Shown here: piece by piece, positions 1-3,120 of the stretch | How the letters are laid out: every line of letters begins with the position of its first letter | How positions within the stretch are numbered: position 1 is the first letter of the stretch | Origin: Escherichia coli | GTDB taxonomy: Bacteria; Pseudomonadota; Gammaproteobacteria; Enterobacterales; Enterobacteriaceae | Assembly (NCBI RefSeq): GCF_003334815.1 | Contig: NZ_QOWO01000085.1 | Reading direction: 5' to 3' (one strand) | Length of the DNA: 3,120 bases | Program-made: the position numbers and the translations under genes | Notes under the pieces: model-generated | Databases searched by the model: none | Told to the model about the DNA's origin: nothing | What the model saw: only the letters and a program-made list of their open reading frames with translations

Positions 1-31
1 CGCGGTGAACAGCCCACAGGCAGCGGGGAAC

Positions 32-63
32 GGGCACCACAGGGGTGCCCTCCCGGTGCCCTC
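32..63 (+). promoter_or_regulatory. Repeat cluster upstream of the methylase gene: hairpin GGGCACC-acagg-GGTGCCC (32-50) whose right arm is repeated directly (GGTGCCCTC at 44-52 and 55-63, 11 bp apart); candidate operator or structured 5' leader
   Basis: Seen directly: 7-bp perfect inverted repeat with 5-nt loop, plus an exact 9-bp direct repeat at one helical turn spacing, about 20 bp upstream of the methylase SD. No convincing sigma70 -35/-10 is visible inside the window, so the promoter may lie upstream of position 1. Confidence 0.3.
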
Positions 64-71
64 TGTAAGAG

Positions 72-77
72 AAGGAG
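72..77 (+). promoter_or_regulatory. Shine-Dalgarno (AAGGAG) for the methyltransferase gene
   Basis: AAGGAG lies 6 nt upstream of ATG at 84. Confidence 0.6.
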
Positions 78-83
78 TTTCGT

Positions 84-767
84 ATGTCCCGTTTTGTCCT
101 CGGTAACTGCATCGATGTTATGGCCCGTATTCCTGATAACGCCATTGATTTCATCCTCACCGACCCGCCATATCTCGTCGGTTTCCGTGACCGTTCCGGG
201 CGCACCATCGCCGGCGATAAAACCGATGAGTGGCTGCAACCGGCCTGTAATGAAATGTTCCGCGTGCTGAAAAAAGACGCGTTAATGGTGAGCTTCTACG
301 GCTGGAACCGCGTCGATCGCTTTATGGCCGCCTGGAAAAATGCGGGATTCAGCGTTGTTGGTCACCTGGTCTTCACCAAAAACTACACATCGAAGGCCGC
401 ATATGTGGGCTATCGCCACGAATGCGCCTACATCCTGGCAAAAGGCCGTCCACGTCTGCCACAAAACCCGCTGCCGGACGTGCTGGGCTGGAAATATTCG
501 GGCAATCGCCATCACCCGACGGAAAAGCCCGTTACCAGCCTGCAACCGCTGATTGAGAACTTCACACACCCGAACGCAATTGTGCTGGACCCGTTTGCAG
601 GCAGCGGCTCAACCTGCGTCGCCGCCCTCCAGTCCGGACGCCGGTATATCGGTATCGAGCTGCTTGAGCAGTATCACCGTGCCGGGCAGCAACGCCTTGC
701 CGCCGTGCAACGGGCCATGCAGCAGGGGGCCGCGAATGATGACTGGTTTATGCCGGAGGCTGCGTAA
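84..767 (+). CDS. Orphan site-specific DNA N6-adenine methyltransferase, beta class (N6_N4_Mtase-type, YhdJ-like), 227 aa
   Basis: Strong SD and ATG start. Catalytic motif IV DPPY (nt 162-173) lies N-terminal to the SAM-binding motif I FAGSGST (nt 594-614), the circularly permuted order typical of beta-class amino-MTases. The C-terminal segment HPTEKP...VLDPFAGSGST...GRRYIGIE matches the conserved core of YhdJ-like and plasmid orphan adenine methylases as I recall them. No restriction endonuclease partner is present in the window. Confidence 0.9.
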   Translation: MSRFVLGNCIDVMARIPDNAIDFILTDPPYLVGFRDRSGRTIAGDKTDEWLQPACNEMFRVLKKDALMVSFYGWNRVDRFMAAWKNAGFSVVGHLVFTKNYTSKAAYVGYRHECAYILAKGRPRLPQNPLPDVLGWKYSGNRHHPTEKPVTSLQPLIENFTHPNAIVLDPFAGSGSTCVAALQSGRRYIGIELLEQYHRAGQQRLAAVQRAMQQGAANDDWFMPEAA

Positions 768-989
768 ATGAACTATGCAGGACACGAAAAACTGCGCGCC
801 GAAGTGGCGGAGGTGGCCAATGCCATGTGCGACCTGCGTACAACCATGAATGAGATGGAGCAGCGGTACAGCTTTAATGCCGACACCCTGCCGGAACGTC
901 TGGTGCGTCAGACGCTGTTTCGCGCAAACCGCCTCCTGATGGAGGCATATACCGAAATTCTGGAACTGGAAGCGTGCTTTAAAGATTGA
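768..989 (+). CDS. Hypothetical small protein, 73 aa, translationally coupled to the methyltransferase; function unknown
   Basis: Its ATG immediately follows the methylase TAA stop (TAAATG at 765-770), with GGAGG 9 nt upstream. The protein is predicted helical and mildly acidic, with no motif I recognise. It is followed 13 bp later by the next gene, which has its own SD. Confidence 0.65.
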   Translation: MNYAGHEKLRAEVAEVANAMCDLRTTMNEMEQRYSFNADTLPERLVRQTLFRANRLLMEAYTEILELEACFKD

Positions 990-1002
990 GAAGGAGACGA
1001 GA

Positions 1003-1437
1003 ATGTACGGAACATGCGAAACGCTATGCCGGGAGCTGGCAGTAAAGTATCCGGGAGACATGCCGCTGATGCTGGTTATCTGGTCCCCGGAAGAGATTCA
1101 GGCCCTCGCTGACGGAATGGATATTTCCCTGTCCGATCATGAAATCAGAACCGTCCTGGCGCGCCTGGAGGACATCCCGGAAGACCAGCGGACTGAATCC
1201 GGTATTTCTTCCGGCGTGGCGATGGAGATCATCAATAACGTGAGCGAAAACCGCCAGGTGACCGTCCCTGCTGAACTGCTGGCGTCCCTGATTCAGACCG
1301 CTGAACAGGCATTGTGGAAACGTGAATGGGCCGCCCGGGATCATGGCCTCGCCGTCCCGGAATGCGTCACCCGCCGTCAGGCGGTGATTAATCAGGCCCG
1401 CACCCTGCTGAAAAACAACAGACACGAAAACGACTGA
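1003..1437 (+). CDS. Hypothetical acidic protein, 144 aa; function unknown
   Basis: AAGGAG at 991-996 lies 6 nt before ATG 1003. It is the longest ORF in this span; the antisense ORF 1024-1425 has no RBS. By manual count it has about 23 Asp/Glu against about 14 Arg/Lys. No recognisable catalytic motif. Confidence 0.7.
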   Translation: MYGTCETLCRELAVKYPGDMPLMLVIWSPEEIQALADGMDISLSDHEIRTVLARLEDIPEDQRTESGISSGVAMEIINNVSENRQVTVPAELLASLIQTAEQALWKREWAARDHGLAVPECVTRRQAVINQARTLLKNNRHEND

Positions 1438-1441
1438 TGTT

Positions 1442-1463
1442 ATCGCCGCCTCCGGGCGGCGAT
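1442..1463 (+). other. Intergenic hairpin (9-bp stem ATCGCCGCC / GGCGGCGAT, loop TCCG) between ORF3 and ORF4; no U-tract, so likely an RNA stability or processing element rather than a terminator
   Basis: Perfect inverted repeat seen directly. It is followed by GGGAGA (1467-1472) and ATG 1483 rather than a T-run. Confidence 0.4.
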
Positions 1464-1482
1464 TCAGGGAGAACGATTAATC

Positions 1483-2259
1483 ATGAACGAAAACACAACA
1501 CTGAACGCACTGATTTGTCGTCACGCCCGCAACCTGCTGCTGGCGCAGGGCTGGCCGGAAGAGACGGATGTTGACCAGCGGAACCCGAAGTATCCGGGCT
1601 GGATCAGCATTTATGTTCTGCTGGATGCGCCCCGGCTGGCGATGTTACTCATCAACCGTCACGGCGGCGTACTGCCGCCGCTCCTGGCCTCCGCCATTCA
1701 GAAACTGACCGGAACCGGGGCGGAACTGGTACTGTCTGGCAGTCAGTGGCAGTCGCTGCCGGTACTTCCGGCAGACGGAACACAGGTGTTTTTCCCGTAT
1801 GCCGGAGAATGGCTGACCGAAGACGAAATCAGGGCAGTTCTTGATGCAGTGCGCGATGCGGTACGCAGTGTCAGTTGCCGGGTGGCAGAAGATGCGCAGC
1901 GTATCAGGGCGGCGCTGACCACAACCGGTCAGACGTTGCTGACCCGCCAGACGCGCCGCTTTCGCCTGGTTGTGAAGGAAAGCGATCACCCCTGCTGGCT
2001 CGATGAAGACGACGAAAACCTGCCCGTGGTGCTCGATGCCATCCTGAACCGGGGAGCACGTTTTTCGGCGGTGGAAATGTATCTGGTCAGTGAGTGTGTG
2101 GAGCATATCCTGTCCAGTGGGCTGGCCTGCGATGTGCTGCGTATACCGGATGAACCGCCCCGCCGGTGGTTTGACCGTGGTGTTCTGCGGGAGGTGGTCC
2201 GGGAAGCCCGGGCCGAAATCCGCAGCATGGCGGATGCCCTGGCAAAAATCAGGAGCTGA
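1483..2259 (+). CDS. Hypothetical protein, 258 aa, with an acidic patch (WLDEDDEN); function unknown
   Basis: GGGAGA SD lies 10 nt upstream of ATG 1483. It is a long ORF in the same orientation as the operon, followed immediately by an intrinsic terminator. I see no nuclease, ATPase or HTH motif by eye. The antisense ORFs 1645-2355 and 1986-2312 are low-complexity and lack RBSs. Confidence 0.7.
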
Positions 2260-2263
2260 TGAT

Positions 2264-2287
2264 GGCGGGGAAAATCCCCGCCTTTTT
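2264..2287 (+). terminator. Rho-independent terminator of the methylase-ORF2-ORF3-ORF4 operon
   Basis: GGCGGGG-aaaat-CCCCGCC (7-bp GC-rich stem, 5-nt loop) followed by TTTTT, beginning 5 nt after the ORF4 TGA stop. Confidence 0.75.
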
Positions 2288-2341
2288 CCTGCCGGTCCCG
2301 GACAGAGCACAAAGGACGTCGCCGCCGGCTCCGCTTTACCC

Positions 2342-2370
2342 GGCCATGCGGGCATGGCCTTATGGGTTTT
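2342..2370 (+). terminator. Second hairpin (GGCCATG-cggg-CATGGCC) followed by an interrupted T-tract (TTATGGGTTTT); possible backup terminator or the 3' end of a short transcript
   Basis: Perfect 7-bp inverted repeat seen directly. The downstream T-run is interrupted, so this is weaker than the terminator at 2264-2287. Confidence 0.35.
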
Positions 2371-2657
2371 CAGTTATGTGGCCTCAGCGCCGTGTGCGGG
2401 CTGTGCCGTGCCTCCATCTTAGCCGGGCTGGCGTTGATGCAAGGGTACGCTTCGCCGCTGCGGTCACCCGGTCCCTCCTTCCCGTCTGCCGTGATTTTCC
2501 GGTCGTTCGCCCGCTCAGGTTTCGCGGCCTCACCCTGCAACTCCCGCCAGCCGTGTGCGTCAGGCTGCGGCTTCCCTTGCGCCCCTGCATCCCCGCCTGT
2601 TCGCCCGGCTTTTATGGAGGCACGGCACCGCCCGGTGTCGCGGAATATGTGAACAAC

Positions 2658-2662
2658 GGAGG
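2658..2662 (+). promoter_or_regulatory. Shine-Dalgarno (GGAGG) for klcA
   Basis: GGAGG lies 8 nt upstream of ATG 2671. Confidence 0.6.
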
Positions 2663-2670
2663 AAAACATC

Positions 2671-3096
2671 ATGCAATATGCGAAACCTGTCACTCTGAAC
2701 GTTGAAGAGTGCGACCGTCTCTCCTTTCTACCGTATCTGTTTGGCAACGATTTTCTGTATGCCGAGGCGTATGTGTACGCGCTGGCGCAAAAAATGATGC
2801 CGGAATATCAGGGAGGCTTCTGGCATTTCATCCGCCTGCCGGATGGTGGCGGTTACATGATGCCGGATGGCGACCGTTTTCATCTGGTCAACGGTGAAAA
2901 CTGGTTTGACCGCACTGTGAGTGCTGATGCCGCAGGTATCATCCTGACTTCCCTTGTGATTAACCGCCAGTTGTGGCTGTACCACGACAGCGGGGATGCG
3001 GGACTGACACACCTTTACCGGATGCGCGATGCGCAGTTGTGGAGCCACATCGAATTTCACCCCGAATGCAACGCGATTTACGCGGCACTGGACTGA
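2671..3096 (+). CDS. klcA: Anti-restriction protein, KlcA/ArdB family, 141 aa
   Basis: Good SD and ATG. The protein carries the pattern I associate with KlcA/ArdB anti-restriction proteins: [11 protein letters not shown] ... EAYVYA ... [19 protein letters not shown] ... [10 protein letters not shown] ... [12 protein letters not shown] at the C-terminus. Its size (141 aa) also fits. This is recall of the family, not a database hit. Confidence 0.88.
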
Positions 3097-3114
3097 TTAA
3101 CGGACGGGGCGGCA

Positions 3115-3120
3115 ATGCCG
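3115..3120 (+). other. Possible start of the next + strand gene (ATG at 3115 after GGACGGGG); truncated by the window edge
   Basis: ATG lies 18 nt after the klcA stop and is preceded by a purine-rich stretch. Only 6 nt are visible, so it cannot be assessed. Confidence 0.2.

Follow-up and report, generated by a model that had tools for sequence, protein, structure and literature searches.

What is the function, if any, of the cluster of short repeats that lies directly upstream of the ribosome-binding site of a DNA methylase gene in this stretch of Escherichia coli DNA (3,120 nucleotides, the window in the following)? A preliminary description had proposed that GGGCACC-acagg-GGTGCCC forms a hairpin or a palindromic operator, that part of it recurs 11 bp downstream and hence on the same helical face, and that the arrangement is typical either of the binding site of a dimeric regulator or of a structured leader by which the operon's first gene is controlled. 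Searching the window for repeats recovered both elements: a perfect 7-nt inverted repeat, with GGGCACC at 32–38 and GGTGCCC at 44–50 separated by a loop of 5 nt and assigned to neither strand, and a perfect 9-nt direct repeat, GGTGCCCTC, with copies at 44–52 and 55–63 whose starts are 11 nt apart. The left arm at 32–38 is able to pair with positions 55–61 of the distal copy, too. The chance expectation was taken from 500 dinucleotide-preserving shuffles of the whole window. Perfect 7-bp hairpins with a loop of 3–8 nt are expected 1.4 times per window, and the actual window has 9 register hits which correspond to about six hairpins; 17% of the shuffles have a 9-mer repeated directly within 20 nt, and 5 of the 500 (1%) have an inverted and a direct repeat not more than 30 nt apart. 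Judged from the sequence alone the repeats are thus marginally beyond chance and only suggestive.

More than 5000 plasmid records match the window with 90–99.5% identity, mostly conjugative plasmids of E. coli, Klebsiella, Salmonella, and Shigella, and the alignment to pESBL, which covers the window from end to end, scores 2896 out of 3120. The gene order common to the IncK2/Z plasmid L001 and to pESBL-EA11 (IncI1, NC_018659.1) begins with impB/umuC, dinI, DUF1281, a “hypothetical 103 aa” protein, the DNA methylase, a hypothetical protein, DUF1380, and a further hypothetical protein, and continues with an antirestriction gene (KlcA/ArdB type), ssb, psiB, psiA, and ardA up to nikA/oriT, with further genes after the antirestriction gene and after ardA. 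Conjugative plasmids of the IncI/IncK/IncF groups have this stretch as their leading region. Because all genes point towards oriT, the minus strand of the window is the transferred strand (T-strand) and the template. The methylase gene (84–767, plus strand) is the first gene of an early, zygotically induced operon and codes for a protein of 227 aa of the M.EcoGIX type with DPPY and FAGSGST motifs. This protein is 94.7% identical on the amino acid level to the methylase of pESBL-EA11 (M.EcoGIX), and pESBL has a nearly identical sequence in the 110 nt before the ATG, too. M.EcoGIX is a single-strand-specific m6A methyltransferase of low specificity which protects the incoming plasmid (Fomenkov 2020, PMC7736820). 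The ribosome-binding region of the gene comprises positions 65–78 of the plus strand with GAAGGAG at 70–76. A scan for sigma-70-like duplex promoters found none in the window or in positions 4600–6400 of L001, no regulator gene is annotated in the methylase operon, and viral contigs scanned for the flanking sequence gave no matches.

For pESBL, transcription in early transconjugants has been described by Wen et al. (2025, PMC12672017). According to that study, six operons are induced, each of them is preceded by a large T-strand hairpin, and the start sites of the early operons were mapped by 5′ RACE. The hairpin 5′ of M.EcoGIX is presented there as a new “class 3” single-stranded DNA promoter unlike any other; “class 2” contains the hairpins preceding klcA and ardA, and the two classes are conserved in F. 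According to the same study, class 3 is active on single-stranded and not on double-stranded DNA with an early and transient induction in pESBL and F, and in pESBL the host RNA polymerase transcribes from the folded T-strand before the complementary strand is made. An ssi/Frpo element had been placed upstream of ecoGIXM before (Fomenkov 2020, PMC7736820), and a 2026 preprint, in which classes 3 and 2 are called ssp3 and ssp2, finds ssp3 functional, of a strength similar to ssp2 and devoid of replication-roadblock activity. We are confident that the inverted repeat is the gene-proximal end of this published class 3 (ssp3) promoter. The locus, the downstream gene, the orientation with the T-strand as template, and the large T-strand stem–loop are the same as in pESBL, and the hairpin sequence is near-identical; the pESBL copy differs in its second repeat copy, GGTGTCC, which gives a G·U instead of a G–C pair, and in nothing essential. 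The element is already known, and its hairpin is not a regulator binding site. In the text of Wen et al. 2025, however, the small gene-proximal hairpin, its covariation, and its relation to the start site are not discussed.

The predicted fold of the T-strand assigns a place to each segment of the repeat region. Positions 5680–6085 of L001 fold as T-strand DNA with −116 kcal/mol (z = −7.5), and none of 100 shuffles is as stable. Positions 1–25 (minus strand) provide the 3′, gene-proximal arms of two long-range stems. The partner of window −4 to 5 is CCGCGTCCGG, about 175 nt upstream, and that of window 14–25 (CCACAGGCAGCG) is CGCTGCCTGTGG, about 200 nt upstream. Two contacts of the full T-strand fold reach farther: GGCAT, about 260 nt upstream, is the partner of window 56–60 within the second repeat copy, and TTTTTAC and GCTCCT, about 300 nt upstream, pair with the Shine–Dalgarno region at 65–78 and form the base of the giant stem–loop. 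The hairpin itself (26–54) branches off sideways where two long-range helices meet in a three-way junction. Window 6–13 sits in a symmetric 8 × 8 internal loop; of the opposite CAGTGT five of the six positions are invariant in 83 sequences and the sixth is conserved to at least 90%.

Related loci were compared in order to find out which of these structures are maintained. The comparison set comprises about 165 loci, of which 120 are metagenome loci anchored on the invariant start of the methylase gene, 37 come from species-representative genomes and were found with the methylase protein, and 6 are plasmid records; a tblastn search of plasmids with the methylase added no distant loci, all of the matches listed having at least 90% identity. 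The region upstream of the methylase sorts into three types. Type A (111 loci) includes the window, pESBL, and the IncF plasmids and has the inverted repeat GGGCACC-ACAGG-GGTGCCC or GGGCGCC…GGCGCCC. Type B (about 20 loci from Citrobacter, Raoultella, Enterobacter, and Edwardsiella) has GGACGTC-GTACC-GACGTCC, and its relatives, which are single loci, have GGGCGTC…GACGCCC (locus L011 and Erwinia) or GGGAGCC-GTGGC-GGCTCCC (Hafnia). Type C, found at several loci of Klebsiella, Yersinia, Enterobacter, and Pantoea, is a different folded element with a CGGCAC…GTGCCG hairpin of its own which by blastn resembles Frpo*3 and Frpo*1 of Samuel et al. 2024. More distant are the methylase homologues of Achromobacter, Bordetella, and Paraburkholderia with 60–67% amino acid identity, whose loci keep the class 3 core motifs TATTCCACG…(C/T)TGACC and CTTCAAGG.CTTTCGCGGCATAAAC. 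The layout downstream of (C/T)TGACC recurs in every lineage: intervals of 17 nt, 6 nt, and 6–7 nt (7 nt in the three genera just named) lead to a hairpin; these hairpins are unrelated in sequence between lineages and each ends shortly before the Shine–Dalgarno sequence. A hairpin at the equivalent position persists across the Enterobacterales, and functionally equivalent hairpins are found in the Burkholderiales.

Within the Enterobacterales the inverted repeat is the core of a larger local hairpin on the plus strand (19–60) which is supported by the RNA fold and by covariation. It is an interrupted stem of 16 bp made up of an outer part (19–22/57–60), a middle part (24–28/51–55), and the inner part (32–38/44–50), with a 3-nt bulge AAC at 29–31 and the loop at 39–43. 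The RNA fold of window 18–63 has −31.3 kcal/mol (z = −3.6), a value equalled by none of 200 shuffles. Two alignments were used, one with 83 distinct sequences of types A and B (A2) and one with 24 distinct sequences to which Erwinia, Hafnia, and Edwardsiella had been added (A3). In A2 the inner stem (98.6% paired) shows changes on both sides in three of its seven pairs, including an A–U to G–C exchange in 22 of the 83 distinct sequences, the middle stem shows one compensatory pair, and the long-range stem at window 14–23 shows compensatory changes in three of ten pairs with 99.9% pairing. Taken together, the long-range stems and the local hairpin have seven double-change pairs and 70 cells in A2, and no shuffle out of 500 matches the cells or the score. 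In A3 compensatory changes are found in 7 of the 17 pairs of the extended hairpin, with 93.8% of the cells paired; none of 500 shuffles reaches seven compensatory pairs, and controls with slid partners reach two at most. The inner stem accounts for four of these pairs (out of seven, 97% of cells paired). Its arm reads GGGCACC, GGGCGCC, GGACGTC, GGGCGTC, or GGGAGCC depending on the lineage, and the loop is free in sequence (ACAGG, GTACC, ATACC, GTATC, GGGGA, GTGGC). Because of the compensatory changes and the free loop the inverted repeat, which had been described as hairpin-forming on its sequence, is a real helix maintained for pairing rather than for sequence. Rare natural variants exist: T46G breaks one pair, and others are without 11 bp. 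The asymmetry of wobble pairs (G·U versus A·C) does not separate pairing on the RNA-sense strand from pairing on the T-strand. Readings of the hairpin as a terminator, a REP-like element, or an attenuator were discarded as the hairpin is followed by CTCTGTAAGAG with no T-run and is sited downstream of a terminator-like hairpin and the promoter. The terminator scan flagged no intrinsic terminator at the hairpin on either strand, and the Rfam scan gave no match at window 1–100.

The direct repeat behaves differently. In type B, the first copy has diverged together with the left arm to GACGTCC, and the second copy is still GGTGCCC. The spacing of the copies differs between lineages, and exactly 11 bp, that is one repeat copy, are missing in plasmid L002 and in one metagenome contig. 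The direct repeat looks like an old 11-bp duplication which is not conserved as a repeat, and it appears to have no function as such, its two copies now being the 3′ partners of two different helices. In the second copy (55–63, assigned to neither strand) GTGCC at 56–60 pairs with the far-upstream GGCAT in the full T-strand fold, and TGCC at 57–60 pairs with GGCA at 19–22 in the short RNA. The alignment of homologous upstream regions that had been proposed as a check therefore gives a divided answer, as the inverted repeat is kept as a helix and the direct repeat is not kept. Likewise, the recurrence of the repeat 11 bp downstream and its phasing on the same helical face are true of this window, but the phasing is not kept in the relatives.

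With these data at hand several explanations can be weighed against each other. The repeats could be a neutral by-product, namely a chance palindrome and a slippage duplication in a GC-rich spacer without function, since a lone 7-bp hairpin or a 9-mer repeat is no rarity among shuffled sequences, and the 11-bp indel shows the duplication to be dispensable in at least two plasmids. For the inverted repeat this explanation is refuted by the compensatory changes; the persistence of the hairpin at its position speaks against it as well, and we regard neutrality of the helix as very improbable. For the direct repeat as a repeat, in contrast, it is still likely. Even less probable, and the least of all explanations considered here, is an operator at which a dimeric DNA-binding regulator finds a third half-site one helical turn away. 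The perfect palindrome and the phased repeat of this window would suit such a regulator, but both half-site arms change together in at least five lineages while pairing is kept and the loop is free, repeat and phasing are not conserved with one copy being deleted in some plasmids, a duplex sigma-70 promoter and an annotated regulator gene were not found, and the gene is expressed from single-stranded DNA according to Wen et al. (PMC12672017). The binding site that had been proposed for a dimeric regulator is thus not borne out. A third explanation starts from the RefSeq annotation, in which a hypothetical protein of 103 aa ends at window 8. If this open reading frame were a real gene and co-transcribed with the methylase, the hairpin could be a processing or stability signal between two cistrons, and a frame of about 101–106 aa is in fact open in most type A sequences. 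We nevertheless consider an intercistronic mRNA element quite improbable. The frame spans the covarying structured element itself and starts inside a terminator-like hairpin, GGGCGG-GCAA-CCGCCC, which is followed by a T-run; a frequent indel of 1 nt shifts the frame and leaves another one open, a behavior typical of non-coding, GC-rich DNA; the open reading frame is missing from type B, Erwinia, and Hafnia, in which its stop codon and its frame have been lost; and IncF copies share the promoter element, but not the 5′ part of the open reading frame. In addition, Wen et al. (PMC12672017) treat the segment as intergenic and map a start site inside it. For the first four of these reasons the 103-aa open reading frame is unlikely to be a gene and is probably spurious, a misannotation over the promoter. 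With this annotation the apparent intergenic space shrinks to about 75 nt, and searches confined to intergenic regions may therefore miss the promoter.

Where transcription starts was estimated by comparing the promoter geometry across the lineages. We suggest that (C/T)TGACC at window −15 to −10 serves as the −35 element and that the −10 element resides in the 8 × 8 internal loop at window 6–13. In the T-strand the loop arm opposite to this segment reads GACACT or CACACT, so that its second position is A and its sixth is T, and in the enterobacterial fold the second long-range stem lies within the 17 nt after (C/T)TGACC. Both putative elements, GACACT/CACACT on the non-template arm and the −35 sequence, are weak matches. 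The 8 × 8 loop resembles by analogy the pre-melted −10 region of Frpo-type promoters. With these elements transcription would start at about window 18–20, that is with the first bases of the extended hairpin. A linear sigma-70 PWM scan of the T-strand scores highest at another −10-like site, the conserved TACACT/TAAAAT some 205 nt before the ATG, whose −35 sequences are poor; a start at this site would place the hairpin within a leader of about 200 nt and not at its 5′ end.

On conjugation the minus strand enters the recipient single-stranded, and on it the approximately 330 nt upstream of the methylase fold into the branched stem–loop. For what follows we suggest this course of events. In an RNA starting at about 18–20 the upstream arm would be absent, and window 19–25 could pair with 51–60 instead. 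The resulting 5′-terminal stem–loop of 16 bp would leave the Shine–Dalgarno sequence largely single-stranded and would most likely protect a short-lived early mRNA from 5′-end-dependent decay (RNase E/RppH). In addition, on a template without a complementary strand it may make it easier for the growing RNA to detach. Taken as a whole, a conserved stem–loop at the foot of ssp3 that becomes the 5′-terminal stem–loop of the early methylase mRNA is an explanation which we favor slightly; the specific mechanism at the 5′ terminus, which depends on the modelled start and fold, we would give a little less than an even chance. Points against this explanation are the weak putative promoter elements together with the rival −10-like site, the undecided wobble asymmetry, the rare variants of the hairpin, and the weak fold of the analogous small hairpin in the class 2 element of the window. 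Central to this proposal is the outer stem (19–22/57–60), which is incompatible with the long-range stem and yet covaries in A3. In Hafnia three positions are changed jointly, the upstream arm from C to A, the equivalent of window 19 from G to T, and the downstream copy from C to A, and the pair at window 18/61 is G–C in type B and A–U in several type A variants. Covariation of an outer stem that excludes the long-range stem supports selection on both conformations and hence a role at the RNA level. The earlier proposal of a structured leader for the first gene of the operon is roughly right, and the earlier interpretation as a whole is supported in part: the hairpin does lie in the leader of the methylase, which is the first gene of its transcription unit, but control is exerted by a single-stranded DNA promoter of about 330 nt, most of which is situated outside the window.

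A serious rival to the RNA-level role is a role of the hairpin in the DNA only. As a branch of the three-way junction it could set the geometry or stability of the promoter, exclude SSB, or offer RNA polymerase a structured downstream edge, and the RNA form would then be incidental. In the T-strand fold the hairpin fits between the two long-range helices with no spare nucleotides, its reverse complement is about equally stable (−19.5 compared to −20.6 kcal/mol for the sense strand), and the variants G27A, G34A, and G55A create an A·C mismatch on the plus strand where the T-strand has a G·T wobble. Furthermore, the activity of single-stranded DNA promoters depends on secondary structure (Nasim 2004, as cited by Fomenkov 2020). 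On the other hand, the outer stem, including pair 18/61, covaries although it is unable to form in the folded promoter, the wobble G28·U51 is conserved in 80 of 83 sequences and exists only on the RNA-sense strand, and the other proteobacterial homologues keep the distance from the promoter core to the hairpin despite a different DNA fold around it. We therefore hold a purely DNA-level role to be possible, with a substantial minority share of our belief.

The RNA-level reading can be extended to the control of translation, though more tentatively. The predicted probability that the Shine–Dalgarno sequence is unpaired is 0.00 in the full-length RNA, in which the ribosome-binding region pairs about 300 nt upstream, and 0.36 in the transcript from window 18; type B does not follow this. 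Type A, pESBL, and Erwinia sequester the Shine–Dalgarno sequence, Hafnia and Bordetella do so more weakly, and in type B sequestration is absent, so that it was abandoned as a general rule. For the window itself it is conceivable, though rather doubtful, that three segments form a two-state device in which 14–25 pairs with the upstream arm in single-stranded DNA, forming the promoter, and with 51–60 in RNA, forming a protective 5′ stem–loop and freeing the Shine–Dalgarno sequence, and in which read-through RNA with the complete element adopts the fold of the DNA and buries the Shine–Dalgarno sequence together with the AUG. If so, synthesis of the methylase would be locked to transcripts starting at the single-stranded DNA promoter, which would explain how a promiscuous methylase is silent in established hosts, and the direct repeat would be the footprint of the three-segment design. 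The same logic may then be visible in the class 2 element and in the homologues from Burkholderiales, again with some doubt on our side.

A stem–loop at the 5′ terminus is a classical protection against 5′-end-dependent decay in E. coli, and mRNA stabilizers with 5′-terminal stem–loops of the ompA 5′ UTR type have reportedly been described in this host (Emory, Bouvet and Belasco 1992). If, and only if, the start site proposed here is right, the class 3 leader would share with them a stable hairpin at the 5′ end, not more than about one unpaired nucleotide, an accessible Shine–Dalgarno sequence, and the same host; there is no sequence relationship between the two. With the class 1 elements Frpo/ssi of F and ColIb-P9 (Masai and Arai 1997; Bates 1999; Couturier 2023, PMC9849209) class 3 shares the principle that a stretch of the T-strand, once folded, stands in for a duplex promoter, works only until the complementary strand is synthesized, and drives anti-defence genes of the leading region. 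However, the class 3 fold is branched, whereas class 1 is a single long hairpin, and no blastn match at E ≤ 0.01 was obtained between the class 3 element and ColIb Frpo1, F ssiD, or the candidates of Samuel et al. 2024.

What is new here is modest: the covariation of the hairpin, the three-segment alternative pairing, the probable misannotation of the open reading frame, and class 3 motifs reaching into the Burkholderiales. On arrival, resistance plasmids are shielded from restriction by methylases of the M.EcoGIX type, for whose early, transient expression ssp3 is needed. Assigning the repeats to a published single-stranded DNA promoter keeps them from being pursued as a new operator. If the prediction of the start site and of the 5′ stem–loop is true, it would provide a design rule for the leaders of single-stranded DNA promoters and a target for blocking plasmid establishment.

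Two further observations concern the remainder of the window. Its sole Rfam match is a sub-threshold hit to AS-pc01 at 2260–2359 on the minus strand (26 bits compared to a gathering score of 79). At 2300–2650 the window contains the class 2 element (ssp2, “Frpo3” or Frpo′4), which precedes klcA/ardB and ardA, and by blastn positions 2255–2675 are 82% identical to Frpo′4 of Samuel et al. 2024. Its layout is like that of class 3 with a terminator, a folded element of about 330 nt, a Shine–Dalgarno sequence, and the gene, and both have the 5′ boundary motif AAGGAYGTCGC…CTCC; the interior sequence, however, is unrelated, and ssp2 is a replication roadblock and ssp3 is not (2026 preprint). Just after its predicted −10 element class 2 has a small hairpin as well, GGCACC…GGTGTC at 2623–2640, which unlike that of class 3 has a weak fold.

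Upstream of orthologous methylases in Klebsiella, Yersinia, Enterobacter, Lelliottia, Cedecea, Pantoea and S. arizonae, the class 3 element, that is the ssDNA promoter of the M.EcoGIX-type methylase, is replaced by a class-2-like element (loci L134–L141, L144, L146, L147, L155 and L165 as well as L041, L047, L054, L107 and L123). The methylases behind this element have 73–93% amino acid identity, and the element itself resembles the ssDNA promoter candidates Frpo*3 and Frpo*1. In these loci the homology breaks at the small hairpin and the Shine–Dalgarno sequence (SD). Given this substitution and the position of the breakpoint, the sequence comparison argues that ssDNA promoters behave as exchangeable modules.

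The elements have a boundary motif in common. AAGGAYGTCGC-N5-7-CTCC(G/T)C opens class 2, class 3 and type C elements alike (in type C the methylase lies behind a different folded element) and lies just 3′ of a terminator. It is found at 5748–5775 of L001, the IncK2/Z plasmid best matching the window, at window 2312–2335, in the type C loci L047, L041 and L123, and in the type B locus L022; besides this motif there is no likeness between the three kinds of element. At the base of the predicted folds, its CTCC portion is base-paired to the SD of the gene that follows. Besides CTCC the motif contains GATGTCGC; the SD pairing refers to the CTCC portion.

In the predicted full-length fold of the class 3 element, the methylase SD and AUG (window 65–89) pair with the beginning of the element, far upstream (L001 5748–5781). 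The SD is predicted to be free of base pairing with a probability of 0.00 in a full-length RNA and of 0.36 in a transcript starting at window 18. When the folds are compared across lineages, the pairing of the SD with the element start is likewise predicted in the IncI1 plasmid pESBL-EA11 and in Erwinia, but less strongly in Hafnia and Bordetella and not at all in type B. The pairing may be a lock that keeps read-through transcripts from being translated.

Besides the class 3 element, the window carries another ssDNA promoter at 2264–2670: the class 2 (ssp2) element that drives the downstream klcA/ardB gene (2671–3096), with 82% identity to Frpo'4 (Samuel et al. 2024). An intrinsic terminator (2264–2282, GGCGGGG-AAAAT-CCCCGCC plus a T-run) is followed by an element of ∼330 nt whose minus strand has a predicted fold of −112 kcal/mol (z = −5.4). 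The transferred (T) strand has the hexamers TTGCAT-15 nt-TAAGAT opposite a mismatched TTTTAT (2610–2615), and 3′ of the latter lies a small hairpin, CGGCACC-GCCC-GGTGTCG (2623–2640). In F the class 2 promoter is reported to be a replication roadblock which is resolved by UvrD. An Rfam scan of the minus strand at 2260–2359 gave a weak, not significant match to AS-pc01 (RF02875; 26 bits versus a gathering score of 79, E = 0.099), an antisense RNA of plasmid pHK01; the matched stretch takes in the terminator and reaches into the 5′ end of the class 2 element.

The class 3 promoter lies under an annotated "hypothetical protein" of 103/104 amino acids upstream of the methylase (window 1–8 and L001 5697–6008; pESBL-EA11 54394–54705), which is probably not a gene. 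It begins within a terminator-like hairpin, a common 1-nt indel shifts its frame, upon which another frame stays open, and the open reading frame is missing from the type B, Erwinia and Hafnia loci. With this annotation the apparent intergenic gap is only 75 bp, and the promoter may thereby be concealed from searches of intergenic regions.

Methylase homologues of Burkholderiales (60–67% identity; L156–L158 and L161 from Achromobacter and Bordetella petrii, L162–L164 from Paraburkholderia) have the class 3 core motifs TATTCCACG..CCTTGACC and CTTCAAGG.CTTTCGCGGCATAAAC upstream, together with a large predicted T-strand fold of −111 to −120 kcal/mol. Thus, the class is not confined to IncI/IncF plasmids and its range extends well past them. 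Six loci (L131, L133, L140, L153, L154, L166) carry the enterobacterial plasmid segment at 88–100% identity under Collinsella, Oscillibacter and Oscillospiraceae MAGs and a Streptomyces morookaense assembly; these contigs almost certainly reflect binning or contamination artefacts and not host range.

In L001 a group II intron (2997–4721, with the ltrA reverse transcriptase/maturase) lies between dinI and the DUF1281 gene, whereas pESBL-EA11 has no such intron at this place. In the window, a perfect GC-rich hairpin of 9–10 bp without a T-run, ATCGCCGCC-TCCG-GGCGGCGAT (1442–1467), lies in the 45-nt gap between the stop of the DUF1380 gene at 1437 and the start of the next open reading frame at 1483; it may have a role in stability or processing between the two cistrons.

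Follow-up and report, generated by a model that had tools for sequence, protein, structure and literature searches.

The window analysed here, a stretch of 3,120 nucleotides of Escherichia coli DNA, has as its first gene a methyltransferase that is predicted to be an orthologue of M.EcoGIX, expressed from a single-stranded DNA (ssDNA) promoter and protecting the incoming plasmid by N6-adenine methylation (m6A), with evasion of restriction as its role; we assign this reading a probability of about 0.8. Judged from gene content and synteny, the window is the leading region of a conjugative plasmid of the IncI/IncK/IncF type, the leading region being the plasmid DNA that enters the recipient first. 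The methyltransferase locus is already known and is ordinary for enterobacterial plasmids, and the methyltransferase itself is, by its sequence, a new allele within a well-characterised family whose role is already known. The 73-aa open reading frame that follows it (ORF2) is, on the comparisons and structure predictions given below, a real gene under purifying selection, with a product predicted to form a two-helix hairpin.

Every plausible long open reading frame of the window lies on the plus strand (227, 73, 144, 258 and 141 aa, from an ORF list of all 3,120 nt), and a 411-nt gap separates the 258-aa frame from the 141-aa frame. The features of the window are as follows.

Positions 1 to 60, minus strand: predicted promoter-proximal arm of a large single-strand hairpin upstream of the methyltransferase gene (the 'class 3' ssDNA promoter in pESBL), from folding and identity to pESBL.
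Positions 72 to 77, plus strand: Shine-Dalgarno sequence of the methyltransferase gene, AAGGAG, 6 nt ahead of the ATG, read from the sequence.
Positions 84 to 767, plus strand: M.EcoGIX-type orphan beta-class N6-adenine DNA methyltransferase, 227 aa, assigned from PF01555, NF010253/PRK13699 and identity to M.EcoGIX.
Positions 755 to 759, plus strand: Shine-Dalgarno sequence of ORF2, GGAGG, 8 nt before the ATG and within the codons for the C-terminal Pro-Glu-Ala-Ala of the methyltransferase, read from the sequence.
Positions 765 to 770, plus strand: junction of the methyltransferase stop codon TAA (765-767) and the ORF2 start codon ATG (768-770), with a 0-nt spacer, read from the sequence.
Positions 768 to 989, plus strand: YubE-family protein (Hp9 of pESBL, YubE of F; PF27407; phrog_4830), 73 aa, assigned from homology, fold and dN/dS.
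Positions 1003 to 1437, plus strand: DUF1380 protein (Hp10 of pESBL), 144 aa, third gene of the operon, from RefSeq annotation of identical genes and phrog_9024.
Positions 1483 to 2259, plus strand: YchA-like protein (Hp11 of pESBL), 258 aa, fourth and last gene of the operon, from comparison with pESBL and phrog_8919.
Positions 2260 to 2670, minus strand: structured intergenic region matching the 'class 2' ssDNA promoter that drives klcA, from its DNA fold and the pESBL copy.
Positions 2264 to 2290, plus strand: intrinsic-terminator-like hairpin GGCGGGGAAAATCCCCGCC followed by a run of T, 3' of the YchA gene, from the sequence.
Positions 2671 to 3096, plus strand: KlcA/ArdB-type antirestriction protein, 141 aa, opening the next early operon, from RefSeq annotation and phrog_10132 (anti-restriction).

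At least 5000 PLSDB plasmids match the window by megablast; each of the matches listed spans 80% or more of the window with an identity of no less than 90%, and the typing is conjugative for 4081 of them. The hosts of the matches listed are chiefly Escherichia, Klebsiella, Salmonella and Shigella; the best plasmid among them is of type IncK2/Z (99.5% identity), and the best-matching plasmids are of IncK2/Z or IncI-like types rather than pESBL itself. The window is flanked in the IncK2/Z plasmid by DUF1281 and imp/umu at one end and by a second DUF1380 gene, ssb and a DUF905 gene at the other. Plasmid pESBL of E. coli O104:H4 and plasmid F have a gene set identical to that of the window in content, lengths and spacing, and pESBL continues beyond it with ssb, a ParB-like gene, psiB, psiA and ardA, up to nikA/nikB (oriT). 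By synteny with pESBL and F, the genes for the methyltransferase, YubE, DUF1380, YchA, KlcA, ssb, psiB, psiA and ardA are all oriented toward nikA/oriT or traM. Thus, since all of them face oriT, the transferred strand is their template, which is the minus strand of the window. Orphan methyltransferases are among the functions most enriched in leading regions (Samuel et al., PMC11541004).

The original prediction, a beta-class adenine methyltransferase, is borne out by comparison with protein families. Motif IV (DPPY, aa 27-30, nt 162-173) is N-terminal to motif I (DPFAGSGST, aa 169-177, nt 588-614, with FAGSG at aa 171-175), the order by which the enzyme is assigned to the beta class, and the protein, which is basic (pI 9.1), matches the Pfam family N6_N4_Mtase (PF01555) with E = 3.4e-38 over model positions 1-219 of 221 and the NCBIfam family NF010253/PRK13699 'DNA methyltransferase' with 497.5 bits (cut-off 244). 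It is identical to M.EcoGIX of pESBL in 215 of 227 residues (95%, full length). M.EcoGIX (YfbB in R64; 'YfeA of F' in PMC4288162) and the window protein have in common the length of 227 aa, the DPPY...FAGSG layout, the position in the leading region, the neighbours, the spacing of the genes, and the upstream hairpin region, which over the part within the window (window positions 1-77 compared with the pESBL region upstream of M.EcoGIX) is 98.7% identical. The window allele differs by twelve substitutions, several of them at residues 105-127, and given these a specificity shifted from that of M.EcoGIX is conceivable; activity is predicted here from sequence.

Target specificity had been given as unknown, a statement that published work has overtaken: the cloned M.EcoGIX ORF, without YubE, produces m6A at the relaxed motif SAY, in a single strand only, in vivo (Fomenkov et al., PMC7736820), and in vitro the 95%-identical enzyme modified ssDNA and did not modify duplex DNA (PMC7736820). 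Catalytic DPPY mutants have also been reported, and protection depends on orientation, being abolished when oriT is inverted (PMC7736820). The other characterised ssDNA-specific, promiscuous SAY m6A methyltransferase, M.BceJIII of Burkholderia cenocepacia plasmid pBCA072, is plasmid-borne as well (PMC7736820), a likeness drawn from its description.

That the enzyme is protective, as had been suggested, is likewise supported by M.EcoGIX (PMC7736820, PMC4288162). When it was deleted, transfer to recipients that carry EcoRI or EcoGIII fell, at most about 1000-fold (Yamaichi et al., PMC4288162), and TnSeq found the gene dispensable in matings of K-12 with K-12 (PMC4288162). The gene for Hp9, the pESBL counterpart of ORF2, was non-essential like that for M.EcoGIX in the same TnSeq data, which covered only matings between non-restricting K-12 strains (PMC4288162). 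The deletion of M.EcoGIX was a replacement by a gentamicin cassette (PMC4288162), and a search of the main text of that paper for complementation or polarity of the deletion found no such passage, so that part of the phenotype could come from a polar loss of YubE, DUF1380 and YchA.

A modification enzyme might also belong to a conventional Type II restriction-modification system with its endonuclease gene just beyond the window, and the best PADLOC model for the protein is indeed labelled 'Type II methyltransferase', a label of the family only. The neighbourhood points the other way. No endonuclease gene is annotated in about 12 kb upstream or 5 kb downstream of the methyltransferase gene in the IncK2/Z plasmid, pESBL or F; the genes upstream of it in these three plasmids are a hypothetical ORF over the hairpin, DUF1281, a group II intron or imp/umu, and those downstream encode YubE, DUF1380, YchA and KlcA. 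Moreover, the enzyme is silent in the donor and has a relaxed, single-strand specificity, a poor fit with a cognate restriction endonuclease (PMC7736820). A conventional restriction-modification system is rejected on these grounds and is scarcely credible, and the label 'orphan', given originally because an adjacent endonuclease was missing, is by this annotation correct.

Nor does the enzyme look like a resident epigenetic regulator comparable to Dam or CcrM, one that would mark the DNA of host or plasmid in the course of normal growth. Its orphan status and the C-terminal motifs that it has in common with CcrM would fit such a role, but the score against the CcrM model is 83 bits, far under the cut-off of 830. 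In the native donor strain SAY methylation was undetected on plasmid and host alike (PMC7736820), expression of M.EcoGIX is confined to the ssDNA entry phase (PMC12672017), and the gene is non-essential for plasmid maintenance by TnSeq (PMC4288162). With silence in donors and a score below the cut-off, this candidate was rejected, and we regard it as very improbable.

Entry-phase expression of the M.EcoGIX type would depend on promoters formed by single strands, and two of the places where such promoters are known in pESBL have counterparts in the window. The operon of M.EcoGIX is one of six operons that RNA-seq in 2025 found strongly induced in fresh transconjugants (PMC12672017), each of them under a hairpin promoter in the single strand (PMC12672017); the promoter upstream of M.EcoGIX belongs to class 3, and klcA and ardA each have one of class 2 upstream (PMC12672017), and the transcription start upstream of M.EcoGIX was mapped by 5' RACE (PMC12672017). 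About 60 nt of the hairpin ahead of the methyltransferase gene lie inside the window, the remainder being upstream of it. On the 99.5%-identical plasmid, the transferred (minus) strand of this region (L001:11690-12090) is predicted to fold with -111.4 kcal/mol (z = -6.45 versus shuffled sequences), and the minus strand of window positions 2260-2670, folded as DNA, gives -112.3 kcal/mol (z = -5.39 versus shuffled). A second copy of the klcA promoter region is found upstream of ardA in pESBL (96% identity over about 350 nt), which accounts for two matching places per plasmid in the PLSDB search, and this sequence repeat agrees with the published class 2 pair (PMC12672017). Across the whole duplex window no sigma-70 consensus was found, where merely 0.8 would be expected by chance. 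The terminator-like hairpin at 2264-2290 is probably the end of the methyltransferase operon.

The mechanism proposed for the window is taken by orthology and synteny from the published experiments on the 95%-identical M.EcoGIX. On entry of the plasmid, the single-strand hairpins upstream of the methyltransferase gene and of klcA would serve as promoters and set off a burst of transcription ahead of complementary-strand synthesis, with the minus strand as template for all five genes. The first operon would supply the methyltransferase, YubE, DUF1380 and YchA proteins, and the methyltransferase would place m6A at SAY, a relaxed motif, on the single strand as it comes in. Synthesis of the complement would then yield a duplex hemimethylated at many sites and partly shielded from the restriction enzymes of the recipient, and the promoter would become inactive once the DNA is double-stranded.

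The second gene of this operon, ORF2, was examined for its reality as a gene, for its link to the methyltransferase and for its possible function. It is a full-length member of the family that comprises YubE, Hp9 and gp50 of phage N15 (PF27407, phrog_4830). ORF2 and Hp9 of pESBL are 99% identical, close homologues carry a precomputed match to PF27407 'YubE' (one of them, P0001, with 99% identity across the whole query), and ORF2 matches phrog_4830, a family of unknown function, over 73 of 73 positions with E = 1e-33. Nothing significant was found for ORF2 in NCBIfam, in PADLOC or in the copy of Pfam-A that was searched (PF27407 not being among the matches). A YubE profile gave just 149 matches at E <= 0.001 among 1.84 billion cluster representatives, and several of these are long coiled-coil proteins, which we take as compositional matches. 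True members are 72-77 aa long and hold the pattern MNYxGxExLR...ERLAG...FxD down to about 25% identity. Pairwise dN/dS is 0.09-0.5 for YubE, against 0.07-0.16 for the methyltransferase.

That ORF2 is a chance open frame would be compatible with its lack of a match in NCBIfam and in the Pfam-A copy searched. Against this stand the 73-aa length and the sequence pattern kept to about 25% identity, the dN/dS values, the strong Shine-Dalgarno sequence, a predicted structure with a mean pLDDT of 88, the existence of PF27407 and phrog_4830, and the induction of the pESBL operon in transconjugants (PMC12672017). Being conserved and under purifying selection, ORF2 is almost certainly not spurious, and that candidate was rejected; the 73-aa frame named in the original prediction is a gene that shares the methyltransferase operon.

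The ORF2 product is acidic (pI 4.9), and its AlphaFold2 model consists of a pair of long helices, residues 3-33 and residues 41-72, that run antiparallel (mean pLDDT 88). A Foldseek search of the PDB with this model returned only generic helical hairpins (the LSD1 tower, designed coiled coils), none at E <= 0.001, and a search of PDB sequences with the YubE profile returned only designed and coiled-coil proteins, which were read as compositional. A scan of IMG/VR with a narrower YubE alignment gave no confirmed locus. Literature searches on yubE, and on yfeB in the leading region, returned nothing relevant to plasmids, and no function of YubE was found in them.

At the junction the stop codon of the methyltransferase gene had been described as overlapping the ORF2 start; TAA and ATG in fact abut, with a 0-nt spacer. 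The Shine-Dalgarno region of ORF2 (CCGGAGGC) is kept by nearly all enterobacterial relatives but reads CCAGAGG, a degenerate form, in L019 and in L023, the latter being the locus without YubE. Methyltransferase relatives were collected by a scan of one genome per species, in which 26 enterobacterial loci had the 3' end of the gene together with downstream sequence. The junction is tight (0, -1 or -4 nt) in 24 of these 26: TAAATG in 6, a 1-nt overlap of the form TAATG or TGATG in 17, and a 4-nt overlap (ATGA) in 1. Three distant YubE genes also follow an M.EcoGIX-type methyltransferase, by an ATGA overlap in L042 and after spacers of 25 nt in L044 and 13 nt in L045; the methyltransferases of L044 and L045 are without the C-terminal extension (PEAA). 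The junction is good evidence that the methyltransferase and YubE are co-expressed, and as a sequence feature it is compatible with translational coupling. The proposal is that YubE is translated directly after the methyltransferase from the same mRNA, by means of its own Shine-Dalgarno sequence or by reinitiation. The original prediction had gone further, to translational coupling with the two proteins made in a fixed ratio. The tight spacing agrees with the first part; the fixed ratio is inference only, since ORF2 has its own GGAGG, and no mRNA structure sequestering the Shine-Dalgarno sequence was found at the junction, where the RNA fold is no more stable than shuffled sequences (z = +0.97).

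The tight junction seen in M.EcoGIX-type loci (24 of 26, and L042) could mean functional coupling, in which YubE would be a dedicated partner of the methyltransferase, present in a ratio set by translational coupling, that might activate the enzyme, link it to the replisome, SSB or PolI, or inhibit or time methylation. The same tight spacing, in L003, L004 and L042 as well as in the 24 loci, speaks for such a partner, as does the placement of the YubE Shine-Dalgarno sequence inside the conserved extension PEAA, which is absent where YubE lies 13-25 nt away. Other YubE genes lie near other methyltransferases, which hints at a link with methylation. Further, native M.EcoGIX lost its activity once purified (PMC7736820), and about 40% of SAY sites were modified by M.EcoGIX in the absence of YubE (PMC7736820); however, those constructs lacked YubE, so whatever factor purification removed must be a different one.

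Several observations argue against a dedicated partner. The methyltransferase ORF alone methylates SAY in vivo (PMC7736820). YubE is intact (73-74 aa) in 24 of the 26 enterobacterial loci, and in the other two, L011 (YubE disrupted) and L023 (YubE lost), the methyltransferase is nevertheless intact. Conversely, YubE occurs without an upstream methyltransferase in the phage-plasmids N15 (gp50) and phiKO2 (Gp50) and in the metagenomic loci L043, L052 and L053. The two genes also have different histories: in L010, L012 and L021 YubE is diverging much faster (33-34% identity, versus 86-89% for the methyltransferase), dS values of the two genes for the same locus pair differ by up to ten-fold (0.135 vs 1.39 for L004-L022; 0.04 vs 0.31 for the window and pESBL), and one YubE allele is found with very different methyltransferase alleles (dS 0.135 vs 1.39). 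Thus, recombination shuffles methyltransferase and YubE alleles.

Relatives of the methyltransferase in betaproteobacteria (60-67% identity) lead to the same conclusion, for an unrelated ORF of 83-85 aa takes the slot that YubE has in the window. In Achromobacter and Bordetella (62-67% identity) this ORF overlaps the methyltransferase stop codon by ATGA, and comparison of YubE with the betaproteobacterial ORFs by hhalign detected no homology (probability about 1%). An AlphaFold2 model of the methyltransferase fused through a linker to YubE showed no indication that the two dock, nor any rise in confidence (pTM 0.60, mean pLDDT 70.5, five models at 47-70), with the tail of the methyltransferase disordered; from a shallow alignment of 22 sequences and judged without PAE, this is a weak test and counts as weak negative evidence. 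On balance a dedicated partner is unlikely. The original suggestion of a specificity partner is unlikely as well, given that the M.EcoGIX ORF alone gives the SAY pattern, that YubE occurs without a methyltransferase and that dS is discordant.

The context of YubE in phage-plasmids differs from that in the window: its direct neighbours there are a toxin-antitoxin pair of RelE/HigB type on the upstream side and a gp51-like winged-helix protein on the downstream side, and not a methyltransferase. Ahead of YubE in loci of this type there is an ArdC gene or a divergent toxin-antitoxin pair that is RelE/HigB-like, and behind it invariably a conserved gp51-like protein of 67-77 aa (winged-helix according to the phiKO2 annotation); the pairing of YubE with a gp51-like gene is seen on the short contigs L051 and L054 too. 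Of the five phage-plasmid-type loci whose downstream sequence is long enough, four have another methyltransferase gene 110-500 nt past the gp51-like gene; it encodes a larger beta-class enzyme in N15, phiKO2 and L052 and a D12-class enzyme in L053.

For the function of YubE we give about even odds to an early-establishment or anti-defence factor that is independent of the methyltransferase and has only the operon in common with it; as such, YubE would be a small acidic helical hairpin that binds a host or plasmid protein, and would not be a subunit required by the methyltransferase. A more doubtful idea, somewhat less probable even than the dedicated partner, is that YubE is a small modulator of methylation carried by mobile elements beside methyltransferases of several classes, which might comprise the beta-class M.EcoGIX type, the N15 gp52 type and the D12 Dam-like type. 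If it were true, YubE would tune a single-strand methyltransferase, for example by loading it onto SSB-coated or replicating DNA or by stopping it once the plasmid is double-stranded, sparing the copy-number cost of M.EcoGIX alone.

The controller (C) proteins of restriction-modification systems are like YubE in being small and encoded beside a methyltransferase. They, however, bind DNA through a helix-turn-helix, and their genes usually lie upstream of those under their control, whereas YubE is predicted to be a hairpin of two long helices; for YubE no helix-turn-helix match was found in Pfam, the AlphaFold2 model is a hairpin, and Foldseek gave no match at E <= 0.001. The methyltransferase shares its purpose and timing, an early blunting of host restriction, with the orphan methyltransferases of phages and with ArdA and KlcA/ArdB. 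The window itself includes the KlcA gene, and a further copy of the klcA-type ssDNA promoter serves ardA. The means differ, in that ArdA and KlcA bind and inhibit Type I enzymes, whereas the methyltransferase makes a chemical change to the DNA and is directed against Type II enzymes.

The role of this methyltransferase family in evading restriction was established between 2014 and 2025, and the window holds one more allele among thousands. YubE, DUF1380 and YchA, which are co-induced with the methyltransferase within minutes of entry, are among the commonest uncharacterised leading-region genes in the Enterobacteriaceae. The methyltransferase family helps IncI and IncF resistance plasmids to cross restriction barriers, and so bears on the spread of antibiotic resistance.

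The 411-nt gap between the YchA and KlcA genes (window 2260-2670) folds, as the transferred strand, into a very stable hairpin (z = -5.4), and approximately 350 nt of it are repeated upstream of ardA in pESBL, the E. coli O104:H4 plasmid with the characterised MTase M.EcoGIX, at 96% identity. This region matches the ssDNA promoter described in the literature as 'class 2' and named 'Frpo3' in a preprint on the F plasmid. The MTase operon has a hairpin promoter that has already begun where the window starts, with window 1-60 being the part present; in L001, the closest plasmid, it occupies 11793-12060. A RefSeq annotation that spans this hairpin may not be a real gene, and another hairpin lies within the operon:

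L001 11697-12008, extending to window 1-8: 312-nt ORF annotated as 'hypothetical protein'
Window 1442-1463, between the DUF1380 stop codon and the YchA Shine-Dalgarno sequence: perfect 9-bp GC-rich hairpin, ATCGCCGCC-TCCG-GGCGGCGAT

No T run follows the latter hairpin, which may serve to stabilise the mRNA or to terminate transcription partially inside the operon. A group II intron reverse transcriptase/maturase is inserted in the leading region of L001 (8997-10721), upstream of DUF1281, and another is present in the related locus L004, downstream of its second DUF1380 gene.

This enterobacterial plasmid segment was also found on contigs whose database entries name Collinsella, Oscillibacter, Oscillospiraceae and Streptomyces morookaense (L005, L007, L014, L027, L028 and L040), where the MTase is 88-100% identical at the protein level; these placements are likely due to contamination or mis-binning of assemblies.

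YubE has a second conserved genomic context, in which a divergent toxin-antitoxin pair of the RelE/HigB type is followed by YubE and then by a gp51-like protein of 67-77 amino acids, a winged-helix protein according to the phiKO2 annotation. This arrangement is found in the phage-plasmids N15 (genes 50-51; L047 3501-3959) and phiKO2 (L048 3501-3964) and in five further loci (L043, L051, L052, L053 and L054), and a different MTase gene is often located a few hundred nucleotides downstream. One metagenomic contig carries a series of such genes:

L053 1252-4387, consecutive genes: ArdC-like gene, two YubE paralogues, gp51-like gene, D12-class (Dam-like) MTase

Achromobacter and Bordetella have MTase relatives (62-67% identity) whose stop codon overlaps, as ATGA, the start of a conserved ORF of 83-85 amino acids (at 4645-4902 in L030, L031, L032 and L035); no homology between this ORF and YubE could be detected. 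A different small protein here occupies the position that YubE holds behind the MTase.

YubE, DUF1380 and YchA have diverged far faster than the MTase. Synonymous divergence of the adjacent MTase and YubE genes differs up to ten-fold within the same plasmid pair (L004 versus L022, another related locus; the window versus the relative L002), a difference indicative of recombination with breakpoints in or close to the MTase-YubE junction.

Follow-up and report, generated by a model that had tools for sequence, protein, structure and literature searches.

The 3,120-nt stretch of DNA analysed here, hereafter the window, very probably (probability roughly 0.94) comes from within the leading region of an IncI1/IncK/IncF-type conjugative plasmid, in which anti-restriction genes would be driven by hairpin promoters. 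This leading-region module is already known and belongs to a well-studied stretch of conjugative plasmids.

Open reading frame calling across the window returned five co-directional genes, all on the plus strand and encoding a methylase, YubE, a DUF1380 protein, YubG/YchA and KlcA/ArdB. This agrees with the original prediction of an orphan methyltransferase and KlcA sharing one orientation, both families having been confirmed. The features are listed below in window coordinates.

1–25, minus strand: gene-proximal (right) arm of a long hairpin that lies immediately 5' of the methylase gene and is cut by the left edge of the window.
84–767, plus strand: putative orphan β-class N6-adenine DNA methyltransferase of the M.EcoGIX type, 227 aa, with RBS AAGGAG at 72–77.
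768–989, plus strand: yubE (Hp9 of pESBL), 73 aa, annotated as 'YubE family protein' in NZ_AP029608.1.
1003–1437, plus strand: gene for a DUF1380 protein (Hp10 of pESBL), 144 aa, matching PF07128 at 2.8e-52.
1483–2259, plus strand: yubG/YchA (Hp11 of pESBL), 258 aa, last gene of the methylase operon.
2264–2282, plus strand: intrinsic terminator, GGCGGGGAAAATCCCCGCC followed by TTTTTCC, which starts 5 nt past the yubG stop and closes the methylase operon.
2312–2663, minus strand: predicted 'class 2'/ssp2-type single-strand-DNA promoter element, a 352-nt repeat with a second copy immediately upstream of ardA.
2397–2445, minus strand: non-template arm of the hairpin, with TTGCAT (2442–2437), a 15-nt spacer and TAAGAT (2421–2416).
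2582–2634, minus strand: template arm of the hairpin, pairing with 2397–2445.
2671–3096, plus strand: klcA/ardB (YubI/YfgB of F), 141 aa, with RBS GGAGG at 2658–2662, first gene of the next operon.

The stop of the methylase gene and the start of yubE abut (TAAATG), and gaps of 13 nt and 45 nt separate yubE from the DUF1380 gene and the latter from yubG, respectively. Between yubG and klcA lies a gap of 411 nt (2260–2670), and because it contains a terminator and a promoter element, the window consists of two transcription units split between these two genes, and not of one coupled string. Of the short coupled genes that had been proposed to link the methyltransferase and KlcA, the tight spacing was thus retained up to yubG, but it ends at the 411-nt gap, and YubG is not short. 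The terminator was the only terminator-like site in the window, and a promoter scan returned no duplex σ70-like promoter anywhere in it. The hairpin promoter within the gap and the hairpin arm at 1–25 had both been overlooked in the original prediction.

At least 5,000 plasmid records contain the whole window in colinear form, at 90–99.5% identity, so the gene arrangement is not a chance juxtaposition. Identity reached 99.5% with IncK/IncI1 plasmids, 96.4% with pESBL-EA11 and 92.8% with the F plasmid. In NZ_AP029608.1 (99.1% identical), the genes next downstream of the window, all on the same strand, are ssb, a ParB-like gene, psiB, psiA, ardA and then nikA/nikB, with the start of nikA 12.1 kb past the right end of the window. 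This gene order is also found in pESBL-EA11 and in IncK2/Z plasmids, as well as in MOBF IncF plasmids including F, which carry traM/traJ/traY downstream; in F, the right end of the window lies ~9 kb from the oriT/traM region. Across the matching plasmid records, nikA/nikB or traM is located 9–15 kb downstream of the window, and in these plasmids the transferred strand is the template of the window genes and of ssb, psiB, psiA and ardA. Leading-region membership, that is, the oriT-proximal position together with the company of ssb/psiB/psiA/ardA, was accordingly found in records 92.8–99.5% identical to the window. The mobile context that had been proposed to lie outside the window is hence present in near-identical plasmids, where the flanks comprise plasmid maintenance and transfer genes and not core chromosomal ones. 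Family profile searches returned no relaxase, integrase or IS family among the window open reading frames tested, as the earlier statement on the lack of a mobility gene had anticipated. The GC content of the window (58.8%) is close to that of the leading region (57.1%) and, in line with the compositional difference looked for, distinct from that of the rest of the plasmid (48–51%).

The original prediction had also considered the window as cargo of a CP4-like integrative element. A location in such a chromosomal element, or in a cryptic prophage, with radC-like and cbtA/cbeA-type genes, an integrase and a tRNA site, appears very improbable and has already been largely refuted. KlcA-family genes do occur in islands of this type, likewise within horizontally acquired DNA: in CP4-57 of K-12, lfgA/yfjX, annotated as a 'putative antirestriction protein' gene, precedes the genes for a RadC-like protease and for the yfjZ/ypjF toxin–antitoxin pair. 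LfgA, however, is only 34% identical to the window KlcA, and homologues of the methylase, YubE, DUF1380 and YubG are absent from CP4-57, as is the hairpin signature described below. In E. coli complete genomes, the window matched 87 places on chromosomes against 7,304 on plasmids (87/7,391) and klcA matched 59 against 4,926 (59/4,985), which gives a plasmid share of 98.8% for places matching either; given this minority of chromosomal places, an integrated chromosomal copy may occur. Moreover, plasmid genes flank the near-identical records, with no radC/cbtA/cbeA-type neighbours and no tRNA genes in 22–39 kb of flanking plasmid DNA.

The methylase, corresponding to YfbB of R64 and YubD/YfeA of F, matched NCBIfam NF010253 over its full length with 497.5 bits (cutoff 244), Pfam PF01555 at 3.4e-38 and the PADLOC MTase_II model PDLC03228 at 3.3e-144. 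The protein is 94.7% identical to M.EcoGIX of pESBL, from which it differs at 12 of 227 residues, and 93.4% identical to its F counterpart. The catalytic DPPY motif, within LTDPPY (FILTDPPYLVGF) near the N-terminus, and the AdoMet-binding FxGxG motif, within LDPFAGSGSTC near residue 160, are both intact, and their order as read from the translation (IV before I) is that of the β-class. The enzyme is thereby assigned to the published M.EcoGIX type, with a putative single-strand-specific m6A activity. M.EcoGIX introduces m6A at SAY on single-stranded DNA, modifies only one strand and does not act on duplex DNA (PMC7736820); it guards against EcoGIII and EcoRI in dependence on oriT orientation (PMC7736820, PMC4288162). 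It is extremely unlikely that the protein is a common type II modification enzyme with sequence specificity that survived the decay of a restriction–modification system and acts on the duplex plasmid in the donor. The nearest PADLOC model is indeed filed as 'MTase_II', and the C-terminal motif region resembles those of CcrM, M.RsrI and DpnA, but the close identity to M.EcoGIX and the consistent location in leading regions, with the transferred strand as template, argue against it. Furthermore, no restriction endonuclease partner was found in the window or among the annotated neighbours of the methylase in seven plasmid contexts.

Downstream of this M.EcoGIX-type gene, YubE matched phrog_4830 (unknown function) at 1e-33 and is only 75% identical to its F counterpart. 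A search of the Pfam library returned no match for YubE or YubG, and a YubE homologue in another locus carries PF27407:YubE. For the DUF1380 protein, 513 homologues were retrieved, those listed being at least 72% identical and from Enterobacterales; a paralogue 26% identical follows klcA in the same plasmids. The AlphaFold model of the DUF1380 protein was of low confidence (pLDDT 57.8).

KlcA matched PF03230 at 2.4e-26 and, among PDB entries, 2KMG (KlcA) at 2e-18 and 2WJ9 (ArdB) at 2.3e-8, with 97.2% identity to KlcA of pESBL and 97.9% to the F protein. These values identify it as a putative antirestriction protein active against type I restriction–modification systems, and inhibition of type I restriction in vivo has been reported for ArdB of R64 and is implied for YfgB of F (bioRxiv 10.64898/2026.01.09.698686).

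The repeat upstream of klcA is 94–95% identical to positions 27256–27608 of the NZ_AP029608.1 locus and 13958–14310 of the pESBL locus, and in both these ardA-side copies end 8 nt before ardA; no annotated feature was found under the repeat among the records listed. The hairpin itself is 99.3% identical to the pESBL copy at klcA, 96.4% to that at ardA and 95.7% to the F copy. In folds computed with DNA parameters, A2420, A2419 and G2418, which are part of the −10 element, are unpaired within a 3×3 internal loop, while the duplex form, read on the plus strand of 2582–2634, presents the poor promoter CTGCAT-N19-TTTTAT. A search of both strands of the fetched loci for the signature GCCGTGC...TTGNNN-N15/20-TANNNT...GCACGGC returned 19 copies, all of them on the transferred strand; the N15/20 spacer and TANNNT were present on the non-template arm of all 19 copies, and TTGNNN was TTGCAT in most. 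In the covariation analysis (alignment A4), with copies spanning down to 62% identity, 91.4% of cells were paired, compared with 33–41% in slid controls, and two-sided, compensatory changes affected 18 of 42 hairpin pairs, compared with 1–7 pairs in the controls; none of 500 shuffles reached the observed values. Taken by itself, the class 2 region had a modest fold z-score (−2.6); structural support for the hairpin derives from covariation and not from folding energy. The covariation supports a hairpin on the transferred strand that is kept by selection.

These compensatory changes in paired columns, which are typical of a selected nucleic-acid structure, also bear on whether the gap at 2260–2670 could instead code for a protein or an AS-pc01-type antisense RNA, with klcA transcribed from an ordinary duplex promoter, which we regard as very unlikely. 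A 148-aa open reading frame (2259–2705) does span the gap, but it has no family match, is unannotated in the records examined, and does not recur in the same form in the duplicate of the element upstream of ardA. Rfam AS-pc01 gave a weak match on the minus strand at 2260–2359 (26.3 bits, E = 0.099); this score falls well short of the gathering threshold of 79, and the match is confined to the 100 nt nearest the terminator. The lack of a duplex σ70-like promoter in the window likewise speaks against this reading, as does promoter function in published 5'-RACE (PMC12672017) and deletion data (bioRxiv 10.64898/2026.01.09.698686).

By homology, the element at 2312–2663 is thus assigned to the published class 2/ssp2 elements, with predicted functions as single-strand promoter and replication roadblock. 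Six operons are induced early in pESBL, and the hairpins located 5' of klcA and ardA, which are conserved in F, were described as class 2 promoters whose start sites were mapped by 5'-RACE; transient 'zygotic' induction in the recipient has been published for F as well as for the pESBL operons, which are 96% identical (PMC12672017). The F copy, ssp2, drives yfgB (the ArdB homologue) and is in addition a replication roadblock, its stem stalling complementary-strand synthesis until UvrD resolves the stall, and ssp2 deletion lowers transfer into restricting hosts (bioRxiv 10.64898/2026.01.09.698686). In the window, the klcA mRNA start is predicted near A2622, 7 nt past the −10 hexamer, and the stall site of complementary-strand synthesis at ~2387–2397. 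The hexamer assignment could shift by one or two bases, as the spacer length, 15 nt here and 20 nt in the Klebsiella/IncK variant, is unusual for σ70.

The hairpin cut by the left edge of the window was analysed in pESBL, where locus position 4699 corresponds to window position 1. Its arms lie at 4500–4530 and 4693–4723 of that locus (31 nt, 84% complementary), and the fold of the transferred strand over 4400–4785 reached −108.3 kcal/mol (z = −7.06), with none of 100 shuffles as good. The methylase-upstream element is conserved at 94.7% in F. A hairpin promoter of class 3, with a 5'-RACE start site, has been described 5' of M.EcoGIX (PMC12672017). Two hairpins are found upstream of the methylase, one before DUF1281 and one directly before the methylase gene, and as either fits the text of that paper, the hairpin with the arm at 1–25 is a candidate 'class 3' single-strand promoter.

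Taken together, these data outline a mechanism in which identity, context, strand logic, hairpin structure and covariation come from this analysis, and early induction, start sites, methylase specificity and roadblock from published work on 93–96% identical plasmids. The minus strand of the window, ~9–15 kb from oriT, would be the transferred strand, entering the recipient 5' to 3' with each gene tail first and serving as template of all five genes. As long as its complement has not been synthesised, two long, imperfect hairpins formed by this strand would serve host RNA polymerase as promoters, and the genes would share one orientation because such a hairpin promoter works only on the transferred strand in its single-stranded form. 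The hairpin with the arm at 1–25 would drive M.EcoGIX–yubE–DUF1380–yubG, with transcription stopping at 2264–2282, and the class 2/ssp2 element would drive klcA. Folding would set 2397–2445 against 2582–2634, so that the non-template arm displays TTGCAT-N15-TAAGAT with A−11 to G−9 unpaired, the duplex version CTGCAT-N19-TTTTAT being presumably inactive. The methylase would then add m6A at SAY on the entering single strand and thereby blunt type II restriction, while KlcA/ArdB would block type I restriction. As homology with F ssp2 suggests, the class 2 hairpin would also hold up complementary-strand synthesis coming from the side of yubG until UvrD opens the stem, so that klcA and the genes in the direction of oriT would be expressed from single-stranded DNA for longer. 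Once the DNA has become double-stranded, both promoters would be off.

Among known systems, klcA of IncP plasmids is a member of the kil/kor regulon and is not part of a hairpin-driven leading-region operon. The IncP KlcA (2KMG) and ArdB (2WJ9) structures share the PF03230 family with the window KlcA, and the 2KMG alignment runs end to end, although the sequences are only distantly related; in vivo, an antirestriction activity towards type I systems has been reported for these proteins (PMC2836571). The Frpo/ssi1–3 elements of class 1 (F, ColIb-P9) follow the same principle as class 2, namely a long imperfect hairpin on the transferred strand that rebuilds −35/−10 elements, is active only in single-stranded DNA and directs transcription of leading-region genes in the direction of oriT (Masai and Arai 1997; Bates et al. 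1999; PMC9849209). Membership of the class 2 element in the Frpo/ssi sequence family was ruled out: it works like Frpo but shows no detectable sequence similarity to it, as a blastn comparison of the window with 23 kb of the F leading region (word size 7, E up to 1e-4) returned the colinear segment only and nothing at the Frpo positions. The authors of the promoter study likewise find no homology between the two classes (PMC12672017). Class 2 is also a replication roadblock, whereas class 1 transcripts prime complementary-strand synthesis.

The F leading region yubD–yubI (also yfeA...yffB, yfgB) is colinear with the window at 92.8%, and its class 2 hairpin has the same TTGCAT-N15-TAAGAT arm and the same 3×3 loop (bioRxiv 10.64898/2026.01.09.698686). 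In F, too, the module lies upstream of ssb, psiB and oriT. F is of the MOBF/MPF_F type, whereas the best matches of the window are MOBP/MPF_I, and it has a single class 2 copy because it lacks ardA. Among the published systems, pESBL-EA11 (IncI1, E. coli O104:H4) shows the same gene order, lengths and spacings, M.EcoGIX–Hp9–Hp10–Hp11(YchA) plus KlcA/ArdB (PMC4288162, PMC7736820, PMC12672017), with DNA 96.4% identical over all 3,120 nt, proteins 94.7–98.6% identical, and the klcA hairpin shared, including the second copy upstream of ardA. The two are set apart only by allelic differences, the methylase carrying 12 substitutions and KlcA 4, and the colinear segments differing in length by a net 3 nt; other IncI1 and IncK2/Z plasmids are nearer still to the window, at 99.1–99.5% identity.

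A six-frame ORF listing of the window yielded five genes on the same strand, and family searches bore out the original prediction of co-directional genes that include a methylase and KlcA but no mobility gene: relaxases, integrases and transposases found no match among the window ORFs tested. The features were as follows:

84–767, + strand, DNA methylase (NF010253, 497 bits versus a cutoff of 244; PF01555, 3.4e-38)
768–989, + strand, YubE (ORF without Pfam match)
1003–1437, + strand, DUF1380 protein (PF07128, 2.8e-52)
1483–2259, + strand, YubG/YchA (ORF without Pfam match)
2264–2282, terminator, 5 nt past the yubG stop codon (the sole one in a duplex scan of the window)
2671–3096, + strand, KlcA/ArdB (PF03230, 2.4e-26; PDB 2KMG, 2e-18)

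The first four genes were closely spaced, with a TAAATG junction followed by gaps of 13 and 45 nt, and for these the predicted coupling held, whereas klcA proved to be a second unit beyond an ORF-poor gap of 411 nt (65% GC). A 148-aa ORF across this gap was rejected as a gene, as it had no family match and was annotated in no record examined. The 45-nt DUF1380/yubG spacer contained a perfect 9-bp hairpin, ATCGCCGCC-tccg-GGCGGCGAT (1441–1462), which lacked a T-run and went uncalled in the terminator scan of the window; a role in mRNA processing or stability, or as a partial attenuator, is conceivable.

The matches of the window support its assignment to a plasmid leading region rather than a CP4-like island. 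Megablast aligned its full 3,120 nt colinearly with at least 5,000 plasmid records (Escherichia, Klebsiella, Salmonella, Shigella); at least 4,081 records among the matches listed were typed as conjugative. Of 5,426 complete E. coli genomes, 3,835 had the window, at 7,304 plasmid versus 87 chromosomal places. These 87 places, as well as the 59 places on E. coli chromosomes that matched klcA, are presumably integrated plasmids. The closest plasmids among the matches listed belonged to the IncI1 and IncK2/Z groups (99.1–99.5% identity); the figures for pESBL-EA11 of E. coli O104:H4 and for the F plasmid were 96.4% and 92.8%, and the proteins were 94.7–98.6% identical to those of pESBL. The window was 99.1–99.5% identical to plasmid NZ_AP029608.1 (L001) and an IncK2/Z-type plasmid (L002), and four of its proteins were 99.6–100% identical to their L001 counterparts. 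The fifth, KlcA (2671–3096), had 4 substitutions in 141 residues relative to the allele common to L001, L002 and pESBL and was slightly nearer to the F allele (97.9%), a pattern suggestive of local recombination, or of faster change, at klcA.

The flanks of these near-identical plasmids contained the ssb, psiB, psiA, ardA and relaxase genes that had been anticipated for a leading region, rather than conserved core chromosomal genes devoid of mobile-element signatures. In L001, parM/stbB, the imp/umu operon, DUF1281 and a small ORF lay ahead of the window. Behind it, on the strand of the window genes, came another DUF1380 gene, then ssb, DUF905, a ParB-like gene, psiB, psiA and ardA, with nikA/nikB 12.1 kb past the right end of the window. 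The same order was found in pESBL, two IncK2/Z plasmids, one IncFIA/FII Klebsiella plasmid and F, with traM/traJ/traY instead of nikAB in the IncF plasmids. The alternative context offered by the original prediction, cargo of a CP4-like integrative element, was rejected, since CP4-57 of K-12 and the window had nothing in common besides a KlcA-family protein of only 34% identity; no tRNA gene was found in the plasmid flanks. The plasmid leading region, proposed from the methylase and klcA in the raw sequence alone, was the correct reading. The anticipated compositional difference was likewise found, with a GC content of 58.8% in the window and 57.1% in the leading region versus 48–51% in the rest of the plasmid.

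Leading regions of these plasmid groups have been reported as GC-rich and depleted in 6-bp palindromes (bioRxiv 10.1101/2025.04.03.647016), and our palindrome count agrees with that report. The window contained 25 such palindromes versus 56.9 ± 7.8 expected from dinucleotide-preserving shuffles, about half, and the whole leading region (L001 16774–33000) contained 136 versus 268 ± 16. Depletion was seen neither in a non-leading stretch of 16 kb (246 versus 246) nor in the nik/trb segment (84 versus 88). Sites for EcoRI, BamHI, HindIII, PstI, EcoRV, SalI and KpnI were all missing from the window.

During conjugation, the transferred strand would exit oriT 5' end first, away from the relaxase genes, and reach the module via ardA, psiB and ssb. 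Because of this route, the transferred strand corresponds to the minus strand of the window and is the template of all five genes, in agreement with the general statement on leading-region genes (PMC7736820; PMC11541004).

In the duplex scan, neither strand of the window gave a sigma-70-like promoter anywhere along its length. The 411-nt gap 5' of klcA is a single-strand promoter, that is, a structured DNA element and not a spacer; in a GC-rich, ORF-poor stretch, such an element is easily overlooked by a reader working without tools. Segment 2312–2663 was repeated at 94–95% identity in IncI1 plasmids, with the second copy ending 8 nt before ardA, and comprised a long imperfect inverted repeat (2397–2445 versus 2582–2634), whose arms paired with each other in the DNA fold of the transferred strand. 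The folded non-template arm presented TTGCAT (2442–2437), a 15-nt spacer and TAAGAT (2421–2416), with A2420, A2419 and G2418 of the latter held unpaired in a 3 × 3 internal loop. The duplex + strand, in contrast, reads CTGCAT-N19-TTTTAT, with neither the first T of a −35 nor the key A of a −10. Since the promoter is rebuilt on the folded arm and defective in the duplex, klcA transcription is predicted to start at about A2622, with a leader of about 49 nt and GGAGG (2658–2662) as the ribosome-binding site. A weak Rfam match to AS-pc01, an antisense RNA of pHK01 (an IncFII plasmid), was found on the minus strand at 2260–2359 (E = 0.099; 26.3 bits versus a gathering score of 79), where it spanned the terminator hairpin plus a small hairpin at 2342–2359; being sub-threshold, it was not counted as evidence.

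Hairpin copies from a further locus (L005 20026–20247), an IncK2/Z-type plasmid (L006) and a Klebsiella IncF plasmid (L007) were compared with that of the window. In the Klebsiella/IncK variant, the bulge was on the non-template arm, the non-template spacer was 20 nt and the −10 was TACGAT; the form of the window, pESBL and F had a 15-nt spacer, a 5-nt bulge on the template arm and TAAGAT as the −10. The last −35 position covaried from T:A to A:T.

A sliding fold scan (200 nt, 12 shuffles) was noisy and shorter than the 240-nt hairpin, and inverted-repeat searches and full folds were used instead. In a first nine-copy alignment analysed with RNAalifold, the basal stem was invariant and gave no signal of covariation, and the −35 segment was scrambled by indels. 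Because near-identical copies carry no such signal, distant YubG homologues, drawn from a representative search, were used to reach diverged leading regions, in which the element copies had only 62–67% identity. The covariation test was performed on a ten-sequence alignment (A4) with 42 outer-stem pairs, with slid registers and 500 shuffles as controls. Standard pairs were formed by 91.4% of cells in the true register versus 33–41% in the slid controls, two-sided compensatory changes were found at 18 pairs versus 1–7, and the covariation score was 0.356 versus 0.04–0.07. None of the 500 shuffles matched the cells paired, the two-sided changes or the covariation score of the tested structure, which was derived from one aligned sequence. 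The signature GCCGTGC, TTGNNN-N15/20-TANNNT, GCACGGC occurred 19 times in the loci searched, each time on the transferred strand and 5' of a gene.

Further hairpins were found 5' of the methylase and 5' of DUF1281, both conserved in F. The former is a 31-nt inverted repeat of pESBL, 84% complementary and directly 5' of the methylase (4500–4530 / 4693–4723 in L003, the pESBL leading region; transferred-strand fold z = −7.06), and it is cut by the window edge, as its right arm corresponds to window positions 1–25. A 103-aa 'hypothetical protein' (L003 4395–4706, ending at window position 8), which many records annotate directly 5' of the methylase, largely overlaps this strongly structured hairpin, and the DNA element itself, not a true gene, may account for the ORF call. 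The methylase-upstream hairpin was split by the IS110-family element ISShdy1 in L007 (10741–10894, 12560–12710) and duplicated on either side of DUF1281 in L006 (16096–16387, 17401–17696). The DUF1281 hairpin (L003 3277–3441, pESBL 53,276–53,440; L004 7634–7854 in F; z = −5.0) has TTGCAT-N15-TAACGT, a GCCGTGC/GCACGGC stem as in class 2, the published hairpin promoters 5' of klcA and ardA, and a left arm of 72% similarity; it looks like a further, shorter candidate member of that family. Class 2-type copies were also found 5' of a yubG paralogue and another methylase-like gene and, like that 5' of DUF1281, have GCCGTGC/GCACGGC clamps and a pre-melted −10, so the family looks wider than published. 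Group II introns (ltrA) were present within the leading regions of L002 (8997–10721) and L006 (22797–24698), one soon after the DUF1281-upstream hairpin and the other just 5' of ssb, the expected class 1 promoter site; structured DNA elements may be preferred targets of such introns.

YubE, DUF1380 and YubG share a single-strand promoter and a transcript with the methylase M.EcoGIX. The trio is conserved across thousands of plasmids and matched no annotated PHROG, PADLOC or NCBIfam family. The YubG fold was predicted with confidence (pLDDT 91.7), and its model had no solved or annotated structural relative; the DUF1380 prediction (pLDDT 57.8) was an unusable model. YubG kept its position directly 5' of the klcA hairpin even in plasmids only 25–31% identical. 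The diverged leading regions L008 and L010 always had a YubG-like gene followed by a hairpin gap of about 420 nt and then klcA; in L008 (3005–6904) the gene kept its place without methylase, YubE and DUF1380, and in L010 (5381–10459) there were two tandem YubG-like genes with a hairpin copy before each. It is conceivable, if on balance unlikely, that one or more of the three is a new anti-defence or establishment factor. Such a factor may, for example, be the missing intermediary between M.EcoGIX and DNA polymerase I postulated by Fomenkov et al. (PMC7736820), or act at the hairpin/roadblock of ssp2, the class 2 promoter. The function of these three proteins is the sole place in the locus where novelty could remain.

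The system is otherwise already known in detail, its context, methylase, antirestriction gene and single-strand promoters having been described between 2014 and 2026. Since leading regions decide the survival of resistance plasmids in the first minutes in a new host, the module is medically relevant. The pESBL gene order was listed exactly as here by Yamaichi et al. 2015 (PMC4288162), who found that deletion of M.EcoGIX lowered transfer into EcoGIII or EcoRI recipients. This enzyme modifies SAY in single-stranded DNA to m6A, confined to one strand, and its protection needs the native oriT orientation (Fomenkov et al. 2020, PMC7736820). Wen et al. 2025 (PMC12672017) found that, within 15 min of transfer, induction of six operons reached up to about 500-fold, and they defined single-strand promoters of class 1 (ssi/Frpo), class 2 (5' of klcA/ardA) and class 3 (5' of M.EcoGIX), with start sites by 5'-RACE and conservation in F. 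By analogy with these plasmids, 93–96% identical, the window would share the early single-strand transcription, the specificity and protection of the methylase, the function of KlcA/ArdB and the roadblock. In F, ssp2, located 5' of yfgB (an ArdB homologue), stalls synthesis of the complementary strand at its stem, a block that lasts until UvrD resolves the hairpin, and deletion of ssp2 lowered transfer 5-fold against EcoKI, 36-fold against EcoGIII, and from 21-fold to undetectable into wild strains (Fraikin et al. 2026, bioRxiv 10.64898/2026.01.09.698686). The equivalent stall in the window would occur near 2387–2397, and the methylase operon, upstream of this roadblock, would be duplexed and silenced before klcA and the oriT-ward genes.

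Follow-up and report, generated by a model that had tools for sequence, protein, structure and literature searches.

In a stretch of 3,120 nucleotides of Escherichia coli DNA (contig NZ_QOWO01000085.1 of assembly GCF_003334815.1; hereafter, the window), three tightly packed genes, designated ORF2, ORF3, and ORF4, are located between an orphan adenine methylase gene and the anti-restriction gene klcA. A preliminary description, prepared from the nucleotide letters alone, recognized no domain in their products and proposed a novel anti-defence or establishment module. The questions raised by this locus are what these genes are and whether their products could act against the defence systems of a new host.

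Organization and identity of the three genes

The list of open reading frames agreed with the proposed order of five genes on the + strand, their sizes, and the gaps between them (Table 1). The methylase stop codon TAA (765–767) directly abuts the ORF2 start codon ATG (768) as TAAATG, leaving a gap of 0 bp, and the following gaps are 13 bp (ORF2–ORF3) and 45 bp (ORF3–ORF4). A Shine-Dalgarno-like sequence precedes each of ORF2, ORF3, and ORF4. The single terminator assumed for these genes was identified as the sole terminator-like site in the window, a hairpin at 2264–2282 followed by a T-run, which begins 5 nt past the ORF4 stop codon. The downstream gene was also correctly recognized as klcA, because its product matches an anti-restriction PHROG and carries an antirestriction annotation; it is 97% identical to the alleles of plasmids F and pESBL.

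Two noncoding elements were found within this arrangement. The stem-loop between ORF3 and ORF4 gave an RNA fold of -22.6 kcal/mol (z = -3.1), and a stem-loop with other stem bases occupies the same spot in the related loci L011, L012, and L013. The spacer upstream of klcA folds as template-strand DNA with z = -4.1 (z = -3.5 for the + strand) and is 94.7% identical to that of F and 98.6% to that of pESBL. A 148-aa frame at 2259–2705 and the database annotations "YubH" and "DUF1472" span this ssp2 hairpin and were treated as spurious. Three antisense frames on the - strand (236 aa, 1645–2355; 150 aa, 609–1061; 133 aa, 1024–1425) were rejected, because the family matches fall on the sense frames, whose dN/dS is below 1.

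Table 1. Genes and noncoding elements along the window
Feature	Position	Strand	Remarks
5' UTR with ribosome-binding site GAAGGAG and 3' end of class 3 ssDNA promoter hairpin region	1..83	+	
Orphan N6-adenine DNA methyltransferase, M.EcoGIX / YfbB (R64) / YfeA (F) type	84..767	+	DPPY motif
ORF2 (YubE / YfcA / Hp9)	768..989	+	73 aa; acidic; phrog_4830, E = 1e-33
ORF3 (YubF / YcgB / YfcB / Hp10)	1003..1437	+	144 aa; DUF1380; phrog_9024; acidic; predicted all-helical
GC-rich stem-loop between ORF3 and ORF4	1442..1463	+	9-bp stem, loop TCCG, no T-run
ORF4 (YubG / YchA / YfdA / NgrC / Hp11)	1483..2259	+	258-aa alpha/beta protein
Intrinsic terminator-like hairpin and T-run closing the four-gene operon	2264..2287	+	conserved in F
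Long hairpin-forming spacer, homologue of F "ssp2" / class 2 ssDNA promoter driving klcA	2288..2670	.	
klcA / ardB anti-restriction gene, first of the next operon	2671..3096	+	phrog_10132

ORF2, ORF3, and ORF4 are yubE, yubF (DUF1380), and yubG/ychA, the distal genes of the M.EcoGIX methylase operon, and their home is the leading region of IncF, IncI, and IncK plasmids. The window proteins are 98.4–98.6% identical to Hp9-Hp10-Hp11 of pESBL and 75–96% identical to the products of yubE-yubF-yubG (ychA) of F; the counterparts on R64 are yfcA-yfcB-yfdA, and the differences are allelic only. Gene order, spacing, terminator, and neighbours are in all three plasmids as in the window. On F the block is located at 54,850–56,341, between the partition genes (sopAB) and klcA-ssb-psiB-oriT, and the nearest relative of the window copy is an IncK2/Z plasmid (99.5% identity). 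Recent RefSeq names are "YubE family," "DUF1380 family," and "YubG family." PLSDB contains at least 5000 plasmids in which the entire 3.1-kb block is collinear. Of 5426 complete E. coli genomes, 3681 (68%) carry the three genes, nearly always on plasmids, and identical protein sequences were found on 355 to at least 1000 contigs.

The novelty assigned to these genes was thus not upheld, because they also correspond to families 11, 7, and 10 (ORF2, ORF3, and ORF4, respectively) of Samuel et al. (2024, Nature 635:186), the numbers being their ranks among leading-region-enriched families. These families were described there as uncharacterised and, as a class, proposed to be probable anti-defence genes, so that the genes are already in the literature as likely anti-defence genes. 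In the table of the same study, they are on strand 1 at positions 18–20 from oriT, in the orientation transcribable from the T-strand, and families 7 and 11 are labelled "adenine-specific methyltransferase" and family 10 "ArdA." The labels "methyltransferase" for DUF1380/YubE and "ArdA" for YchA were read as carry-over from neighbouring genes or as rare misclustered members and not as homology, because the DUF1380-only protein P0112 also bears a methyltransferase name in databases. A literature search under all aliases of genes and families found no functional study or defence-inhibition assay for ORF2, ORF3, or ORF4.

Protein families, predicted structures, and selection

The view that none of the three products carries a recognizable domain had to be corrected for two of them, both of which belong to families without an assigned function. 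ORF3 matches Pfam PF07128 (DUF1380) with E = 2.8e-52, residues 1–136 aligning with positions 1–137 of the 137-position model. Its conserved RQVTVPA motif is common to the DUF1380 paralogue beside klcA, which is 32% identical to ORF3 and directly follows klcA in loci L001–L004. ORF2 belongs to PF27407 ("YubE") according to precomputed Pfam assignments, which list this family for P0275, the representative of a cluster with the exact ORF2 sequence, and for the 73-aa ORF2 orthologues in L011–L014, L018, and L019. For ORF4, no family was found in Pfam; it matches phrog_8919 (the YubG/YchA family) with E = 2.9e-140 over 257 of 259 positions. The PHROG matches of all three are to families without an assigned function, and neither NCBIfam nor PADLOC gave a match. 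No copy of ORF4 was detected by tblastn among 50,697 phage genomes, so the PHROG membership of ORF4 probably stems from plasmid-like sequences in that library. Searching PDB by sequence and by profile turned up no meaningful match for ORF2, ORF3, or ORF4, and no enzyme match was obtained in Pfam, NCBIfam, or PDB. Metagenome data also contain ORF2–ORF3 "fusion proteins" (P0001, P0005, P0008, and others), but these are singletons carrying frameshifts and do not represent a real architecture.

The structure predicted for ORF4 is confident (pLDDT 90), and AFDB50 entries named YchA, yubG, or NgrC match this model with TM 0.8–0.98; beyond this family, the fold search found no structural relative. 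The AF2 model of ORF3, based on an alignment of 14 sequences, is of low confidence (pLDDT 58.6), too low for conclusions on its structure. Comparison of the two halves of ORF4 with hhalign gave E = 0.003 at a probability of only 10%, which is merely suggestive of an internal duplication. The invariant residues of the ORF4 family are Trp, Pro, Arg, Glu, and Ala, with a conserved arginine cluster (R220, R227, R232, and R243) in the C-terminal half, and no conserved catalytic pattern of the Cys/His/Ser type was detected in the family.

With respect to charge, ORF3 is acidic as originally noted (pI 4.8, net charge -9), though like ORF2 (net charge -4) only mildly so, whereas the pI of ORF4 family members ranges from 5.1 to 8.9 and their net charge from -11 to +4. 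DNA mimics such as ArdA and Ocr are characterized by a conserved strong negative charge, and since the ORF4 family is not consistently acidic, an ArdA-like DNA mimicry by ORF4 appears unlikely from its sequence. Comparison of ORF2–ORF4 with known anti-restriction, anti-CRISPR, and other anti-defence proteins revealed no likeness in sequence or structure.

All three genes are under purifying selection, with dN/dS of 0.11–0.56 against six other alleles (0.11–0.33 for ORF2), and this holds in lineages in which synonymous sites are near saturation. Together with the identical copies on many contigs and the collinear block on thousands of plasmids, these values indicate that ORF2–ORF4 are real genes and not chance reading frames. 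The three nevertheless evolve 3–6 times faster than the methylase. In comparison with L012 and L013, identity is 83–87% for the methylase and 75% for KlcA, but only 36–59% for ORF2–ORF4.

Expression after entry and relation to the methylase and the transferred strand

The orientation and position of the block match the leading region of F and pESBL, the coding strand being complementary to the transferred strand. The methylase in the window (NCBIfam PRK13699, E = 4.4e-150) is 94.7% identical to M.EcoGIX of pESBL, and positions 1–83 share 93% identity with the region that precedes M.EcoGIX in pESBL. Since the window contains just the final 83 nt of the upstream region, the fold was taken from L001, in which the 384 nt upstream, folded as template-strand DNA, gave -111 kcal/mol (z = -7.0 against shuffled sequences). 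In pESBL, the transcription start of this operon is known from 5' RACE, and RNA-seq together with 5' RACE showed induction of the M.EcoGIX operon in transconjugants of both pESBL and F, with a rise followed by a fall (PMC12672017). We infer from these operon-level statements that ORF2, ORF3, and ORF4 are each induced.

M.EcoGIX is known for single-strand-specific methylation and protection from restriction (PMC4288162, PMC7736820), and YubE and DUF1380, possibly also YubG, might be accessory or regulatory partners that tune or target this ssDNA methylase or limit its toxicity. The abutting stop and start codons agree with such a partnership, and YubE follows the methylase in every methylase-bearing locus examined, as does DUF1380 in all except L018, in which its gene is missing. 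A need to limit toxicity would fit with the cost of M.EcoGIX to ColE1 and p15A replicons, of which the copy number is lowered (PMC7736820). Furthermore, the published deletion of M.EcoGIX, with a phenotype of up to 1000-fold, is a replacement by a gentamicin cassette, for which no complementation was found in the main text of that paper, and so the phenotype may include a polar loss of ORF2–ORF4. M.EcoGIX cloned alone, however, methylates ssDNA in vivo, and its purified fusions do so in vitro (PMC7736820); the DUF1380 paralogue belongs to the klcA operon, which is without a methylase; relatives of ORF4 exist on plasmids with no methylase nearby; and the faster evolution of ORF2–ORF4 would be unusual for obligate subunits. 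A role as methylase partners is therefore considered unlikely.

The neighbourhood of more distant relatives showed a different partner for ORF4. Divergent ORF4 relatives exist without the methylase, YubE, or DUF1380, and the association with anti-defence genes, for which a check across plasmids had been suggested, was kept: wherever downstream sequence was available, relatives of 23–43% identity have ArdA or KlcA as the next gene or the next but one, at a distance of 170–420 bp, with one extra small gene in between in L011. The module thus appears to be composed of two parts, YubE and DUF1380 travelling with the methylase, and YubG/YchA with the ssDNA promoter and KlcA/ArdA. The conserved stem-loop between ORF3 and ORF4 is located at the border of these two sub-units. 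The adjacency of ORF4 to ArdA/KlcA could reflect inheritance as a block instead of a functional link.

The spacer following ORF4 is, on F, a class 2 ssDNA promoter for klcA that stalls complementary-strand synthesis (PMC12672017, bioRxiv 10.64898/2026.01.09.698686), and in L012 and L013 it is still conserved despite an identity of ORF4 of only about 40%. Loss of ssp2 lowers the transfer of F into the natural strains HS, IAI1, B, and ED1a. As only 5 nt separate ORF4 from the terminator and about 30 nt from the ssp2 hairpin, a position kept in distant plasmids, and its conserved arginines could bind nucleic acid, ORF2–ORF4 might instead control the incoming strand by binding hairpin promoters, setting the time at which the single strand becomes double-stranded, or repressing the operons. 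In F, however, rifampicin left the ssp2 conversion delay in place, from which the authors concluded that plasmid-encoded factors are unneeded, and complementary-strand synthesis needs host factors (bioRxiv 10.64898/2026.01.09.698686). In addition, the net charge of the ORF4 family is variable and the searches detected no DNA-binding domain. Control of the incoming strand is thus regarded as highly improbable.

A possible role in plasmid establishment

The explanation that we narrowly favour is that the leading-region operon is expressed early and that ORF2–ORF4 act in the recipient as establishment or anti-defence proteins. According to the literature on the operon as a whole, the transferred single strand in the recipient forms a promoter at the hairpin upstream of the methylase, the operon is then transcribed for a few tens of minutes, and expression drops as the strand becomes duplex DNA. 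The products of ORF2–ORF4 would be soluble, non-enzymatic, fast-evolving binding proteins, which may act in the new host during this early period to aid plasmid establishment, and would most likely do so by neutralising proteins with which the host defends itself or surveys DNA. The original proposal therefore stands as to the leading region, the methylase operon, and the position upstream of klcA, and an anti-defence or establishment role stays the most reasonable guess, strengthened by the presence of ArdA/KlcA downstream of ORF4 relatives; the novelty did not stand, and the activity itself is predicted from context. M.EcoGIX, KlcA/ArdB, ArdA, and PsiB share with ORF2–ORF4 the leading-region location and orientation; they are produced from ssDNA promoters in the recipient, as ORF2–ORF4 probably are, and are likewise dispensable in matings between identical strains, but are different from ORF2–ORF4 in sequence and fold.

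Transposon sequencing (TnSeq) of pESBL showed Hp9–Hp11 to be dispensable for maintenance, and the 32 genes that transfer into E. coli K-12 requires include none of them. This dispensability and the natural loss of DUF1380 in L018 count against a role in the recipient. Together with the many truncated or frameshifted copies in databases, they would fit with genes of no recipient role, either hitch-hikers linked to the methylase and klcA or factors with a donor or maintenance role. Most of the truncated copies, however, come from short or error-prone assemblies; the frames are intact across IncF, IncI, IncK, and more distant Enterobacterales plasmids; and purifying selection near saturation of synonymous sites, as well as the orientation and the upstream ssDNA promoter suggesting expression in the recipient, make the lack of a recipient role very unlikely.

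It is possible, albeit somewhat doubtful, that one or more of these proteins counter host defence or assist establishment through a mechanism that is new. Among them, YubG/YchA is the best candidate, given its confident fold without known relative and its persistent adjacency to ArdA/KlcA. If so, YubG/YchA might extend or complement anti-restriction against systems beyond the reach of ArdA, KlcA, and the methylase, the downstream genes might account for some of the protection from restriction that has been credited to M.EcoGIX, and such a factor would be, as judged from the frequency of the genes in complete E. coli genomes, among the most widespread aids to the spread of resistance plasmids.

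To the previous knowledge of this locus, the present analysis adds the apparent split into two sub-units, a YubG without known structural relative beside anti-restriction genes, the possibly polar nature of the M.EcoGIX knockout, and the purifying selection on ORF2–ORF4 yet faster change than in the methylase. These genes are among the commonest without an assigned function on resistance plasmids of E. coli, Klebsiella, and Salmonella, and their operon is made in the first minutes after entry, when a plasmid either establishes or is destroyed. If ORF2–ORF4 block defences, they would help to explain the easy crossing of strain barriers by F-like and I-like plasmids, and could be possible targets for limiting plasmid transfer.

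Organization and published identity of the operon genes

The window carries five genes on the plus strand, separated within the operon by gaps of 0, 13 (ORF2-ORF3) and 45 bp (ORF3-ORF4) and sharing a single terminator, and the preliminary description was accurate on this layout. The start codon of ORF2 abuts the methylase stop codon TAA (765-767), a Shine-Dalgarno-like sequence lies upstream of all five genes, and a GC-rich hairpin with a T-run (2264-2287), located right after ORF4, is the sole terminator-like site.

Genes in the window, as identified from the ORF list and the sequence
Gene	Product size	Position	Strand
Adenine methylase		84-767	+
ORF2	73 aa	768-989	+
ORF3	144 aa	1003-1437	+
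ORF4	258 aa	1483-2259	+
klcA		2671-3096	+

The methylase is M.EcoGIX (YfbB in R64, YfeA in F), an adenine methylase that acts specifically on single strands, has low sequence specificity and shields plasmid pESBL against recipient restriction (PMC4288162, PMC7736820). [quoted passage not shown] ORF3 belongs to Pfam DUF1380 and ORF2 to YubE (PF27407), a more recent Pfam family, while ORF4 matched no Pfam family and is labeled "YubG family" in recent RefSeq records. The three are members of the known but uncharacterized families YubE, DUF1380 and YubG/YchA. In Samuel et al. 2024, the methylase, ORF2, ORF3, ORF4 and KlcA are families 8, 11, 7, 10 and 9 among the largest leading-region-enriched families, with median positions from oriT of 21, 20, 19, 18 and 16, respectively, all five being oriented for transcription from the entering strand. 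The ORF2-4 families are marked there as uncharacterized, and many such families are proposed to counter defense. The genes, the operon, its early expression and its candidate status had all been published, and the novelty claimed for the three genes is not borne out; a literature search under all aliases found no functional test of ORF2, ORF3 or ORF4.

Distribution and gene neighborhoods

The entire 3.1 kb is collinear, at 90-99.5% identity, in at least 5,000 enterobacterial plasmids, mostly conjugative and from Escherichia, Klebsiella, Salmonella and Shigella, the closest match being an IncK2/Z plasmid. Plasmid F carries the equivalent block at 54,166-57,180, flanked by the partition genes and, at the opposite end, by the klcA-ssb-psiB-oriT part of the leading region, and the IncI1 plasmid pESBL carries the block with its three proteins 98.4-98.6% identical to those of ORF2-4. 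A search of 5,426 complete E. coli genomes matched the three-gene segment in 3,681 of them, at 5,237 places, 5,173 of which were plasmid-borne; ORF4 was absent from 50,697 phage genomes searched by tblastn. All three families are narrow (181 cluster representatives for ORF4 among 1.84 billion proteins, and 141 clusters for ORF2 among 5.8 billion), and Enterobacterales are the source of every named family member and of every organism-named AFDB match to ORF4. Group II intron reverse transcriptase genes were observed at differing leading-region sites in several of the compared plasmids (L001, 11997-13721; L004, 9311-10978; L018, 1587-3311), and insertions between the early operons are therefore evidently tolerated.

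At 39-43% identity of ORF4, the full cassette of methylase, YubE, DUF1380, ORF4, a spacer of about 400 bp and KlcA was found in five compared loci (L011-L014 and L019). A second ORF4 subfamily of 23-30% identity (L005-L010; L011, 8001-8789), in which the motif SQGDGxAFYG replaces YPGWISIYV of the window protein, was found without methylase, YubE or DUF1380, and is located directly upstream of ArdA (L005, L006) or KlcA (L007-L010); both subfamilies stand in tandem in L011. A DUF1281 gene lies upstream of this second subfamily in three of four lineages (L007-L010 and L011, not L005), and an unannotated 156-aa protein precedes it in L005, L007 and L008. Each lineage whose downstream sequence could be read has an anti-restriction gene in first or second place after the ORF4 relative. 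These neighborhoods suggest two sub-units, one of methylase-YubE-DUF1380 and the other of YubG, the class 2 promoter (a hairpin single-stranded-DNA promoter) and the anti-restriction gene, but the pattern is supportive rather than decisive, because shared ancestry of the block could partly explain it. The alternative that ORF2-4 are partners of the methylase is rather unlikely.

A natural methylase-YubE-ORF4 variant in L018 (5019-6807) has a 77-nt gap in place of DUF1380, so the cassette does not depend on this gene. In F, IncI and IncK plasmids and in IncFII plasmids of Klebsiella, klcA is directly followed by a second DUF1380 gene with 32% identity to ORF3 (L001, 18143-18565; L002, 12228-12650), so that the methylase and KlcA, the two protective genes, each have a DUF1380 gene after them; L011, where DUF1380 genes lie at 10082-10459 and 10506-10940, has a third DUF1380-like copy. 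Apparent YubE-DUF1380 fusions of 189-222 aa (database proteins P0001, P0004, P0005, P0008, P0029 and P0040) consisted of one or two sequences each, originated in metagenome or read-archive assemblies, had a frameshift at the junction, and were rejected as assembly artefacts.

Early expression and non-coding elements

Location, operon structure and early induction at the operon level were established by published work on near-identical plasmids. RNA-seq after donor removal showed induction of the M.EcoGIX and klcA operons in pESBL and F transconjugants, from class 3 and class 2 single-stranded-DNA hairpin promoters, respectively (PMC12672017). The class 2 element of F is ssp2, which occupies the interval from the ORF4 homologue to klcA; it additionally makes synthesis of the complementary strand stall and thereby prolongs the early-expression period (bioRxiv 10.64898/2026.01.09.698686). 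The rifampicin result in F counts against the proposal that ORF2-4 regulate strand conversion or the hairpin promoters, and this proposal is considered improbable.

The long gap before klcA (2288-2670) is the homologue of F ssp2. Either strand folds far better than shuffled sequences (z = -3.5 and -4.1), and identity to the corresponding spacers of F and pESBL is 95-99%. In distant loci whose ORF4 has only about 40% identity, this spacer is better conserved than the ORF4 protein. A 148-aa ORF (2259-2705) and the "YubH" and "DUF1472" calls crossing this element are probably spurious. The region upstream of the methylase folds strongly (z = -7.0); a short hairpin, GGGCACC-ACAGG-GGTGCCC (34-52), lies just 5' of the methylase ribosome-binding site and belongs to a larger, putative class 3 hairpin region mostly beyond the window. 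Between the ORF3 stop and the ORF4 start, a GC-rich stem-loop of 9 bp (1442-1463; RNA fold z = -3.1) is kept at the equivalent site in L011, L012 and L013 with differing stem bases, and has no T-run in the window or in these three loci. It may stabilize the mRNA, mark a processing site or act as a partial attenuator separating the level of ORF4 from that of ORF2 and ORF3. These conserved elements fit the two-sub-unit picture.

Predicted role of ORF2-4 in the recipient

The AlphaFold model of ORF4 is confident (pLDDT 90, pTM 0.83), an alpha/beta fold with two long helices, while that of ORF3 was too poor for use. Foldseek gave no match to the ORF4 model in PDB and only its own family in AFDB50. 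The invariant residues of ORF4 (Trp, Pro, Arg, Glu and Ala) form no catalytic-looking pattern and the net charge of the family spans -11 to +4, which argues for a binding protein and not a DNA mimic; its two halves may represent an old duplication, though the evidence is weak.

Compared with six other alleles, ORF2-4 had dN/dS values of 0.11-0.56, as against 0.05-0.25 in the methylase and 0.05-0.35 in KlcA. Against the distant L012 and L013, protein identity was 83-87% for the methylase and 75% for KlcA, but 42-59%, 36-55% and 39-43% for ORF2, ORF3 and ORF4, respectively. ORF2-4 are under selection yet fast-evolving, and the purifying selection weakens the alternative that they play no role in the recipient, for which we see little likelihood. 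Such divergence is expected of proteins contacting variable host partners, but alone is no proof.

Like ArdA, KlcA, PsiB and M.EcoGIX, ORF2-4 share location, orientation and timing of expression, and are dispensable in matings between identical strains. The anti-defense or establishment reading agrees with their published candidate status, but is not new, and no sequence or fold similarity to known anti-defense families was found. On balance we lean, with some reserve, toward ORF2-4 as aids to establishment: the proteins would be synthesized while the plasmid is briefly single-stranded in the recipient and would act as non-enzymatic binders, most likely neutralizing host defense or DNA-surveillance proteins. 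Action in the recipient, binding rather than catalysis, and targeting of host factors are what we infer.

In the published pESBL methylase mutant, a gentamicin cassette replaces the gene at the head of the operon (L020, 1383-3558), and no complementation was found in the main text of that publication; the restriction sensitivity of the M.EcoGIX mutant may therefore come partly from polar loss of ORF2-4 expression. Inversion of oriT abolishes early expression of the whole region and thus cannot separate the methylase from ORF2-4. The existence of ORF2-4 is no surprise to a specialist, yet the genes are very widespread, the function of YubG in particular could be new, and concrete starting points are offered by the two-module structure and by the caveat on polar effects.

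Follow-up and report, generated by a model that had tools for sequence, protein, structure and literature searches.

A DUF1380 protein encoded in a plasmid leading region between an ssDNA methylase and KlcA/ArdB: a candidate factor in early plasmid establishment

Genes and features of the window

The window described here (the whole stretch of DNA that was analysed, 3,120 nucleotides in length) is the leading region of IncK/I/F plasmids. Its genes, each read from the + strand, follow the order methylase, YubE, ORF3, ORF4, terminator, a non-coding stretch of 380 nucleotides and KlcA/ArdB, and the same order is repeated in F, pESBL, pMS7163B and an IncK2/Z plasmid. ORF1 (84..767), the first gene of the operon, is assigned as an M.EcoGIX-type single-strand-specific adenine DNA methyltransferase, on the basis of its match to NCBIfam NF010253 (E 4.4e-150), its collinearity with the M.EcoGIX gene of pESBL and the function reported for that enzyme. 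ORF2 (768..989) encodes YubE (PF27407), a helical hairpin of 73 amino acids. Its start overlaps the stop codon of ORF1 (TAAATG, 765-770), and an abutting or overlapping junction of this type is also present in eight further loci (L005, L010, L011, L012, L014, L015, L016 and L017), which suggests that the methylase and YubE are translationally coupled.

ORF3 (1003..1437, stop included), the gene of interest in this study, lies in the leading region between the anti-restriction ssDNA methylase and KlcA/ArdB, and is identified from the list of open reading frames and from matches to PF07128 and phrog_9024 as a DUF1380 gene of the YubF/YfcB/YcgB type, with a product of 144 amino acids. The frame runs on the + strand from an ATG at 1003 to a TGA at 1435-1437, and inspection of the sequence places a Shine-Dalgarno element (AAGGAG, 991..996, + strand) 6 nucleotides 5' of the start codon. 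Five nucleotides 3' of the ORF3 stop codon, and 5' of ORF4, lies a perfect 9-bp inverted repeat with a 4-nucleotide loop (ATCGCCGCC / GGCGGCGAT, 1442-1463), which is not followed by a run of T residues and thus does not qualify as a classical terminator; a function in mRNA stability or in differential expression within the operon is possible.

The last gene of the operon, ORF4 (1483..2259), encodes a YchA/YubG-like protein of 258 amino acids that has no match in Pfam, NCBIfam or PADLOC, and is the variable member of the set: several related loci lack it, or have a truncated form or another gene in its place (it is absent or replaced in L010, L013, L014 and L016). Its family was counted as the tenth largest of plasmid leading regions (Samuel et al. 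2024, PMC11541004). Directly behind ORF4 is an intrinsic terminator-like hairpin (2264..2290, + strand), made up of an 8-bp GC stem and a TTTTT tract. It is the sole terminator-like site in the window, and ORF1 to ORF4 are therefore taken to form one transcription unit that ends there. ORF5 (2671..3096), the KlcA/ArdB antirestriction gene, is recognized by Pfam PF03230 (E 2.4e-26) and by the annotation of matching records.

Expression from single-stranded DNA

No sigma-70-like promoter was detected anywhere in the 3.1-kb window, and its transferred strand folds into two strong hairpins. The first, a very long one formed by the GC-rich stretch between the operon and klcA (2291..2670, - strand), corresponds by its DNA fold and by the literature to ssp2 of F and pESBL, a class-2 ssDNA promoter of klcA/ardB that also acts as a replication roadblock; the transferred (-) strand of 2255-2675 folds with a free energy of -112 kcal/mol (z -5.4). 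This segment is nearly identical to the F-plasmid sequence, and in two distant loci only its 3' part is conserved. Several open reading frames of 68-148 amino acids are called within 2291-2670 and are probably spurious. The second hairpin, 5' of the methylase (window 1-83 and L001:11780-12085), reaches -88.9 kcal/mol on the transferred strand (z -6.5), and is consistent with the class-3 ssDNA promoter of M.EcoGIX. A RefSeq ‘hypothetical protein’ of 103 amino acids (net charge +18, pI 11.7) spans this hairpin, and is unlikely to be a real gene.

Both in pESBL and in F, the M.EcoGIX and klcA operons have been demonstrated to be induced in transconjugants from ssDNA promoters of new classes (Wen et al. 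2025, PMC12672017). The hairpin that precedes the ArdB homologue was subsequently established as both a promoter and a replication roadblock, and experiments with rifampicin indicated that neither the conversion of the incoming strand nor the stall at ssp2 needs plasmid-encoded proteins (Fraikin et al. 2026). The published induction of the M.EcoGIX operon from its ssDNA promoter implies that ORF3, by virtue of its place in that operon, would be expressed in the recipient while the plasmid is still single-stranded; its own induction is inferred from this position.

The DUF1380 family and its distribution

ORF3 is a true gene rather than a chance reading frame, as indicated by its DUF1380 match, by 513 homologues in the protein database, by a dN/dS of about 0.30 against the F-plasmid copy (values against distant homologues were saturated and unusable) and by its presence in at least 5000 plasmid records. 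Residues 1-136 align with positions 1-137 of the 137-position PF07128 model (E 2.8e-52), which also matches 21 of the 24 aligned relatives, and the protein falls in phrog_9024 (E 6.7e-71), a PHROGs family to which no function has been assigned. Searches of NCBIfam and PADLOC with ORF3 returned no match. A profile search of 1.84 billion representatives recovered only 277 DUF1380 clusters, which points to a small, narrow family.

Orthologues of ORF3 have been given many names, including YubF (F plasmid), YfcB (R64), YcgB, Hp10 (pESBL, where it is collinear with ORF3) and pMS7163B_00940. ORF3 is an ordinary member of this YubF/YfcB/YcgB subgroup, being equal in length to the others, 91-93% identical to them (93% to pMS7163B_00940) and placed in the same leading-region slot, behind the methylase and YubE. 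At 90-99.5% identity, the window as a whole is matched by at least 5000 plasmid records, most of which are conjugative plasmids from Escherichia, Klebsiella, Salmonella and Shigella. The 3.1-kb segment occurs in 71% of complete E. coli genomes (3835 of 5426), with 7304 of its 7391 places lying on plasmids. A tblastn search of 50,697 phage records revealed no copy of ORF3.

RefSeq often begins YubF-type genes 40 codons too far upstream. The F-plasmid orthologue (L002:6966-7520) is annotated with 184 amino acids and that of pMS7163B (L020:16909-17427) with 172, both starts overlapping YubE. From the MYGT start, which is conserved and has a strong ribosome-binding site, and from the length of 144 amino acids in most clusters, these two starts are judged to lie too far 5'. 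Several longer ‘fusion’ homologues (P0121, P0128, P0139, P0079 and P0005) were considered as Rosetta-stone clues and were set aside as uninformative, being chimeras with neighbouring plasmid genes that were created by deletion or read-through. In P0121, P0128, P0139 and P0079 the DUF1380 sequence is in frame with ORF4, with FinO-like sequence or with unrelated sequence, which suggests recurrent deletions that end inside the gene.

Conserved pairing with anti-restriction genes

For eleven divergent homologues, with 22-46% identity to ORF3, the surrounding genes were compared with those of the window and of F. An order of N6_N4 methylase, YubE and DUF1380 was found in all 12 loci in which both upstream genes are visible (the window and F counted), down to 28-46% identity, and in L008 and L018 YubE is present behind an upstream gene that is cut off. 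The same arrangement, transcribed from the T-strand (family 7 of Samuel et al., strand = 1), characterizes the YubF/YfcB subgroup in the window, F, pESBL and pMS7163B, and in diverse metagenomic and genomic loci. The gene 3' of the YubF-type copies varies, and may be an ORF4-like gene, a gene of 89 amino acids, KlcA or ArdA.

Directly 3' of KlcA, the IncK2/Z plasmid, F, pESBL and pMS7163B carry another DUF1380 gene, with 27-32% identity to ORF3, and copies of this YubJ type lie directly behind KlcA/ArdB wherever the upstream gene is visible. These YubJ/YcgC-type paralogues (pMS7163B_00910 and Hp12 of pESBL) share with ORF3 the Pfam family, the length, an acidic N-terminal domain, the RQVTVPA motif and expression from the leading region; they differ in their low identity, in their place after KlcA/ArdB, in a stronger charge (net -16, pI 4.45) and in having a published conjugation phenotype that depends on donor modification. 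The two patterns of synteny tie each DUF1380 subgroup to one known anti-restriction function of the region.

Predicted structure and remote similarity

An AF2 model of ORF3, built from an alignment of 24 sequences, is all-alpha with seven helices (pLDDT 87.4, pTM 0.59). Five of these (residues 5-15, 29-38, 45-56, 60-66 and 70-82) make up a predicted N-terminal domain (amino acids 1-83; 1003..1251, + strand), and two amphipathic helices (amino acids 90-113 and 120-142; 1270..1428, + strand) form a C-terminal hairpin that is a probable oligomerisation or partner-binding element. The two parts are joined by a linker that carries the most conserved motif seen in the alignments, R-Q-V-T-V-P-A (amino acids 84-90; 1252..1272, + strand); invariant across the DUF1380 alignment are R84, within this R-x-V-T-V-P-A motif, and L93, just after it. 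The high rmsd values of the DUF1380 models matched in AFDB50 suggest that the two domains are connected by a flexible hinge.

The preliminary description of this locus had named a confident match to an unrelated enzyme fold as an observation that would speak against its proposal of a DNA mimic, and no such match was found: a Foldseek search of the PDB with the ORF3 model gave nothing (best E 0.97), and the search of AFDB50 gave only DUF1380 proteins, nearly all from Enterobacterales, with no relative outside the family. Searches by sequence and profile against solved structures yielded only insignificant hits (a calmodulin-like helix-loop, E about 0.15, and one designed protein). The modelled fold is thus not enzyme-like, and it resembles no solved DNA mimic. 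When the DUF1380 family profile was compared by hhalign with ArdA of the same plasmid and with Ocr, the probabilities were 0.2% and 0.1%, respectively; no relationship with KlcA was detected by the same method, and a Pfam search of ORF3 returned no ArdA (PF07275) or ArdB/KlcA (PF03230) match.

Residues 40-99 (window 1120-1299) display weak, insignificant similarities to the inter-helix region of EF-hand/calmodulin proteins and to PP-binding domains, both of which are small acidic helical folds. An identity as an acyl-carrier-like PP-binding protein (PF00550) was rejected: the E value is 0.028 in ORF3 and at best 6.7e-3, in only three of the 24 family members, and the domain's conserved serine is missing, with S, D, C, T, G or N occupying the position two residues after the conserved G67.

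Acidity and its distribution along the protein

The preliminary description had counted about 23 acidic and about 14 basic residues in the 144 amino acids of ORF3, and these counts are exact: the protein contains 8 D and 15 E against 3 K and 11 R, with 3 H, giving a net charge of -9, a D+E content of 16.0% and a computed pI of 4.80. That acidity was set against the 37 annotated proteins of the best-matching plasmid and T7 Ocr. ORF3 carries a net charge of -0.062 per residue and ranks fifth among the 37, close to KlcA (-0.064) and PsiB (-0.056), and lies below the YubJ-type DUF1380 paralogue (-0.114), ArdA of the same plasmid (-0.151) and T7 Ocr (-0.239) in strength of charge, being 2.4-fold weaker than ArdA and 3.9-fold weaker than Ocr. 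The overall acidity of ORF3 is consequently real but ordinary, moderate acidity being common in this neighbourhood, and composition alone cannot separate ORF3 from KlcA or PsiB.

The likeness to both of these proteins extends to their size and setting. ArdB/KlcA proteins (PF03230) are about 140 amino acids long, with a pI of about 4.8-4.9 and a net charge of -9, and are expressed early from the leading region, but they share no sequence or profile similarity with ORF3 and have a mixed alpha/beta fold of their own, whereas ORF3 is predicted to be all-alpha. PsiB, with 144 amino acids, a net charge of -8 and zygotic induction, likewise belongs to an unrelated family and fold and to a different operon. 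It is the SOS inhibitor of the leading region, and acts by binding the host protein RecA rather than by catalysis. ArdA (PF07275) and T7 Ocr, like ORF3, are small acidic early proteins of an incoming mobile element; Ocr (T7 gp0.3) carries 34 acidic and 6 basic residues per monomer as compared to 23 and 14, an extreme acidity that ORF3 does not share. A search of the literature found no quantitative published criterion for DNA mimics.

The charge of ORF3 is unevenly distributed. Residues 1-83 have a net charge of -11 (-0.13 per residue, with 19% D+E and 6% K+R), and residues 84-144 a net charge of +2, such that the charge density, which for the whole protein only equals that of KlcA, is ArdA-like within the N-terminal 83 amino acids. 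Windows of 83 amino acids that are as acidic as this domain make up 2.8% of those in other proteins of the same plasmid. The split is kept in 24 family members down to 22% identity, in which the N-terminal domain averages -10.2 (range -5 to -13) and the C-terminal part -1.0. The acidic character of the DUF1380 N-terminal domain is thus conserved while single acidic positions drift, and the only conserved acidic columns are E47 and D113.

Published observations on the orthologue, the paralogue and their neighbours

A survey of leading regions has already counted DUF1380 as their seventh largest family, with 3957 members, a median position of 19th gene from oriT, T-strand orientation and the label ‘Uncharacterized’, and has found no DIAMOND or Foldseek hit of the family to anti-CRISPR or anti-restriction sets; the DUF1380 paralogue is family 14 of the same study (Samuel et al. 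2024, PMC11541004). No functional study was found in the literature under the gene names yubF, ycgB or yfcB. Two transposon screens bear on the orthologue. In a TnSeq analysis of pESBL, Hp10 was non-essential for maintenance and for transfer from K-12 to K-12 (PMC4288162). In a TraDIS analysis of pMS7163B, a library built in TOP10 (hsdRMS-minus) was mated into J53 (EcoKI+); insertions in 00940, the 93% identical orthologue, were depleted 3-fold (log2FC -1.67, FDR 1.8e-73), a value that falls short of the authors' cut-off of -2, while the corresponding log2FC values were -3.41 for ardB, -3.09 for ardA, -2.35 for the DUF1380 paralogue 00910 and +0.64 for M.EcoGIX (PMC10286972). The depletion of 00940 may be affected by polar effects, or by overexpression from the transposon promoter.

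The same investigators demonstrated that ardB::Cm and 910::Cm mutants are defective in conjugation from TOP10 donors and not from MG1655 donors, and attributed the effect of ardB to EcoKI restriction while leaving that of 910 without explanation (PMC10286972); the 910 phenotype is uncomplemented, and belongs to a paralogue only 27-32% identical to ORF3. They further observed that a Cm cassette in place of YubE (950) caused overexpression of 940 and 930 and abolished conjugation, which was restored upon removal of the cassette, that forced overexpression of 940/930 in cis made the plasmid carrier lose in competition, and that expression of 930/940 in trans had no effect on growth (PMC10286972). 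The absence of an effect in trans indicates that the consequence of overexpression depends on the plasmid, and the phenotype is a joint one that is not attributed to 940 over 930. Overall, the pMS7163B data on 940 and 910 are suggestive rather than clean, with polar and promoter effects both possible.

Published work on the neighbours adds two further points. M.EcoGIX is active in vivo when cloned alone, but the enzyme expressed alone loses activity upon purification and seems to need an intermediary partner. KlcA was found experimentally not to be a DNA mimic, and shows by its precedent that an acidic protein may counter restriction through an indirect action.

Interpretation

An anti-restriction or establishment role for ORF3 is plausible. 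The preliminary description had proposed a small acidic early protein that helps a mobile element past restriction by mimicking DNA. The first part of that proposal gains from the leading-region context, the zygotically induced operon, the TraDIS values of 00940 and 00910 and the 910::Cm mutant; the mimicry itself finds no backing from similarity to Ocr, ArdA or any solved structure in sequence, profile or fold. The reading that we prefer, tentatively and with appreciable doubt, is that ORF3 is a non-enzymatic, zygotically expressed establishment factor that aids restriction evasion through protein binding by its acidic N-terminal domain, with the C-terminal hairpin serving self-association or the binding of a partner. 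This reading draws on our own analyses for the reality of the gene, its family, operon position, synteny, charge partition and orphan helical fold, and on the literature for zygotic induction and the transposon phenotypes.

In such a scheme, the operon would be read from the hairpin (ssDNA) promoter on the incoming single strand; ORF3 would appear in the recipient within minutes of plasmid entry, and its expression would be silenced once the plasmid has become double-stranded. The acidic N-terminal domain (net -11 over 83 amino acids) would contact a host protein of restriction, defence or DNA processing at a basic surface that probably binds nucleic acid (both this mode of binding and the identity of the target are inferred), and the amphipathic C-terminal hairpin would mediate self-association or contact with a partner.

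The alternative that best survives, which we consider unlikely, is that ORF3 serves the ssDNA methyltransferase module as an accessory or adaptor subunit, and together with YubE targets, stabilises or restrains M.EcoGIX, either at the replisome or on the incoming strand while this is coated by SSB. Such a role would suit the methylase-YubE-DUF1380 triad, which is invariant in the 12 loci with both upstream genes while the downstream neighbour varies, as well as the TAAATG coupling of the methylase with YubE and the instability of M.EcoGIX purified alone; it fits poorly with a DUF1380 paralogue that is coupled to KlcA/ArdB instead of a methylase, with the in vivo activity of M.EcoGIX cloned alone and with TraDIS values that are neutral for M.EcoGIX and depleted for 00940. 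A fusion of the YubE-(G4S)5-ORF3 type, modelled by AF2 with 12 natural YubE/DUF1380 pairs, displayed no confident joint arrangement (pTM 0.34, pLDDT 75.8); this is a weak test, as a monomer model from a shallow paired alignment, evaluated without PAE and covering YubE rather than the methylase.

Less probable again is a true structural DNA mimic, in which carboxylate arrays on an ORF3 dimer would imitate the phosphate backbone and fill the DNA groove of a type I restriction-modification enzyme or other DNA-binding defence protein. The charge density of the N-terminal domain (-0.13 per residue, near the -0.151 of ArdA), the conservation of negative charge while its positions drift, a helical fold (as in Ocr), early expression beside anti-restriction genes and the EcoKI-dependent phenotype of the paralogue are all properties that a mimic might display. 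They are opposed by a whole-protein charge that is 2.4- to 3.9-fold below those of ArdA and Ocr and equal to that of the non-mimic KlcA, by the neutral to basic character of the C-terminal 61 residues (84-144), by the lack of profile or fold similarity to Ocr, ArdA or solved mimics (hhalign at most 0.2%; none in the Foldseek sets of Samuel et al., PMC11541004), and by the fact that conservation is greatest in a specific R-x-V-T-V-P-A motif rather than in a diffuse pattern of charge. We do not regard ORF3 as a protein that, like Ocr and ArdA, mimics dsDNA with its whole body; a partial mimic is possible, given the ArdA-like charge density of its N-terminal domain.

Least probable is an action of ORF3 upon plasmid DNA processing (single- to double-strand conversion, early replication or transfer) rather than upon host defence, which would explain its confinement to the zygotic burst and accords with the plasmid-dependent loss of conjugation upon overexpression of 940/930 in cis and with the control of conversion timing by the adjoining ssp2 hairpin, but is countered by the rifampicin experiments, in which conversion and the ssp2 stall proceed without plasmid-encoded proteins, by the dispensability of Hp10 for pESBL transfer between K-12 strains and by an overexpression phenotype that is unassigned between 940 and 930.

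A further proposal, which we put forward as a long shot, is that DUF1380 proteins form a new, orphan-fold anti-restriction class paired with the two known anti-restriction genes of the leading region, the YubF type as companion of M.EcoGIX and the YubJ type as that of ArdB/KlcA, in which the acidic N-terminal domain is a partial nucleic-acid mimic. Were it true, such pairing could help to explain the behaviour of ArdB and M.EcoGIX, which are active in vivo and whose activity is lost or lacking in vitro.

Relation to earlier descriptions, and significance

The gene and its family are already catalogued as an uncharacterised leading-region anti-defence candidate, and the idea drawn from composition is reasonable and not new. 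Three observations may be useful in this context: (i) the pairings of DUF1380 with the methylase and YubE on the one hand and with KlcA on the other, which were not found stated in the leading-region literature; (ii) the conserved charge polarity of DUF1380, likewise not found stated there; and (iii) the recognition that pMS7163B 910, with its ardB-like phenotype, is a DUF1380 protein, a link not made in the original study (PMC10286972). A gene of the ORF3 type is carried by most IncF, IncI and IncK resistance plasmids, and the period of its expression would coincide with the few minutes that decide the establishment of a plasmid in a new host. If DUF1380 proteins are indeed restriction-evasion factors, alone or with ArdB and M.EcoGIX, they would fill a gap in our understanding of how resistance plasmids cross strain barriers, and would offer a testable clue to the indirect action of ArdB, which has no explanation so far.

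Other acidic proteins of the same plasmid

Two additional acidic proteins are of note. A DUF1281 protein of 300 amino acids, encoded upstream of the methylase operon (L001:10798-11700), contains an 83-residue segment with a net charge of -17, which ranks second in acidity among the segments of the 37 proteins sampled. Between ardA and oriT, just upstream of an Rpn nuclease gene, lies a gene for a hypothetical protein of 129 amino acids (L003:4477-4866) with a net charge of -19, a D+E content of 24% and a pI of 4.23, which by composition alone is a much better candidate for a DNA mimic than ORF3.

Follow-up and report, generated by a model that had tools for sequence, protein, structure and literature searches.

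A conserved intercistronic hairpin in the M.EcoGIX-type methylase operon of conjugative plasmids: a possible barrier to mRNA decay

Background

A hairpin that lies between two genes of the same operon raises the question of what it does there. The window analyzed here, by which we mean the whole 3,120-nucleotide stretch of Escherichia coli DNA, contains such a case. The initial annotation described a stable GC-rich stem with no U tract between two co-transcribed genes, and proposed that it could set differential mRNA stability or translation between the two parts of the operon, or act as a processing site. We ask which molecule folds, whether the base pairing is conserved among relatives and which known class of element the hairpin resembles most closely.

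Across its whole length the window has matches in more than 5,000 plasmid records of Escherichia, Klebsiella, Salmonella and Shigella, which share 90-99.5% identity with it. These plasmids are mostly conjugative and belong to IncI, IncK and IncF types. In the best match, an IncK2/Z plasmid, the window lies within the leading region, with ParA/ParM, ImpB-like and DinI-like genes on one side and ssb on the other. The leading region of this closest match also carries a group II intron with an ltrA reverse transcriptase/maturase gene (L001 5997-7721), approximately 1.4 kb upstream of the methylase operon. Near-identical copies of the plasmid region occur in assemblies labeled Streptomyces morookaense and uncultured Oscillibacter (L033 and L034), most likely through contamination or mis-binning.

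Results

The hairpin lies inside an operon with a single canonical terminator

The window hosts five genes, and the four of the operon are on the plus strand. The first gene of the operon (84-767) encodes an orphan DNA methyltransferase of the M.EcoGIX type (NCBIfam NF010253, E = 4e-150), which is named 'DNA methylase' in plasmid records. The second cistron, found in the open reading frame list (768-989), encodes a small protein of the YubE family (PF27407 YubE occupies the same position in syntenic loci), and its start adjoins the methylase stop codon with no gap. ORF3 (1003-1437) lies directly 5' of the hairpin and encodes a protein (yfcB/yubF) annotated as belonging to the DUF1380 family (PF07128 in syntenic loci), with its TGA stop codon at 1435-1437. 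The last cistron of the operon is ORF4 (1483-2259), a yfdA-like gene of 258 amino acids that is annotated as hypothetical or yfdA and for which no Pfam or NCBIfam family was matched. After a non-coding stretch of 411 nt, an antirestriction protein of the KlcA/ArdB type follows (2671-3096; open reading frame list and annotation).

A terminator scan of the whole window called one site only, the stem at 2264-2282 directly after ORF4, and did not call the junction hairpin. The called site, which also appears as an inverted repeat, is a canonical intrinsic terminator on the plus strand, composed of GGCGGGGA-AAA-TCCCCGCC followed by TTTTT (2264-2287), and the Mtase-YubE-DUF1380-ORF4 operon ends there. 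No promoter-like site was detected by scan anywhere in the window, and ORF4 would thus be left with no separate promoter. By RNA-seq and 5' RACE on transconjugants, two clusters of the IncI1 plasmid pESBL, those of the M.EcoGIX methylase and of klcA, have been defined as operons, as have their F homologues (Wen et al., PMC12672017). Each of the two is strongly induced early in conjugation from an ssDNA promoter lying upstream of it (PMC12672017). Because the M.EcoGIX cluster is an operon (PMC12672017), the hairpin falls within the methylase operon, where it separates the third cistron from the fourth. The proposed co-transcription of the flanking genes therefore fits both the published single operon with its upstream ssDNA promoter and the single canonical terminator that we find after ORF4.

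Anatomy and folding of the hairpin

The hairpin is composed of a 5' arm at 1442-1450 (ATCGCCGCC), a 4-nt loop at 1451-1454 (TCCG here, TGCG in many plasmids) and a 3' arm at 1455-1463 (GGCGGCGAT), all on the plus strand and delimited by inverted repeat, fold and alignment. The two arms are fully complementary over 9 bp, and seven of the nine pairs are G-C. Four nucleotides lie between the ORF3 TGA and the stem. Downstream, 3 nt separate its end from the Shine-Dalgarno-like GGGAG of ORF4 (1467-1471), which was recognized from sequence and is kept in close variants, and 19 nt separate it from the ORF4 ATG (1483); the distance from GGGAG to the ATG is 11 nt. The 8 nt past the stem hold a single T on either strand. 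The anatomy given in the initial annotation was thus right in all its parts: a perfect GC-rich stem, no U tract, genes on the same strand on both sides and the ORF4 Shine-Dalgarno sequence just downstream.

When the region 1425-1500 is folded as sense RNA, the 9-bp helix is present in both the minimum free energy and the centroid structures (-22.6 kcal/mol, z = -3.3). Dinucleotide shuffles of the same region average -14.0 kcal/mol, and none of 200 folds as well as the native sequence. The complementary strand folded as DNA forms the same hairpin (-14.3 kcal/mol, z = -3.4). The minimum free energy structure also includes a 4-bp extension of the helix, CUGA/UCAG (1434-1437 and 1464-1467), which we discarded since it is weakened by T1464A in many plasmids and is absent from distant loci. 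By our estimate, a perfect 9-bp repeat with a loop of 3-8 nt is expected by chance approximately 0.09 times per 3.1 kb and 0.001 times per 45-nt gap. The presence of the hairpin at the ORF3-ORF4 junction is more than chance, and the hairpin is kept at this junction in independent lineages as well.

Close plasmid variants and prevalence

We aligned 16 sequence variants of the junction with 90-100% identity. All 18 stem positions are invariant among them, and the loop is either TCCG or TGCG. Variation is found at base 1464, just past the stem (T or A), and in the spacer before the ORF4 ATG, which has several alleles. The only indel within the hairpin is a tandem duplication of CCTGC that adds 5 nt in the loop region. 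This common variant (L005) forms a more stable stem of 12 pairs, including one U·G, with a 3-nt loop (-25.3 kcal/mol). Since the flanks of these close plasmids are also highly conserved, the invariance of the stem among them is no more than suggestive.

The junction element was detected in 3,289 of 5,426 complete E. coli genomes (approximately 61%), at a median of one place per positive genome. Almost all of these places (4,397 out of 4,451) are on plasmids, and 24 of 25 sampled matches lie at the end of a DUF1380 gene.

Compensatory changes keep the stem in distant loci

Distant relatives were collected through ORF4. An exhaustive profile-free search returned full-length proteins at 24-64% identity, and another search with the ORF4 protein listed only matches of at least 83% identity. 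From the encoding contigs and a genome scan we obtained the distant loci L017-L025 and L037-L040, whose sources include Buttiauxella, 'Ca. Erwinia dacicola', Entomohabitans and Raoultella. The gene order Mtase-YubE-DUF1380-ORF4-antirestriction is kept in the distant loci, with ORF4 at 38-64% amino-acid identity, and at least six divergent lineages with this gene order have a hairpin at the same DUF1380-ORF4 junction. The gaps between the two genes measure 46-64 nt in the distant loci, and each of them contains a GC-rich hairpin that folds better than dinucleotide shuffles (p = 0.000-0.08 per locus).

In a MAFFT alignment of the gaps, made blind to structure, every invariant column falls within the stem, with the exception of two bases of the stop codon. 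For the covariation counts we relied on a MAFFT alignment of the hairpins alone, in which the arms came into register with no structural input. Standard pairs occupy 97.1% of the cells of this alignment, compared to 81% in shuffles, and none of 500 shuffles reaches the observed value. Four of the nine pairs have changed on both sides (A-U/C-G; U-A/G-C/A-U; C-G/U-A; and G-C/C-G), and 14 cells with double changes are observed where 4.3 are expected. The covariation score is 0.438, compared to 0.150 in shuffles (reached by 0 out of 500), and it does not exceed 0.111 with the partners shifted by one to three columns. RNAalifold predicts the same helix. The check proposed for this hairpin, namely whether homologues keep the stem through compensatory changes, is clearly positive with respect to paired cells, doubly changed pairs and covariation above controls. 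Because compensatory changes keep the stem in homologues, the structure of the hairpin is under selection.

The position of the hairpin is also kept. The stem starts 4-8 nt past the upstream stop codon in 12 of the 13 loci, and the junction hairpin is anchored to this stop codon. The distance from the stem to the ATG, at 18-32 nt across the 13 loci, is fairly constrained as well, and from these spacings a role tied to ORF4 may be considered.

Sense RNA is favored as the folding molecule

The hairpin can fold both as mRNA and as transferred DNA, and total folding energies do not discriminate between the strands, the antisense strand being about as stable and of similar or lower energy in several loci. 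The non-Watson-Crick pairs are more informative. A G·U pair is tolerated in sense RNA, and the same position is mispaired as C·A in the antisense DNA that is transferred. We found that sense-strand G·U pairs occur five times independently (L021, L024, L025, the L037 group and the +5 variant), and there is a single wobble in the opposite direction, a C·A at the terminal pair of L039. Because the wobbles divide into five G·U and one C·A, a function at the level of the sense RNA is favored over one of the T-strand DNA. This count is modest evidence, and it suggests that the sense mRNA is the molecule that folds.

Assignment to known classes of elements

The hairpin has the stem-loop of an intrinsic (Rho-independent) terminator (9 bp with a 4-nt loop), and a U/T tract, defined as at least five T in the 8 nt after the stem, is absent on both strands from 13 of 13 loci, with a maximum of four T. 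We therefore rejected this class in every lineage. Also rejected was a dispersed palindrome of the REP/BIME type, as the junction element is single-copy per plasmid and mostly plasmid-borne. No Rfam covariance model matches 1438-1482, even at E values up to 1.

ORF3 and ORF4 are in the same frame in the window, and past the TGA the 45-nt spacer stays open in that frame. A bacterial SECIS or other UGA readthrough signal was nevertheless discarded: of the 13 loci, 4 have TAA as the stop codon, and 6, among them the common +5 and -1 variants, have a gap whose length is not divisible by three. Sporadic DUF1380-ORF4 fusion proteins of 418 and 375 amino acids are present in databases, some of them on several contigs (for example, P0056 and P0069), and the 375-residue fusion appears to be a deletion that removes the hairpin. 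A coupled small open reading frame starting at the TGATG overlap (1437-1574) was dismissed, as its ATG is missing in distant loci.

An ssDNA promoter (Frpo class 1-3) or ssi was rejected because the hairpin is 22 nt long and the window has no promoter-like site; the real long hairpin of the window is at 2283-2670. Insulation of the ribosome-binding site was not retained either, since accessibility did not change consistently when the stem was disrupted in silico. A rut-like tract for Rho past the stem was likewise set aside, the C-over-G skew being weak.

Other structured elements in the window and in relatives

Within the non-coding stretch that precedes the klcA/ardB-like gene, the antisense (transferred) strand of 2283-2670 forms one long DNA hairpin (-98.6 kcal/mol, z = -4.1; sense strand, -85.7 kcal/mol, z = -2.3). 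This region fits the 'class 2' ssDNA promoter described by Wen et al. (PMC12672017) and the 'Frpo3' of a bioRxiv preprint (10.1101/2025.04.03.647016). A weak Rfam match to AS-pc01 (RF02875, 'antisense to pHK01_035') on the minus strand at 2260-2359 overlaps both the terminator of ORF4 and the beginning of the ssDNA-promoter region. At 26.3 bits against a gathering threshold of 79 (E = 0.099), it may be a chance match, and a literature search on AS-pc01 and pHK01 found nothing relevant.

A second U-less GC-rich hairpin, GGGGCGGCA-A-TGCCGCCCC, is located at 3097-3120, where it is cut by the window end, and at 12097-12142 of L001. It starts 9 nt past the stop codon of the antirestriction gene, and 5 nt separate it from the Shine-Dalgarno sequence of the DUF1380 gene that follows. 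This hairpin is kept with one flipped pair in L021, L024, L025 and L037, and a T tract accompanies it in L017 only. Because a second hairpin follows the antirestriction gene and is kept in relatives, gene-end hairpins appear to be recurrent in leading-region operons.

Two further arrangements were observed upstream of ORF4. In a metagenomic relative with no DUF1380 gene (L020 2424-2500), the 77-nt gap between YubE and ORF4 holds two strong GC-rich hairpins (-40.5 kcal/mol in total), one just past the stop codon and the other just before the Shine-Dalgarno sequence. In L026 and L028-L032, with ORF4 at 24-34% identity, the gene has no preceding methylase cluster and lies directly behind a long, highly structured non-coding region. 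These upstream regions share sequence blocks, such as GTCGGCACGGCG, and ArdA or antirestriction genes follow ORF4. The structured region resembles an ssDNA promoter.

Discussion

A barrier to 3' exonucleases as the best explanation

We propose that the hairpin forms in the sense mRNA of the M.EcoGIX-type operon as a conserved intercistronic stem-loop, and that it acts as a barrier to 3' exonucleases and stabilizes the upstream segment of the transcript. We hold this reading tentatively, at a little short of an even chance. Because the U tract is absent, RNA polymerase would pass through the hairpin. An endonucleolytic cut, or a premature 3' end, would then arise downstream within ORF4, and 3'-to-5' exonucleases like PNPase or RNase II would halt at the base of the stem. 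The Mtase-YubE-DUF1380 segment would, as a result of this halt, outlive the ORF4 segment and persist longer in the cell.

Intercistronic and U-less stem-loops are known to shield the RNA that precedes them from 3' exonucleases, and conservation is common among them (PMC5927463, PMC6061677). Protective intercistronic stem-loops are a widespread and conserved feature of E. coli operons, malE-malF being their prototype (PMC5927463). The junction hairpin has the sequence features of this class: it is a stable U-less stem-loop past a cistron within a polycistronic unit, and it is conserved among homologous operons. By analogy with these elements, the structure, its compensatory conservation, the missing U tract and the position inside the operon suggest an effect on the decay of the upstream segment. 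Several observations stand against a decay barrier. A reading of the junction sequences, including those of the distant loci, found no conserved RNase E motif (RN|WUU) flanking the stem. The distance from the stem to the ATG is fairly constrained too, as a role tied to ORF4 would have it. The relative lacking DUF1380 (L020) still has a hairpin directly before the ORF4 Shine-Dalgarno sequence, and the call of the sense strand depends on five wobbles versus one, with the antisense strand folding about as well.

Alternative explanations

The same hairpin of L020, retained as a strong structure in front of ORF4, would be expected if the element served the downstream gene, either as a stem-loop protecting the 5' end left by an RNase E cut just upstream, as in papBA, or as an insulator or standby element that sets ORF4 initiation independently of ORF3. 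The proximity of the stem to the Shine-Dalgarno sequence (3 nt) and its confined distance from the ATG in all lineages point in this direction, and E. coli operons with 5' protective structures beside RNase E sites have been documented (PMC5927463). However, when the stem was disrupted or deleted in silico in 10 loci, the unpaired probability of the ORF4 ribosome-binding site shifted little and in both directions. Moreover, no conserved RN|WUU site was found upstream of the stem, and the small hairpin is missing from L026-L032, in which ORF4 comes first after a long structured region. We thus regard a role for ORF4 as unlikely, though worth keeping in mind. The GC-rich stem with its tetraloop straight after a stop codon also recalls a weak attenuator or pause site, namely a U-less partial terminator or a Rho-assisted stop that would lower ORF4 relative to the first three genes, possibly on the ssDNA template specifically. 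The hairpin after the klcA-like gene, with its T tract in L017 only, indicates that such hairpins can switch between states. Against attenuation, the U tract is missing at the junction in every one of the 13 loci and on both strands, and intrinsic termination is expected to be inefficient when it is missing. Over the 80 nt that follow, C exceeds G only mildly (GC skew -0.13), and this stretch is translated from an ATG 19 nt away, which makes poor ground for Rho, and ORF4 would have no other promoter, given that the window contains no promoter-like site. Attenuation therefore seems distinctly improbable to us.

The possibility that the hairpin has no present function, being a relic such as a decayed terminator from formerly separate gene cassettes carried along in a conserved region, draws on the mosaic nature of leading regions and on the conserved flanks of close plasmids, which make the invariance of the stem among them prove little. 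It is contradicted by the covariation: four doubly changed pairs and 97% of paired cells are unexpected where selection is lacking, the hairpin has been kept at one junction while the spacer around it diverged beyond alignment, and the sole indel in close variants lengthens the helix. We give the relic a small probability. A smaller one still goes to a function of the transferred T-strand (antisense) DNA, whose hairpin would act in the recipient as a landing site for a protein or primase, as an SSB-free duplex patch or as a nuclease-related signal. The region does enter recipients as ssDNA and templates transcription from ssDNA promoters (PMC12672017), and the antisense DNA hairpin is stable in the window (-14.3 kcal/mol, z = -3.4) and of similar or lower energy than the sense strand in several loci. 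Yet the five independent G·U pairs of the sense strand become C·A on the T-strand, with one case to the contrary, a 22-nt hairpin is far below the size of known ssi or Frpo elements, and no position-dependent enrichment of palindromes was found in leading regions (bioRxiv preprint, 10.1101/2025.04.03.647016). A last proposal, very improbable in our judgment, is that the hairpin and its sibling after the klcA-like gene are adaptations to transcription from ssDNA templates, in which fast-folding GC hairpins at cistron boundaries would peel the nascent RNA off the T-strand and limit persistent RNA:DNA hybrids. If this were true, it would render early mRNAs translatable, or would mark sites where hybrid RNA primes the synthesis of the complementary strand.

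Significance

A literature search found no mention of the junction hairpin, and Rfam has no family for it. We consider it an undescribed yet unsurprising case of the known class of intercistronic stem-loops, with no new mechanism. Its interest lies in its setting. The operon encodes an orphan methylase that protects incoming IncI and IncF plasmids from restriction, and the compensatory retention of the hairpin, from E. coli plasmids to relatives in Buttiauxella, Erwinia, Entomohabitans and Raoultella, would imply that post-transcriptional tuning of this early operon is under selection. The site lies in a medically relevant and extremely widespread plasmid operon, and it offers a target for mutational tests of gene dosage in leading-region operons.

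Comparison with known systems

The junction hairpin shares with intrinsic terminators a GC-rich 9-bp stem with a 4-nt loop straight after a stop codon. It differs from them in being U-less in all 13 loci and in lying inside an operon, and the canonical form is present for comparison in the same DNA (2264-2287). With ssDNA promoters and ssi elements (Frpo class 1-3), it has in common hairpin-forming DNA in the same plasmid region and setting. Those elements, however, span 100-400 nt and fold on the T-strand into hairpins in which -35 and -10 boxes are rebuilt, as at 2283-2670, whereas the junction hairpin measures 22 nt, has no promoter-like hexamers and has wobbles that favor the opposite (sense) strand.

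The known U-less stem-loops near stop codons, like the junction hairpin, are energetically stable and have no uridine-rich stretch after the stem. Unlike in those cases, a translated gene starts here 19 nt downstream, there is no marked C-rich and G-poor tract, and a canonical terminator closes the transcription unit 800 nt later. The protective stem-loops of the malE-malF type, described in the programmed differential decay of operons (Dar & Sorek 2018, PMC5927463), also depart from the junction hairpin in some respects. The malE-malF element is a REP repeat, whereas the junction hairpin is single-copy and locus-specific; and most of the structures in that study (PMC5927463) lie within coding sequence, whereas the junction hairpin fills a dedicated spacer of 45 nt. 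What the two have in common is a stable, GC-rich and U-less stem-loop, conserved and placed just past a cistron inside an operon.

Follow-up and report, generated by a model that had tools for sequence, protein, structure and literature searches.

The GC-rich spacer upstream of klcA in an IncI-type plasmid leading region is very probably a class 2 single-stranded DNA promoter

The window, by which we mean the whole 3,120-nucleotide stretch of Escherichia coli DNA analyzed here (assembly GCF_003334815.1, contig NZ_QOWO01000085.1), carries five genes on its plus strand (Table 1). Its methylase/DUF1380/258-aa operon is closed by an intrinsic terminator, with an 8-bp stem (7 G-C pairs), a 3-nt loop, and a TTTTT tail, and an earlier sequence-only reading that had placed a long noncoding spacer between this terminator and the klcA start is borne out across positions 2260-2670. 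The KlcA protein has the same accession as the copy on plasmid pESBL-EA11. In blastn comparisons, the spacer was 100% identical to the IncI-gamma/K plasmid p95 (NZ_CP023356.1), in which the block represented by the window lies in the leading region and is followed by ssb, psiB, psiA, and ardA. This leading-region synteny is common to p95, pESBL-EA11, and plasmid F, and in these plasmids klcA, ssb, psiB, and ardA are oriented toward oriT/nikA or traM. Because the leading genes all face oriT/nikA, the minus strand of the window is both the transferred strand (T strand) and the template strand. Judged from its sequence, the window comes from the leading region of an IncI/IncF-type plasmid, and the host plasmid is of the IncI-gamma/K type.

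Table 1. Genes and predicted elements of the window
Feature	Position	Strand	Basis or remark
DNA methylase	84-767	+	First of five window genes
73-aa ORF	768-989	+	Window gene
DUF1380 gene	1003-1437	+	Window gene
258-aa ORF	1483-2259	+	Window gene
Intrinsic terminator of the upstream methylase/DUF1380/258-aa operon	2264-2287	+	Stem 2264-2282, then T-run
Conserved flanking part of the repeated unit; on the T strand, a 3' tail past the base of the hairpin	2312-2396	-	Homology with the ardA paralogue from 2312
Predicted non-template arm of hairpin promoter	2397-2445	-	Fold and family conservation
Apical domain with the inner stems and loops; T strand rich in purines	2446-2581	-	Family alignment
Predicted template arm	2582-2634	-	Fold; 20 versus 15 nt between the same paired anchors in 60/68
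Predicted klcA 5' UTR, 49-nt leader	2622-2670	+	Shine-Dalgarno GGAGG 2658-2662
klcA/ardB anti-restriction gene, probably driven by the element	2671-3096	+	ATG at 2671; protein WP_001198928.1

The composition of the spacer sets it apart from its surroundings, as had been remarked from the sequence alone: it is 65.8% G+C (2260-2670), compared with 57.9% in the remaining window, and its plus strand is 57.7% pyrimidine, compared with 48.1%, with values of 63% in 2397-2634 and 67% in 2446-2581. A consensus scan of both strands from 2200 to 2760 found no duplex sigma70 site, in line with the earlier failure to recognize a convincing promoter. The opinion that the spacer holds no credible ORF also stands, since the ORFs of 96, 110, 125, and 148 aa that cross it had no match in Pfam-A or NCBIfam. 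Several GenBank entries nevertheless place a "DUF1472 domain-containing protein" here; in CP041748.1, a 190-aa CDS so labeled occupies the equivalent of window positions 2129-2700 (L013, 167-739); as neither Pfam-A nor NCBIfam supports any such ORF, this annotation was rejected and is probably a spurious gene call.

Several smaller motifs had been singled out in the sequence-only reading. The perfect hairpin at 2342-2359 is present (8 bp with a 2-nt loop); it is of marginal significance, since 5.4% of shuffles contain one like it, and only the E. coli-type subfamily, not the family as a whole, retains it. The 10-mer GCCGTGTGCG does recur at 2389 and 2550, and GTTCGCCCG at 2505 and 2599, yet neither repeat exceeds chance: 12% of dinucleotide shuffles contain an exact 10-mer repeat, and 7% contain at least three repeated 9-mers. 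Neither direct repeat is conserved, both being disrupted in orthologues (F or pESBL) or in the ardA paralogues. The short repeats and the small hairpin do not define the element, and the long inverted repeat described below, with its −35 and −10, had been overlooked. Rfam covariance models searched at permissive E-value thresholds returned no family at its gathering threshold. The sole match, to AS-pc01 (the antisense RNA of plasmid pHK01), reached 26.3 bits, where the gathering score is 79 (E = 0.099), on the minus strand of 2260-2359; it is built on the bidirectional terminator and the small hairpin at 2342-2359, and we take it as chance.

The main feature of the spacer is an imperfect inverted repeat, in which 2397-2428 is matched with 2603-2634 (32 nt, 88%) and which extends through 2430-2445 with 2582-2597. 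Its ungapped score of 22 compares with a maximum of 14 among 500 shuffles. When both strands were folded as single-stranded DNA, the minus-strand core gave one long hairpin whose centroid is well defined (−75.6 kcal/mol, z = −5.0); the plus-strand core was about 10 kcal/mol weaker, and its centroid was poor (−65.9 kcal/mol, z = −3.8). The 3' arm of the minus-strand hairpin reads CCCTTGCAT, 15 nt, TAAGAT. Here, TTGCAT (the complement of 2442-2437) is the predicted −35 and TAAGAT (the complement of 2421-2416) the predicted −10, separated by a 15-nt spacer and with A(−11) the complement of T2420. The template arm carries an asymmetric 5-nt loop, TGTTC (2598-2602 on the plus strand), and its bases facing the −10 are AAA on the T strand (2611-2613). 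Since the paired 5' arm runs 5'-ward into the klcA complement, a polymerase bound to the hairpin would transcribe toward klcA, and transcription may start 7 nt downstream of the −10, where the template T faces A2622. Our −35 assignment may differ from that of Wen et al., given that a 15-nt spacer is shorter than the canonical 17 ± 1.

Close relatives of this spacer have been described in two plasmids. The region upstream of klcA in pESBL-EA11 is 99.3% identical over 415 nt, and within 2288-2670 the only difference is at 2599-2600 (GT in the window, TA in pESBL). Both p95 and pESBL have a paralogue immediately before ardA, at 93-95% identity (95.2% over 354 nt for the pESBL-EA11 copy), and the spacer between yffB and yfgB of plasmid F is 94.7% identical. 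According to Wen et al. (NAR 2025, PMC12672017), who profiled pESBL transcripts in fresh transconjugants and report six induced operons, the hairpins before klcA and ardA are "class 2" single-stranded DNA promoters responsible for zygotic induction, with start sites mapped by 5' RACE that match the hairpin promoters; induction occurs only early after transfer and lasts longer when duplex conversion is delayed, and homologues in F are noted. In a 2026 preprint (bioRxiv 10.64898/2026.01.09.698686), the F copy is called ssp2; expression of yfgB, an ArdB homologue, is reported to depend on it, and deleting ssp2 is reported to reduce transfer to recipients that carry restriction systems. The preprint further reports that the ssp2 stem stalls complementary-strand synthesis, that UvrD resolves the stall, and that expression of the downstream leading genes is thereby prolonged. 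The ssp2 primers of the preprint flank the F yffB-yfgB spacer, mapping inside the F 258-aa gene and pointing into the orthologous spacer; therefore, ssp2 is the orthologue of the window locus. From the near-identity to the pESBL element and the 94.7% identity to F ssp2, together with the fold, the covariation, the promoter elements, and the gene context described here, we conclude with high confidence that the spacer is a class 2 promoter (ssp2 in plasmid F) that switches klcA on in the single-stranded state. The element itself is already known, as the klcA-upstream copy in pESBL and the F copy have both been published. The first of the options offered in the sequence-only reading, that the spacer is a single-stranded DNA promoter or an ssi-like hairpin such as plasmid leading regions carry, is thus upheld by near-identity to published single-stranded DNA promoters, and its other options, a structured 5' UTR or noncoding RNA and a protein-bound duplex region, found no support.

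The element occurs in at least 5000 plasmid records (blastn), mostly from Escherichia, Klebsiella, Salmonella, and Shigella. Family members were collected with the candidate sequences of Samuel et al. (2024) as queries and with a degenerate pattern scan, whose many chance matches in GC-rich genomes (Streptomyces and various MAGs) were removed by an nhmmer profile. The filtered set comprised 87 full-length members (86 unique) from Erwinia, Pantoea, Enterobacter, Klebsiella, Kosakonia, Cedecea, Buttiauxella, and Salmonella, and the window was aligned with representatives clustered at ~97% identity (n = 68). Copies of the E. coli type were also seen on contigs assigned to Gram-positive genomes or MAGs, some of them beside klcA-like genes (L039 and L040, Streptomyces morookaense; L078 and L085, Collinsella; L031 and L042, Oscillospiraceae and Oscillibacter MAGs); these most likely reflect contamination or mis-binning of enterobacterial plasmid contigs.

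Compensatory changes keep the minus-strand hairpin across the 68 aligned members. In the consensus structure of 31 pairs, 94.8% of cells are paired, compared with 30-42% in slid controls, in which the 3' partners are displaced by 1-3 columns, and 201 cells show double changes, compared with 16-37 in those controls. None of 500 shuffles matched the observed pairing and covariation; these shuffle statistics overstate significance, the 68 members being akin, whereas the slid-partner control is unaffected by kinship. The wobbles are asymmetric (79 G.T versus 23 A.C), and therefore selection on the minus strand is indicated.

The promoter elements are conserved along with the fold. The −10 follows the pattern TAnnnT, with T in 67/68 members and A in 68/68 at the first two positions, G or A at the fifth, and T in 68/68 at the last, and the TTG of the −35 is found in 63-68 of the 68. 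On the non-template arm, the −35 and −10 are 15 nt apart in 66/68, whereas the same interval on the template arm is 20 nt in 60/68, a disparity due to a conserved asymmetric loop. The −11 adenine stands opposite a base other than T in 66/68 members. The duplex thus lacks a −10, because this adenine is mismatched in the hairpin and the plus-strand hexamer, here TTTTAT, does not provide it; the mismatched adenine may be the source of single-strand specificity. The members fall into two length classes set by the apical domain, a long one of ~263 nt, which includes the window, and a short one of ~210 nt. Apical helix 7 (CCG with CGG) is kept in 67-68 of the 68.

Two apical motifs, AAGCCGCAG and CGGGTGA (alignment columns 80-86 and 192-198; approximately 2560-2570 and 2463-2470 in the window), are invariant or nearly so in 68/68, well beyond what their three base pairs need. 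The distance from CGGGTGA to the −35 downstream of it is ~30 to 40 nt on the non-template arm, which puts the motif at the usual place of an UP element or activator site. The first gene downstream, scored in 80 family cases, encodes KlcA in 29, a methylase in 21, ArdA in 12, DUF1281 in 7, and other products in 11.

Beyond the hairpin base, the conserved flank holds the small hairpin at 2342-2359 and a boundary box at 2312-2334, which on the plus strand runs AAGGACGTCG..GCTCCGC and on the T strand GCGGAGC..GCGACGTCCTT. The window sequence of the box on the plus strand is AAGGACGTCGCCGCCGGCTCCGC. In the family, the box (GCGGAGC..GCGACNTCCTT) is located past the hairpin on the transferred strand, at a distance of 35-155 nt (median 71); its strict motif was found in 31/80 family flanks, compared with 3/1600 shuffles, and its position coincides with the edge of the unit common to the klcA and ardA copies. 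The published accounts of class 2/ssp2 elements consulted here assign no role to this flank. We put forward, tentatively and with considerable doubt, that these 85 nt form a separate functional module of the single-stranded element; one possibility is that such a module positions the advancing complementary-strand replisome, UvrD, or a primosome just before the roadblock hairpin.

Taken as a class 2 promoter, the spacer would work as follows. During conjugation, the minus strand of the window would enter the recipient as single-stranded DNA, and ~240 nt of it (the complement of 2634-2397) would fold into the long imperfect hairpin, whose 3' arm would present a sigma70-type non-template strand (TTGCAT, 15 nt, TAAGAT) and whose 5' arm would serve as the template. 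RNA polymerase would then start near 2622, exit the hairpin at the base of its stem, and continue on the single strand into klcA. Because transcription would run on the single strand, the anti-restriction protein could be made before the complementary strand. Second-strand synthesis would produce a duplex without a usable −10, and the promoter would in this way shut itself off. In the F orthologue, the stable hairpin is reported also to stall complementary-strand synthesis until UvrD unwinds it, which prolongs the single-stranded phase of the downstream leading genes. By analogy, this roadblock may operate in the IncI-type plasmid of the window, and the longer apical domain of the window's length class, compared with the short relatives, may underlie it. 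The homology, the strand-specific fold, the covariation, the conservation of promoter elements, the lack of a duplex promoter, and the gene context come from the present analysis. Zygotic induction and a start site consistent with the hairpin promoter were established by others on near-identical DNA, as was, for F only, the roadblock.

Four other explanations were weighed against the class 2 promoter. The first holds that the element is mainly an ssi or priming signal, recruiting RNA polymerase or the primosome for primer formation, with klcA expression secondary. Published work shows priming of DNA synthesis by Frpo transcripts in vitro and by class 1 (ssp1) transcripts in vivo, and the architecture is alike; however, the preprint (10.64898/2026.01.09.698686) reports early rifampicin-sensitive conversion at ssp1 loci and a rifampicin-insensitive stall at ssp2, and 69/80 family elements sit directly before anti-restriction or methylase genes. 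We consider this explanation unlikely as the main function. A second explanation, that the conserved structure acts as RNA (a 5' UTR, a riboswitch-like leader, or a small RNA, from the plus or the antisense strand), could draw on Watson-Crick covariation, which is symmetric between strands, and on the weak AS-pc01 match. That match is far below threshold, and a terminator precedes the spacer; moreover, the predicted start and the hairpin-promoter start sites given by Wen et al. would leave nearly the whole hairpin upstream of the transcript, and the wobble asymmetry and folding energies favor minus-strand DNA. The chance that the structure acts as RNA is, in our estimate, very small.

The third explanation is a conventional duplex regulatory region with a weak sigma70 or alternative-sigma promoter and operators for plasmid repressors. 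The klcA genes of IncP plasmids are under repressor control, and the region of the window has conserved motifs beyond pairing, both of which count for this explanation; the promoter scan of 2200-2760 was negative, though, and the duplex −10 would lack its essential A in 66/68 members. The timing of induction, according to Wen et al. restricted to the early period after transfer and extended by delayed duplex conversion, also argues against a duplex promoter, which we hold to be just as improbable as an RNA-level function. Finally, that the spacer encodes a protein, or once did, as its crossing ORFs of 96-148 aa and the "DUF1472" CDS could suggest, can be set aside almost entirely, as no frame matches Pfam or NCBIfam, orthologues differ by 1- and 2-nt indels, and conservation follows base pairing, with compensatory changes, rather than codons.

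As class 2 promoters, such hairpins would supply anti-restriction and methylase proteins within minutes of plasmid entry, before the DNA becomes double-stranded, and the F element would also set the duration of the single-stranded window. Such early expression helps resistance plasmids establish in hosts with restriction systems. For annotation, the spacer should be labeled as a class 2 single-stranded DNA promoter and not as a hypothetical or "DUF1472" CDS, and the family rules (TAnnnT with a mismatched −11 A, the 15/20-nt asymmetric spacer, and long or short apices) provide simple search criteria.

Among known systems, the pESBL class 2 element is like that of the window in its locus, KlcA accession, flanking genes, and T-strand stem-loop with −35 and −10. 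The two-base difference at 2599-2600 falls in the asymmetric loop of the template arm, and pESBL is an IncI1 plasmid, whereas the host plasmid of the window is of the IncI-gamma/K type. The F ssp2 element, likewise predicted to fold into the same hairpin and driving an ArdB/KlcA homologue, differs from the window at ~20 positions, including compensated stem changes between the −35 and −10, and the roadblock with its UvrD dependence is reported (in the preprint) for F only. The class 1 elements, namely Frpo1 and Frpo2 (= ssiD) of F and ssi1-3 of ColIb-P9 (Masai and Arai 1997; Couturier et al. 2023), share the principle of a leading-region T-strand hairpin with a sigma70 promoter that is active only when single-stranded and gives zygotic induction. 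Their reference sequences are visibly unrelated to the window element and A/T-rich around the promoter boxes, and the spacer had no blastn match, even at E = 10, in the 17.5 kb of F that hold both Frpo1 and Frpo2. The window element works like Frpo but is not a sequence member of Frpo/ssi class 1. The candidates Frpo' 4, Frpo* 1, and Frpo* 3 of Samuel et al. (Nature 2024, Supplementary Table 2), which derive from an insect-gut metagenome and are computational predictions only, belong to the sequence family of the window element: the alignment of Frpo' 4 covers the full hairpin, with CCCTTGCAT...GGCTAAGATGGAG included, and Frpo* 1 and Frpo* 3 as queries retrieve members of the window's family.

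A further hairpin was observed outside the window, upstream of the DUF1281/hypothetical/methylase operon whose methylase is the one at 84-767, with copies on the minus strand at L001 (10322-10482), L002 (2663-2823), and L135 (3278-3438). It probably corresponds to the "class 3" element of Wen et al., which their paper (PMC12672017) describes as unlike all others. It matched the class 2 family profile with E-values of 7e-15 to 3e-16, aligning through GCCGTG..AAGCCGCAGCGC..CCGGGTGAGGA..CTTGCAT, 15 nt, TAACGT..GGCACGGC, and its sequence suggests a short and divergent class 2 family member. This apparent homology of class 3 to class 2, together with the family-wide promoter rules and the conserved flank box, may add to the published picture.
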